DNA of 63,796 nt, filler included, from Welwitschia mirabilis (GCA_051453625.1; 6 parts of one record of this genome joined end to end with filler, not necessarily neighbours in it); one strand, 5' to 3'. Positions 1 to 63,796 are shown, numbered from the whole stretch's first letter. Notes: a model not told the origin generated them from the letters alone. Made by a program: numbers and translations.

Positions 1-96
1 GATTCTCGATTGTCATAGGAACTAAGCATTTATCTGTTAGTTTATCTGCAAAACAACTCAAAATACCCTATCAAATACATCTAAGTTGGCATCACA
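1..96 (-). mobile_element. Terminus of an Athila-like LTR inserted in the gag region of element A
   Basis: Ends ...aaatacatctaagttggcatcaca (TGTGATGCC on the minus strand). Resembles the LTR termini at 2265, 8629 and 56487. Confidence 0.75.
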
Positions 97-1044
97 ACAC
101 CTGCTACTCCTTGGTTTAATAGATTAAATACTAATCCTACATTTAATGAACATCTTAAAGCCTTAATGCAAAATGTGAATATAAATTTATCATTTTGCAA
201 ACTTTTATAAGAGATTCCTAAATATTTTAAATTATGGAAAGATCTGATTAGGAGGAAATAAAAATGAACTATACCTAGTAGAGTCTACTAGCCTAATCCA
301 TAAGCAACTTAATCTTACAGAAATGTTCAAAGTTTAAAGATCTAGGGGCAGTAACTATTAGTATTACTTTAGAATAAAACAAAAATAAAATAAAGAAAGC
401 TTTGATTGACATAGGAGAAAGTGTTAATATTATACCCTTGCACATTTGTCAATGTCTTGGGTTAAAGAGTAGAATTAAGCTTGTGAGGATTGTCTTAGAA
501 CTAGCAGATACATCAGTTAAGAAATATTTAGATGTGATTAAATACTTAGTGATTCAAATAGAAGAAGCATTCTATCCTATATATGTGATTGTTATTGAAG
601 TTAAGCATAATGGTCATTATCTATTGGGTAGAGCTTTTTGTGCAATATTCCATTATATTATTGATGCTAAATCGAGAATGATGAAATGTCATTTAAGAAA
701 TAAGAAGTTTACAGTAAGAGTATTTGATGCTACTGAAAAGGATTTAGGTGATGAATTGAGTGTTGAGAAAGAGATTAGACCAAGTTTATTTTTACAATAT
801 CATCCATTTAAAGAAATATGGCTAATGCTTTATGAACTAACTTTGTTTGATGATCCACTTGAAGAAAACAACTTAAAAATTTTGATGATGATCTTGAACA
901 TTTAGAAACTAACTATTTTGATCAAAAAACTAGAAAAACTAAAAATGTTAATTGTGTAGAAGTCTAAGACCTGAGAAAAACTGAGATTTCTTATTTTGAG
1001 GGTGGTCGTCCACTACTACCATTCAGACGACTATTTGAGATGAT
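97..1044 (+). pseudogene. Element A: decayed Ty3/gypsy gag C-terminus and aspartic protease
   Basis: ORF 402-905 reads (AL)IDIGESVNIIP...LELADTSVK...LLGRAF, matching the retropepsin pattern LIDLGASVN...LLGRPF. Stops lie upstream. Confidence 0.9.
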
Positions 1045-2265
1045 TATTGTGGTGCAAATTTTTGTAATCCTTTATGTCTCATTGAATCCTATTAATCAAA
1101 ATAGATATATTGTAAAATATGACACTCTAGTATGAATGGGAGTGACCTAAATGTCGTAACACATCGAAGGCATGCAAGAGAAGAAGGAGAATTGATTTTC
1201 CAAGAAAATATTGTATCATAACTTAAGAATAATACAAGAAAGTAAGCATGCAATGAAATGCAAATTCACTTAACCTAAATGAATACCAATCTGAGTACCT
1301 AATCGATGGGTCAAGAAGATCGGCCTTGTATAACCTAGATTAGCCAAGGAGACTATCACTAACTAGGACTAACTTAAGCTATTAGGTGAATCGAATAAAG
1401 TGCAATGTAAAATGATTCTAAACTACTTTTTTTAACCTTAACAAAGGCTACCCTTAAGACCTATATTGTCAATGAAACTATTACCAGATCAAGAACAACA
1501 TAAACCATAAGGGAAATATAATATAACTAAATGAATAAATAAAATAGAGTTTTATATTAAAAAACAAATCAACATCTGGATTACATAACAACTGCATCTC
1601 AATGAAGGATGCAATAGCCTAACACTAAGAAAACTTTTTTCTACAACTTATAAGATGGATCTCCTGTTCTTTAATCTCTTGTCATGAGAATGTTTGGTGC
1701 ATCGAAGATGCTAGGAGATAGGGCAAAGAAGACAAAACCATTACATAAAATACACTCAAAAATGTGTTTAAATTAGGTAAAGAAATGAATGAAATGAATG
1801 AGGATTAGCTGGCCATTTTAGGTGTCATTTTCATTATCGTGGAGTTGACCAAGGGGATGATGGTACATGCATTATCATTTTTCATCTTGTGTGTCGTGGG
1901 GATGACCTAGGGAATGAAACCTTTACAAAATTGGTCTCTATTGATTGCAGCTCTAGTCCATGTTAGCATTTGATCTATCTTGTAAATGGCTATCGTCTTA
2001 CTTTTCATGGGGATGACAGAGGGGACGCCAATCTTTCTTATCTTTTTAGCCCAAGGGAGTTCTGCCTTTTGCATTGTTGATCTTCCTGCAAAGCATTAAG
2101 CATCAGAAAGTGCTTAAAAAGCCTTCAAATATGCCAAGAATTGTGTATTTCAGTAATCATCCTTCAACTCTCCATAATCCTTAGAATTGCATCTGAACTT
2201 GTATAAATGTCCTGTAAAACAACTCATAACACCCCATCAAATACATACAATTTGGAAGTACATCA
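1045..2265 (-). repeat. 3' LTR of element B
   Basis: Colinear with 7431-8629 along its whole length; PPT-like aaggctaagtgaggagata immediately inside. Confidence 0.9.
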
Positions 2266-3497
2266 TATCTCCTCACTTAGCCTTTGTCAATCCCGCATAA
2301 AAACCAGATGAATAACTATAATTGTGAGTCAAATTATCTTAAAAAATCAATTTGAAAGTTATTAAATAAGCTTATAAATAATCTCAAACATATCACATAG
2401 TAAAGTGAAATGTAACTCATCATGTGTATCAAGTAAAAATTACAAAAAAATATCTCTTATGAAATCTCTGTAATAACTTAAAAAATTATGAAAATAAGTT
2501 CTAAAAATAAGTTCTGCCCTTTTCCAAGAAAAAAAAAGGTCTCATATTAGCTAATGAAGCAAAGAAATTAGATGAAAATGGGAAGTTGAATGATGGGTGT
2601 TTTTGAATTTTTGACATTTGAGAAATTGAATGCAAAGCTGAGTGTATAAATATCATATTTGAAAAATGGCAATGAAAGAAATATTTGGATAAGCATGAAA
2701 AGAGTAGATAATGAAAATATGGTAATTAGGATGAAGCAGATCTATGAGTGCCTAACAAATGTGCCTTCACAAAAATGATTAAGAATAATGTTTAGAACTC
2801 CAAAAGATTGAGAATGATCATCACAAAATTTTTGAGGAAGCTCATCTAAGAAATCAACTTTTTATTAAAAACTAGGTGATGAAACCATTAAATGTTAAGG
2901 TCCTAGAACAATAAGAAAATATGAAAATGACTTTGAGATAACTAACTAAACAACAAAAGAAAATAAACAGCATGGACATAAGAAACATAAAGAAGATGCC
3001 TACCTACCCTAAATTTTTAACCTAATAGGCTCCCATGGAAAAAATCATAACATCATTTAATTGAAAATGCATGATTGAATGTATATGTAAAATTCCATTT
3101 GATAAGACAATGGTTACAACAATGCTAAAAATCAAATGCTTTAAACAATAAGTGATAAGATCAAAGAATTGATTAAAAATAAACTCACTGGCTTACATCT
3201 CAAAACAAACACCTGAATTCTCAGAAATGAAATGATCATGTGGAAACATTGAGTTTAAAAAATAAGCAATGTCTCTAATAACACTAGGAGAACCACTGAT
3301 CTCGTAGCCCCAAAGTTTTTATTATTTAACCATCCATGATAAGGGGAGTACAACCACAATCAGAGAAGTAAGAATTCATGAAGCATGACCAACTGACNNN
3401 NNNNNNNNNNNNNNNNNNNNNNNNNNNNNNNNNNNNNNNNNNNNNNNNNNNNNNNNNNNNNNNNNNNNNNNNNNNNNNNNNNNNNNNNNNNNNNNNN

Positions 3498-6400
3498 AAG
3501 GTTTCTCCAAAGATAGAAAAGTCATCCATAAAGATTTTTATTGAATTGTCTAAGATGTTTGAAAAGGTACACATCATATCACATTCGAAATTTTTGGAAG
3601 CATTACATAATTCAAAAGGCATTCATCTAAAAAAAAACGTCCCAAAAGGTAAAGTAAAAGTTGTTTTAGCCTGGTTTTCACTAGCTATGAAAACCTAGTT
3701 ATAACCGCTATATCCATCTAAAAGGCAACAGAAAAAATGTCCCTGAATTCTATCAAGGATCTGGTCGAGAAAAGGTAGAGGACAGTGGTATTTATTTGTG
3801 ACTTCATTTAGTTTTTCAAAATCTATGCAAACTTTTCATTTCCTATCCTTTTTTGGTACTACAGTCAAGGGACTAACCTATTTACTATCTAATATAGTAT
3901 AAATGATTCTATCATCTATTAACTTAATGAATTCATCCTTAACTACTTGTTTAAGTGATAGATTTAATTTTCTTTATGGTTGCCTAATAGGTTTCACATT
4001 TTCTTTAAGGTAGATTTTATGCTGAAAATAGAAGAAGGAATGACAGATAAATCTTTATGAGACCAAGCGAATGCATGAATTTTAGAAGTAAAAAGGGTTC
4101 GAGGAAGAGATTTTCATTGATTATTAGATACTTGTTCTGATCGTTACAAAGAAAAATAGAAAGATTTTTTAGATTCAAGTTTAGATTTTTAGTTTTTGAT
4201 TCATGTAGTGAACGATATCCCTCAAAGATGAGTTTTAACTCGTTGTTAATAGTTGGACTTCCTTGTAGAATAAAGGTTTTGTTTCTTCTTTATTTTGATC
4301 TAAAAAGTGATTTTCTAAATGTTTAGAGTTGGATGAATCAAAAGCTTCTAAGTTTTTAATCTTAAATGGATCATTATAAAGTGTAGATTCATGTGACATC
4401 AGGTATTGGATGTAATAAGGTCGATTTAATGTAATTTTATACATCCCATTCAACACCTAAGTCTTTCTTAGCTACATCAAAACTCTAGTTAAAAAATTTT
4501 TATTTCTTAGATGACACTCCATCATTTGGTTCTTGTATCAATAATGTAATGGGATATTGCACAAAAGGCTCATCCTAGAAGTAATGGGTAAACTTTGTTA
4601 TGTTTGACTTCTATGATAACAACATCCATCGGGTAGAAGGCATCTTTAATTTAGATAACTAAGTCTTTGATGACTCCTAAGGGTTTCCTAACTGATGTAT
4701 CTGCTAATTTCAAGAGAATCTAAAAAGGCTCTATTCTACCTTCTAAATCAAGTCTCTTACAAATGTATAATGACATAATGTTAACACTTGCTCCAATGTT
4801 AATTAAAGTTCTTTTTATTCTTTTGTCTTCCTGTAATGTGACACTCATTGTTACTGGCCTTGAATCTTTAAATTTTGGAGATTTTTATAACACTAAGTTC
4901 ATAATGGATTGAGCTAAAAAGTATTTACTAGGAATAACTCATTGTTGTTTTCTTTTTATTAGATCTTTTCATAGCTTAGAGTGTTTTGGATTTTTTTGCA
5001 AAAGTCTTCAGAATGATAAGTTTATACTTACATTTTTCATCAAGGTTTTGAGATGTTCATTGAAATATGAATTAGTGTTAAGCTTATCAAGCTAAGGGGT
5101 AGCTAGTTTTTTTGTTTGTTTATTATGAAGAGTTTTTCTTTTTACTTTTATCAAGAGAAGGGAAGTTGTAATTTTCTAGTATTCCGTTGTCCTCTTCCTC
5201 TTTATCATCCCTAGTGTCATTTTAGGAGGTTGTTGTTTCACAAGGAGGAGGGTTTACTTCATGCTCACTTCATGTCATAATCTTACAATCTCTTTTTACT
5301 TCCTTAGAATTTGGTAGAGGTTGTATTGGTAACGATCCTTGTGGTCTTTAGTTTGGCAACATGCTCTGTAAAAGGACATTTACTAAGTTTTCAATGTTGG
5401 CATTTGTCCTTTTAATATTGGAGTTTATCTTTTCAATGATTAATTTTATTCTTTCTTGTGATTTCCTAAGTTCATTTAGAGAATTTCTAAGTGGATCATC
5501 TTGATGTTGAAAGTTTGATAAACCTTGTTAAAAGTTGGAATTTTCAAAATTATTTTTAAAAGATTGAAAATCTGAAAATTTTTGAACTTATTGTCAATGT
5601 TTTAAAATTTGGATTGTGAATTCATCCTAGGTTGTAATTTATTTTGGTTTTGATTTTGAAAGTTTGAAAATTTTTGGTTGAAAGCATAAATTTCTTCATA
5701 TATCTTCTCTTTGTAAGTTAGTAATAGTAGATAATATTTGATTATGTGATAGTTGTCATCGCATAAGTCACATGTTGGCATTACATTCTTTTCAGTTGCT
5801 AATATGACATCTAAAATCATTTTAGTATATCTCTACAAAGTTATTGTGAAATCTCTAATAAAATTTACAGTGTTGTCTTCAGTTTTGTCCACCTCCTTTT
5901 CTTATTTTACTTCTTTTAAATCTTTGATGACTTATCATACAATGTGGTTATCTCTCAATGTTGACCAATTTTATCTCACCTCTACAATTTCCTTTGAAGT
6001 TCTCCAAGAATTTTTTAGCATGAGGTTCATTAAATTTTCATCACAAGAAAAATCTACGATTTGTTTTGTTTAGCTGTTTAGTCCACTGTAAAAGTAATTA
6101 ACTACCTCTTCTTGTATGAAAGCATCTATTGGATTAGAGTGAACTATGATGAATAAGTATTTATATGTGGAAGCATAATCCTCATTTGGTTGTTGTTGGA
6201 AATTCGTCACCTTTTTTTCTCGTTTCCTAATAGTTACTCCACTCATAAATCTTATAATGTGAGATTCTTAGACTTGATTCTAAGTCTTTAAACTCTTGTA
6301 GGTCATAGTTCTTACCCAAAGTTTGACTTTTTATTTCAACATAATGGGAAAAATGACCATATAGGTATGATCACTAATCCTTTTCTTTCTGTTTCATGAG

Positions 6401-6838
6401 GTAAGAACTAGCTATTCAGTTTCCGTAATGTGTTGAAAGGGATCCTTATCGTGTTCATCACTAAATATTGGATATGCATTGAAATTCTTTAATTCATGTC
6501 ATCTCCTAAGAATAAATTGAAAGGATTTTGAATTTTATGTTTTTTATTTACTATTAATTCCTTAAGAATAAGGTTTGTATTAGGACCAAGAATTAAAAAC
6601 CCCATAACTTCCTTTTGTTTTTGCGTAATATTCGACATTGTAAATTATCTTCTTCTAAATTATCTTCTAAAAAAAATTATTTCATAGGATCGGTTTTAGA
6701 AAAAATAAACTCATAAGGGATATTATATGCACCTAGAGATTGGTTTTCTGATTCAATTTCAAAGTCAATCAGTCATTCTCTAATGTTTTCCTCTATCAGT
6801 AGCATTTCTCTTTAATATTTCTTTCCCTGATTGACCAT
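3498..6838 (-). pseudogene. Element B decayed gag-protease-reverse transcriptase
   Basis: Minus strand: gag start ATG near 6838; protease LINIGASVNIMSL near 4770-4810; RT LDGYSGYN and MPFELCNA...IFMDDFSIFG at 3500-3730. Many stops and frameshifts. Confidence 0.9.
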
Positions 6839-7407
6839 GTCACAACATCTTTCAAATAGAAAACAATAGAAAATAAAATAAAAAACAACTAATAGTCATC
6901 CTTCTAGTTAGGGGATAATAAAGAGAATGATGAAGATAATGTAGAAATAGAAAATAGAAATTTAGCACAAAGCCAAAAGCCAAAAACAGACATAGAGAAT
7001 GTCATACTTCTAGTCATGGGGATGACACGGGGAAGGACAAAAATCAATTATTACTATACTAATACTTACTATAATTTGAAAATAGAGAGCTAAAAATAAA
7101 ATCAGAGTTATCATCCACTTTTTCATGGGAATGACGGAGGAGATAATCGTTATTTAACTAGTGAAACAAGAACTGAAAGAAAGATTCATAGATAGAAAGT
7201 AAATAGCAATAAATATCTATTATCATTCTCAATGTTATGGAGATAACAAACAGGACGACAAAATGTTATTGAAAAACTAAAAACAACAAAAAACTGCAAA
7301 CTAAAACCTACAATTCCTAAATAAAAATATATTGCTATGGCCAAATATTTGAATTGAAATCCAATTTACTCACCCAAGAGATGACAATCCTCATACCTCT
7401 TACTAGC

Positions 7408-7430
7408 CTTCCATAATAATAGTGCCAAGA
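7408..7430 (-). promoter_or_regulatory. Decayed primer-binding site, Athila type (tRNA-Asp-like)
   Basis: Minus strand tggcactattattatggaag lies 3 nt after the LTR end; resembles TGGCGCCGTTGCCGGGGA after C>T and G>A decay. Confidence 0.6.
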
Positions 7431-8629
7431 TGTTGTAATGTGTATTTTTGCAATTCTTTACATCTCACTAAATCCTATTAATCAAAATAGATATATTCCA
7501 AAATACAACACTCTAGTATGAATGGAAGTAACTCAAATGTCATAACCCATTAAAGGCATGTGAGAGAAGAAGGAGAATTGATTTTCTAAGAAAATATTAT
7601 ATCCTAACTTAAGAATAATGCAAGAAAGTAAACATGCAATGAAATGTAAATGCGCTTAACCAAAATGAATACCTATCTAAGTACCAAATCNNNNNNNNNN
7701 GATTGTCACTAGCTAGAAGTCACTTAAGCTATCAGGTGAGTCAAATAAAGTGCAATGCAAAATGTTTCTAAACTACTTTTATCAACCTTAATAAAGACTA
7801 TCCTTAAGACTTATATCATTAATGAAACTCTTACTAGATCAAGAACAACATAAACCATAATGAAAATACAACAGAATTAAATGCACAAATGAAACAAAGT
7901 TATATATTAAGAAATGAACTAGCACCTAGGTTACAAAACAACCACAACTCAATGGAGGATGCACAAGTCAACAATAAAGAAACGTCTTTTTGCAACTCAT
8001 AAGATGAATCTTCCACCCTTTGATATCCTATTATGAGAATGTATGATTCATCAAAGATGCTAAGAGAGTTAGGAGGATTTATTTATGGGGCAATGAAGGC
8101 AAAACTATCATATAAAATGCACTAAAAAACACACTCAAATCAGGTAAAGAAATGGATAAAATAGATGAAGGTTGGATGGTTTTTCAGTGTCATCATAACT
8201 ATTGTGGAGACGACCAAGGGGATGATGATACACACATTATCATTTGTTGTCTTAGGTGTCATGGGAACAACCTAGGAGATGACATCTTTACAAAAGTGGT
8301 TTCTAATGATTGCAGTTCCAGTACACATCAACATCTGATGTGGCTTGTAAATGGCTATCACCCTATCTATCGTGGGGATGACATAGGAAACAAAAGTCTT
8401 TTTTATCTTTTCAACCCAAGATAATTCTACCTTTTGTGTTATTGATCTTCCTCTAAAGCACTGAGCATCAGAAAGTACCTAAAAATGCTTTGAATATGCT
8501 AAGAATTATGCATTTTAGTCATCATTCTTCAACTCTCTATAATCCTTAGAATTGCATCTAAACTTGTATAAATGTCTTGTAAAATATCTTATAACATCCA
8601 TCAAATATATATAATTTGGTAGCACATCA
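7431..8629 (-). repeat. 5' LTR of element B
   Basis: TG...CA termini, homology to 1045-2265, adjacent PBS. Confidence 0.9.
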
Positions 8630-9938
8630 ACGATAGTCAATTTTTTAATGAAAATTTAATAGAAAATAAAATGTTAAATCTAAAACCTTTACCTAATGAA
8701 TTAAAATATATCTTTCTATGTAATGATTAGAATAAACCTTTAATAATGAATGAAAATCTTTCTCCTTAATAAGAATTAGTCTTAGTCTCACTTTTGAAAT
8801 CTAAGGTTAATGTGTTTATTTGGTCCCACAAATATTTAACAACCATTCCTACCTCTATTGTTTAACATAAAATCTACCTTAAGGATAATGTAAAACCTAT
8901 TAGGCAATCCTAATTTAGACTAGATTTAACCCTTGAAAAAAGTTAAAATCATTAAGTTAATGGATTATAGAATAATTTATGCTATAGTTGATAGTGAGTG
9001 GGTTAGTCCTTCAATGGTAGTAATTAAGAAAGATGGAAAACAAAGAATGCATATTAATTTTAGAAAGTTAAATGAAGTAACCAAGAAAGAACATTGTCCT
9101 TTACTTTTTCTTAATCAAATACTTAATAGAATTCAAGGACATGCTTTTTATTATTTTCTTAATGGGTATAGTGGTTACAATTAGGTTTGTATTACTAGTG
9201 AGGATCAAGATAAAACTACTTTACTTTACCTTTTGAAACTCTTACTTTTAGACATATTTTTTTAGACTTTAAATGCTTCTAGTACTTTAAATGTGTAATG
9301 ATGAATATCATTTTTGATATGTTAAAGGTTTTAATTAAAATTTTTACAGATGACTTCTCAATATATTGTAAAAACTTTGAATAAATCTTATAAAGGTTAG
9401 ATAAATTCTTTAATAAATGTATTGATAATTGCCTACATTTAAGTTAAAAAGAGAGTTCTCTTTTTAGTTAATAATGGAATTATATTAAGTCACCACATTT
9501 TTAATAAAGAAATTAGAATGGACTCTAAAAAGTTAACTATTATTAAAAACCTAAGTCCTCTAACAAGTTTGATCATTTTTTGGTCATTTCAATTTTTATT
9601 GTGTTTTATTTAGAATATTGCTAAAATTTTTAAATCCATTCACTTATTACTTAAAGAAGCTATATTTGATTGAAATGAATCTACTCTTCTTTCTTTTTGT
9701 ACATTAAAGATAAAATCTCTTCTCCACCTATTGTAACATGACCTAATTTAAATAAATATTTTAAGTTAATATGTGATACTGGTAACATTATTGTGGATGT
9801 GATTTTAGATAAAAATATAAAAATAATTTTAACTTTATATCATATCATAGTAAAACATTGTATAAAGCTCAAATGAACTACTCTACTATCAAGAAAGAAA
9901 TGTGAGCAATAATCTTTTAGCTTCATATGCTTAAACAC
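8630..9938 (+). pseudogene. Element A continued: decayed RT and RNase H N-terminus
   Basis: LKPLPNELKYIFL near 8680; ORF 8933-9184 SEWVSP...INFRKLN...FLNGYSGYN; FTDDFS near 9345; LICDT near 9770. Cut by an LTR at about 9939. Confidence 0.9.
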
Positions 9939-11007
9939 CAATGCACTACTATTTTGTGTGTTTTTTATGGGGTTTTATGAGCTATTTTAAAGAACATTTG
10001 CATATGTTTAGATGAAATTCTAAGGATTTTGGAGAGTTGATAAAAGATCTTAGAAATGTGTAATTCTTAGCATAAATTGAGGCATTTGAGGCACATGCTG
10101 ATACATAAAGCTTTAAAACAAGATTACTAACAAAACTTATAGCTTTTCTTTACTAAAGTTAATAAAGAAAACTATCATCTCCTTTATCATTTTCACAACA
10201 TCCAGGATGATAACACTATTAGATGTTGATTTGGATGATAAGCTAGTAATATTGAGCCATGTTTTACAAAGATCCATTATCCTTCTAATCATTTAGATGA
10301 TAGCCAAGACAACACTGTAACTAACTTTGAAAGCTGACCTTTGACTATTTTTTCCATTTTTTTCTTTAATTAAGCATGTTTTAGAGTAATTTTTATATAA
10401 TGATTTTGCTATGTAACCCTATAAAAGACTATCCTTCAATTCTCCTCTTCATCTTTGATGCACTAGAAATTCTTGTGACAGAAAATTGATAGACAGATCT
10501 ATCTCAAGGGTTGTTGAAAGAAGTTCTCTTAGTGGAGGGCTATGCATCCTCCGTTGAGGCCTCACTATTTTGTAACATAAATGGTAGTTTCTTTTTAATA
10601 TAAAAATCTATTTTCATTTATACATGTTAGTTTATTAGATGTTCCTTATGGTTTATGTTACCCTTGATCTGATGACAATTTTGATTAGTGATATACATCT
10701 TAAAAATAACCTTTGTTAAGACTAAAAGAAATTAACTTAGCTTTATTTGAATTAAATTTTGAGTAGTTACATTTTCATTTGCATTGTATATTTCCTTTTT
10801 TTTTTTTTTGCAATGTTCTTTAATTTTGATTACTTTATTCTTTGTAAAAGTTGATATTAAAATTTTATATCATAGTTTTTAATGAGACACAACATTTGGA
10901 TTTACTTTAAACTATATCAGTATGTTATATTATGTAAAATATCTATTTTATTTATGAATGATAGGATCTTTTAAGTATAGACATTTTCATAAATAAGCAC
11001 TACAATA
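9939..11007 (+). repeat. 5' LTR of Athila-like element C, inserted in RNase H of element A
   Basis: Starts atgcactac... like the LTR at 17822 and ends ...gcactacaata. Followed by PBS gggcaccgtttctagtaaagg (about 11010-11031). Confidence 0.8.
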
Positions 11008-11529
11008 AATGGGCACCGTTTCTAGTAAAGGCTACTAAGAAGCATGAGGATTCTCATTATTTAGATGAGTACATTATATTTTGATTTAGTTATTTATCCA
11101 TAGTGACATTATACTTTTATTAGAATCCATAGATTATTTATTTATAAATTTTAAATTTTCATTTTAGTAGTAAAATAACTGTCATCCCTTTATCATCCCC
11201 ATGATAGGCATAATGATAGTCTATGATTTTAGTCTTTATTTTTTATTTTTATTTTTATATTATAGTTTTCTATAATAAAATTGGTATCTATTATCTCCTT
11301 TGTTATCTAAATGAATAATAGGAGGACAATCTCTATGTTTTTTGAACTTTTAATTTCTACTCTATTAAGCTTCTATTTTCTACTTTTTATGTATGTCATT
11401 CCTTCTATCATCCCCACAATAGTTAGAATNNNNNNNNNNNNNNNNNNNNNNNNNNNNNNNNNNNNNNNNNNNNNNNNNNNNNNNNNNNNNNNNNNNNNNN
11501 NNNNNNNNNNNNNNNNNNNNNNNNNNNNN

Positions 11530-13660
11530 GCAATGATCCTAGTACTTTTTAATATGCTATGATAAGTATTTTTTTTATTTTGATATGTTAGAGGGCTCAA
11601 TAGAAACTTTTATGGATGACTCTTCAATCTATGGTGAAAGCTTTGAGCAAATCGTAAGGCTAGAGAAAGTCCTTAATAGATGCATTACTAATGGTCTACA
11701 TTTGAGTTAGAAGAAAAGTTTCTCTTTAGTTGATAATGGAATTGTCTTAGATCACCATATTTCTAATAAAAGAATTAGGATGGATTCTAAAAAGATTAGT
11801 ATCATTAAAAACCTACTTGCTCCAATCAATGTAAAATAAGTTCAATCCTTCCTTAGTCATTGTGATTTTAATCATCAGTTTATTTAAAATTATGTAAAAA
11901 TTTAATTGGAATAAATTTTATCAACTTGATTTTGATACACTTAAAGATAAAATTTCTTCTGCTCCTATTGTAATAGAACCCAATTGGAATGAAGACTTTG
12001 AATTAATGTGTGATGCTAGTAATATTACCATAGATGAGGTACTTAGTCAAAATTATAACAATGATTTTAAGGTTATATCTTATCATAGTAAAACTTTATC
12101 TAAAGCTCAAATGAATTTTACTACCACGAAAAAAGAAATATTAGCAATTATCTTTTGTCTTAATACACTTAGACATTATTGTTTAAGATTTCATATAAAT
12201 ATTTATACTAATAATGCAATAATTAGATATCTTACGACTAAAAAAGATTCAAATGCTAGATTTATTATATCGATTCTTATCATGTAAGAATTTAACTTAA
12301 CCATCATTAGTAAGGTACGAAAGCATAATCATGTAGCTGATCATTTGTCATGTCTTTCTTCTTCTCTTGATGATCTTATGATTGATGATTCTTTTTTGGA
12401 TTAATAACTTTTTTTTATATCTTTTACCCATCTATCTTCTTGATATGCTGATATTGTTAATTATCTTTTTACCATGAAAACACCACAACATTAGACTTAT
12501 ATAGGAGATTATGAATGGATAAAGCAACATCTTTATTATAAGTCTAAAAACCAAATTATGTGAAAATGTATGCTTGATTTGGAAAAAATTTGACATCCTT
12601 TATCTTTGTTATGATGGTATTTTTGGAGATCATTTTAGTGAATAAAAAACAACTATGAAAATCCTTCACTTTGGTTTTTATTGGTATACTCGATTTTAGG
12701 ATTCTTTTGATTTTGCTAGAAGATGTGATGCTTGTCAACGTATGGTAGCCTTATTCACACCTAAGAAATACCTTTAAATCTATTCTTGAATTTGAATCAT
12801 TTGATTGTTATGGAATTAATCTTATAGGCCCTATTCACGCATCTTCTAATGATAAGAACTACATTTTAGTGGCTATAAATTATGTTACTAAATGGGTTAA
12901 AGCTATGCCTACTTTTATGAATGATGCTTGAAGTATTTGTATTTTTCTTAGAACTTAAATTTTTTAACATTTTGGTTTTTTTAAAATTATCATTAGTGAT
13001 TAAGGAACTCATTTTATACATTAACTTTTTATGAAACTTCTTTTATCCATTAGAATAGAACATAGAGTAGCTTGGGCTTATCATCCAGAAACTAATAGTC
13101 AAGCTAAAAACACAAATAGAAAAATTAAGAAAATGCTACAAAAACTTATCTCTGTTAACAAACAATCTTGAGCTTCCAATCTTAATGATGTTCTTTAGGC
13201 TTACCATATTACTTAGCATAATTCTCTTAGTTTTTTACTTTATCAACTTGTATATAGAAAAATTTGTATTTTACCTATTGATGTGTGTTATTTTGCTTAT
13301 CATCAAATTAATATTGTAGATCTTCATAATGATCTTAAACATAGATTAGACTAACTTAATTACCTAGATGAAAAACATACTCATGCTATACATTGTTAAT
13401 TAATTCACAAAGCCCAAGCAAAGTTTAAACATAATAGAAAGTTACTTAACAAAAAGTTTGATCCTAGTTAACTTGTTCTTTTAAACAATACTAGTGTACA
13501 TATTTTATATGATAAGTTGACCTCTAAATGGTTAGGTACTTATCTTATAAGGCAGTGTATTATAATAACTCTATCAAAATTTTCAACTTTAAAACTTAGG
13601 AGATTCAGAAAGTTAATGAACAAAGGTTGAAAATATATGAGAAATCTTTCGATGCAATCT
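11530..13660 (+). pseudogene. Decayed Ty3/gypsy RT C-terminus, RNase H and integrase (probably element C)
   Basis: FMDDSSIYG near 11610; ORF 12006-12287 MCDASN...NFTTTKKEILAI; ARRCDACQR near 12720; WVKAMP, ISD*GTHF, AYHPETNSQA; KLTSKWLGTY near 13520. No chromodomain seen. Confidence 0.92.
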
Positions 13661-15854
13661 TAAACATGGTAGAAGCAATTCTTTTGGAGCTTCTCTTCAA
13701 TAAGGAGTACTTCCATCCTACCCCTTTTTGAATTCTCTCCTAGGTTGTTCTTTGGTGAATGTTATGATGTCATTTGGACATCCTTAAACTTGACTTATGT
13801 GTTGCTTTATAAAGTTTTCATGACTTGTTTTCGTACTTGGGCATTTTAAAGTGATAAAGTTGGGTTCACTAATCTTAAGATGTTACTCATATCTATAAAC
13901 TTTACTTTAAAGGAAGATGCCTTATTTCCTATGCTTTTTTTAATAGTATGAGGTCTTTAATTGTTTAGGTATGTTCTTTTATATCTTTCATCTCACTTAT
14001 TCGCTTTCATATTTTTAAGTGTATAATCATAAAATTTATTTGTAAAAAAGAAAAAAAAGAGAAAATAATGATCATTATCTATTATATTTGTGTCCAAAAA
14101 AAAAAAATACATGATTAACATGATGTCCTACCATATTGGGATAAATTTGTTTTTCAAAAGGAACGTTTGGTAATGTTGGTAGCTATGGGAACTCTACTAA
14201 GGGGTTAGTTAGTCATACTTTGCAGGTCCTTACTTCTCTAACTATAGTTGCACTTCCCTCATTATGAAAACGTTGTAATAAACTTTGAGGCTATGGGATC
14301 AGTGATATTCCTAGTATCATTAGAGAATTACTTGTTTTCTAGACTCTTAGTATTCTTACATAATCATTTCAATTTTGAGGATTTGGGTGTGTTTTGGAAT
14401 ATGAGTAGGTGAGTTCATTTTTTAATAGGTTTTGATCTTATCATTCATTGTTCTAAGCACTTAATCATTGGTATTGTCATAATCACTACCTTTTTGAGTG
14501 GAACTTTATGAGTTGATACATTTTTTCATGCATTTTTACTAAGATGGATTTATGATGTCTTTCATGAGGATTTGATAGGTTAGAATTTAAGATATATAAG
14601 CAATCTTCTTTATGTTTCTTATGCCAATTTTTGTTTTGATTTTCTTTGATTTTTTTAGTTTGTTATTTTAAAGTTATTTCTATACTTTTTCATCTTCACC
14701 TAAGACCTTATCATTTAGTAGTTTTCTTGTTGTTGTACATGGCATATCATGTTAAATTTCTTTTAGAATTTTAATAATCCTTTATACTTTATGGTTTTTA
14801 TGAGATTCCTTGTATCATTTGGAGTTCTATACTTTTGCTTATTTATCTTTCAGTTTGAATACATTTGTTTAATCTTCTTATCAGGTTTTAGCCTAATTAG
14901 TATGTTTTCATTAGCTCTATTTTTTATTTATTTTTAGTTTCTTACATCATCTTGATCTGTCATGACATTTTATCATTTCCTCTTTTTCAAAGCTTTCTGA
15001 TAAATTTTGTCATCTTTACACTAATATCTGAGCCTAACTTACTTGGTTAACATCTTAGTTTTTGAAAAAATTTTCCAAGATCCATTATCCACATAGTTGT
15101 CCAAATGATACATGCGAATGATAGTGAGATTTTTTTTGAGAGTGATCCTAAGGTTATTATCTGGATGACACGACTAGATGACAATGTAATAAAACCATGT
15201 ATGTAATTCTTTTTCCTCATATTTCTTCATTTCTCTATTGTTTCTACATGTTTCTTTGAGAGACGATAGTCCCCCTAGTCACTACTATCATGCAGGAACT
15301 TGTCCTAGCTAGATTTGCTTACTAGATTCTTAAATTTTTATCATTTTTTGAAAATGAGGTATGTTTTTTTCTCTCTCATATTTTTGAACTTTTTTCTCTC
15401 ATTTCTTATCCTTTTGACACATAATTTTCATGTATGTTAATTAGTTTTTTACACTGTTTGATTAAAAACTTTAAAAACTATTTTTTACCACATATTTTAA
15501 AAGATATGATAAATTGTATGTTTTACAAGATAAAATTTGGTTTTTCCCTTTTACACTTAATTTATTATGACCTTTAAGTCAGAACCTAGTTATCTTTTAG
15601 GATAAATTATTACTATGATATGTTCTACATGTCTAGTGGATTAGATTTTTCATTTGAGCACTTTGAATTGTTACCTTATGTGGGGCCCATCTAAAACATA
15701 GTTTTTACACTTTTCACATGTTTTGAAATTTTATTAACATGACTAGGTAATGCAGGACATATTATCATTTTTGGGGGATAGGACATTTTGAGAATCCATG
15801 TGACGTATTTAGCTATGTCCATTAGATCTCATATGACTTATTACATATTTTTGA

Positions 15855-17030
15855 TTAAGTAAGCCCCATACACATAGAGCTAGATAGGTTAAGGCTAAGG
15901 TGAAAGCTGTTGAGTAGGAGACAGACCCATTAGTACCATTAGAGGTAGANNNNNNNNNNNNNNNNNNNNNNNNNNNNNNNNNNNNNNNATCTCTTACTAT
16001 TCAGATTGCTACTATCCATGTGGAGAGATATTTTAAGGATTTTATGAGCTAGTTGGAGCTAGAGGTTAATTAGAGGCTCACTAATTTATAACTCTAATGG
16101 ATTTTAAATATGCATAGAGATCACGAAGTTTTATGATACCATGCACATTGATGACATCGTAATTCTTATGGACACCTAGTTGACATAATCATAGCTATGA
16201 TTTAGGACCATGAGATAGCAGTTCTCCCAAACCACATTTGGTAGTAATAGTTCTCAGTGGTATTAGAAGTATNNNNNNNNNNNNNNNNNNNNNNNNNNNN
16301 NNNNNNNNNNNNNNNNNNNNNNNNNNNNNNNNNNNNNNNNNNNNNNNNNNNNNNNNNNNNNNNNNNNNNNNNCCATGAGATAGCAGTCCTCCCAAACCAC
16401 ATTATGGTAGTAATAGTTCTCAGTGGTATTAGAAGTATTAACATATATTTTTCTAGTGGGACAAAGGAGCATCATACATATGATACAACATTAGATATTC
16501 TAGCAGATTTTACACTAGATAGATGAGGAGTTTTAGTAATACAGTTAACCCCTGCCAATAAGATTTTACATAAAGGGCTATTTTAAAACATCAGTCCATC
16601 TTTCCATGATAGTCACACCATGGTGGTTTATCTTCAGATTTTGGTAGCATTCAGGTAGGATGAGTAGATGGACTTATCCATATTTATATAGAGGAGACTC
16701 AAGTCAATGATGGAGGCATGATGGTTGTAGATCTTGGGATATCCATACCTCCTCTCAGCCATGTTTAGATGATTCAGGATACCAAAGCCCATGGGTAAGT
16801 AGTGCCTCATGTATATTTAGACTTTAGCTCACTATTTATGAGACATGGGTATACAGGTACTAGAAGAGGCAAAAAGACCTCAAGTTTAGACACCTATAGT
16901 TAGCATTTCATTAGAGCAGATTTAGGTCCTCCTAACAGAGACCATTGAGGCCATCAGAGTTTTCATTAACAGAGGTATCTCAACACTTGATCAGAGGATC
17001 CAAGCAGTTGAGAGGAGAGTATAACACTCT
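15855..17030 (+). pseudogene. Decayed 3' accessory (env-like) ORF of the Athila-like element
   Basis: Downstream of integrase; homologous to 44760-46705 and 56770-57930. Motifs MDLSIFI*RRL and LGYPYLLSAMFR, then a coiled-coil-like LEQI...LDQRIQAVERRV. Confidence 0.75.
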
Positions 17031-17032
17031 AA

Positions 17033-17132
17033 NNNNNNNNNNNNNNNNNNNNNNNNNNNNNNNNNNNNNNNNNNNNTTAATTAATTAANNNNNNNNNNNN
17101 NNNNNNNNNNNNNNNNNNNNNNNNNNNNNNNN
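17033..17132. other. Artificial scaffold linker
   Basis: 44 N + TTAATTAATTAA (17077-17088, stops in all six frames) + 44 N. Confidence 0.97.
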
Positions 17133-17802
17133 AAATTTATGTTATTTTTTAGATTTTTGGTGTTGTAAGCACTACTCAAATTCTTTTTATGGCGAAATAG
17201 TTTTTTTGTCAGAATATTTCATTTATTTATTTTTCAAATCTGACATACTCATCTTTGCACTTCATTTTAAAAAGTTGTCCTATTTTACCTGCCTTCTTAC
17301 TCTTGTATACTTTCTTTGCTTTATTTTTTAATACAGGATGTATTTAAAAATAAAATTCCATACACATTATGCCTTACTTATCATTTATCTATGTGANNNN
17401 NNNNNNNNNNNNNNNNNNNNNNNNNNNNNNNNNNNNNNNNNNNNNNNNNNNNNNNNNNNNNNNNNNNNNNNNNNNNNNNNNNNNNNNNNNNNNNNNAAGC
17501 ACTACTCAAATTCTTTTTATGGCGAAACAGTTTTTTTGTCAGAATATTTCATTTATTTATTTTTCAAATCTGACATACTCATCTTTGCACTTCATTTTGA
17601 AAATTTGTCCTATTTTACTTGCCTTCTTACTCTTGTATACTTTCTTTGCTTTATTTTTCAATACAAGATGTATTTAAAAATAAAATTCCATACACATTAT
17701 GCATTACTTGTCATTTATCTATGTGATGTATTTTATGANNNNNNNNNNNNNNNNAGCTCATAATTATGGTTTTTTTAACCTAGTTTTGGTCAGGAACTGA
17801 CG

Positions 17803-18763
17803 AAGGTTAAGGGGGGACCTATGTTGCACTACCAATTTATAGTTATTTGATGGGATTTTATGAGTTATTTTGCAAGACTTTTATACAGGTTTAGGTGAAA
17901 TTCTGAGGATTTTGGAAATACAAGAGGAAATCTCGGAAAAGTGTGATTCTTATCCAGATTTGATGTATTAAAGGCACTTTCTGATGAATAGAACTTTGAA
18001 GAAGGATTTCTGACAAAAATGCTAAGTTCTCTTCAAGGAAATGATAAAANNNNNNNNNNTTCCCCTTATTGTCTGAATAACAACCTAGATGACACTAACA
18101 TGTAATCGACTCTGATAGATTCCCTTAACCATTTCGTCCGTTTTTTACTCATTTATGAGTATGACTAGCTATACCTACTATTTATCCTTTTTTGTTGTAT
18201 TTTCTTATAAATAAGTTCTCCTTTGACTCTCCTTCTCATCTTTGTTGCACTGGAAATTCTTGTGATAGGAGGTTGAAAGGCATAAGATCCGTCTGTGTGT
18301 GTTACAAAAAGACATGCACTTGGTGGAGGGTTGTGTATCCTCCATTGAGACCCAGAGGTTTTGTAACCCAGATGCTATTACTCTTTTAATATAAATCTTG
18401 GTTTTCTTTTTATGTTTGCATCTTAGATTTTTTGATTACCCTTATGATTTATGATTGCCCTTGATCTGGTGATAATTTCTTGGGTGACATAGATCATCAA
18501 GGACAGCCTTTGTTAAGGCTAAGAACAAGTGGAGTNNNNNNNNNNNNNNNNNNNNNNNNNNNNNNNNNNNNNNNNNNNNNNNNNNNNNNNNNNNNNNNNN
18601 NNNNNNNNNNNNNNNNNNNNNNNNNNNNNNNNNNNCGAGAATATGACATTTTGGGTCTATTCTCACTCATACTAGTGTGTTGTATTATGTAAGATATTTA
18701 TTTACTTTATAATTAATAGAATCCCTTTGATCTTAAGCACTTGTATAAATACACACTGCAATA
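17803..18763 (+). repeat. PPT and 3' LTR (17822-18763) of an Athila-like element
   Basis: aaggttaaggggggaccta followed by TGTTGCACTACC...; ends acacactgcaata; closely similar to LTR 49978-51052. Confidence 0.85.
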
Positions 18764-19400
18764 AAAACCTTATACAATTTGGAAATTCTAAGAAATAACC
18801 CAATTAGACCTTATAAATCCTAATTATAAATCTTAATTCTAGCCTATAAATACCCTACTTCACTTCACTTGAGGATATTATATCATTATTATATTATTTA
18901 AGAGATTGAAGCTTTAGTTATGAGTTCTTTCTAAGCCTCCGGATGAGATAATTACTAAGATAGCATGATGCTTTTTAATTTAGTATGAATACTTTCATAG
19001 CTTATATGCCTATACCTTTCTAATAATAAAATGTTACATGTTATTAGTACATTACGTTGATATTAAGTTTTAGATTTCATACTTGTTATGCTTAGAATTA
19101 ACTAAGACATGTTATTACTTTAAGATATTTTTGGTGATTCGCTTTTTCATTCTAGCTTGCATAACTTGAATATTTATTTGATATATCTTGAAATACTTCT
19201 ACTTTTTATGCTTATTTTATTCTGATTATGAATATTACATGGATTAGTTATATCATGCTCATGTTTATGATAGATGAGATTAGGCCATTGTGCTTAAGGT
19301 AGAATTACATGAACCTCATGTATCTGGTGGATGTGACTATTCCACTATACTTGGGATGGAGTAAAAGCTATATAAATTTACTTTAATACTTATACCTTAC

Positions 19401-20680
19401 TATGGTGAACCAAATTTACCATATTTAACATCATGTTTGGAGTGTGCTTTCAAGTCCTTTTTACTTGTTTAATGTTCAAATTGATCATTTTTAATGTCAA
19501 GAACTATATATAGAGAATTAAGCATAATTTGAATTAAAACTGAGTAATTATGGAGCATTTGAGAAAAGCAAATAACATGTAGCAGTGGCATAGGACACAC
19601 ATGAAAGTGACATGTAGAAGTGACATGGTGGTAATATTAAAGAACATGGTAATAGCATTGGTTGGTACAAGCATCATGATTTAAAGATTAAGTGTTAGAT
19701 GCATCATCATAAACTCCACGTAATAGAAGAAGATGAAGATTCCATTTAATTCTATAAGATAAGGAATCTTATCCATCCTACCAAGGATACATAAGAAACT
19801 CTATCTAATACAAGAATATGAAGATTCCACATAATGCTACAAGTCAAACAATCTTACACATCTTACTTGGATTATATGACAAACATTATAATTGCTTAAT
19901 TATAGTCACACCTATCACTATAAGCCAAAGACTTCTAATCATTTGAATCCTACCCTGTCTTATAAAATGGGCTTAATCTCTCATTTGTAATGATATTTTA
20001 TGCATCAATGGTTTTTGTGATGAATTGGGATTTAATTGAGCAAGGGATCCATCTAACTTAGGAGAGGAACTTACCTTGATATTAGGCTATGTTTCGTCTA
20101 TTAAGAAGTGATTACTTACAAGTGGTTATAANNNNNNNNNNNNNNNNNNNNNNNNNNNNNNNNNNNNNNNNNNNNNNNNNNNNNNNNNNNNNNNNNNNNN
20201 NNNNNNNNNNNNNNNNNNNNNNNNNNNNNNNATAAAAACATTATGATTTATAAAAGATCATTTTAATTCTTCTAATTTCTCTGTTATGTGCCTTGTATGT
20301 TATATTAAAATCAAGTTAATTACATAATTTATGATTTTGATATGGTGTATGAGGAGTAACTTGGGTGATAATAAGATATAACTTGGTTAGTATTTTCATT
20401 TAGGCTTGCATCTCATCTTTGCATTCATTTGTTTCATTTCATCCATTATTGTGTTTTTATTTATTTAATACTCTAAAATTAAAATAAAAAATTGTTTTAA
20501 ATTCCTTTTGATAAAAGCAATCTTTCAAAAGTAGTTTCAAATTCTTCTTTAGAGTATGACAGTTAGGATGACTTTCTATACTAGTGTGTTTTATATGTAT
20601 TAGATACTTAACATTACAGGTTATTATTGTAGATCATTGGTTTAAGAGAAGAAGAAAAGCACACAATTTGTACCCTAACA
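19401..20680 (+). repeat. 5' LTR of element D
   Basis: Colinear with 24466-25616; TATA tataaaa near 19961; ends ...ccctaaca. Confidence 0.88.
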
Positions 20681-23600
20681 AATTATCGCCATTGCTGGGA
20701 AGGAGTTCAAGAAAGTTTGAAAGATTGATTTTCATTATATAAGTAACTAATTTTATTTTAAGTTATTTATTTGTATAGTATATTCATATAATTTTGTTTT
20801 TTTCTTTATTAGTTTAGCTTGACTTTTTATTTATTATCTTAGCTTGAAATTTAATTAGTTTTTATGGTTTTTTCCCTTTCATTTTTATTTTTGTGAGTTT
20901 TCCTTTCATGTTATTGTTATTTTTCGTGTGTGAACATGAAGAGTACTACTTTAGACCTATTTTTTGCTCTTAGTTTGATATTAAAAATTCTCATCTAAAA
21001 TGTATATTTATCTCATAATTTTAATATTACTAAATGTTTGGTTAGTGAGATTAATATATAGCTTACTCTTTGTGCTAGCTTGATGATTATCTTACTTGCT
21101 ATTTAAATTAATTCTCTTGTTTCATCCTTCTCATCTATTTCTATGGATAATGGTAAAATAACTCTACAAGAAATATTTACTAAAAGAAAGAAAAACTTAG
21201 ATTCTATGGATAATGATAAAAGAATATTACATGAAATCCTTGAAACTAGGAATTGAGCCCCTTCCTCTTTTCAATCTTCCTATTTTTTCCTTTCTTTTTT
21301 TAGCTTTCATAATGGAATGATAATGAGAATTTTCAACATTTTAGGCCTTATATCTCATTTATAAAGGCATTCTACAAATGATTTGACATGCCTTAACCTC
21401 CTTTCATAAAGAAAATAAAGAATAAATAGATTTGTTATACCTACTAAGTNNNNNNNNNNCAGAAGATGCATGAAACTACTAATAAAAACACCATATATCT
21501 TATAGGCATGCTTTAGTAAGCAATGTTAGAAAATTAAATATCTTAAGGTTCTCTTACAACACAACATTCTTAAGCATCCGCCACTATGTCTACTATCTCT
21601 TACTTTTAGAATGAGGAGGAAAACATGAAATTTTCTGCACATAGTAATAAGTTCTATTTTGATGATAGACTTTGAGATGGCTAATGTTCACTTAAAAATA
21701 AGATAAAGTAAGGTTAATAAAGTTTCAATTCATCCATTAAACAAGAATGTTAAGGATGATAATTCATTAGATGATGGTATATAGATATTAGATTATATTC
21801 CATTATTCTTAAAAAACCAATGTGAAAGGAAGAAATCAATTCCAAAAAAGTCTAAAAATTTACCAACCTATGATGAACATAGTGATCACATCTCCCTTTA
21901 TGCTATTTATGATGAAACTGAGAACTTGGATAATGATGATATACAATAGACTGATGATGAAGACAATGAGAAGAAAGAGGATAAATAAGGAGTTATTAAG
22001 AATAGATTTCTTACATCTTATAATGCAATCAAACTTAAAGAGTCTAATCCTATCAAAAATGTTTCTTTATCTCTTCCACTCATGATTTCAAGTAAAAACC
22101 AAGATACCAATATTTCCTTTAAACCCAATTTCACATTACCTCCTACTTTTGAAAAATATGATTTGAGATTTCTTAGAATATTAAATTTGGAAAAGCCTTA
22201 TCTTATTAATGAAAATCCATGTATTAAGTTGAATATTAGGGAACCTTTTAGTCTTACTAAACATGCCCTAATCCATCATCTTAAAAAGCTTTCTAATATT
22301 TCTTGGATCCATTCTTTGACCTATAGCATTAGTATTTTATAGTTGGAATGTTTATTTTTGAATGAAGGTTATGTCTCTAACTCTTGATACCATTAGTTTG
22401 ATAAGGCATTATTTTTTAATGAAATACATCAATTATTCATCTCTTATTTAGCTTATGAATTTTGTACTCTTGAGGTGTTATCATTATATTTTCTTTTCTA
22501 CTAATTGATTTTATTCAAAAATGGTCATATTCCTTTCATGTTATATCAATTGGTTTCCATATGATTTGATTCTTATTTTTCTAAAAAAGTAAAATGCAAT
22601 AACTATGTTAAAATCTTGCTCTTGTTGGCATAGAAATAAATGCAAAGCAAAACAACAATAGTTTTATTTCAATAGTGGTATTTTATTTGAAGTAATTGAT
22701 TTAATGGAGCCTATTTTCTTTAGGGGATGTCCATTAGTTTTTCTTATGTAAATGTAATTATTTAAATAGTCTCTTTTCCAACATCTCTTANNNNNNNNNN
22801 NNNNNNNNNNNNNNNNNNNNNNNNNNNNNNNNNNNNNNNNNNNNNNNNNNNNNNNNNNNNNNNNNNNNNNNNNNNNNNNNNNNNNNNNNNCATGCATATC
22901 CCTTATGGTTTATTAATAAATTTCTATATGATTGATCTTTATTTTTCTAAAAGTACAATGTACTATCTATTTTGAAATATCTAGCACTTTGACATAGGAA
23001 TAAATGCAAAGCAAAGAAACAATAGTTCTATTTTAATACTAGTATTTTATTTGAACAAATTGATTTAGTAGAGTCCATTTTATTTTAGATATGTACACCA
23101 CTTATCCTTATGTAAATGTAATTATTCAAATAGTATCTTTTCAACATATATTAACTTGATTCTACTTCAGCTTTTTATCATGTTATATGTTTAAGAATTT
23201 TAGGATCTTATACTTTATTAATGATTAATTAGATTTCTACTAATTGGAAGACATTAAAATACCTATGAACTCTCATTTTAAGAGAGAAAAATGCACTTAA
23301 CTGAGTTGTTTATATTGTATGCTTTANNNNNNNNNNNNNNNNNNNNNNNNNNNNNNNNNNNNNNNNNNNNNNNNNNNNNNNNNATATATGTCTTTTTATA
23401 TTTGTAGGAAAAAAGGTAAAAGAATTATTAAGTAAAAAAGAAAGAAAGAAATAAAGAAAGGAAAAAAATGAAATGTCAATTTATACTATGAAAGTAATTT
23501 TGATAATCACGCCTAATCTATCTCGAGGGTTACTACACCAAGGGCAAAGTTGCTTAATGACCTATGTTCTATTTGACAAGCTCTATCAATTGTAATAAAA

Positions 23601-24465
23601 GAAAGGTTAATGGCTTAGAAATAAGCTCTCCTTAATGGGAGGAATTCAAGTTAAAAGAAGGTATTATCAAGTATTATTAGTTTACAATCATTTTTTAAGT
23701 TGATTCTTAAGACTATAATCATGATATGTTAAATTCACTTAATACTTTCACATTTTCATCCATGCTATTCAAATAGAACCATAATGTTTTACTAATTAGG
23801 AATCTTTTACATTCAATTGGAATGAGAGACTATTTGTAAGTGATAAACTTCAAGTAGAATATGTTTTAGTGCAATGTGTTTGTTTCTATTCCTTAAGTTA
23901 GATAAGTTCAAAGTTGATAATCATAGTTTTTCTATTTAGGATAGGACCAAAGTATTAGAGTAATAAATTTAATTTGCAATTTTTCTTTCAAAATAAAGTA
24001 TTAGATTTTAAGAGATTAGGATTAAGGAACTAAATAGTTCAAAATTTGTTTTCATGGTGCTTGAGCTTGCTCTGAATTATTGCATTTTCCTTTCTTATTT
24101 TATGTTTGTGTACGTCTCTTGAAACTTTTAGCTTATTCATTTTGATCATCACATGTAAACTTACTTAAAATTCATAAAAAAATTTATCTACTTTATGGGA
24201 GTGGAATATTTAAAACCAATAAAAGATTGGCTTAATTGGAATGAAGTTGTTTATTGAAGATATATTTTTCATGAAACTAAAACCATAGTTATAGGTTTAA
24301 TACATATTTTTTTATGATGTCTTTTTGATATGCTACACTCTATGTTTAATAATGTAAGTATCCTTTATACTTGAGTATTATTTTTAAACCCTTTTTTAAT
24401 TTGACTCATTTTTATTCTTTTGCATTTTGTTTATTAAGAACTGACAAGTGCTTAGTTGGGAACTA

Positions 24466-25616
24466 TGTTGTAAGATGAATTAGCCATATTTAACATTATG
24501 TTTAGAGTATGTTTTTAGACCCTTTTTAGAGGTTTAATGCTAAAATTGACTACATTTAATATCAATGACTAGAAGAATAATTTAGATGAAAATTTGATAA
24601 TTATGGATAATTTGAGAAAAGAACATGGCACATGGTGATAGCACAAGAGATACATAATAGTGACATGTGGTAGTGACATGATGGTGATGTTGAAGATACA
24701 TGGTAATTGATTAGTAGAGGCATCATGATTTAAAGGTCAAGTGTCAGATGCGTCTTGCAAAACTACACCTAATATAAAAAGATGAAGATTTCACTTAATA
24801 CTACCAGATAAGAAATCTTATCCATCCTACCAAGGCTACATGACAAACTTCATATAACATAAGAAAATAAATATTCCATTTAATGCAACAAGATGAGGAA
24901 TCTTATCCATTCTAACTAGGCTACATGATACATATTATAACTACCTAATTATGATTGCCATCTATCACTACAAGCCAAAAGCTTCTAAATAGCTTAACCC
25001 TCTCCCCTCCTATAAAAGGGCATTGATCCCTCATTTATAATGATATTTTAGGCATTATTTTTTTTTTTTGATGAATTAAAGTTTAACTAAGCAAGGGATA
25101 CATCTAGCTTAGGAAAGGAGCTTACCTTGATGTTTGGCTATGTTTCATTCATTAAGGAGTAACTACTTATAAGTGGATGTAAGAAATTGTGGTTAATAAA
25201 ATATAATTTTGTTTCTTCTAATTTCTCTCTTATGTTCATTATATGTTATGTTGAAATCAAGTTAATTACATAAATTATGTATTTGATATAGTGTATGAGG
25301 ACTAACTTGGGTCACAACAAGTTTGTAACATAGTTAGTATTTGCAGTTAGGCTTGTATTTCATCTTTGCATTAATTTATTACATTTCATCTGTTATTGCG
25401 TTTTTATTAATTTCATATTCTAAAATTGAAATACAAAATCATTTTAATTCCTTTTTGATCAAAGCAATCTTTTAAATGTAGTTCTAAATTAAGTACGACA
25501 TTTAGGATGACTTCTATACTAGTGTGTTTTATATGTATTAGGTACTTAATATTACAAGATTTATTGAAGATCATTGATTGAAAATAAGAAGAATATACAT
25601 AATTCACATCCCAACA
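24466..25616 (+). repeat. 3' LTR of element D
   Basis: TGTTG...CAACA termini; preceded by a PPT. Confidence 0.88.
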
Positions 25617-27554
25617 TTTGCATGAATTATTATGCTAGTTTGAATTCTATGTCCCATGCCTAAATCTCTTATACATTTCATTCTCTTATATTCATCGTCA
25701 TTGTGCTTGTTTTATTGATAACTCTCATTATTTGTTTTTGTGAAAGAGTACGACTAGGACTATACTACAAACAAAAGTCCTAGTTTTATTGGTAAAAGTT
25801 GGATTGACCATGCAATATTTGTATCCTAAGACGATATTGTTAGTTATGATACATTGACAATCGATACAAGTGTAGCTAGATCTCATTATAAATAGCTTTT
25901 TAGCATCATTATAAAAGAGAGTGGCATGGTATCTATAAAGGGGCATACAAAATACTTTACAATATTTTTTACCCTTTTTAGTTCTTTCCATTTTTTTCTT
26001 TTTATCTTATGTTAGTCTCTTCTCAGTGCCTTTTTTTTCTTTTTTTATTCTTTTTATTACTAGTGGTTCAATGTCGATTGTGCATAGCACTTGATCAATG
26101 GAACTTGATTTGGTAACTTTTTTTGGTTTTTCTTATTTTTATTTTTATTTTATTTCTTTTTCTTTTCTTTCTTTCCTTGTAATGATTACTTAATATATCA
26201 AATTTTGTTGCAAGGAATGATTTTTTATAGGTTTGAAGAAAAGACATTAAGAAAAATAATCACAAGACTTCTTTCTTCTATCCGTATTTTATTTCTATCA
26301 TTTCTTCTCTCATCTCTTCTCTTCTCTATCTTAGGTGACTTCCTCAACTAGTACTTAAAGATAAGTTTTTAAAAAAGGAATTTAACAATAATAATCTCAG
26401 GGAAGTGCTTTAGTACTTGCATTATTTACTTTTGCATTCTTTATTTCTTGCATTATATTATTATAGTTTTTATTTTGGCATGAGCTCTTTTCATTATCTA
26501 CATTTAGTCTTTTTCTGTCAGTTATCGATAATGACCTATTATCCTAGAGTGTTAGTCATTTTGAGAGTCACATATTCATCTTTTACCTAAACCTTTTCAT
26601 GCTAACTTACCGGCATCATTATCTTTCCTCACTAGTGTTGTAGGTCTCTTGTATCAAAATTTGTTTTTCTTTTGTTCATCAAATGTTTGCATCATCTTGA
26701 ATCTTTTCACATATCATGTGCATCTATAAACATAACCTTTATTAACTATTTTCCTATGTCTAATAAACTAGTAATGACAGTAGTCTTNNNNNNNNNNNNN
26801 NNNNNNNNNNNNNNNNNNNNNNNNNNNNNNNNNNNNNNNNNNNNNNNNNNNNNNNNNNNNNNNNNNNNNNNNNNNNNNNNNNNNNNNTTATTAACTATTT
26901 TCCTATGTCTAATAAACTTAGTAATGACAGTAGTCTTCGATGAACCTCTCCTTGTAACATGGACCATAATCCTTATTTTTTGTCTAAAATCACACACCTC
27001 CTTTTTCTTTTAGGCCTTAACCTAAAAGAACTATTAATAATTACCTATAATATTGATCCTTGGATTCCCTCTCATGCACTACTCAATCTTCTTATGCATA
27101 TACATGGAACTTTAACACCTCTTCAGATAATGATCAACCTTTATCTTACTACCATGATTTTGAATTTGAAGATGCTTACTCTTACCAAGAAAATTTTGAT
27201 TCTTTGCCTTTTACCTTTATTCATGAATCTCACCCTTCATTATTTTATGAATTTGCTTTACTTGCCAGCATTCCTCATTACTCTTATTCCTCAACCACTT
27301 ATCAATTTCCTTTATTTTCTAATCCTTATCCTTCGTTTTCTCAAGAATACTCTTCATTCTATTCATCGTCACTTAACCATTATTATTGATCTCCCAAAAT
27401 TCAATAATTCTCTTCAAATTCTTTAGAAAATGCACTTAATAAGTTTATGGAAGCCCAATACTACATCAACACCATACAACAACATCTCAATCAACAAACC
27501 TTTTTTTACGTTGCAAAGGCTTGAAAAAAATATGCAATAATTAAATTAAACTAT

Positions 27555-29329
27555 TGTAGAAAATATTAGGAGATTTTATAGGATGAATCCACCTTTGGTG
27601 GATACGTATCCTTATTTTAAGAAANNNNNNNNNNAATGGCATAATGCTAAATATGGTAGATGTGTTTGTATAAATGTAATCCTTCTTAATAAAATTGTTT
27701 GAGCTGTTTTGAAAGAAAATCACAGACACTCCTTGGGATGTCTTCGAGATGACCAAGTATGCACTTGAGTTTACGAAGTGAGGCATCAAGCTTTTCCATG
27801 GACGATGTGTACTTGCATAAGTCCTCGGATTTTAGATGTCGAAGCTTCGAGTGTAATAGGCATGTCAATTGGCGATAATGCTCTCATAACTTTTGCATTT
27901 GCGTTGCTGTGCTACAAGATCCCACAACGTTCAGGCCTCTAACATGGAATCAGATAAACAAAGGCAATCATTTACCAATAAGATCAGTTAAAAGATGAGG
28001 GAGCACTCAAAGCGGAGATGAGGCATGCGCTTGCGACAATTTCTCAAAGTGGGTTGAAGCTTCAAGCATTGGCATCCATACAAACTAAGCTTCTGCGGAT
28101 TTTAGAAAATGATGAGGAAGTTAGAACCAAAAAGGTGGATGATAAAGGTTTGCTGAAAGCCCCTTCATCCCTCTTCAACTATAGTCGTTGTCAAAATCTG
28201 AGTTGCGTAAACTTTCAGTGGTCCCTAAGTCAAGAAGAAACAAACGCAGCAAATCTACTGAAAGAAGATACTGTGGCTGTGTTGCACTGGCTCTGTCACT
28301 ATTTCCTCACGAATATTAGCGTGATCTCACAAATAACAGAGTGATATCAGAGTGTTAGAAAGTCTAACGAACACGGAATTTTTTGCAAGGGGTTGGAATA
28401 AACTTTCAAAAGAGATAACCATGTGTATGAGACAATAATGCTTTTATTCATAAAACGACAATAATTTTATTTATTCATGGGGACATTGTGAGTTTTTCAA
28501 ATCATTAATTCATTTCTATTAAAATATATAATTGGTTTTCTTTTTTTTTTTAAGATATTTAGTGGGGTTACACTTTTCATTTAGAAAATGTTTTTAGATG
28601 GTGGTATGGGACACCATTTGTAAATCATTTTCTATATGCAAAAGTAAAAATTTCCACAAAGAAAAATAAGGTAAACATTTTATAAAAGCTAGGTTGGGGG
28701 CTTGTCCTAATCAAGTATACTAAAAATGTTTGAAGCTTAAGATTATTTCTCCTATCTCGATAGTCTCTGAATCATTGTCTCGAAGGTCCCAAGTTTGTCT
28801 TAAGATCGTTCCTCCTATCCAAGTAGTCTCCAGATCACTATCCCTAGTGNNNNNNNNNNNNNNNNNNNNNNNNNNNNNNNNNNNNNNNNNNNNNNNNNNN
28901 NNNNNNNNNNNNNNNNNNNNNNNNNNNNNNNNNNNNNNNNNNNNNNNNNCCCAATTTTGTCTTAAGATCGTTCCTCCTATCCAAGGAGTCTCCAGATCAC
29001 TATCCCTAGTGTCCTGAGTTTATCCCTCGTTGTCCCACTTTGTCCCTTATGTCTTATATATTTGGGAATTTAACATTAAGAGGGAATTTCTAGGAAATAT
29101 TAGGAGATTTTGTAGGGTAGATCCACCTCTAGTGGATACGTATTCTTATTTCAAGAAATAAGTTAATGGCATAATGCTAAATATGGTAGATCTGTTTGTA
29201 TAAATGTAACCTTTCTTAATAAAATTGTTTGAGCTATTTGAAAGAAAATCACAGACACTACCTGGGATGCCTTCAAAGGCTTTCAAACATGGGCTTGATT
29301 GATGTGTAGTGTATCCTTGAGATCCAACA
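27555..29329 (+). mobile_element. Short-LTR (TRIM-like) retroelement carrying a host-like sequence
   Basis: Direct repeats 27555-about 27747 and 29089-29329; outer termini TG and CA; PPT ttaagagggaat before 29089; TSD ACTAT (27550-27554) / ACTAC (29330-29334). Interrupts the gag-like frame of element E. Confidence 0.85.
27751..28344 (+). pseudogene. Captured gene fragment resembling an RNI-like/F-box leucine-rich-repeat protein
   Basis: One frame with 4 internal stops: CISPRILDV...IGDNALITFA...ALATISQSGLKLQAL...VDDKGLL...RCQNLSCVN. GC- and CpG-rich relative to its flanks. Family call is by motif resemblance only. Confidence 0.5.
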
Positions 29330-30169
29330 ACTACTACCCAAATAATTGAGACACTTAACCAACAAGAAGAAGAGGAGTTTTTCACATTCCTAGACCCTAA
29401 TCCTAGGAATATTGAAAGGAGTAATGATAGTTAAATCAACGAATCCCAAGCCACACTCTTTAAGAATGACAAAAAAACTAATAAGAATCTATTAGAGGAT
29501 GAGAAATCAATTGACAAAAGTCAATCCTTTGAGGAAAGTTATACACTTTATGAGAATCATATATTTGAGAATAAGTCTTTTAGCAACTCTTGTAAGAAGG
29601 AGAATATCAAAGAAAAACCTACACATGATCCATTATACAAAGAGTCCTTGCCTTCTTTTCAATACTTTCTTGAGTAAAATGTTTCCATATCATCTTTATC
29701 TCTTGAGAAAGATTCAACCTTAATGTAGACTATAAACCTTCCTTTAAGAAATAACAAATTTGTAATGATCTTATGCATACTTCTCTTGATGAGAACTAGT
29801 TTTGTCTAGTGGCTAACTACTTATTTTTGTCTTTACCTCAAAATGACACCTTGCAAGATTTGTTAAGAAAGTATGAGCTAGTTATAGAATGGACATTTTT
29901 ACGCCTTGAATGCATAGACTTTCCTATTTACATTGATATTTTTTCTAACTTAATAGGAGTATGTGTAAATATTTACATGGATTGCCCCCTATTTCATTAT
30001 CCATCATCCAATCATAGCCTTCATATTCTTAAACTTCATATCTTTCATACCTGTAAGCCTTCACCCATGCATTACACTAGAAAACCCTACTATGAAGAAA
30101 GTTTAATTCTATTGCATGGTTTTAAACTAGATTTCTCTTTTAAATTAGACTTAGGATGGGTAAGTTCAT

Positions 30170-31400
30170 TGTTACAGTGCATATTTGTGCATTCCTTAAG
30201 TCCTTAGGCAAAATCTTGTTGATCACAGATATCTGCACAAAACACATGGTAGTATATATGGGATTCAATCCAAATGTCATTATTCATTGAAGGCATTAGA
30301 CTCAAAGTTAGAGAATTGATTTTAACAAAGTACTTTTGTTCTTTTTCTATTTAAATAAATGAAATAAAATAATGCAAAATACAATGCAAGATGAATGCAA
30401 ATGCAATGCTTATAAATGAGATGCAAATGGAAAATACCCTAAGTAATAGATTTATTTAACTATCAACATTTGTCATCAAGATCGATATAACCTAAACAAA
30501 TTAGGAAATATTACCACTAAACCCTAATCAACATAGATGATGAGGCACATTGAACAAAATATAANNNNNNNNNNNNNNNNNNNNNNNNNNNNNNNNNNNN
30601 NNNNNNNNNNNNNNNNNNNNNNNNNNNNNNNNNNNNNNNNNNNNNNNNNNNNNNNNNNNNNNNNCAACCCATCAAAGGTTGTCCTTATGACCTATATTAA
30701 CTATAAAGTTACCACAAAATTATAACCAACATAAACTATAAGGGAGATGCACATAATGGAAATAAAGAAAAGTAACTATTTCATTAATCTCAAATTAAGC
30801 ATTTACTTACAAATTACTAGCACCTTAATGGAGGATACATAGCCCAACACTAAGGAAGACTTCTCTTTGTAGCTACGAATGGATATCCTACCCTTCGATC
30901 TATTGTCACATGACTTTAAAGTGTAAAAGATCCTTAGAAATGAGGGCAAGGGAGTATTTATTTATTTTTACATAGAAGTTTCTAAAAATAAAAAAGCCCT
31001 AACGGCTTGGACAAAATCCTAACAACTCAGAGGGGCACATGGCATCATTACAAAATTAGATTTGTTATTACTTAGAAATGTCTGTCATCGTGACTATCAT
31101 TCAAGAGATGAGAGGGATGATGCTACATTATAAAAGATGACATTAGCTTTCAGTTTTAATCCAAGTTGGCATCCTTGTCAGCTCCTAATATGCTATTGTT
31201 TAGTGCTGTCATTTGGATGACTAAGAAGACATCACCCTTTTCCATTCTCAAATTAAGTGAAATCGACTTCTTGGATCATTAGGATTCTTCTCAAAATGAT
31301 AAATGCCATAATTTTCTCCAAATGTCTTCAAATGTACTAAGGATTGCATGTTTCCATGATAATCTCATTAGTTCCCCATAATCATTGAAATTTGAGTTTG
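30170..31400 (-). repeat. Truncated Athila-like LTR
   Basis: Starts tgttacagtgcatatttgtgc like 7431 and 59380; shares the caccttaatggaggatacatagcccaacactaagg block; lacks the far terminus. Confidence 0.75.
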
Positions 31401-31611
31401 TTCTTTTTATGAATATAGTTTTATCAATTTATCTCTAATGAATTCATTAGCTACAAAAAAAGGGATAAGTTTTTCATACATGATCTAATTGCTTGTTTAA
31501 CTACATAAATAAGTTCATTTAAGGTTCCATTTAAAAAAGCACTTTTATATCCATTTAATAAATCTTGAAATTATAGTAGTAAGATAAGCTAAGAAAAATG
31601 CAAATACATTC
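31400..31611 (-). pseudogene. Ty1/copia RT fragment
   Basis: Minus strand FKIY*MDIKSAFLNGTLNELIYV. Confidence 0.8.
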
Positions 31612-33108
31612 TTAAGGATCATTGAACTCAAAGGGAAGGAGTGAATGAGTTCTACCAAAAATAATTTTAACCAAAAACAAATTAAAACTATACAATGAAT
31701 ACCTTACTCAATTAACGTGGTTTCCCAACCTAGGTATGTTCACATATGAAAGGTAGCTTTCTCTTACACCTCTGAATACTCTTGACCTAAAAAAAATAGT
31801 GGTTTTAGAACACCAATAATCTTACATATAATAGAGATATTCCTCTCAAGATAGTACTCTTATTCCCTTAGGAATATTCAAAAGACAATAACAAAAATGT
31901 GCTCACAAGAACTAATAGAAGTTGAGATGCTCTTCTAAAGGTGGAACTCTCTTCCTTTAGGGATATCGAATAAATCAAAACCTAAATGTGCTCACAAGAA
32001 CTCATAGAAGCACACCCATATAAGGGTTACCTTACAATATGGAATCCTAGCATGGGATACTAAGATTTGATAGAAGAAATGGACTATAATAAGAGTACGC
32101 AAAAATTTGATAGTCCTACAATGTAACTTCCAATAAACAAAGATCACAAATGAAATAACAAGCCTAAAGCAATGGGTATTTGATAAAAGATTTAGTTCTT
32201 TCTTGTTGTTGTCACTTAGGAGTGCTAAAGGTTGGAACGGTGTAGCTTTATAGGAGCTAATGATCAAATGATATAGTCACTTGATAGTCCCTTGTAAAAG
32301 ATAGCTTGAATGCTTTATGAATAGAATCAATTACCCATGCATTTTTTTGCATTGTCAAAACCTCATTTCTTCTCTCTTTGTGTCTTTATATTTTTGATGT
32401 TGTTCTAACTGTTTTCTTAGAGAGATAGAAATTTAAAGACATGTAATCACCATAAAATAGATAGAAATAGCTAAGAAATAGGTGCACAATGGCTATTTTA
32501 GTTTTCTGCAAACTTTGGGATTGACATCTTCAAGATGGTATATGTTCGGTAGACATCTTTAACATGGGAGACATCTTCAGCCAAACTGCCCAAATTTTGA
32601 TGAAACTCAAACTAAAGTTTCTCTAACCCTTAATAATCATGAATCCAAAATGTAAATCCTTATTTTTTTCTTAAGATATAAATAATTTTTCAAAATGCCT
32701 TTGGTCTCTATTTCTTGTTCCAGTTTAGTATAGATGTTTTCAACTATGTGGACATTTTCCAATAGTCAAAGTAGTATAGATGTCTTTAATTTGATAGATG
32801 TCTTTCATCTATCTTAGGTCATGAATTCAACATAGACATATTTGAGTAGTAGATGTCTTTATCATAGATATCTTCAAATGTTTAGATATCTTTCCCACAA
32901 ACATCTTTAATTATGTAGACGTCTTCAGTTAGTTAGTTGTGATTTGATAGTTATAAAAATCTAAGCTAAACTTTTTTTGTACTATCAACTTTAAGGTCTA
33001 ACTTGGATTGATGCTTTTCATGATCTACTTTTCTCTAATTTGACCTATCTGCATAATATTACAATGTATTTGATAAGTGGAATCATCAAAACTAGATTTT
33101 TACTAATG
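31612..33108 (-). repeat. 3' LTR of the SIRE-type element
   Basis: Bounded by PPT aaaaaaggaggagat; gttttgatgat near its start; aagggaaggagtgaat (plus strand) near 31630; palindrome array at 32520-32930. Confidence 0.75.
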
Positions 33109-33609
33109 ATCTCCTCCTTTTTTATGATGTCCAAAACTTGATAAATCTCATTAGTGTAATCATATTGTATTAATTACATTAAAATAGTTTAATTTGAGTA
33201 TTGCATAGGACATAATGTAAATATTAACCATTTTAAAAATATAATCATACTCATAAATATGTAAAGCAGTAAGTGAAAAAGGCACATAAGCATTAAATAA
33301 TTGCATATAAGAAAATAATAATAGCCAATTAACTGATCATGATATTTCCTAATAACAGTAAATAATAATAGTGTGTCAATAGTAATAAATAATAATAGAT
33401 AATGTTAGAGTATGAAATGTGTGCCTAATAAGAGTAAAAATAACAGATAATATGAGATGTATTCCAATAACAAAAGTGATCATCAATAGTAATGTCACTC
33501 ATAGGGAATCTGATCTATCTAACTCATGATCATATTTCTTAAGTTCAAATAGGATGTCTAATCTGATTTGTCTATCTTCTCCCCCTTTTTAGATAGCAAA
33601 AGAAGCTAA

Positions 33610-35255
33610 TCACTTAGTACTGAGTGATTAGTATATCATGTGCCTTCTTCTACATGATTGCTATCATCATCACCATCCTTAGTGATGGATGTCTAAATAG
33701 TATAGGAAGAGTAAGATATGGAGAGAAGAGTTTGTTACTTCCTAGATGGCTACTGAGATATTTTCCTAGGGCCCTGAAAGGCTTGTCTTCTCATACATGA
33801 ATATGTCTAAGAACTAATGAAATTCCAAAAAAGCTAGCAGTGGTGGTATCAATGAAAGATGGTGGTGTAGTTATGGCAAGAGGTGGAACATGGATTAGTT
33901 CTATAAAAGGTGGTCGTCAAGATGGAATGTAAGGTGGTGATGATGGATTAGATGATTATGGAGGCTATGTGGGATATCAAATCAGTAATTTATGATGAGG
34001 CATGTGAAAGATGAGGGGCTAAATATTGAATCTTTCTAACTCTCTCTCTTGCTTCTCCTATGATGGTATCGGAACTTGGTGCTCCTCTTGTACCTATGCC
34101 TTCTATCTTGTACACTCTCAAGAATTAGTATCTACTATTCTATCTGAGTTATATTCTCTACCATGTGGAATTGAAGGTGTTCTTCCTCTGATTTCTTCTC
34201 AAAATCTATTTAAATGAGAGTCCCCATGGATTCCCAACTACTTATATGTGTCTCTCTTCACTAGCTATGGATCAGTGCTTCTTCAACCTTAGCAAGTTAC
34301 ATCTAATCTTAACTACCATCTTTGCAATGTCCCTTAGGTCCTTATTTATAGATGATGAACTATAAGATGCTATAGATTAAGATTATTAAAATTATGATTT
34401 AGATGATATTCTACTTGTGCATTTACTAGGTGGAACAGGTATTCATTATTTCTTACTAAATTCTGAAAGTGATTTCCTTGGATAAATGAGATTTACTTAT
34501 GGTACTGAAATATTAACACTGTAAATAATAAAACTAATTAAGTAAGGGTAACCCAAAGTTTGACTCTTCTAAAGTAGAGTAATAACATCCATGCATAAAA
34601 TAAACCTAGATCAATCTTCATCCCCATAAATAGACAATAAATGATAAACATCTGTATGGGGGTTGCAATAGCTATAGCTATCATTTTGAACAAGTATGTT
34701 ATAGAATGTGATCAAACCTAAAATAGATGCATCTCAAACCATATCCTTACATTCTATATTCTTATAAAAGTTCATTCTAAAATGCTCAAAAAGTATATTT
34801 CTAATTAAATGTCATGAAACATTAACAGAGTGAAATGAGTATATCTTTAAATAAATGTACATATAATTATGCGAGCTCTAAATCATTACTACCAAGCATA
34901 TAATTCATAATCCTAGGTGTGAGAAATAAATATGTATGTCATACTTGCATTTGAAATATTCTAGTGTTGTCATCAATCTCATGTATGTTGGCATAAAACT
35001 CTCTGACAATAGGGTCTAGAATGGCCTGGTCTAGTTAAACAACCATGCTCATCCAAAAAGTGAAAAATATGTAAGTAACTAATCTTTTCTCTTCTTCTAA
35101 GAATCAAGAGTCCATTTTGCAATAGCTAAGTTTCTTGTCTAGGTTTTGAACCATTTGGCAGTAGACTCATGATAAAATTGAGGCTCATATTATGATCTGT
35201 AAGATTTTGTGATTGGTTCTTTGTCTTTAGAGGTACTAAAGAGTTTCATCCTCAT
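33610..35255 (-). pseudogene. Decayed accessory (env-like) ORF of the SIRE-type element
   Basis: Lies between the pol end and the PPTs; reads ATPIQMFIIYCLFMGMKIDLGLF and LGYPYLIS, followed by a Pro/Ser-rich tail. Confidence 0.7.
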
Positions 35256-35986
35256 CTTTTTTGAATAATATATAAAATAACTAAAATGTAAAAGAATCAA
35301 TGAAAATAAGCATCTGNNNNNNNNNNNNNNNNNNNNNNNNNNNNNNNNNNNNNNNNNNNNNNNNNNNNNNNNNNNNNNNNNNNNNNNNNNNNNNNNNNNN
35401 NNNNNNNNNNNNNNNNATATATAAAATAACTAAAATGTAAAAGAATCAATGAAAATAAGCATCTATAAGAGAAAATGATACCTATTGTGCTGGCTATGGA
35501 GATTTCTATCAAATTCAAGACGTCTTTGCTAAGATATCTAAGAAAAATAAGCTAGAAAAGAGAACTTAGTTGTTTGTGCATTTTTTATTTTCATAATAGT
35601 TCTTAAAAGAATCTACCAGATGAAAGACATCTAGAATGATAATTATAGATGTCAAAGAAGTCTACATTTTCAAAGACATCTATTTTGAAAAAAAAAAAGT
35701 ACCTAACCTTTAAAGATGTCTGAACCTAAAGGCATCTTCTTAATAGATTTCTACAAAAGTGAAGATGTCTCCTTGATAGACCTATTCAAAACTAAATATG
35801 TCTTCCGTGAAAGATCAAAAAACTTTGAAAGTTTTTGTAAATAATATTATGATAATAATATTACATTGAAAACATAAATTAACATGCATAGAATTTATTA
35901 TTCTAGCATATAACTATAATCTCACCTCATAGAATATCATAGAATGAAGTTGAGATTTTTAGAGCTATTACCTGATGAATTACTTG

Positions 35987-38900
35987 ATTAGGCAAGGCCC
36001 AATCCCTAAGTTCCTACATAATTTAGTAAACCTGTTACCACTTAGTAGTTTAGTGAAGACATCAGTGAGTTGATCATTGATATTAATATATTACATCATG
36101 ATGTCCTTGTTTTGAACATGCTATCTAAGAAAATGATGCTTGATCTTGATATTTTTGGTTTTTGAATGTTGTATTGGATTCTTTGAGATATTGCTAGCAC
36201 TTTTGTTGTTATAAAAGATGGGAATACTTTCCAAGAATGGTCCAAAATCTTTTAATGTTCCTTTCTTCAAAGCAACTATGCATAATAACTCTTAGTAGTA
36301 ATATATTTAGCCTCAACATCTTAGAGAGTAGTTAATTTTTGATTTTTGCTAATCCAATATTTTAGACATTGTCTAAGTAAGAAGTAGGTTTCACTTGTGC
36401 TTCTTCTATCATCTTTGCATCCTAACTAATCCACATCAAAATACCTAATTAAATTAAGGAAAGAAATCTTTGGATATCAAAGGCCCTAATTAGTAGTAAA
36501 GATGTGATTCTATAGGGTTACTTTGATAATGACCACAAATCCCTACACTTAAAATGATTTAAATATACTAATAGCAAGATACAATAAACTATCAATCATA
36601 CTTCTGCACAGCTTATACTCAATCTTCTTGTCATGCTCATTTTTATTTTCTTTTTTGCTTCAATTCATTGGGATATCTTTAGCTTTGCAAATCTATAAAT
36701 CATACTTAACTAGAAAACTTTTAATATATTTAGTTTGAAAAATAAATGTGACTTATTTATGTTGCATAACTTATATCCTTAAGAAGTTTCTCATCTCTTC
36801 CATGAGATTCACTTCAAACTCATCTTGCATTATCTTAGCAAACTGTTACATAATAATTTATAAGTAGCTTCAAAAATAATATCATCTACATAGATTTGTG
36901 TAATAGTAAAATTCTTACCATGCTTCTTAATAAATGATGTAACATCAACTATATCTCTTTTAAATCTATTTTCTAGTAGATGGCCTAATAATTTCTCATA
37001 CCAAGCTCTAGATGCTCATTTAAGATCATAAAGAGCCTTTTTTAATTTGTAGATATAGTATAATTTATGAGAATTTNNNNNNNNNNATATTCTAGTTGCT
37101 TATCATATACTTCCTCTTAAAGTACTCCATTTAAAAAGGCATTTTTAACATCCATTTGATAGAGTTTGGATATTTTGATATAAAAAATTACTAAAAGCAT
37201 TCTTATTGATTCCATATGTTCTACTATTACAAGGGTTTCTTTAAATTCTATGCCTCTTTGTTGATTGTATCCTTTGACTACTAAATTTTCTTTATCTTTT
37301 ATAAGATTATCATTCTTATTTGTTTTGTTTCTAAAAATTCACTTTCTATCAAATAATAGATTTATTGGATGATCTTAAAGTGAGTTCTCAAACATTACAT
37401 CCTTTAAACTGATTAATCTCCTCTTGCATTGCTAGCCTTCAATATTCATTAGTCTTTATTGCATTGAAACTTTTGAATTCTACATATGGGATATATGACG
37501 CAAATNNNNNNNNNNNNNNNNNNTGGCTTGAATTTTAAACACCAACATAAGGACTACCTATTATATTATTTATAGAGTGATTTATCTTTGGTTTCATCAT
37601 GTTTGAAGGATTTTCTTTGTCTATTTCTTCTTCTTTCTTCTCCTTACTATCTGATTAAATTTGAAGATGTCTAGACAATGGATCAATCTATATAGAAATA
37701 TAGTCATCTTGCACACAAATAGAAGTTGAGTCAGTACCATTTATTTTAACATNNNNNNNNNNNNNNNNNNNNNNNNNNNNNNNNNNNNNNNNNNNNNNNN
37801 NNNNNNNNNNNNNNNNNNNNNNNNNNNNNNNNNNNNNNNNNNNNNNNNNNNNTTTAACATTTATGGTTTTCTCTGCTACATGAGTTCTATTGTTGAACAC
37901 TCAGTAGGCTTTACTGGCCATGTAATATACTAGAAAAATGCCATTATCAACTTTGAAATCAATGTTTCCTAGCTCATCCTTTTCATTTAAGATGAAACAT
38001 TTTGATCCAAATATATGAAAATAACTTACAGATGCTTTCTTACAAGATCATAGTTCATATTATGCTTTGGAAATAAAATGTCATATCAAAACTCAATTGG
38101 AAATGTAACATGTAGTGTTAATAGTTTATGCCCCAAAATGATAAGAAACATGTTTATCATGCATCATTGTTCTTCCCATTTCATTTAGAACTTTGTTCGT
38201 TATTTCAGCCACTCCATTTTATTATGGAGTTATTAGTGCAAAGGATTGGTGGAGAATGTCAAACTATTTACAAATATCTCTAAACTTTGCATTTTTAAGT
38301 TAATTACCATTATCACTTCTTATTATCTTCATCTTGTACCCCTTTTGGTTTTGTAACCTAATACATAACTTAGAGAAAACATTAAATGTCTCATCCTTAT
38401 ATGTAAGGAAGGATACTCATGTAAAATGAGAATAGTCATCAATAATAGTTAGATAACACCTTTTCTTATTAAGACTTTTTGTAGGAGATGGACCAATAAA
38501 GGAAATTCAGTTATGATAATGTTTTTCTTACTAAATTTTACCCTTTTGCGCTTTTTTTTTTTGGGATGCCTCATAAACCTAATTATCAATGGTTTACAAC
38601 TTAGGAAGTCCTCTTATCATTTCTTTCTTAGACAATACTTTTAGCAAGTCTTTATTTACATGTCTAAACTTTATATCATAGCTTTGTTTTACTTGTAGTA
38701 CTTAATAAACACTTGGTTCTTTCATAAGAAATATTTTATAGAGTAGTGATATACATATTCAATTTTCTAATACTAGTAAATAAGACTTTGTTTGGTTATG
38801 TTCTTTAATAACATAATCATCTTTAGTAAATGTAATAGAAAAGTTTACATTGCATAATTGATTAACACTTAATCGATTATAGTGTAATCTTTCTACAAAA

Positions 38901-40760
38901 AAAAAAAAAAACATCATTTACCTTAAGTAGGCTACTCCTCCAATGGCCTCAATACCTCTAATAGGTCCCTCTGTATTGTATTTAAAGGTGACCACTTATT
39001 TTTCTTATTCTACCAAAGTGGTAAAGCTAGATTCATCTCCATTCATATGTTTTGAACATCTGTCATTAATATACCAGGCATGTTTCTTTATTTCTCATAG
39101 TGCAATATGAGATAAAAGAGTAGGTCTTGATTTTGGAATTCATATCTTCTTTAGTTTATCCTGCACAAAATTTTATATCATACTTCTTAATATTTTGACA
39201 TTATTAGTGTAATATATGGTTTTGAATTTTATTATATAATTAACTTGATAATAACATTATTTATAATAGTAATAATAGATAATATTATTTGTATATAATA
39301 AATGCTTATACCTTAATTTGTAGTTCCATTTATTAAACAAGGAAGTTGAAGTACTAGTGAAGGTTTCATTGTGATCCAAACCACTTTTGCTGTTTGGGCT
39401 TTTACATTATATAAGCATGATGTTTAATGCCTCCTTTCCTTTGGCAAACTTCTTATTAATTCCTTTTAAGTTAGAACTCATCCATTAGTTTACTAATCTT
39501 AGATTTAACAGCTAAGTTTTTAGATGATAACCTATTGCAAGAACTTTTTTTTTAATTTATATGCTAATTCATATGAATGAATTAACCTTCTCATTTTAGC
39601 ATATGCCTTTAGAACTTAATGAATTATTTAGAAATTAAATCATACTTATCTTAAAGATTCATATCTATTTCATCTTCATTGTCTAATTTAAATTCTTCTT
39701 TCTTTCATTACTTTCCTTTTGGATATGTACAATGTCCATGTAAGATGGCTGAGCTTTTTCATCATTTGATGTTTCTGCTTTAGTTGTATCCTCTTTATCA
39801 TTCTATCCTATGAAGAAAGATCTCTTTTCCTTAGGGTCTTTTGTTTGTGCTTTTACCTACCATCTATTAGAGCTAGGATATTCTAAGGCTATTGTTCTCA
39901 TCCTCACAAACCTAACATTTTAACTTGGAAATGTAAAACTTAGAAGAAAATAAAGAACTACTAGAAGTTGTACATTTGGACTTATCTCTAGCTTGAAATC
40001 CAGATGATTTTCGATAGTTCTTCTTTTTGTTACTCTTTTATGAAAGATACCTTCTGACTCATCATGAGATGAGGGAAAGTTCTTCATTCACATCATTTTT
40101 AGAGTCATCTTTACTTGATCCTTCTTTTGTTTTTCCTTTTGAAACTTATCTTGTACTTTCACTAGGTCTAAGTTCTTTTAAAGTTAGAATCTTGAATGAG
40201 ATTCATCTCACATGCCATTAGAGCACTTTGTAATTACTTAACCTTCATTGAGTTGAAATCTCTTGATTCTTCCATGGTAGTTGTCTTAGGCTTGTATTCT
40301 AGTGTTTTGGATTAGCGTAGCCTTAAGAAGATTTTTACAAATGTCACGTATAGCATATACTATGTTGAAAACTCTTATAAAGTATTCATGTATTCTTTCT
40401 CTACTGTTCATCTTCAGATTTGTGAACTTATTTGTCTAGACAAGCATCTTTGATTACTTGAAAACAACGGTTCCTTCATATGTTCCTACTAGAACATTTC
40501 ATATTTCTTATGCAATTTTTAATTCAACTAATCTATTCAATTCCTCCATTATAAGGGCTAAGTATAGTGCATTCTTCACTTTTGAGTCATACATGAAGAT
40601 TACCTTTTCTTTGTCTTTTCAATTCCTTCTAGGCTTGATGTGTGTAACGAAATTCCTTGTAACATCTATTATGGTTTTTATGGATTCTAAGTATCCATCT
40701 TCAATGCTCTACCAAACCTAAAACTCAAAAAACTATATGTCATATCCCATGTTTTGTAAA
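35987..40760 (-). pseudogene. Decayed copia gag-pol polyprotein
   Basis: gag VW*SIEDGY near 40710; protease WYINDRCSKHMNGD near 39050; integrase IIDDYSHFT and IRSDNG at 38300-38450; RT YQMDVKNAFLNG near 37140; RNase H NISKNPIQHSKTKNIKIKHHFLR near 36150. Confidence 0.92.
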
Positions 40761-41399
40761 CCTTATTTACTTGAATATTAGGTATATTAAGCTTCTAGTC
40801 AAATGATTAATTATCCTTATTAAAATTCCTTATTAAAATAAGATATCATTTTAAATTAACCTTAGTTCGTAACTTTTATAATTTATGATGAAAATGAAAA
40901 AACTTATCTTTGAAGGTTTTTATTAGAAAATCTATTCAAACATTTAAAATTAGATAATCTCATTATGTGAAGAATTAAAATCACATGATAAAACTAATAA
41001 GTTAAAAATTTCAAGAGGACATACTAATATATTTTGCATCTTGTTTACTCGGTTAGATCCCTATAAAAATGATAGGTATACTATATTATGAATAAATATT
41101 TTCTTCCTTATGTTATGTGATTGATAGATTTTATTCATTTTGAAAGAAATGAGCATTGGAATAAGTACATGCACTCTTACCTAGAACTAATAATGATAAA
41201 TGAGTAGATTTATTCTACCATGACTTTGATGTTCTTGAGATTGTAAGGGCATTTATTTTATAGCATATCCATTTGCTTTATGCATTAGAATTAAAGAGTT
41301 TATCTTATTATACCATATGACAATTTTGAAATGTTTGCATTTATTCTTTTAATTCATGTCTTGAATGAATTAAACTTACTTATTAGCCTATGAAGAACT

Positions 41400-41653
41400 A
41401 AAAAGAGCTAGAATGAGGAAATGATGCATGTAACTGGCCTTTCTAATTAAAGCAAGAAGATTGCTCACTCTAGTTATGTATATGAGTAATAAATATGATC
41501 TTTTTTTGTACACTAATGTTACTTATTACTCATTCCACCTATCAATGTTAAATCATGTGATCTTGAGATATGTGCCTTTGTTTATCTATATATAGATATC
41601 CTTTTCTCTCTTGTAAGAGGGGATACTTTTCTTTTGTACTATACAAATGCATT

Positions 41654-41709
<56 letters not shown>

Positions 41710-42165
41710 NNNNNNNNNNNNNNNNNNNNNNNNNNNNNNNNNNNNNNNNNNNNNNNNNNNNNNNNNNNNNNNNNNNNNNNNNNNNNNNNNNNNNNNNNNN
41801 NNNNNNNNNAGCTCTTGAGCTTAGATCTTTATCAATCTTCAACTAGTAAGGTCTTATTAATTTTCCCAAGTAAGTGCTTTATTCTTATTGTCCATATGAT
41901 CTCTTTTCCATATTGGAATGATGTGATATTGGAAATTATTTATGTCTTTTATACAATTATGTCATAAAATATTAATCTCCTCATTGACTCTCACCAAGAT
42001 GTCAAAGTAAGATATGAGAGGCCTCTTATACTTGGTGATAGAGAATTAGTAATAGATGATTATGGCCAAGTGACCAAGGGATTAACTACAAAGAGTAAAA
42101 AACAAATTTGGCTATTCATATTTATTTTATATNNNNNNNNNNNNNNNNNNNCATTAGAACCATCT
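41400..42165 (+). mobile_element. Possible LTR remnant of another family
   Basis: ctatatatag TATA followed by a CT tract, a layout common in plant LTRs; cattagaacc after the gap at 42152 resembles the Met PBS tail. Boundaries not resolved. Confidence 0.3.
41657..41709 (+). repeat. (CT)n microsatellite running into a gap
   Basis: Directly visible, with one interruption. Confidence 0.97.
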
Positions 42166-43517
42166 TATTAGGAGCAAAGTCTGATCCTCAAAAATCTCTT
42201 TAGGCTAGTACTCTTTCATGGAAATTCCAAGGCTTACAGTAAATGGTTTTTTTGAACTGATTTTATTTTTTTTCCTATAATTATTTAAATTAGTAACTTA
42301 GTTAATATTTCTATAAGTAATTAGTAGGTATATCCATTATTTTACTAATTTAATTTATTGCTTAAGTAGTTGTAAAAACTTTATCATATTTTTATTATGA
42401 GGAAAATTAAATTTCCAATATAGAGGTGTAGGATAAAAACATCATATCTTATTAATTAGTAAATATAAACTAGTAAAATGTTTTATGTATGTCTAGGATT
42501 TTACTATAAAAGTGAAAATGTAAAAATAGTAATTTTTCTGATAGATAATTATTTTTAAAAAATTTATTTGTGAAAATACATTAAAAAATAAATGCAAAAA
42601 ATACTAAGCAAGTAATTTATTTTTTTGCATCTATCTATTAATATATCTGCAAACTTGAGCATCCTAAGTTGTAGAAAATTGAATAATATTTCCAAAACAT
42701 CTTGAATCATTTAAAACCCAAAGTATTTTAAATGTTCTAATCATTTCAGTGAAGTATAGTAGGACTGTAATTTTATAAAATTTGACAATTTTTAACCTTA
42801 AATGATAACCTTAAAAATGACACTTTTAGAATTCCAAGANNNNNNNNNNNNNNNNNNNNNNNNNNNNNNNNNNNNNNNNNNNNNNNNNNNNNNNNNNNNN
42901 NNNNNNNNNNNNNNNNNNNNNNNNNNNNNNNNNNNNNNNNNNNNNNNNNNNNNNNNNNNNNNNNNNNNNNNNNNNNNNNNNNNNNNNNNNNNNNNNNNNN
43001 NNATTACAAAAACTTTTAAAGGAAAGTTGATATATAAAATATGTTTCTATTAGTGAATTTAAGTTAAATTACCTATAAATTGTATTTATTTATAGAAATA
43101 TGACTTTTACCCTTTTTTCTTTATCTTACTTTAAATGTTTATGCATGTAAGAGTTTTCACTTTAGTAGTTTAAGTAACATAAGTAGTCTCTAGTTTATCT
43201 TTCTTTTTAATTAACTTATAATGTAGTCATGTGAATCTTAGATAAATATTTATATGGTAATAATTATGTTTGAGTTATACTTTCTGTGTTTACCTTCTTT
43301 GCATCAATCCATAGAGATTGTCATATGAGTATGGAAGAATGTTTTTAGGATTGACATAGATCTAGATATGTTTTATTTTTCTAAAGTAGATTATTAAGAT
43401 GTTATTTGACACATATGGAATATTTTTATTATTATTGAAAGAAAAAGAAAAGTATATTTCTTTTATTTAGATATAAAAGAGAATAATATTTCCTTTATCT
43501 AGATCTTTATTATTATA

Positions 43518-43617
43518 NNNNNNNNNNNNNNNNNNNNNNNNNNNNNNNNNNNNNNNNNNNNTTAATTAATTAANNNNNNNNNNNNNNNNNNNNNNNNNNN
43601 NNNNNNNNNNNNNNNNN
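43518..43617. other. Artificial scaffold linker
   Basis: 44 N + TTAATTAATTAA + 44 N. Confidence 0.97.
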
Positions 43618-46600
43618 CACCCAACCCTAAGGAAATGTCTCTCTAGAACTATAGGATGATTTTCTAGCCCTTTGATCTCTTGTCATGAGAATTTTGGGTG
43701 TAAACAAAGATAAGGAGAAGTCAACGAGAATATCCATATTTATTAACTAAAGACATAAAATAGCACAAATAGAGGGGCATGGGTAAACTATAATAGCTAC
43801 ATAGAAAGGAAACGAAAATACAAGTTGCAAAAGTTTGATGAATGTTTAGTACGGATATTATAATAGTGTCATCTAGTTAGTCATCCAAATGATAAAGGAG
43901 ATGATACCACCTTATAATCAATCCATATCAACTACCAGTTAGATCTTAGTTAGCATGTAGATGGCACGGTCATCTGTAGTATCATTTANNNNNNNNNNNN
44001 NNNNNNNNNNNNNNNNNNNNNNNNNNNNNNNNNNNNNNNNNNNNNNNNNNNNNNNNNNNNNNNNNNNNNNNNNNNNNNNNNNNNNNNNNNNNNNNNNNNN
44101 NNNNNNNNNNNNNNNNNNNNNNNNNNNNNNNNNNNNNNNNNNNNNNNNNNNNNNNNNNNNNNNNNNNNNNNNNNNNNNNNNNNNNNNNNNNNNNNNNNNN
44201 NNNNNNNNNNNNNNNNNNNNNNNNNNNNNNNNNNNNNNNNNNNNNNNNNNNNNNNNNNNNNNNNNNNNNNNNNNNNNNNNNNNNNNNNNNNNNNNNNNNN
44301 NNNNNNNNNNNNNNNNNNNNNNNNNNNNNNNNNNNNNNNNNNNNNNNNNNNNNNNNNNNNNNNNNNNNNNNNNNNNNNNNNNNNNNNNNNNNNNNNNNNN
44401 NNNNNNNNNNNNNNNNNNNNNNNNNNNNNNNNNNNNNNNNNNNNNNNNNNNNNNNNNNNNNNNNNNNNNNNNNNNNNNNNNNNNNNNNNNNNNNNNNNNN
44501 NNNNNNNNNNNNNNNNNNNNNNNNNNNNNNNNNNNNNNGAAATTAACAATTAGGTATGAAAGATTTTCTTAAGTATAATCATATCCTGATCATAAAAATC
44601 AAAAAATAATCACATAAAAATCAAAAAGAAATAGTACATCATGCAGAAAAAATGATATGTCTATATAATATCAAAAGAAAGTTTTTAGTACAGAAAGTAT
44701 AGAAGGGGAGATACAAAATATAATGAAAAATCACTCCCCTCATCTACACATGATGTAGGGGGAGAAGAAGAATGATGCTTAGGATCTGTAGGGAGATAGA
44801 CATCTAAAGATGTAATAATGAACTTGACTATCACATTGCCCTAAACATGAACTGATTCTGGAATGTCTATAGTCATATTCTGATAGATAGAGAAAATGCA
44901 TTGACGCATGTCCACCATCTAATCTACTGTGTTCTATACTCTCCTCTCAATAGATAGATTCCACTACTCAACTATCTGTTCAAAGTTCTAGATCCTCCGA
45001 TCAAGTGCATAGATACTAGTGTCAATGAAACCTCTCATGATCTCTGTGGTTTCAGCTAGAAGATCCTGAATTTACTCTAGTGAAGCTTCAATCATAGGTC
45101 TCTATACCTGAGGTCGCTCTACTTCTCCTGGTACCTATATACCCATATCCTATAAATAGCAAGAAGGAGTCTGGATATGTGAGATGTGTTGTTTACCTAT
45201 GGGCTCTAGTATCCCAAATCATCTGAAAAGAGCTAAGAGGAGATATGAATAATTAAGTGTCTATAAATATTGTGCCTCAATTATAGACCTCAGTCTCCTC
45301 CAGATAAACGTGGGTAAGTTCATCTACTTTCCCTGACGAAAAGATGTCAAAATCTGTAAGGGTGTCATTATAGCATAACTATCATGGGATAATGGCTGAT
45401 GTTATGAATCAGTCCTCTATGAAAAACTCTGTATGCAAGGGTCAAATGAGTAACATTTACCCCCTATTGATCAGTGGTCAAATTAGCTAGTATATCTAAT
45501 ATGGCGTCATATGCTTGACGCTCCTCTGTCCCATTAGCTAAATGGATATGCATATTCTGAATCCCTCCAAGATCTATAATAACTATAATTTGGAATGAAA
45601 TGATAGCTATCTCATAGTCTCGAATGACAGCAATGATCATATCATAGAGCTGACCATGAGCATCAAGTCACCTCTCTGTCTGCATGGTGTCATAAAATGC
45701 TATCATCTCTAAAGCATAATATAAACCATGTGCATCTATGATCCATCTGAGTTGTAAATATGTCAACCTATGATCTACCTTTAGCTCTATGTAGTGCATA
45801 AAGTCTCTAAAATGTCTCTTGACATAAATACTAGCTATCTGAATACTCAAANNNNNNNNNNNNNNNNNNNNNNNNNNNNNNNNNNNNNNNNNNNNNNNNN
45901 NNNNNNNNNNNNNNNNNNNNNNNNNNNNNNNNNNNNNNNNNNNNNNNNNNNTAAGAGGAGATATGGATAATTAAGTGTCTATAAATATTGTGCCTCAATT
46001 ATAGACCTCAGTCTCCTCCAGATAAACATGGGTAAGTCCATCTACTTTCCCTGATGAAAAGATGCCAAAATCTGTAAGGATGTCATTATAGCATAACTGT
46101 CATGGGATAATGGACTGATGTTATGAATCAGTCCTCTATGAAAAACTCTGTATGCAGGGGTCAACTGAGTAACATTTATCCCCTATTGATCAGTGGTCAA
46201 ATTAGCTAGTATATCTAATATGGCATCATATGCTTGACGCTCCTCTGTCCCACTAGCTAAATGGATATGCATACTCTCAATTCCTCCAAGATCTATAATA
46301 ACTATAATGTGGAATGAAATGATAGCTATCTCATGGTCTCGAATGATAGCAATGATCATATCATAGAGCTGACCATGAGCATCAAGTCACCTCTCTGTCT
46401 GCATGGTGTCATAAAACGCTATCGTCTCTACAGCATAATATAAACCATGTGCATCTATGATCCATTTGAGTTGTAAATATGTCAACCTATGATCTACCTT
46501 TAGCTCTATGCAGTGCATAAAGTCTCTAAAATGTCTCTTGACACAAATACTAGCTATCTGAATACTCAAAGATCTTCTATCTCGAGGTGGTGGCTGTCGG

Positions 46601-48189
46601 CTCTGCATACTCTATCTCAGACTTGACTAAAGGGCCAGCCTCCTATTCTATAAGCTCAATCATAGCCTATTCTTGTCTAGATCTATGTGTATATGATCTA
46701 CTCAATCAAAAACACAAAAATCATCATGCGAAAATAGATAGATAAGTCAAAACGTCACATGGATACGCAATGACAACCCCTAAAATCAATGAAAAACTAG
46801 AAAAAAACTAAAAATATGTACTCCCTCCCCCCTCTTCTTTTCCTAAAAAATTTAATGCATTCTGAATTGCTTAAACATGAGAGAAAAATGAAGAGAAATG
46901 GGAAAAGTGTAAAAACTGTATGTTTAGTGGGCCCCACATGAAGTGAAAATTCAAAGTACTCAAATGAAAAATCTAATCTAGTAAAATCATAGAGCACATT
47001 GAAGTGATTAATTTTGATTAAGGGATTACTACAATTTAATCTACGATTTGCGAGAAAACGAGTGCAGAATGTAAAAACCTAAAAATACCTCATAATATGC
47101 AAACATGATCATAACTTGAAAAATACATAGTAAAATTCAAATCCATAAGTTGTAAAATAAAGAGCACAAAAAACTAATTGATATACATGAAAACTATTAG
47201 TCAAAAGGCTAAAAAACAAGAGGGAAAAATGAAAAATAGGAGGAAAGAGAAACAAATCTCATTTTTGTAAATTTAATGAAATCTTGCGAATCTAGCAATG
47301 AAATCAGATGAGACAAGTTCTAAGATGCTAGTACTAGCCAGAGGGATCATCATCTCTTAGAAGAATAGACAAAAATAATGAGAAATGAGTGAAAATAAGG
47401 AAAAATATTTAGATCATAGTTTTATTACACTATTGTCTGGTCGAGTCGTCCGATGATAGCCCTAGGATGACTCTCAAAAAAAAATCAGACTGTCATCTAC
47501 CACAGGGTCATCTGTACAATCAAGTAAATGATGAGGCATCAAAAAAAATTTTAAAATAAAAACATCAGCCATATAAATTAGGTTCAGATATGATTACTTA
47601 AGTGACAGTTCTGAAAAAGAAAAAGATAGAAAATAGAAAATCACACGGATAACAAAGAAAAATCAGGAAAACTAAAGAAAAAGAAATAAACACACATAAA
47701 AAAAAACTATAACTAAAGAAAATAGACTATTTAAGTTGAAAACCTACAATAAAAATTGCATGAATGTACTCGAACAGAAAATGAAAGCATGATAGACTTA
47801 GAACTAGATAACCTATAAGGGAACTCATAAAGACTTTGGAAAAGATGTTCTTTTAAAAATTTTTGCAAATGCATTTTTAGAAAAACATTTTATCATGATC
47901 AAATAGCAAGAAAACTACTAAATAATTAAAGTCCTATGAAGGAATAAGAAAATGTGAAAATGACTTTGAAATTCTAAACTCAAAAATCAAAGAAAAACAG
48001 AGTGAAAATAAACATAAGGAATAAGGAAAAAATTATTTACCTATCCAAAGTACTAACCTAGTAAACTCCCAAGGAAAACATTATAACATCACTTGAGTAA
48101 ATATGCATGACAAAATATACTAACGTCATAAAGTTCATTCAAAAAGTTAGTGGTTATGGTGATAGTTAAAGCTTCAAGTATATCAAACA
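43618..48189 (-). mobile_element. 3' part of an Athila-like element (LTR piece 43618-43988, accessory ORF, post-pol non-coding region)
   Basis: Reverse-complement homology to 14450-17030, for example tgtggggccc...aaacatag at 15680 versus 46920. Confidence 0.85.
44760..46705 (-). pseudogene. Accessory (env-like) ORF, best-preserved copy, partly duplicated across a gap
   Basis: ORF 46387-46608 continues after a stop as LDAHGQLYD...HNISPLSHDSYAIMTSLQILASFHQGK*MDLPMFIWRRL...LNYPYLL. Confidence 0.78.
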
Positions 48190-48289
48190 NNNNNNNNNNN
48201 NNNNNNNNNNNNNNNNNNNNNNNNNNNNNNNNNTTAATTAATTAANNNNNNNNNNNNNNNNNNNNNNNNNNNNNNNNNNNNNNNNNNNN
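48190..48289. other. Artificial scaffold linker
   Basis: 44 N + TTAATTAATTAA + 44 N. Confidence 0.97.
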
Positions 48290-48923
48290 AAGGACTAACC
48301 ATTTAGAGGTCAACTTATTATTCAAAAGATAAATTATATTATTATATAATAAGACAAATTGACTAGGGTTAAACATTTTATGAAAAATCCTTTTATCATG
48401 TTTGAACTTTTCTTGGGATTTATGAATTAATTGACAATATATGGCACTCGTTCTTTTTTTATCAAGATGGCCTAACTAGGCTAATATATATTTAATATTC
48501 TTATTAAAATTCAGAAGATTAACTTAATGAGATGTATGATAAGAATTGTAACACACATCAATCGATAAGATACAAACTTTACCGTATACAAGTTCATAAA
48601 GTGAAAAACCAAGAGAAGTACATCAAGTAGTATNNNNNNNNNNATCATTAAGCCTAGAAGCCTAAGACTTTTTATTAACAGAGACAAGTTTTTGAAGCAT
48701 TTTATTCATTTCTCTATTGGCATTTTTAGCCTATCCATTAATCTAAGAATGATAAGCATAATCTACTCTATGTTTTATACCAATGGATAAAAAAGTTTCT
48801 TAAAAAGTGCATTAATGAAATGAGTACCCTGATCACTAATGATAACTCTAGAAAAACCAAATCTCTAAAAGATATGAGTTCTAAGAATATGAAAAATAAT
48901 TTGGGCATTATTCAAAGAAGTAG
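48290..48923 (-). pseudogene. Ty3/gypsy integrase C-terminal half
   Basis: Minus strand IISDQGTHFIN, ELVYGKVC, KLTSKWL; homologous to 12900-13540. Confidence 0.88.
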
Positions 48924-49094
48924 TATTACACTACCAATTTAAGGTTATTTGATNNNNNNNNNNNNNNNNNNNNNNNNNNNNNNNNNNNNNNNNNNNNNNN
49001 NNNNNNNNNNNNNNNNNNNNNNNNNNNNNNNNNNNNNNNNNNNNNNNNNNNNNAAGAATATGAAAAATAATTTGGGCATTATTCAAAGAAGTAG

Positions 49095-49741
49095 TATTAC
49101 ACTACCAATTTAAGGTTATTTGATGAGTTTTATGAGTTATTTTGTGGGACTTTTATACAGGTTTGGGTGCAATTCTAAGGATTTTGGAGATACAAGAAGA
49201 AATCTCAAAAAAGTGTAATTCTTATCCAAATTTAATGTATTAAAGACACTTTCTGATACACAGAGCTTTGAAGAAGGATTAATAATGATGCTAAGTTCTC
49301 TTCAAATAAATAATCAAAGAAGACTATCATCCTCTCCGTCATCCCNNNNNNNNNNAATATTTTATAATGTGTTATCATTCCCTATGTCATCTAGATAATA
49401 GCCTAGATGACACTAACATGTAATCGACTCTGATAGTAACTTGTAATTGTTTTGTCCATTTTGAGTCATTTATAAGCGCACCTAACTGCACTTACTGTTT
49501 GTCTTTTCTGCTATATGTTGTTATAAATAAACCCCTCTTCAACTCTCTTTCTCATCTTCATTACACCAGACATTCTCGTGATAGGATAGTGAAGGGTAAG
49601 AGATCCATTTGTGTGTATTATAAAAAGATGTGCACTTGGTAGAGGACTGTGTATCCTTCATTGAGACCTGGTTGTTTTGTAACCAAGATGCTGTTACTCT
49701 TTTAATATAAAACTTGATTTTCTTTTCATATTTGCATCTTA
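49095..49741 (+). repeat. Athila-like LTR (5' part) inserted in the integrase
   Basis: Starts tattacactaccaatttaagg (also at 48924, before the gap); colinear with 17822 and 49978. Confidence 0.85.
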
Positions 49742-49977
49742 NNNNNNNNNNNNNNNNNNNNNNNNNNNNNNNNNNNNNNNNNNNNNNNNNNNNNNNNNNN
49801 NNNNNNNNNNNNNNNNNNNNNNNNNNNNNNNNNNNNNNNNNAATTAGATATCACTCACAAATAATGTTAAGTGAAAGTAAACTATGGACAATGATTAACA
49901 TTCAAAGAATCATTGAAAAATATAGAAAAGTTTAACATACTTTAATCCATGTCAAGTATTATAAGTATGAAAACATC

Positions 49978-52900
49978 TATTGCAATGCCAATTTAAGGTT
50001 ATTTGATGGGGTTTTATGAGTTATTTTGCAAAACTTTTATACACATTTAGGTGCAATTCTGAGGATATTATAGATACAAAAAGAACTCTCAAAAAAGCAT
50101 AATTCATATCCAAATTTAATGTATTAAATGTACGTTCTGATGCAAAGAGCTTTAAATAAGAATTACTAACAAAAATGCTAAAGTTATCTTGAAGAAAATG
50201 ATAAAAGAAAACTGTCATCCCCTTCATTGTCCCCAGGATAGGCAGGATAACCACTGCTGATGTGAACTACTGAGTCATCATTTTGAGAACATTTTATGAT
50301 GTACTATCATCCCCATTATTGTCTAGACAACAGACTGGATGATACTAACATGTAATCGACTCTCATAGATTCCCTTAACAATTTCATCCATTTTTGAGTA
50401 ATTTATGAGCATGCCTAGCCACACCCCTTGTTTGTCTTTTTCTGCTATATTTTCTTATAATAAGTCCTTCTTTGGCTCTCCTTCTCATCTTTATTGCACT
50501 GGACATTCTCATGATAGGAGATCGAAGGGTGGAAGATTCATCTGCATGTGTTATAAAAAGACATGCACTTGGTAGAGGATTATGTATTCTCCATTGAGAC
50601 CTGACTATTTTGTAACCTAGATGTTGTTACTCTTTTTATATAAAACTTGGTTTTCTTTTCATATTTGAATCTTAGGTTTTCTCATTACCCTTATTATTTA
50701 TGATTTCCCTTGATCTAATGACAATTTCTTAGGTAACATAGATCATCAAGGATAACCTTTGTTAAGGTTGAAAGTAAGTAGAGTTATGGTTATTTTTCCA
50801 TTGCATGTTAGTTTAGATTACATCTTGCATCTTGCATTGTATCTTTATTTCCTTAAATTATTTTTTATTTCTAGTTCCTAGTATTATTTTACAAAGCAAC
50901 CTAAGTCTCATCTCATAGACTTCAACAAGATACGACATGTCGGATCTACTTTTACTTATACTAGTGTATTGTATTATGTAAGATATCTATTTTAGTTATA
51001 AATGATAGAATCTCTTTGATTGTAAAAACTTGCACAAATACACATCATAATAAATTGACATCATTGTCAGAGAAATCTATCAAGGAGTACAAGTTTTTTT
51101 GTCATTTGTATAAGTATATTGGACATCTATTTGGTTATTTATCTAAGCAACATTGTATTTGATTAGGAGCTATAGGTTTTCTGTGTGCAGTGTTTTAGTT
51201 TCAGTTTTTTTTTTTTTTTTTGGTTTTAGTTTTCCATAATAAAGAGTGGTTGTCTCCTCTATTATCCCCAAGATAGTTAGGATGATAGTATGCTATTTTT
51301 GTATTTAGTTTTATTTTTTGAATTATGATATAAATTAGTTTTTATCATCTCCTGTGATGTCTAGATGACCAAGTGAATGACAAGTCTATTTTCTGTGTTT
51401 TTTACTTTCTATTTTTAATTTTAGTTCTATTTTTGTTTTTTAATGTTCAATTTCTGTGGGTGTCATCCCTTCTGTTATCCCCATGATAGACAGGATGATG
51501 ATTTGTTATTTTTGATATGTTTTCTGTTATTTTCTATTTGTAGAATGTTATGATATGGTTAACTTAAAGAAGAAATATCTAAGAAAAAAGAAGATGATAG
51601 AAAAGAACATCAAAGAAGAACTGGTGGATATAGAAATTGAATCGGAAGAGCAATCTCTAGGTGCACTCAATCCTTCTTTCAAATCTATTTTTTTTGAGTT
51701 AGATTATTTTAATGAAAATCCTATAGAAGAAGAGAATCAATTCACAATGTCGGTTGCCTCCCATAAGTAAAAAAAAAAGTTGTAGGATCTTCTACCGCTA
51801 ATGCAAACCTTACCCTGAGAGAATTATTAGCCAACAAGAAAAGAGAAATTCAAACACCTTTTGATCTACCCTAAGGAGATGATGTCAAACTTAAAAATTT
51901 CCATGCCTATCCAACTTTTAGTGGAGAAGATGATGAGGATCTCTTTCAACAAATTGAAAATATTGAATAAATTATCCTTACCTTAAGAAATGGGAGAAAA
52001 AAATAATAGATAGAATATATGAGGTAATCTTTCTCATGACATTAAAGGATAGGGAAAAAATTTGGCTAAAACTATACTCCACAAAAGCTTAAAAACATGG
52101 GAGCAAGTCTAGAGAACCTCTGTAAAAAGATTCATGAGTGAAGAAACCATGAAAAAATTAAAAAAAGAGATAACAAAATTACAATAAAAACCAAATGAAG
52201 ATTATACCTCTACTTATGAAAGTTTCTCTATGGTAGTCCATTCTAATCTAGTAGATGCCTTTTCAAGAGTAGAACAACTAGACTATTTTTATAGTAAAGT
52301 AACTCCCCACACGAAATAACTTATAGATTTCTTTTATAGTGGAAACCTCATGAACCTTACATTAGAAGATGCATAGACAAAATTAGAAGAACTTGTGGAA
52401 GCTAGTCAAACTTGGTCAACACCTAAAGAAAATCAAATAATAGGCCAACTTATTAAAGACTTAAAAGAGGTAAAACAACAAAAAGAAGTAGAAGTCAGTT
52501 CTACAAATTCTATTAAAGATTTTATAACAACCTTGAAGAAGTATGTGGAAATTATTTTAGATGTTAAAAACACAACCGAAAGAAATGTTATACAAACTTG
52601 TGACTTATGTAAAGATAACTATTATATAACAAAAAACTATCCTCTTTTGCCAACATATAAATAAAGAATTTAAGAATAAGTTTGTGCTTTTAATCAATCA
52701 TCTCAAAAATTCTATCAAGCACAACCAAGGTTAAACACTCATTTTTAAAAAATTTCTTAGTCTTTTGGAAACCAATTCGAAAATCAAACTACTCATTAAG
52801 TCCATCAAACTTTCAATATCTAAATGATTAAATCACAAATCTTATGGATGAAATTAGAAAAATAAATGTTAATATAGAGATCATGGCAAACATCTTCAAT

Positions 52901-54713
52901 AAATAATCTTATCAAACCAAAGTCCCAAGGAACTTTAGTAACATAACCTTTATCAAATCCAAATAAACTAAGAAAAGATTATAAGGTAGTGACAAGAACT
53001 GGATAAGAAACAAACCCTCCTCCATGTAAACTTTCCACCTCTCAAAATAACTCTCGAAATGATGAAGAGGAAGAGGAAGTAAACATTGAGATATTAGAAG
53101 ATTATAACTTCCCTTCTCTTGACAAAAAGAAAAAAAATAATTCCCAACAAACCACACCCTAGATGAATAGGCTTAACAACAATTCAACTTGTAATAATCA
53201 TTTAAAAGCCTTGATGAAAAATGTGAGCATAAACTTACCTTTTTAAAATGTTTTATAGGAAAATATAAGGTACGCAAAATTATGAAAATACCTAATAAGA
53301 AGAAAACATAAATGAGTCATCCCTAGTAAGGTCTTTTTTGTCCAATCCATCACTAACTTAATTTTACAAAAATCACCCAAATTTAAAAATTTAGGAGTAG
53401 CTATAGTAAATGTTACTGTAGAGGGAAATAAAAAGATTAGGAAAGCCTTGATTAACATTAGAGCAAGTGTTAATATTATGTCACTTCACATTTTGTAAGA
53501 GACTTGGTTTAGAGGATAGAATAGAGCCTACTCTGGTTGTCTTAGAATTAGTGAATACATTAGTTAAGAAACCATTAGGCATTATTAAAGATTTGGCAAT
53601 ATAAATAGAAGAGGCTTTCTATCTCATAGATATGATTATCATAGAAGTTGAGCATAATATAGGTTACCATTTACTTCTAGGTAGAGCTTTTTGTGCAACC
53701 GCCCACTGCATCATTAACACAGGAGTAAGAATAATGAAATGTCATTTTAGAAATAGAAAATTTACCATTAGAGTCTTTAATGCAGATGAGAAAGATTTGG
53801 ATGATGATGAAATAAACATTAAAAGCAATATCAAACCCACTTTGTTTTTACAACATCACCCACTTGAAGAAAGAGAGATGAGATCAAATAAGAATGTGCT
53901 TTATGATGACCAACCTAAGAATGAAGAAGAAATGAAATCAATAGAGTGTAAGAAAGTCCAACTTTTTAAGAAAGATCATGAGGGAGATGATCTACTTCAT
54001 AAGCCAAAAATTGAAAATCATAATTCGAATTTGGATGAGAAAAATATTTTCAATGAATATAAAGATAATTTTCTTTGTAACATTCTAAATAGAACTTTTA
54101 CATTCAATGAAAATATTTTACCTAAGTTACCATTTCTCTCCCCTTTGACTTCCAAAATTTATGCTTTAATGTGGCATCATAAAGTGCTCTGCATTACTCC
54201 TCTCTTCATCCAATTGATTTTACTTAGAAATAATTACACATCTCTTATGTTTTATCAATTGTTAAATTTTTGGTTTGGACCTTATTTCTCTAAAAATCTT
54301 CAGACCAAAATAGATCCTTGATTTTCCCTTCTTATTTCTTTTTAATAAAAACTTTGAATCACATTTAGGATTTGAATAAAAGTTTACTTGCCTTGAGATT
54401 TTCTTTTCAGTTTTCTATTTTGAGAGTCTTTGTTTTTATTTTCTGATTTTTATTTTTGTTTTTGTTTTTAATTTCTATTTCTATTTCTATCATAATAATT
54501 TGTCATCTCATCTATCGTCCCCATGACAAGGTGGACAATAGTTAACTTTATTGATTTTTTCAACTTTCTTATAAATTTTTTTATGTTTTCTAATATTTTT
54601 CTATTTGTCTATCTTTGTCATTCTCTCTGTTGTCTGAACGACGAGCAGGATGACAGTCAATAAAATATTGATTTTTATTTTCTATTATTTAAGAAAATAC
54701 ATTTTTATGGCTC
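49978..54713 (+). mobile_element. Element F: Athila-like 5' LTR (49978-51052), PBS, gag and protease, with no RT after the protease
   Basis: PBS ttgacatcattgtcagagaa near 51055; gag from 51555 homologous to element B gag; LINIRASVNIMSL near 53450; LLLGRAF in ORF 53632-54321. Confidence 0.85.
51555..54321 (+). pseudogene. Decayed gag-protease with an unidentified C-terminal extension
   Basis: ORFs 51555-51770, 52395-52664 (CDLCKDNYYITKNYP knuckle remnant) and 53632-54321. Confidence 0.85.
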
Positions 54714-55631
54714 NNNNNNNNNNNNNNNNNNNNNNNNNNNNNNNNNNNNNNNNNNNNNNNNNNNNNNNNNNNNNNNNNNNNNNNNNNNNNNNNNNNNNNN
54801 NNNNNNNNNNNNNNNNNNNNNNNNNNNNNNNNNNNNNNNNNNNNNNNNNNNNNNNNNNNNNNNNNNNNNNNNNNNNNNNNNNNNNNNNNNNNNNNNNNNN
54901 NNNNNNNNNNNNNNNNNNNNNNNNNNNNNNNNNNNNNNNNNNNNNNNNNNNNNNNNNNNNNNNNNNNNNNNNNNNNNNNNNNNNNNNNNNNNNNNNNNNN
55001 NNNNNNNNNNNNNNNNNNNNNNNNNNNNNNNNNNNNNNNNNNNNNNNNNNNNNNNNNNNNNNNNNNNNNNNNNNNNNNNNNNNNNNNNNNNNNNNNNNNN
55101 NNNNNNNNNNNNNNNNNNNNNNNNNNNNNNNNNNNNNNNNNNNNNNNNNNNNNNNNNNNNNNNNNNNNNNNNNNNNNNNNNNNNCTTAACTGCTTGAGCA
55201 TCACAGGAATTAAATGGGTAAAAAATTGGAATTATATAAGCAAATCATCTAAATTCTCTCTTAGCTTTTTCCTTTGAAAAATTATTATGGCATTACTTAA
55301 TCATTTTTTAAACTCAACTTATATATTTGTTTCCATGAGTAGTCTTTTAACTTAGGCATTTTAGTGGTAAGATCTTAGGACATTTACAAGTCCATAATCT
55401 TCAATTGAAGGAAGATGCTTTATTTTGATGTTTTTCTCAATGGTAAAAAGGTCTTAGATTATTTAAGGATGTTCTTTTCTATCTTAATCTTACAACTTTT
55501 ACCTTTGTCTTTTGGAATGTTTGGTCATGTGGAATGTTGTTTCTTTAAAAAAAAAAAGGTGAAATAAAGACCATGATATTTTTTATATCTAAAAAAAAAA
55601 AAAAAGTTAACATAATGTCCTACTATAAGTA

Positions 55632-56230
55632 CACTAGGNNNNNNNNNNNNNNNNNNNNNNNNNNNNNNNNNNNNNNNNNNNNNNNNNNNNNNNNNNNNNN
55701 NNNNNNNNNNNNNNNNNNNNNNNNNNNNNNNNNNNNNNNNNNNNNNNNNNNNNNNNNNNNNNNNNNNNNNNNNNNNNNNNNNNNNNNNNNNNNNNNNNNN
55801 NNNNNNNNNNNNNNNNNNNNNNNNNNNNNNNNNNNNNNNNNNNNNNNNNNNNNNNNNNNNNNNNNNNNNNNNNNNNNNNNNNNNNNNNNNNNNNNNNNNN
55901 NNNNNNNNNNNNNNNNNNNNNNNNNNNNNNNNNNNNNNNNNNNNNNNNNNNNNNNNNNNNNNNNNNNNNNNNNNNNNNNNNNNNNNNNNNNNNNNNNNNN
56001 NNNNNNNNNNNNNNNNNNNNNNNNNNNNNNNNNNNNNNNNNNNNNNNNNNNNNNNNNNNNNNNNNNNNNNNNTTAAAAGCCTTCTAAGGCGATTTAATAA
56101 AAATGCCTTAAAAGGCCTTTTGAGGCATTTTTTAAAGAAACGGCGTAAAAGGCCTTTTGAGGCACTTATTGCTATAAATGCCGTAAAATCCATTTCGAGG
56201 AATTTTATCAAATAAATGCCTAAAAAGACA
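55632..56230 (+). mobile_element. Probable CACTA (En/Spm) transposon end
   Basis: CACTAGG at 55632 just before a gap; after the gap, direct and inverted aaatgcc(t)taaaa / ttttgaggcattt units typical of CACTA subterminal repeats. Confidence 0.6.
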
Positions 56231-56338
56231 TCACCTGGGAAAAAATAAATGGCTAATTGTTATTTTCAAAAAGAATATATGGCTAGAAATTGAAGCCAAT
56301 AATCAGCAAAAGATCATTAAACAAAACTAGATTAGAGG

Positions 56339-56438
56339 NNNNNNNNNNNNNNNNNNNNNNNNNNNNNNNNNNNNNNNNNNNNTTAATTAATTAANNNNNN
56401 NNNNNNNNNNNNNNNNNNNNNNNNNNNNNNNNNNNNNN
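56339..56438. other. Artificial scaffold linker
   Basis: 44 N + TTAATTAATTAA + 44 N. Confidence 0.97.
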
Positions 56439-56752
56439 ACAAAACAACTCAAAATACCTTATCAAATACACTTAAGTGAGTGTCACAATAGTCAGCATGT
56501 AGATGGCATGGTTATCCATACTGTCATCTGAATGATGAGGTGAATGATGGCAATGTTTGCAAGAAGCTATCATCATAAATACAAAGTATTCATATTTGCT
56601 CAGAATTTTTGTGAATTATTATGGAGATTGCATATTTTCATCCTTTTCATCCTAGCTCTCCATTATCATATAAACTAAGCATTTACCTATCTATTTACCT
56701 ACAAAATAGCTCAGAACACCTTATTAAATATGCATAAGTTGACAGTGCAATA
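56439..56752 (-). repeat. Two stacked Athila-like LTR termini (ending at 56487 and 56752)
   Basis: Both carry the aaa(c/t)a(a/g)ctca(a/g)aa...ccttat(c/t)aaata terminal block seen at 50-96. Confidence 0.7.
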
Positions 56753-56769
56753 ATTTACATTACATTATT

Positions 56770-57930
56770 ATTGATTAGGCCCTACACAAGATATTCTAGA
56801 TAGATTAAGGTAAAGTCTGAGTAGTCAGAGTAAGAGGTTGGCCTAATAGTATTATCTGTTATTGCACGTGTAGAGTTCATGCATCCTCCACCTCGCTAGA
56901 ATCAATCACTTTCTATACAGACTACTTCTATCCATGTAGAGAGATACTTTGAAGATATCATGAGTAGAATTGAGCTAGAGGTAGATCATATGTTAACATA
57001 TTTATAGCTTAGATGGATAGTGGATGTACATGGATTATATTATGAATTCAAGATAAGAGAGTTCTACAATATGACATACATTAAGTAGAGATTTGATGCT
57101 CATGACCATCTGATTAATATGATTATAACTATGATTTGTGGCTATGAGATATCTACACTCATGAGTTACATTGTCACAATTAATGAGTTTGTGGCATTGG
57201 GAGCACTTATATTCACTCAACTAGAGATACAAAGGATTACCATGCTTATGGCATAGCATTAGATATACTAGTTAATGTTACTAGAGATAGGCAGGGAGTT
57301 TTGGTCACGCACTTGCCATTTGCCTATTGAATTTTGCACAGAGGATTAATTCATAATATTATCTATCCTTCCATGATAGTCATGTGATGGTGATCCATCT
57401 TTAGATGTTAGCAGTGTTCAGATAGGAGAAGCAAATGGACTCATTGACTTTCATTTGAAGGAGACTCAAGGCTAGGATAGAGGCTCATCATATTTATACT
57501 TTAGGATAGTTGTGCCTCCTCTCAACTATCTTTAGACATTTTGATACACCTCAGTGTAGGGATGAGGGGTAGCTTACACATCTTCAGACAGTAGCTCACT
57601 ATCTATAGGACATGATCATATAGGTTTTAAAAGAGGTAGAGAAACCTTAGGTATGGAGACTTATAGTTAGTATTACTCTTGAGTAGATACAATCTCTCCT
57701 GGTAGACATAGTATAGGGCCTATAAGATATCATGGACTGAGGCTTTACTAAACTATAACAGAGAATATCCATTATTGAAAGCAGAGTTTAGCACACAGAG
57801 GAGTAGCTGATAGATATGCATGATCATGGATTATGCATTGAGTATGGTATTATAGTAGACATCCCAAAGGCTATTTGAGTGCAGGTAGTTGATATTACAT
57901 GATCCATTATGATAGTTATTAAACATCATT
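56770..57930 (+). pseudogene. Third copy of the Athila-like accessory ORF
   Basis: Homologous to 15855-17030, for example ttccatgatagtca and gaaggagactcaag. Confidence 0.75.
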
Positions 57931-58527
57931 TCCCTATAGATCCTAAGCATCCTTCATCTTCTTCACCTACATATGAGCCTACTACGCATCAGGAATTTAT
58001 TTGCGCACAATAAGGGGAGTGACTTTATTATATTGTATTATGTATCTTTCCTCTGTGAATTATACTAAAAAACTCATCTTTATATAGATATATCATTTTT
58101 TGAGTATTATTATGATGTACACTTTTATTTTTAAAATATTATGCACATCATTTATATATTATTAAGACATTTCATAATGATGAGTTTCTATGTTATACAT
58201 AATTATTTTATGATATGCTACACATCTGACTGGGGGGCTGTTAATTTTTAAAGGATTTTAATGTTTATCTTTCTAAAAATTTTTTAGAAGCTTCTATTTC
58301 TAAAGAATATTTTTTCAGCCTGTCATCCCCTCCATTATCTAGAGGATGACCAAAATGATAGTATGTCCACTTACTTAGTAGAGGTAAAACATTTAGTTAT
58401 CTATTTTTGACATTTCTTTCCTACATGATAATATTTTTGAGTTTATTTTATAGTTCCCTAGTTGATTTATCTTTAGTCAATTTGGCTTGTAGTCATGGTT
58501 GTTCACCTAGTTTTATCAAGAATTGAC

Positions 58528-59379
58528 AAGACTAAATGGAGGGCTATGTTATGCTACCAAATTATATGTATTTGATAGGGTATTTTAAATAGTTTCATAG
58601 GTATTATATAGGATTATGTTGAGTTTTGATATTAATGGAGAGCTAAAGCAAATAACATGAAAATACGTAATCCTCATTTCATTTGATAGCATTAAAGTTC
58701 AATTGTAATACTTCCTATTTAAAGCAAAAATCTTGTAATCAAAGAGACTGATATAATACAAGAAGCATCTTTATAAAGCCCATCATCCACTTTACTATCT
58801 GGATGATAGTATAAACAATAGAAGAAATCATGCTGACTAGGATGCTTACTAGACTAATCTAGTAGCTGATGTGGATCCTATATGATGTGGCATCATCTCT
58901 TATGAGTTTGAACAACTAGTAAGATAACACCTAAAAATAACCATTCATCAAACTTTACTGAAATTTTGCCATGTATTATATGTTTCTTGCATGGCTGTTA
59001 GGGTTTTACCACATTTGTTAGTATTTGCTATTTTTAAAGTCTTTGTCTGTAATAAATATCTCCCTCATCCTTAACTCTGAATTTATCTTCTTTAACATCA
59101 GAAATTCTTGTGATAGGAGATCAAAAAAAAGGATATCCATCCTTGTAATTGCAAAGAGACATCTTCCTTGGTGTTGGGCTATATACCTTTAATTAAGATA
59201 TTATTTCTTTATAACATGGGTATTGGTTTGAATTAATCAAAAGTTTATTTTCCTTGTTATATCTTTTGTTATGTGCATCTAACTCATGGTTTATGTCCTT
59301 TATGATTCCATGACAGCTTCATCTATGATATAAATCATGATGATGATCTTTATTAAGGTTAATACTAGTAGTTTAGATG
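58528..59379 (+). repeat. PPT and 3' LTR (from 58547), interrupted at 59380
   Basis: aagactaaatggagggcta followed by TGTTATGCTACCAA; colinear with 59857-60620. Confidence 0.8.
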
Positions 59380-59756
59380 TGTTGCAGTGCGAATTTATGC
59401 AATGTTTCATGTCTTGATTTAAATCCTGTTAATTACAAATAAGATGCACAAATACAACACTCTAGTATAGTCGGAGTAATCCAAATGTCGTAATTCCATC
59501 GAACGCCAATGATATGGATAATAAAGAATTAATTTCAAAAAAAAAATATGTAAACCTAATTTACTGGAATAAATTGGAATGCATGAAATGGAACTAGTGA
59601 TGCAAAACTAATCTATGAAAAGAAATAGCGATGCACGTAATCTAATCAAGATTAACCTTAACAAAGGCTACCCTCATAATCTATATAATTAAAGAAACCT
59701 GTTACGAATCTTAAACAACATAAACTATGAGTGATAAGTTCCTGCAATTATTGATA
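59380..59756 (-). repeat. Athila-like LTR inserted in opposite orientation inside an LTR
   Basis: Starts tgttgcagtgc; aaatacaacactctagtata...caaatgtcgtaa block as at 7500. Confidence 0.75.
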
Positions 59757-59856
59757 NNNNNNNNNNNNNNNNNNNNNNNNNNNNNNNNNNNNNNNNNNNN
59801 NNNNNNNNNNNNNNNNNNNNNNNNNNNNNNNNNNNNNNNNNNNNNNNNNNNNNNNN

Positions 59857-61059
59857 TTATGCTGAGTTTTGACAATAATGAAGAGCTAAGATTAGATAAT
59901 ATAAAAACATGCAATCTTTATTACATTTGACAGCATTTCAAACAAATTATAATACTTTCTAACTGAATCAAAAATACTATAATCAAAGAGGCTGATATGA
60001 CATAATAAATAACTTTAAGAAGCCCATCATCTACCTTATCATTTGAATGACAGAATGGATAACAGATCAAATTCTGCTAACTAGGATGCTTACTAGACCA
60101 AACTAATAGATGATGTGGATACTATATGATATGGCATCATCTCCTATGAGATCTAAATGACCACAAGGTAATACTTAAAAATAACTATTTACCAACCTCC
60201 ACCAAACTTTTTCCATATGTTATGTGCTTTCTTGTGTGCCAATTAGGGTTTTACTCTGTCTATTAGGGTTTGCTATTTTTAGAGTCTTGTTTGTAAATAA
60301 ATACCTTCTTTGTCTTTGGCTTTGACTTTATCTTCTTTGGAAATAAAACTTCTTGTGATACTAGATATAAAGATAGGAGATCCATCCATTATTGTTGTAA
60401 AGAAATATCTTCCTTGGTGTTGGGTTGTCTATCCTTCATTAAGGTGTTGCTACTTTATAACATGAATGTTAGTTCAAGTATAATCAAAAGTCTATTTTTC
60501 CTCTTATATCTTTTGTTATGTACATATTTCTTATGATTTATGTTAGTTATGATTCTATGGTATCTTTATTTATGATATAGATCATAAGAACAACCTTTGT
60601 TAAGGTTGAAATCGTTAGAGTAGTTACATTTCAATTTCCATTTCATAGATTAACATTGTATGTTTTCATATTCTGTTTAATGTACCTAATAGCTTAGATT
60701 GATTAGGATTTAGTAAAAATTTTCCTGAATTGATATAATATTATATAAGGCTAACTCTGTAATAGGTTAATTTTTTAATCGAATAAATATTACATTTAGA
60801 ATAGCTTTGCATTTCATTTGCATAGTGTATTTTCTTTACATTGTTTTTATATTGTTATTTATTTTTGTTCTACTTAAAAGAAAATACAAAAATATTTCAT
60901 TGCAATTAATCCTCTTTCTTCTCACTTGTGCCTTTGATGAATTATAACATTTGGGTTCACTCCCATCTATATTAGTGTGTTGTATTTTGCAATATATATT
61001 TTTGTGATTTTCAAGATTTGCTTAAGTATGTAACATTTACACAAATGCATACTACAACA
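59857..61059 (+). repeat. Athila-like LTR, start lost in a gap
   Basis: Homologous to 58610-59379; ends catactacaaca with no PBS after it. Confidence 0.8.
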
Positions 61060-62135
61060 TGAGCCTTTTCATTACTCCATCTAATTTCAAAGTTAAATCT
61101 TTTATTAATAAATTGATAATAATGTAAAGTTCCAAATTAGGAAAATACATTACTAATATGACATTAGTTTACTATGCCCAAACTTATTACAGAAATAACA
61201 TATGAGAAATTCCTTATTTTTCTTGCTAAATTCAACATTTTGAGAGTAAGGTTCAACATCATCTAATCTAAGATTTGGATACATTAATCCCTTATCCTTA
61301 GAAGGTTGAGAAGCTATGCTAGATGAGGCTAGCACAAAGGTAGAGGAGAGAGGTGCAAGATATCCAAGGTCACTCTTGTTACTAGGTGTTCATTGCTTGT
61401 AGAACGTAGATTTGAATGACATGTTACCTATGGAAAAGTTTAATATAATTTTATTTAGGTCATTAATTTTAGAAAATAGACACTTACATTTCCTTTTTCT
61501 TACTTTATCAAGATCTTGAAAGTAACAAATTTTTTTCTTAAATTATGTCTTTTGGAGTCCCAAGTTCTTTCTTATAATTTTTAAATCAGAAGTTAGTTGT
61601 CCCTTTTCCTATTTACATAGAGCTATGCTCTTTTTCAACAGAGTATTATCTTTAAGAATTCTTTTTATTTCTTCCAATAGCTTTTTGTAGGCATCCATCA
61701 GTCTTTCATGATCCTTCTTATCATCATTCTCAACATCTCTTATTCCTTGCTCAAGAGATATAGGTTCATCCTCTTCAATGTTTGAGAACCAATCTTCTTC
61801 ATTGTTACTTTATACTTTATCTTCACTATTTAAAATGTCTTCAAAGTATAATTCATAGAGGTCAGATAAATCTAATTCAAAACCATCGTTTATCTTAGTG
61901 ATAAAAGCCAAGTTAGAAGAGTTGAAATCCATGAGGGATACCTTTTGTTATCATGAGAGTCTTCTTTATCTGATTCATCACTGTCCCAAGTAACCATGTT
62001 GCATTTATCTTTAAAGTCCTTTGATGCCTTATTCTTCTTGTTATTTGGACACTTAGCTATCATGTGTTTAAACCCTTTACACACATAGCATTGGGTTTCT
62101 TTTTCTCTAGACTTGCCCTTTTATTATAACTTACA
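61060..62135 (-). pseudogene. SIRE-like copia gag C-terminal fragment with two zinc knuckles
   Basis: QCYVCKGFKHMIAKCP near 62070; acidic WDSDESD; coiled-coil stretch; KSDLGY; CYFCNKFGH near 61180. Confidence 0.8.
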
Positions 62136-62673
62136 TTTTGTAAGCCTTAATTAATAGAGTTTCTAAACTATGTAATACATTTCAATATCAATTTTAATGA
62201 AAATCCCTTTTTATTCTTAGTAAAAATTTATGTGTAGCCCTATAATTAATAATGTATTGTATGTCACACATTATAGATACTCATAAGGTTACTTAATTAT
62301 TTAATTTTAGTTTTGGACAATTTATTATTTCTTATAATAATGATTATAAGAATTTTAATACTAAATAAACCTATTTATAATTAGCTAAGTCATTTTCCAT
62401 GGTTAAATAGTTAAATAAAAAAAATCCATATAAAGATGTAAAATAATATCTATGAAAAAAAGGGCATATGGCATATTTATTTTAATCGTTTATTCATGTT
62501 GCTTATTCAAGTTTTAAAAGAAACTAAAATTATTTCGTAAAAGGAAAAGAATAATAAGTAAGAGCACTATGTTTAACTATGATAATTTTTTACATTCAAT
62601 TATGACATTTTTCTTACATTTAATTATGGCATTCCTTTCTTGTTATTTGTGTTGTTGATATGATGGATCATGA

Positions 62674-62773
62674 NNNNNNNNNNNNNNNNNNNNNNNNNNN
62701 NNNNNNNNNNNNNNNNNTTAATTAATTAANNNNNNNNNNNNNNNNNNNNNNNNNNNNNNNNNNNNNNNNNNNN
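62674..62773. other. Artificial scaffold linker
   Basis: 44 N + TTAATTAATTAA + 44 N. Confidence 0.97.
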
Positions 62774-63796
62774 ACTCTAGCATTAAAGAGTAGAACATAC
62801 TGGCTAGGTTGAAAGTCTTTATGCACAAGGTTTTTATCATGTCCATATTTAGCTTGAGCTTTGACTATAAGTTGGCGATAGAGAGCTTGAGTTCTCCTTT
62901 CATTAAGGTAATTCAATTGGGTTAATCTTTCTTGAAGATTGTCAGTATAAGAAACAAGGTCAAGTTGATGGGCTGTTTTATAAGAATTATAGCACACATC
63001 AACTGGAAGCACATAAGTTTTCCCATAGATAAGTTCATAAAAAGAGAAACCTAAAGAATTACACTAAGTCATACAATAAGCTTAAAGGAAATCATTAAGA
63101 TGAAGTATCCATGATTTCCAAGATTTATAACAGAGTTTGAAAAGTACTTTTTTAATCTCACGATTAGCATTTTCAGCTTACCCATTTGATTAGGGATGGT
63201 AAAAGTTAGCTATTCTATGTTTAATCCCAACTAAAAGTAAGAGTTTCCTAAGGATATTATTAATAAAGTAAGTACCTTGGTCAAAAATAAGGATCCTAGA
63301 AAATCCAAATCTTTGTAAGATGTTTAATCTAAGAAATTAGAAAACAGTTTTAGCATCACAAGTCTATGTAGGAATAGCTTCAATCCATTTCATTACATAA
63401 TCAACTACTATTAAAATATAATGTTTTTCACATGAAGGGAGTTTAAGAGGTCTCACAAAGTCTATACCCCAATAATCAAAAGATTCACATTCAAAGATAG
63501 GTATAAGAGGCACATCATAAGTTCGAGTAAGAGCTCTAGATCGTTAACAAGAATCACATTTCCTAGCAAAGTTAAAGGCATTTTTGAATACAGAGGGCCA
63601 ACAGAATTCTGAATGTAAGATTTTTATAGCAGTCTTTTGACCACTAAAATGACCACTATAGACTCCACCATGACAAAGAAGAAGAATGTCTTTTTGCTCC
63701 CATTTGGGAACACATTTGTGCATGATTTGATCTTTGCATCACCTATATAGATGAGGTTCAATCCATTCATAATCACCTATCCTATGGAGGAAAGAT
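62774..63796 (-). pseudogene. Ty3/gypsy (Athila-like) integrase, decayed
   Basis: HHCC domain CHGGVYSGHFSG...ARKCDSC; FDYWGIDFV; VDYVMKWIEAI; FDQGTYF; YHP*SNG*AENANREIK. Confidence 0.92.

What the first reader, a model, noticed from the sequence alone, without database searches (positions are those of the whole stretch)
27555..29329. Short-LTR retroelement that appears to have captured an LRR-gene fragment downstream of its promoter
Seen: LTR-like repeats (3' copy 241 bp), a PPT, and TSD ACTAT/ACTAC splitting a gag-like frame. The 5' repeat matches the 3' one only to about 27747. Its last ~50 bp and the PBS are absent, replaced by a sense-strand, apparently intron-free frame with LRR-like motifs (IGDNALITFA, LATISQSGLKLQAL, VDDKGL, RCQNL) and an AT-rich tail. 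The junction is ~75 bp after the LTR TATA (tataaat near 27669). Known: TRIMs and LTR elements can transduce mRNA by template switching. Inference: a retrocopy of an F-box/RNI-like LRR mRNA formed by a switch inside R/U5, potentially LTR-driven or a source of siRNA against its parent gene.
Basis: partly seen in the sequence, partly recalled or inferred. Interest (0 to 1): 0.8.

Follow-up and report, generated by a model that had tools for sequence, protein, structure and literature searches.

The report
Decayed short-LTR retroelement, no LRR cargo
This is an old, immobile, non-coding short-LTR retrotransposon sitting inside a high-copy plant repeat; its left repeat is truncated and followed by about 0.8 kb of sequence private to this copy, but nothing shows that this sequence is a leucine-rich-repeat gene.

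Summary
The structural observation holds. Two direct repeats (27555-27745 and 29089-29274, 163 of 180 comparable bases identical) bound a 1.78-kb insertion with TG..CA ends, a 9-nt polypurine tract and a 5-bp duplication (ACTAT/ACTAC). Contigs from three public DNA runs carry paralogous copies of the host repeat that join 27550 to 29332, so the boundaries are exact. The left repeat lacks the last 55 bp and any adjacent primer-binding site, and contigs of two samples bridge the break at 27745/27746.

Two corrections. The 100-N gap plus the 62-bp duplicate (28850-29011) is an unmerged contig overlap, so the element is about 1.6 kb.

The LRR reading fails. There was no Pfam family at E<=10 and no true homologue among 1.84 billion representative proteins. 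PDB and embedding searches gave nothing, the fold was of low confidence, and there is no poly(A) tail.

Positions 27846-28033 are single-copy in all three DNA runs. Only 28048-28278 has a second copy, at about 86-88% identity.

Best reading: an ordinary degenerate TRIM-like element whose U5/PBS region was rearranged. Capture of an unknown, non-LRR sequence is not excluded (about 0.2). Low interest.

The parts
27550..27554 (+). left target-site duplication ACTAT
   Evidence: Paralogous empty sites carry one copy of the 5-mer (joint 27550->29332 in X1 and X5).
27555..27745 (+). 5' LTR, truncated. It starts TG, holds a 10-N scaffold join at 27625-27634, TATAAAT at 27669-27675 and AATAAA at 27688-27693, and lacks the last 55 bp seen in the 3' LTR.
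27746..28343 (+). Locus-private segment, GC 42%. It has same-frame open pieces of 57 codons (27769-27939) and 120 codons (27982-28341), separated by stops. No protein or RNA family was detected. Only 28048-28278 has a second genomic copy, at about 86-88% identity.
28342..28353 (+). PBS-like 12-mer (10 of 12 to the recalled tRNA-iMet PBS motif). It lies inside a local 11/20-bp tandem duplication and is probably not a functional PBS.
   Evidence: 2 matches in the window against 2.76 expected by chance. TRF rows 28306-28349 and 28333-28354.
28344..28573 (+). AT-rich (GC 27%) continuation of the private segment, with a T11 run at 28541-28551
   Evidence: (depth near single copy up to about 28503).
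28574..28737 (.). A moderately repeated module of about 164 bp, of unknown class, with many diverged copies elsewhere in the genome
   Evidence: Depth in bins 28504-28785 is 15-40 in X1 (single-copy contigs about 2-3) and 96-220 in X6 (single-copy contigs about 2.6-5). Contigs of three runs start at 28574-28577 and end at 28725-28757.
28738..29088 (+). PPT-proximal interior with two degenerate tandem units of about 62 bp (28734-28787 and 28788-28849). Positions 28850-29011 (100 N plus a 62-bp duplicate) are an assembly artefact. PPT AAGAGGGAA lies at 29078-29086.
   Evidence: (joint 28824->28987 in X1 and X5).
29089..29329 (+). 3' LTR, complete, 241 bp. It ends CA; its first dinucleotide has mutated from TG to TC.
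   Evidence: X6 record 22 (29214-29369, 0 differences) bridges the LTR end into the flank.
29330..29334 (+). right target-site duplication ACTAC

Best explanation
A low-copy, non-autonomous short-LTR retrotransposon (TRIM-like, about 1.6 kb once assembly artefacts are removed, with no coding capacity) integrated with a 5-bp TSD into a high-copy repeat. This happened a few million years ago.

The copy is now a degenerate relic. Its 5' LTR has lost the terminal 55 bp (the U5 end), and no primer-binding site is adjacent. The truncated LTR is followed by about 0.8 kb (27746 to about 28573) that is private to this locus.

My committed mechanism (about 0.5) is post-integration illegitimate recombination or double-strand-break repair. 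It removed the U5 end, the PBS and perhaps some interior. It either joined the LTR to the element's own rare interior or patched the break with low-copy genomic filler DNA.

The private segment is not an LRR or F-box gene fragment. It has no detectable family, and its 120-codon open frame is only marginally longer than chance. Without a PBS and a full 5' LTR the copy cannot retrotranspose.

SHOWN: the repeats, ends, TSD, PPT, exact boundaries, the junction, the gap artefact, the copy-number profile and the absence of homologues. INFERRED: the time order of events, the repair mechanism, and promoter activity of the LTR.
For: Structure: (LTR pair 163/180 identical, TG..CA, PPT, TSD).

Exact insertion boundaries come from paralogous empty sites. 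The joint 27550->29332 is seen in X1 and X5, and further printed joints in X1 and X6 agree.

Junction 27745/27746 is bridged by X1 record 3 and X5 record 8. The gap is an artefact and the interior contiguous: joint 28824->28987 in X1 and X5.

The U5 end is missing.

No coding identity was found. Pfam gave 0 families at E<=10. phmmer gave 2 hits in 1.84e9 representatives, both read here as repeat artefacts. The other searches were negative. The frame has 4 internal stops. The 120-codon ORF is reached by 2.5-3.8% of dinucleotide shuffles. There is no + strand A-run.

The PPT-proximal interior, which must be native to the element, is also low-copy. In bins 28786-29067 X1 depth is 2-4.4 where single-copy contigs have about 2-3, X5 depth is 16-27 where they have about 9-10, and X6 depth is 12-18 where they have about 2.6-5. 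Low copy number alone therefore does not mark the 5' part as foreign.

Literature: truncated, rearranged and chimeric derivatives are described as ubiquitous among non-autonomous LTR elements (PMC13570524, passages read).
Against: Positions 27846-28033 are strictly single-copy in all three DNA runs, while the PPT-proximal interior has roughly 2-5 copies. GC in 27746-28343 is 42%, against 27-31% around it. The ORF shows a coding-like position bias: G is 0.28 at codon position 1 and 0.14 at position 2. These points fit a foreign, possibly exonic origin.

A segment of about 230 bp (28048-28278) has a second copy at 86-88% identity: X5 record 11 with 25 differences in 181, and X6 record 16 with 20 in 166. 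That divergence is of the same order as the LTR-LTR divergence (17 in 180). This is what capture at the time of integration would give.

A 5' LTR that is altered while both element termini stay intact can also arise before integration, by an aberrant second strand transfer. Nothing here dates the rearrangement.
Confidence: 0.6

Rival explanations
1. Capture before integration, mediated by reverse transcriptase, of an unknown non-LRR transcript or other nucleic acid. During minus-strand synthesis the RT left the element RNA for a co-packaged RNA. The resulting minus strand lacked the PBS complement, so the plus-strand strong-stop DNA annealed by microhomology inside R/U5. Its U5-PBS flap was lost, and the product kept an intact left U3 end and a complete right LTR. 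It then integrated normally with a TSD.
For: The asymmetry fits: a truncated 5' LTR, a complete 3' LTR, intact TG and CA termini and a clean TSD. The segment 27846-28033 is single-copy, has higher GC and carries a 120-codon frame. The partial paralogue's divergence (12-14%) is similar to the LTR divergence (9.4%). Acquisition of gene fragments or unknown sequence by TRIMs and LTR elements is documented: 30 TRIM elements with gene fragments in PMC4717578, and Veju and Bs1 in PMC13317346 (passages read).
Against: No donor gene was found. No homologue of any open piece was found. The frame has four internal stops. There is no poly(A). Only about 230 of roughly 830 bp have a second copy at 85% or more. 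The private part runs on into AT-rich, non-coding-looking DNA.
Confidence: 0.2
2. One reading: an LTR-driven retrocopy of an F-box/RNI-like LRR mRNA, possibly a source of siRNA against its parent gene.
For: By eye, three short motifs (IGDNALITFA, VDDKGL, RCQNLSCVNF) loosely resemble the cysteine-containing LRR consensus. That consensus is recalled, not tested by any search. TATAAAT lies 70 bp upstream of the junction.
Against: No LRR, F-box or FBD family appeared in Pfam at E<=10. Plant F-box/LRR proteins are a very large family (recalled from general knowledge), yet phmmer against 1.84e9 representatives found no true hit. The PDB search was negative and the embedding search found no LRR cluster. 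The frame has 4 internal stops, and there is no poly(A) tail.
Confidence: 0.03
3. An assembly or copy-structure problem. Either the left half of the 5' LTR and contig 27635-28849 are wrongly joined across the 10-N gap, or the true locus is a tandem array (LTR-interior-LTR-interior-LTR) that was collapsed by short-read assembly.
For: The scaffold join at 27625-27634 is not spanned by any listed piece. One X5 contig reads 28734-28824, then 28987-29164, then 27635-27846 ('goes back 1530', 27 letters fitting both sides). That places the left part of the 3' LTR directly before the right part of the 5' LTR and the cargo. This is what the middle LTR of a tandem array made by unequal crossing-over would look like. 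Tandemly arrayed TRIMs are reported as common (PMC4717578, passages read). At least 4 of the 100-N gaps in the window are flanked by duplicated contig ends.
Against: The same contig can be a chimeric de Bruijn path through the LTR core shared by both copies. The empty-site joints place the left LTR start and the right LTR end at a single host position. Contig 27635-28849 overlaps the contig that holds the 3' LTR. The simple LTR-interior-LTR order is therefore the most economical. The LTR-to-cargo junction itself is confirmed in two samples whichever model holds.
Confidence: 0.12

Closest known systems
TRIM / 'long-TRIM' non-autonomous LTR retrotransposons (Witte et al. 2001, recalled; Gao et al. 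2016, PMC4717578; sugar-beet survey, PMC13570524)
   Same: It has short LTRs (241 bp), TG..CA ends, a 5-bp TSD, a PPT and no retrotransposon protein domains. It is small. Truncated and mosaic derivatives are common in this class.
   Different: At about 1.6 kb it exceeds the 1.5-kb limit of Gao et al. It has no PBS next to the 5' LTR. The 5' LTR lacks its last 55 bp. A second complete copy or a solo LTR with its own TSD could not be shown.
Gene-fragment-carrying TRIMs of soybean and Medicago (e.g. GmaRetroS15; Gao et al. 2016) and maize Bs1
   Same: A small LTR element whose interior holds sequence that is not typical of the family. Its size is similar to theirs (1.17-1.45 kb).
   Different: Those elements have both LTRs intact, mostly two or more copies, and interiors more than 70% identical to identified expressed genes (PMC4717578). 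Here no parent gene or protein homologue was found, the 5' LTR is broken, and the segment is unique to one locus.
Veju_L TRIM of wheat, which acquired an unknown sequence, attributed to abnormal template switching (as summarised in PMC13317346)
   Same: Sequence of unknown origin added to a miniature LTR element.
   Different: The Veju long form became a propagating subfamily. This copy shows no sign of having propagated.
Tandemly arrayed TRIMs (TA-TRIMs; Gao et al. 2016)
   Same: One X5 contig has the hybrid-LTR arrangement expected of a middle LTR.
   Different: This rests on a single short-read contig that could be a chimeric graph path. The window assembly shows only two LTRs.

Membership tests
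LTR retrotransposon (structural) | two direct terminal repeats | tested here: met
   27555-27745 against 29089-29274: 163 of 180 identical.
LTR retrotransposon (structural) | TG..CA element termini and a 4-6-bp target-site duplication | tested here: met
   TG at 27555 and CA at 29329. ACTAT/ACTAC match at 4 of 5. Paralogous empty sites carry one copy of the 5-mer.
LTR retrotransposon (structural) | primer-binding site directly after the 5' LTR | tested here: not met
   The U5 end and the adjacent PBS are absent. The only PBS-like 12-mer (10 of 12) lies 597 bp downstream, at about chance level, and inside a local tandem duplication. Only the tRNA-iMet motif was searched.
LTR retrotransposon (structural) | polypurine tract directly before the 3' LTR | tested here: met
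   AAGAGGGAA at 29078-29086, 2 nt before the LTR. It is short, and 9-nt purine runs occur 7 times in 27500-29400.
TRIM sensu Gao et al. 2016 | element shorter than 1,500 bp and without gaps | tested here: not met
   1775 bp as assembled. About 1.6 kb after removing the 162-bp artefact. It contains two N runs.
TRIM sensu Gao et al. 2016 | [quoted passage not shown] | tested here: inconclusive
   LTR bins have several-fold the depth of the single-copy interior contigs, and diverged LTR contigs exist (X1 record 7, X6 record 21). The flanks and TSDs of those copies could not be seen, because no genome is held.
TRIM sensu Gao et al. 2016 | no retrotransposon proteins | tested here: met
   Three ORFs that lie in or overlap the element gave no credible Pfam family: two had none, and the third had only sub-threshold matches at E 0.076-0.13.
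F-box / RNI-like LRR protein gene fragment | significant match to LRR, F-box or FBD profiles, or to LRR proteins | tested here: not met
   Searches are all negative. AF2 gave pLDDT 43.7 with a helical, non-solenoid model, which is no verdict.
Processed retrocopy of an mRNA | poly(A) tract at the 3' end of the copied segment | tested here: not met
   No A-run of 8 or more on the + strand in 27500-29400.
Processed retrocopy of an mRNA | collinear with the exons of a parent gene, introns missing | not testable with these tools
   No genome is held. Only a paralogue of about 230 bp is visible, in short contigs.
Gene-capturing TRIM/LTR element (Gao et al. 2016; Bs1) | interior significantly similar to an expressed host gene | tested here: inconclusive
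   No protein-level match was found. At the DNA level there is a partial paralogue of unknown nature. One RNA run shows no reads of the locus.

The most novel reading that the evidence does not exclude
A miniature LTR retrotransposon picked up part of a lineage-specific ('orphan') transcript through an aberrant strand transfer inside R/U5. That would give a single-copy chimeric insertion in which a 120-codon frame of unknown family lies about 70 bp downstream of the LTR's TATA box. The locus would record a failed or one-off retroelement transduction whose junction can be read at base resolution.
Probability: 0.15. Interest if true: 0.35.

Novelty: new member of a known kind. Interest (0 to 1): 0.15.

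Why it matters
It matters little beyond annotation. The element should be masked as a degenerate non-autonomous LTR retrotransposon nested in a high-copy repeat, and not annotated as an LRR pseudogene.

It is a useful caution in two ways. First, short motif resemblances to LRR consensus in a 42%-GC stretch did not survive profile and database searches. Second, in this draft assembly the 100-N gaps can hide nothing more than an unmerged overlap.

If the private segment proved to be a captured transcript, it would add one more case to a phenomenon already catalogued in soybean, Medicago, maize and wheat.

Tried and rejected
- Whole-genome search: no genome is held for this window.
- Earlier findings of the scan, by place and by sequence: nothing.
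- Metagenome scans: the 27-nt LTR core gave 0 matches. For the 120-aa frame, 250 pattern matches were found and none was confirmed by tblastn.
- Rfam on 27000-29800 at E<=1: three matches, all far below their gathering scores (mir-29 24.9 against 46.7, sR5 21.3 against 40, mir-737 24.6 against 60). All rejected as chance.
- ARAGORN: no tRNA.
- tblastn of the two open pieces against the window: only self-matches, with the next best at E>1.
- An idea that the 5' LTR continues in diverged form after 27745, or has only an internal deletion: rejected, because the alignments are no better than shuffles.
- An idea that 28342-28353 is the true PBS, so that the 'cargo' sits exactly between U5 and PBS: judged weak. 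The match is at chance level in the window, it is generated by a local tandem duplication, and it lies inside the locus-private part.
- AF2 single-sequence fold: pLDDT 43.7, so no fold search was run.
- RNA: no RNA holder was listed by the look-up of sequencing runs. In the one oligo-dT run laid (X17, about a quarter of it read), all 122 laid reads fall on the single bin 28034-28127, with loose ends at 28091 and 28124. All are under 90% alike, with GC-rich loose ends on both sides, so they come from a different transcript that shares a short acidic-coding motif. This says nothing on whether the locus is silent.
- Host-flank ORFs as 'gag': no Pfam family and no homologue.

Full report
CONTEXT. 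The window is AT-rich (GC 0.15-0.32 in 2-kb bins, mostly 0.25-0.31) and looks like plant DNA. It is a fragmented draft with 43 N runs. Five of the breaks are 44N-TTAATTAATTAA-44N linkers, so the window is a concatenation of scaffolds. The finding lies in the piece 17133-43517. No whole genome is held. Everything about copy number and other samples therefore comes from one lay of public contigs and reads.

THE OBSERVATION. The direct repeats are real: 27554-27745 against 29088-29274. Excluding the 10-N run, 163 of 180 aligned bases agree, with 13 transitions, 4 transversions and K2P 0.103. With the commonly used plant rate of 1.3e-8 per site per year (recalled), that is roughly 4 million years.

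The insertion starts TG at 27555 and ends CA at 29329. It is flanked by ACTAT and ACTAC, and a 9-nt purine run lies 2 nt before the 3' repeat. TATAAAT and AATAAA occur at the same positions in both repeats.

The boundaries are confirmed independently. The flanks belong to a high-copy repeat, with word depth in the hundreds to thousands. Contigs from other copies of that repeat join 27550 directly to 29332 with one letter between (one contig each in X1 and X5). One search prints further joints and between-letter rows in X1 and X6 that link about 27499-27556 with 29338-29553. The whole of 27555-29329 is therefore one insertion at one host position, with a true 5-bp duplication.

THE ASYMMETRY OF THE REPEATS. 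Similarity stops at 27745. The last 55 bp of the 3' repeat have no counterpart after the break or anywhere in the interior; local and anchored alignments are no better than 2000 shuffles. The break is not a scaffold chimera at that point. X1 record 3 covers 27651-28038 without a difference, and X5 record 8 covers 27635-27846 with one. X5 comes from another sample and study than X1, which may be the window's own source.

CORRECTIONS TO THE ASSEMBLY.
- The 100-N gap at 28850-28949 is flanked by the same 62 bp (97% identical). Contigs of X1 and X5 join 28824 to 28987. The gap plus duplicate is therefore an unmerged overlap, the interior is contiguous, and the element is about 1.6 kb. No gag-pol can be hidden there.
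- The same kind of duplicate flanks the 100-N gaps at 26788, 35317 and 48954.
- The 10-N join inside the 5' repeat (27625-27634) is not spanned by any listed piece.
- One X5 contig runs from the interior end through the left part of the 3' repeat into the right part of the 5' repeat and on into the private segment ('goes back 1530'). This is either a chimeric graph path through the shared LTR core or the middle LTR of a tandem array. Tandemly arrayed TRIMs are reported as common (PMC4717578, passages read). I cannot decide between the two.

WHAT THE INTERIOR IS. Its open pieces are 57 and 120 codons. A 120-codon stop-free stretch is reached by 2.5-3.8% of dinucleotide shuffles of the segment, so it is marginal. 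GC is 42% in 27746-28343 against 27-31% around it. The ORF has a mild coding-like position bias.

Against a gene identity:
- Pfam found no family at E<=10 for either open piece.
- phmmer of the 120-aa piece against 1.84 billion representatives gave 2 hits at E<=0.001. On reading their sequences, I take both for internally repetitive, unrelated proteins.
- Nothing was found among longer proteins by the word-indexed search, for either piece.
- Nothing was found in the PDB.
- The best embedding score was 0.79, with recognition below threshold and no LRR cluster.
- AF2 gave pLDDT 43.7.
- Nothing was found in metagenome contigs.

No test supports that. There is no poly(A) tract on the + strand, no Rfam family near its threshold and no tRNA.

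COPY-NUMBER PROFILE (likeness 85% or more).
- LTR bins have several-fold the depth of the single-copy interior contigs.
- 27846-28033 is covered only by the locus's own contig in X1, X5 and X6.
- 28048-28278 has one further, diverged copy: X5 record 11 with 25 differences in 181, and X6 record 16 with 20 in 166.
- 28316-28503 is again essentially single-copy.
- 28574-28737 is a module with many diverged copies.
- The PPT-proximal 28786-29067 has roughly 2-5 copies.

The 5' part of the interior is thus private to this locus. The native PPT-proximal part is also rare, however, so rarity alone does not prove a foreign origin. Organism B (X6) carries identical contigs for the private segment and for the junction of the 3' LTR with the flank (records 15, 17, 20, 22). 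The insertion is therefore shared between the two labelled organisms.

THE PBS QUESTION. The recalled tRNA-iMet PBS 12-mer matches at 10 of 12 at 28342-28353, directly after the ORF's stop. The window as a whole gives 2 such matches against 2.76 expected, which works out to about 0.03 expected in the interior on the right strand. The site is produced by a local 11/20-bp tandem duplication, and the DNA downstream of it is not shared with other family copies. I treat it as probably fortuitous.

EXPRESSION. All 122 reads laid from the oligo-dT run X17 fall in the single bin 28034-28127, with loose ends at 28091 and 28124. All are under 90% alike and all continue into GC-rich sequence unlike the locus. 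They come from another transcript. No read of the locus itself was seen. This is one run, a quarter of it read, so it is no evidence of silence.

MECHANISM. Standard reverse transcription makes both LTRs identical. A 5' LTR that alone lacks its U5 end therefore needs one of two things.
- (a) A post-integration event: a deletion, possibly with filler DNA, by illegitimate recombination or break repair.
- (b) An aberrant second strand transfer before integration. This keeps both termini intact and would allow a foreign template to be copied in sense orientation.

Both fit the anatomy. The similar divergence of the partial paralogue (12-14%) and of the LTR pair (9.4%) is compatible with (b) but does not exclude (a). 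No donor gene, spliced structure or poly(A) is seen, and rearranged derivatives are the rule in this class (PMC13570524, passages read). I therefore put (a) at about 0.5, (b) at about 0.2, an assembly or tandem-array complication at about 0.12, and the LRR retrocopy at about 0.03.

COMPARISON WITH KNOWN ELEMENTS. The element works like, and descends from, a TRIM-type non-autonomous LTR retrotransposon.

Gene-fragment TRIMs are known: 30 elements in seven subfamilies, one in Medicago and six in soybean (PMC4717578, passages). So are Bs1 and the long Veju form (PMC13317346, passages). Even the boldest reading would therefore be another member of a known kind.

VERDICT. The structure is real, the LRR cargo is not supported, and interest is low. 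The supplements of the cited papers were not consulted. The TRIM tables in the supplements of PMC4717578 might contain this family.

Noticed in passing
window 17033-17132, 43518-43617, 48190-48289, 56339-56438, 62674-62773: Five identical spacers of 44 N + TTAATTAATTAA + 44 N. These are artificial contig linkers with stops in all frames. The window is therefore a concatenation of separate scaffolds, and adjacency across the spacers means nothing.
   Followed up: partly
window 26788-26887, 28850-28949, 35317-35416, 48954-49053: These 100-N gaps are flanked by near-identical contig ends of 49-71 bp, i.e. unmerged overlaps rather than missing sequence. For 28850 this is confirmed by contigs of two public runs.
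   Followed up: partly
window 28574-28737: A module of about 164 bp inside the element has many diverged copies elsewhere in the genome. Depth is tens-fold that of single-copy contigs in X6. Contigs of three runs start at about 28574 and end at about 28737. It is bordered by TTAAGAT at 28550 and 28737 and preceded by a T11 run. Its class is unknown; it may be a nested small retroposon or a shared module.
   Followed up: partly
window 28091-28124: 122 reads of the oligo-dT RNA run pile on a stretch of about 34 nt, between loose ends at 28091 and 28124, and show 4 fixed differences there. They continue into GC-rich sequence on both sides. This is a short acidic-coding motif shared with an abundant unrelated transcript. 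One DNA contig of X6 shows all four of these differences and a second X6 contig shows two of them.
   Followed up: partly
window 28734-29164 + 27635-27846 (X5 contig): One contig of an independent sample links the interior end and the left part of the 3' LTR to the right part of the 5' LTR and the private segment. This is either a possible three-LTR tandem form or a chimeric graph path.
   Followed up: no
window 11898-12287 (+): This ORF holds a reverse-transcriptase-associated RNase H domain (PF17919, E 4.4e-24; PF17917, E 1.2e-23). It is a pol fragment of an LTR retrotransposon, about 15 kb upstream of the finding.
   Followed up: no
window 27000-27553 and 29335-29800: The host sequence around the insertion is a very high-copy repeat, with word depth up to about 1200 per bin in X6 and over 2700 at single positions. 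Its open frames have no Pfam family and no detectable homologue, so its class is unknown and 'gag' was not confirmed.
   Followed up: partly
window 34064-34075 (+): The second PBS-like 12-mer in the window (10 of 12 to the tRNA-iMet PBS motif). It might mark the 5' end of another LTR element's interior.
   Followed up: no
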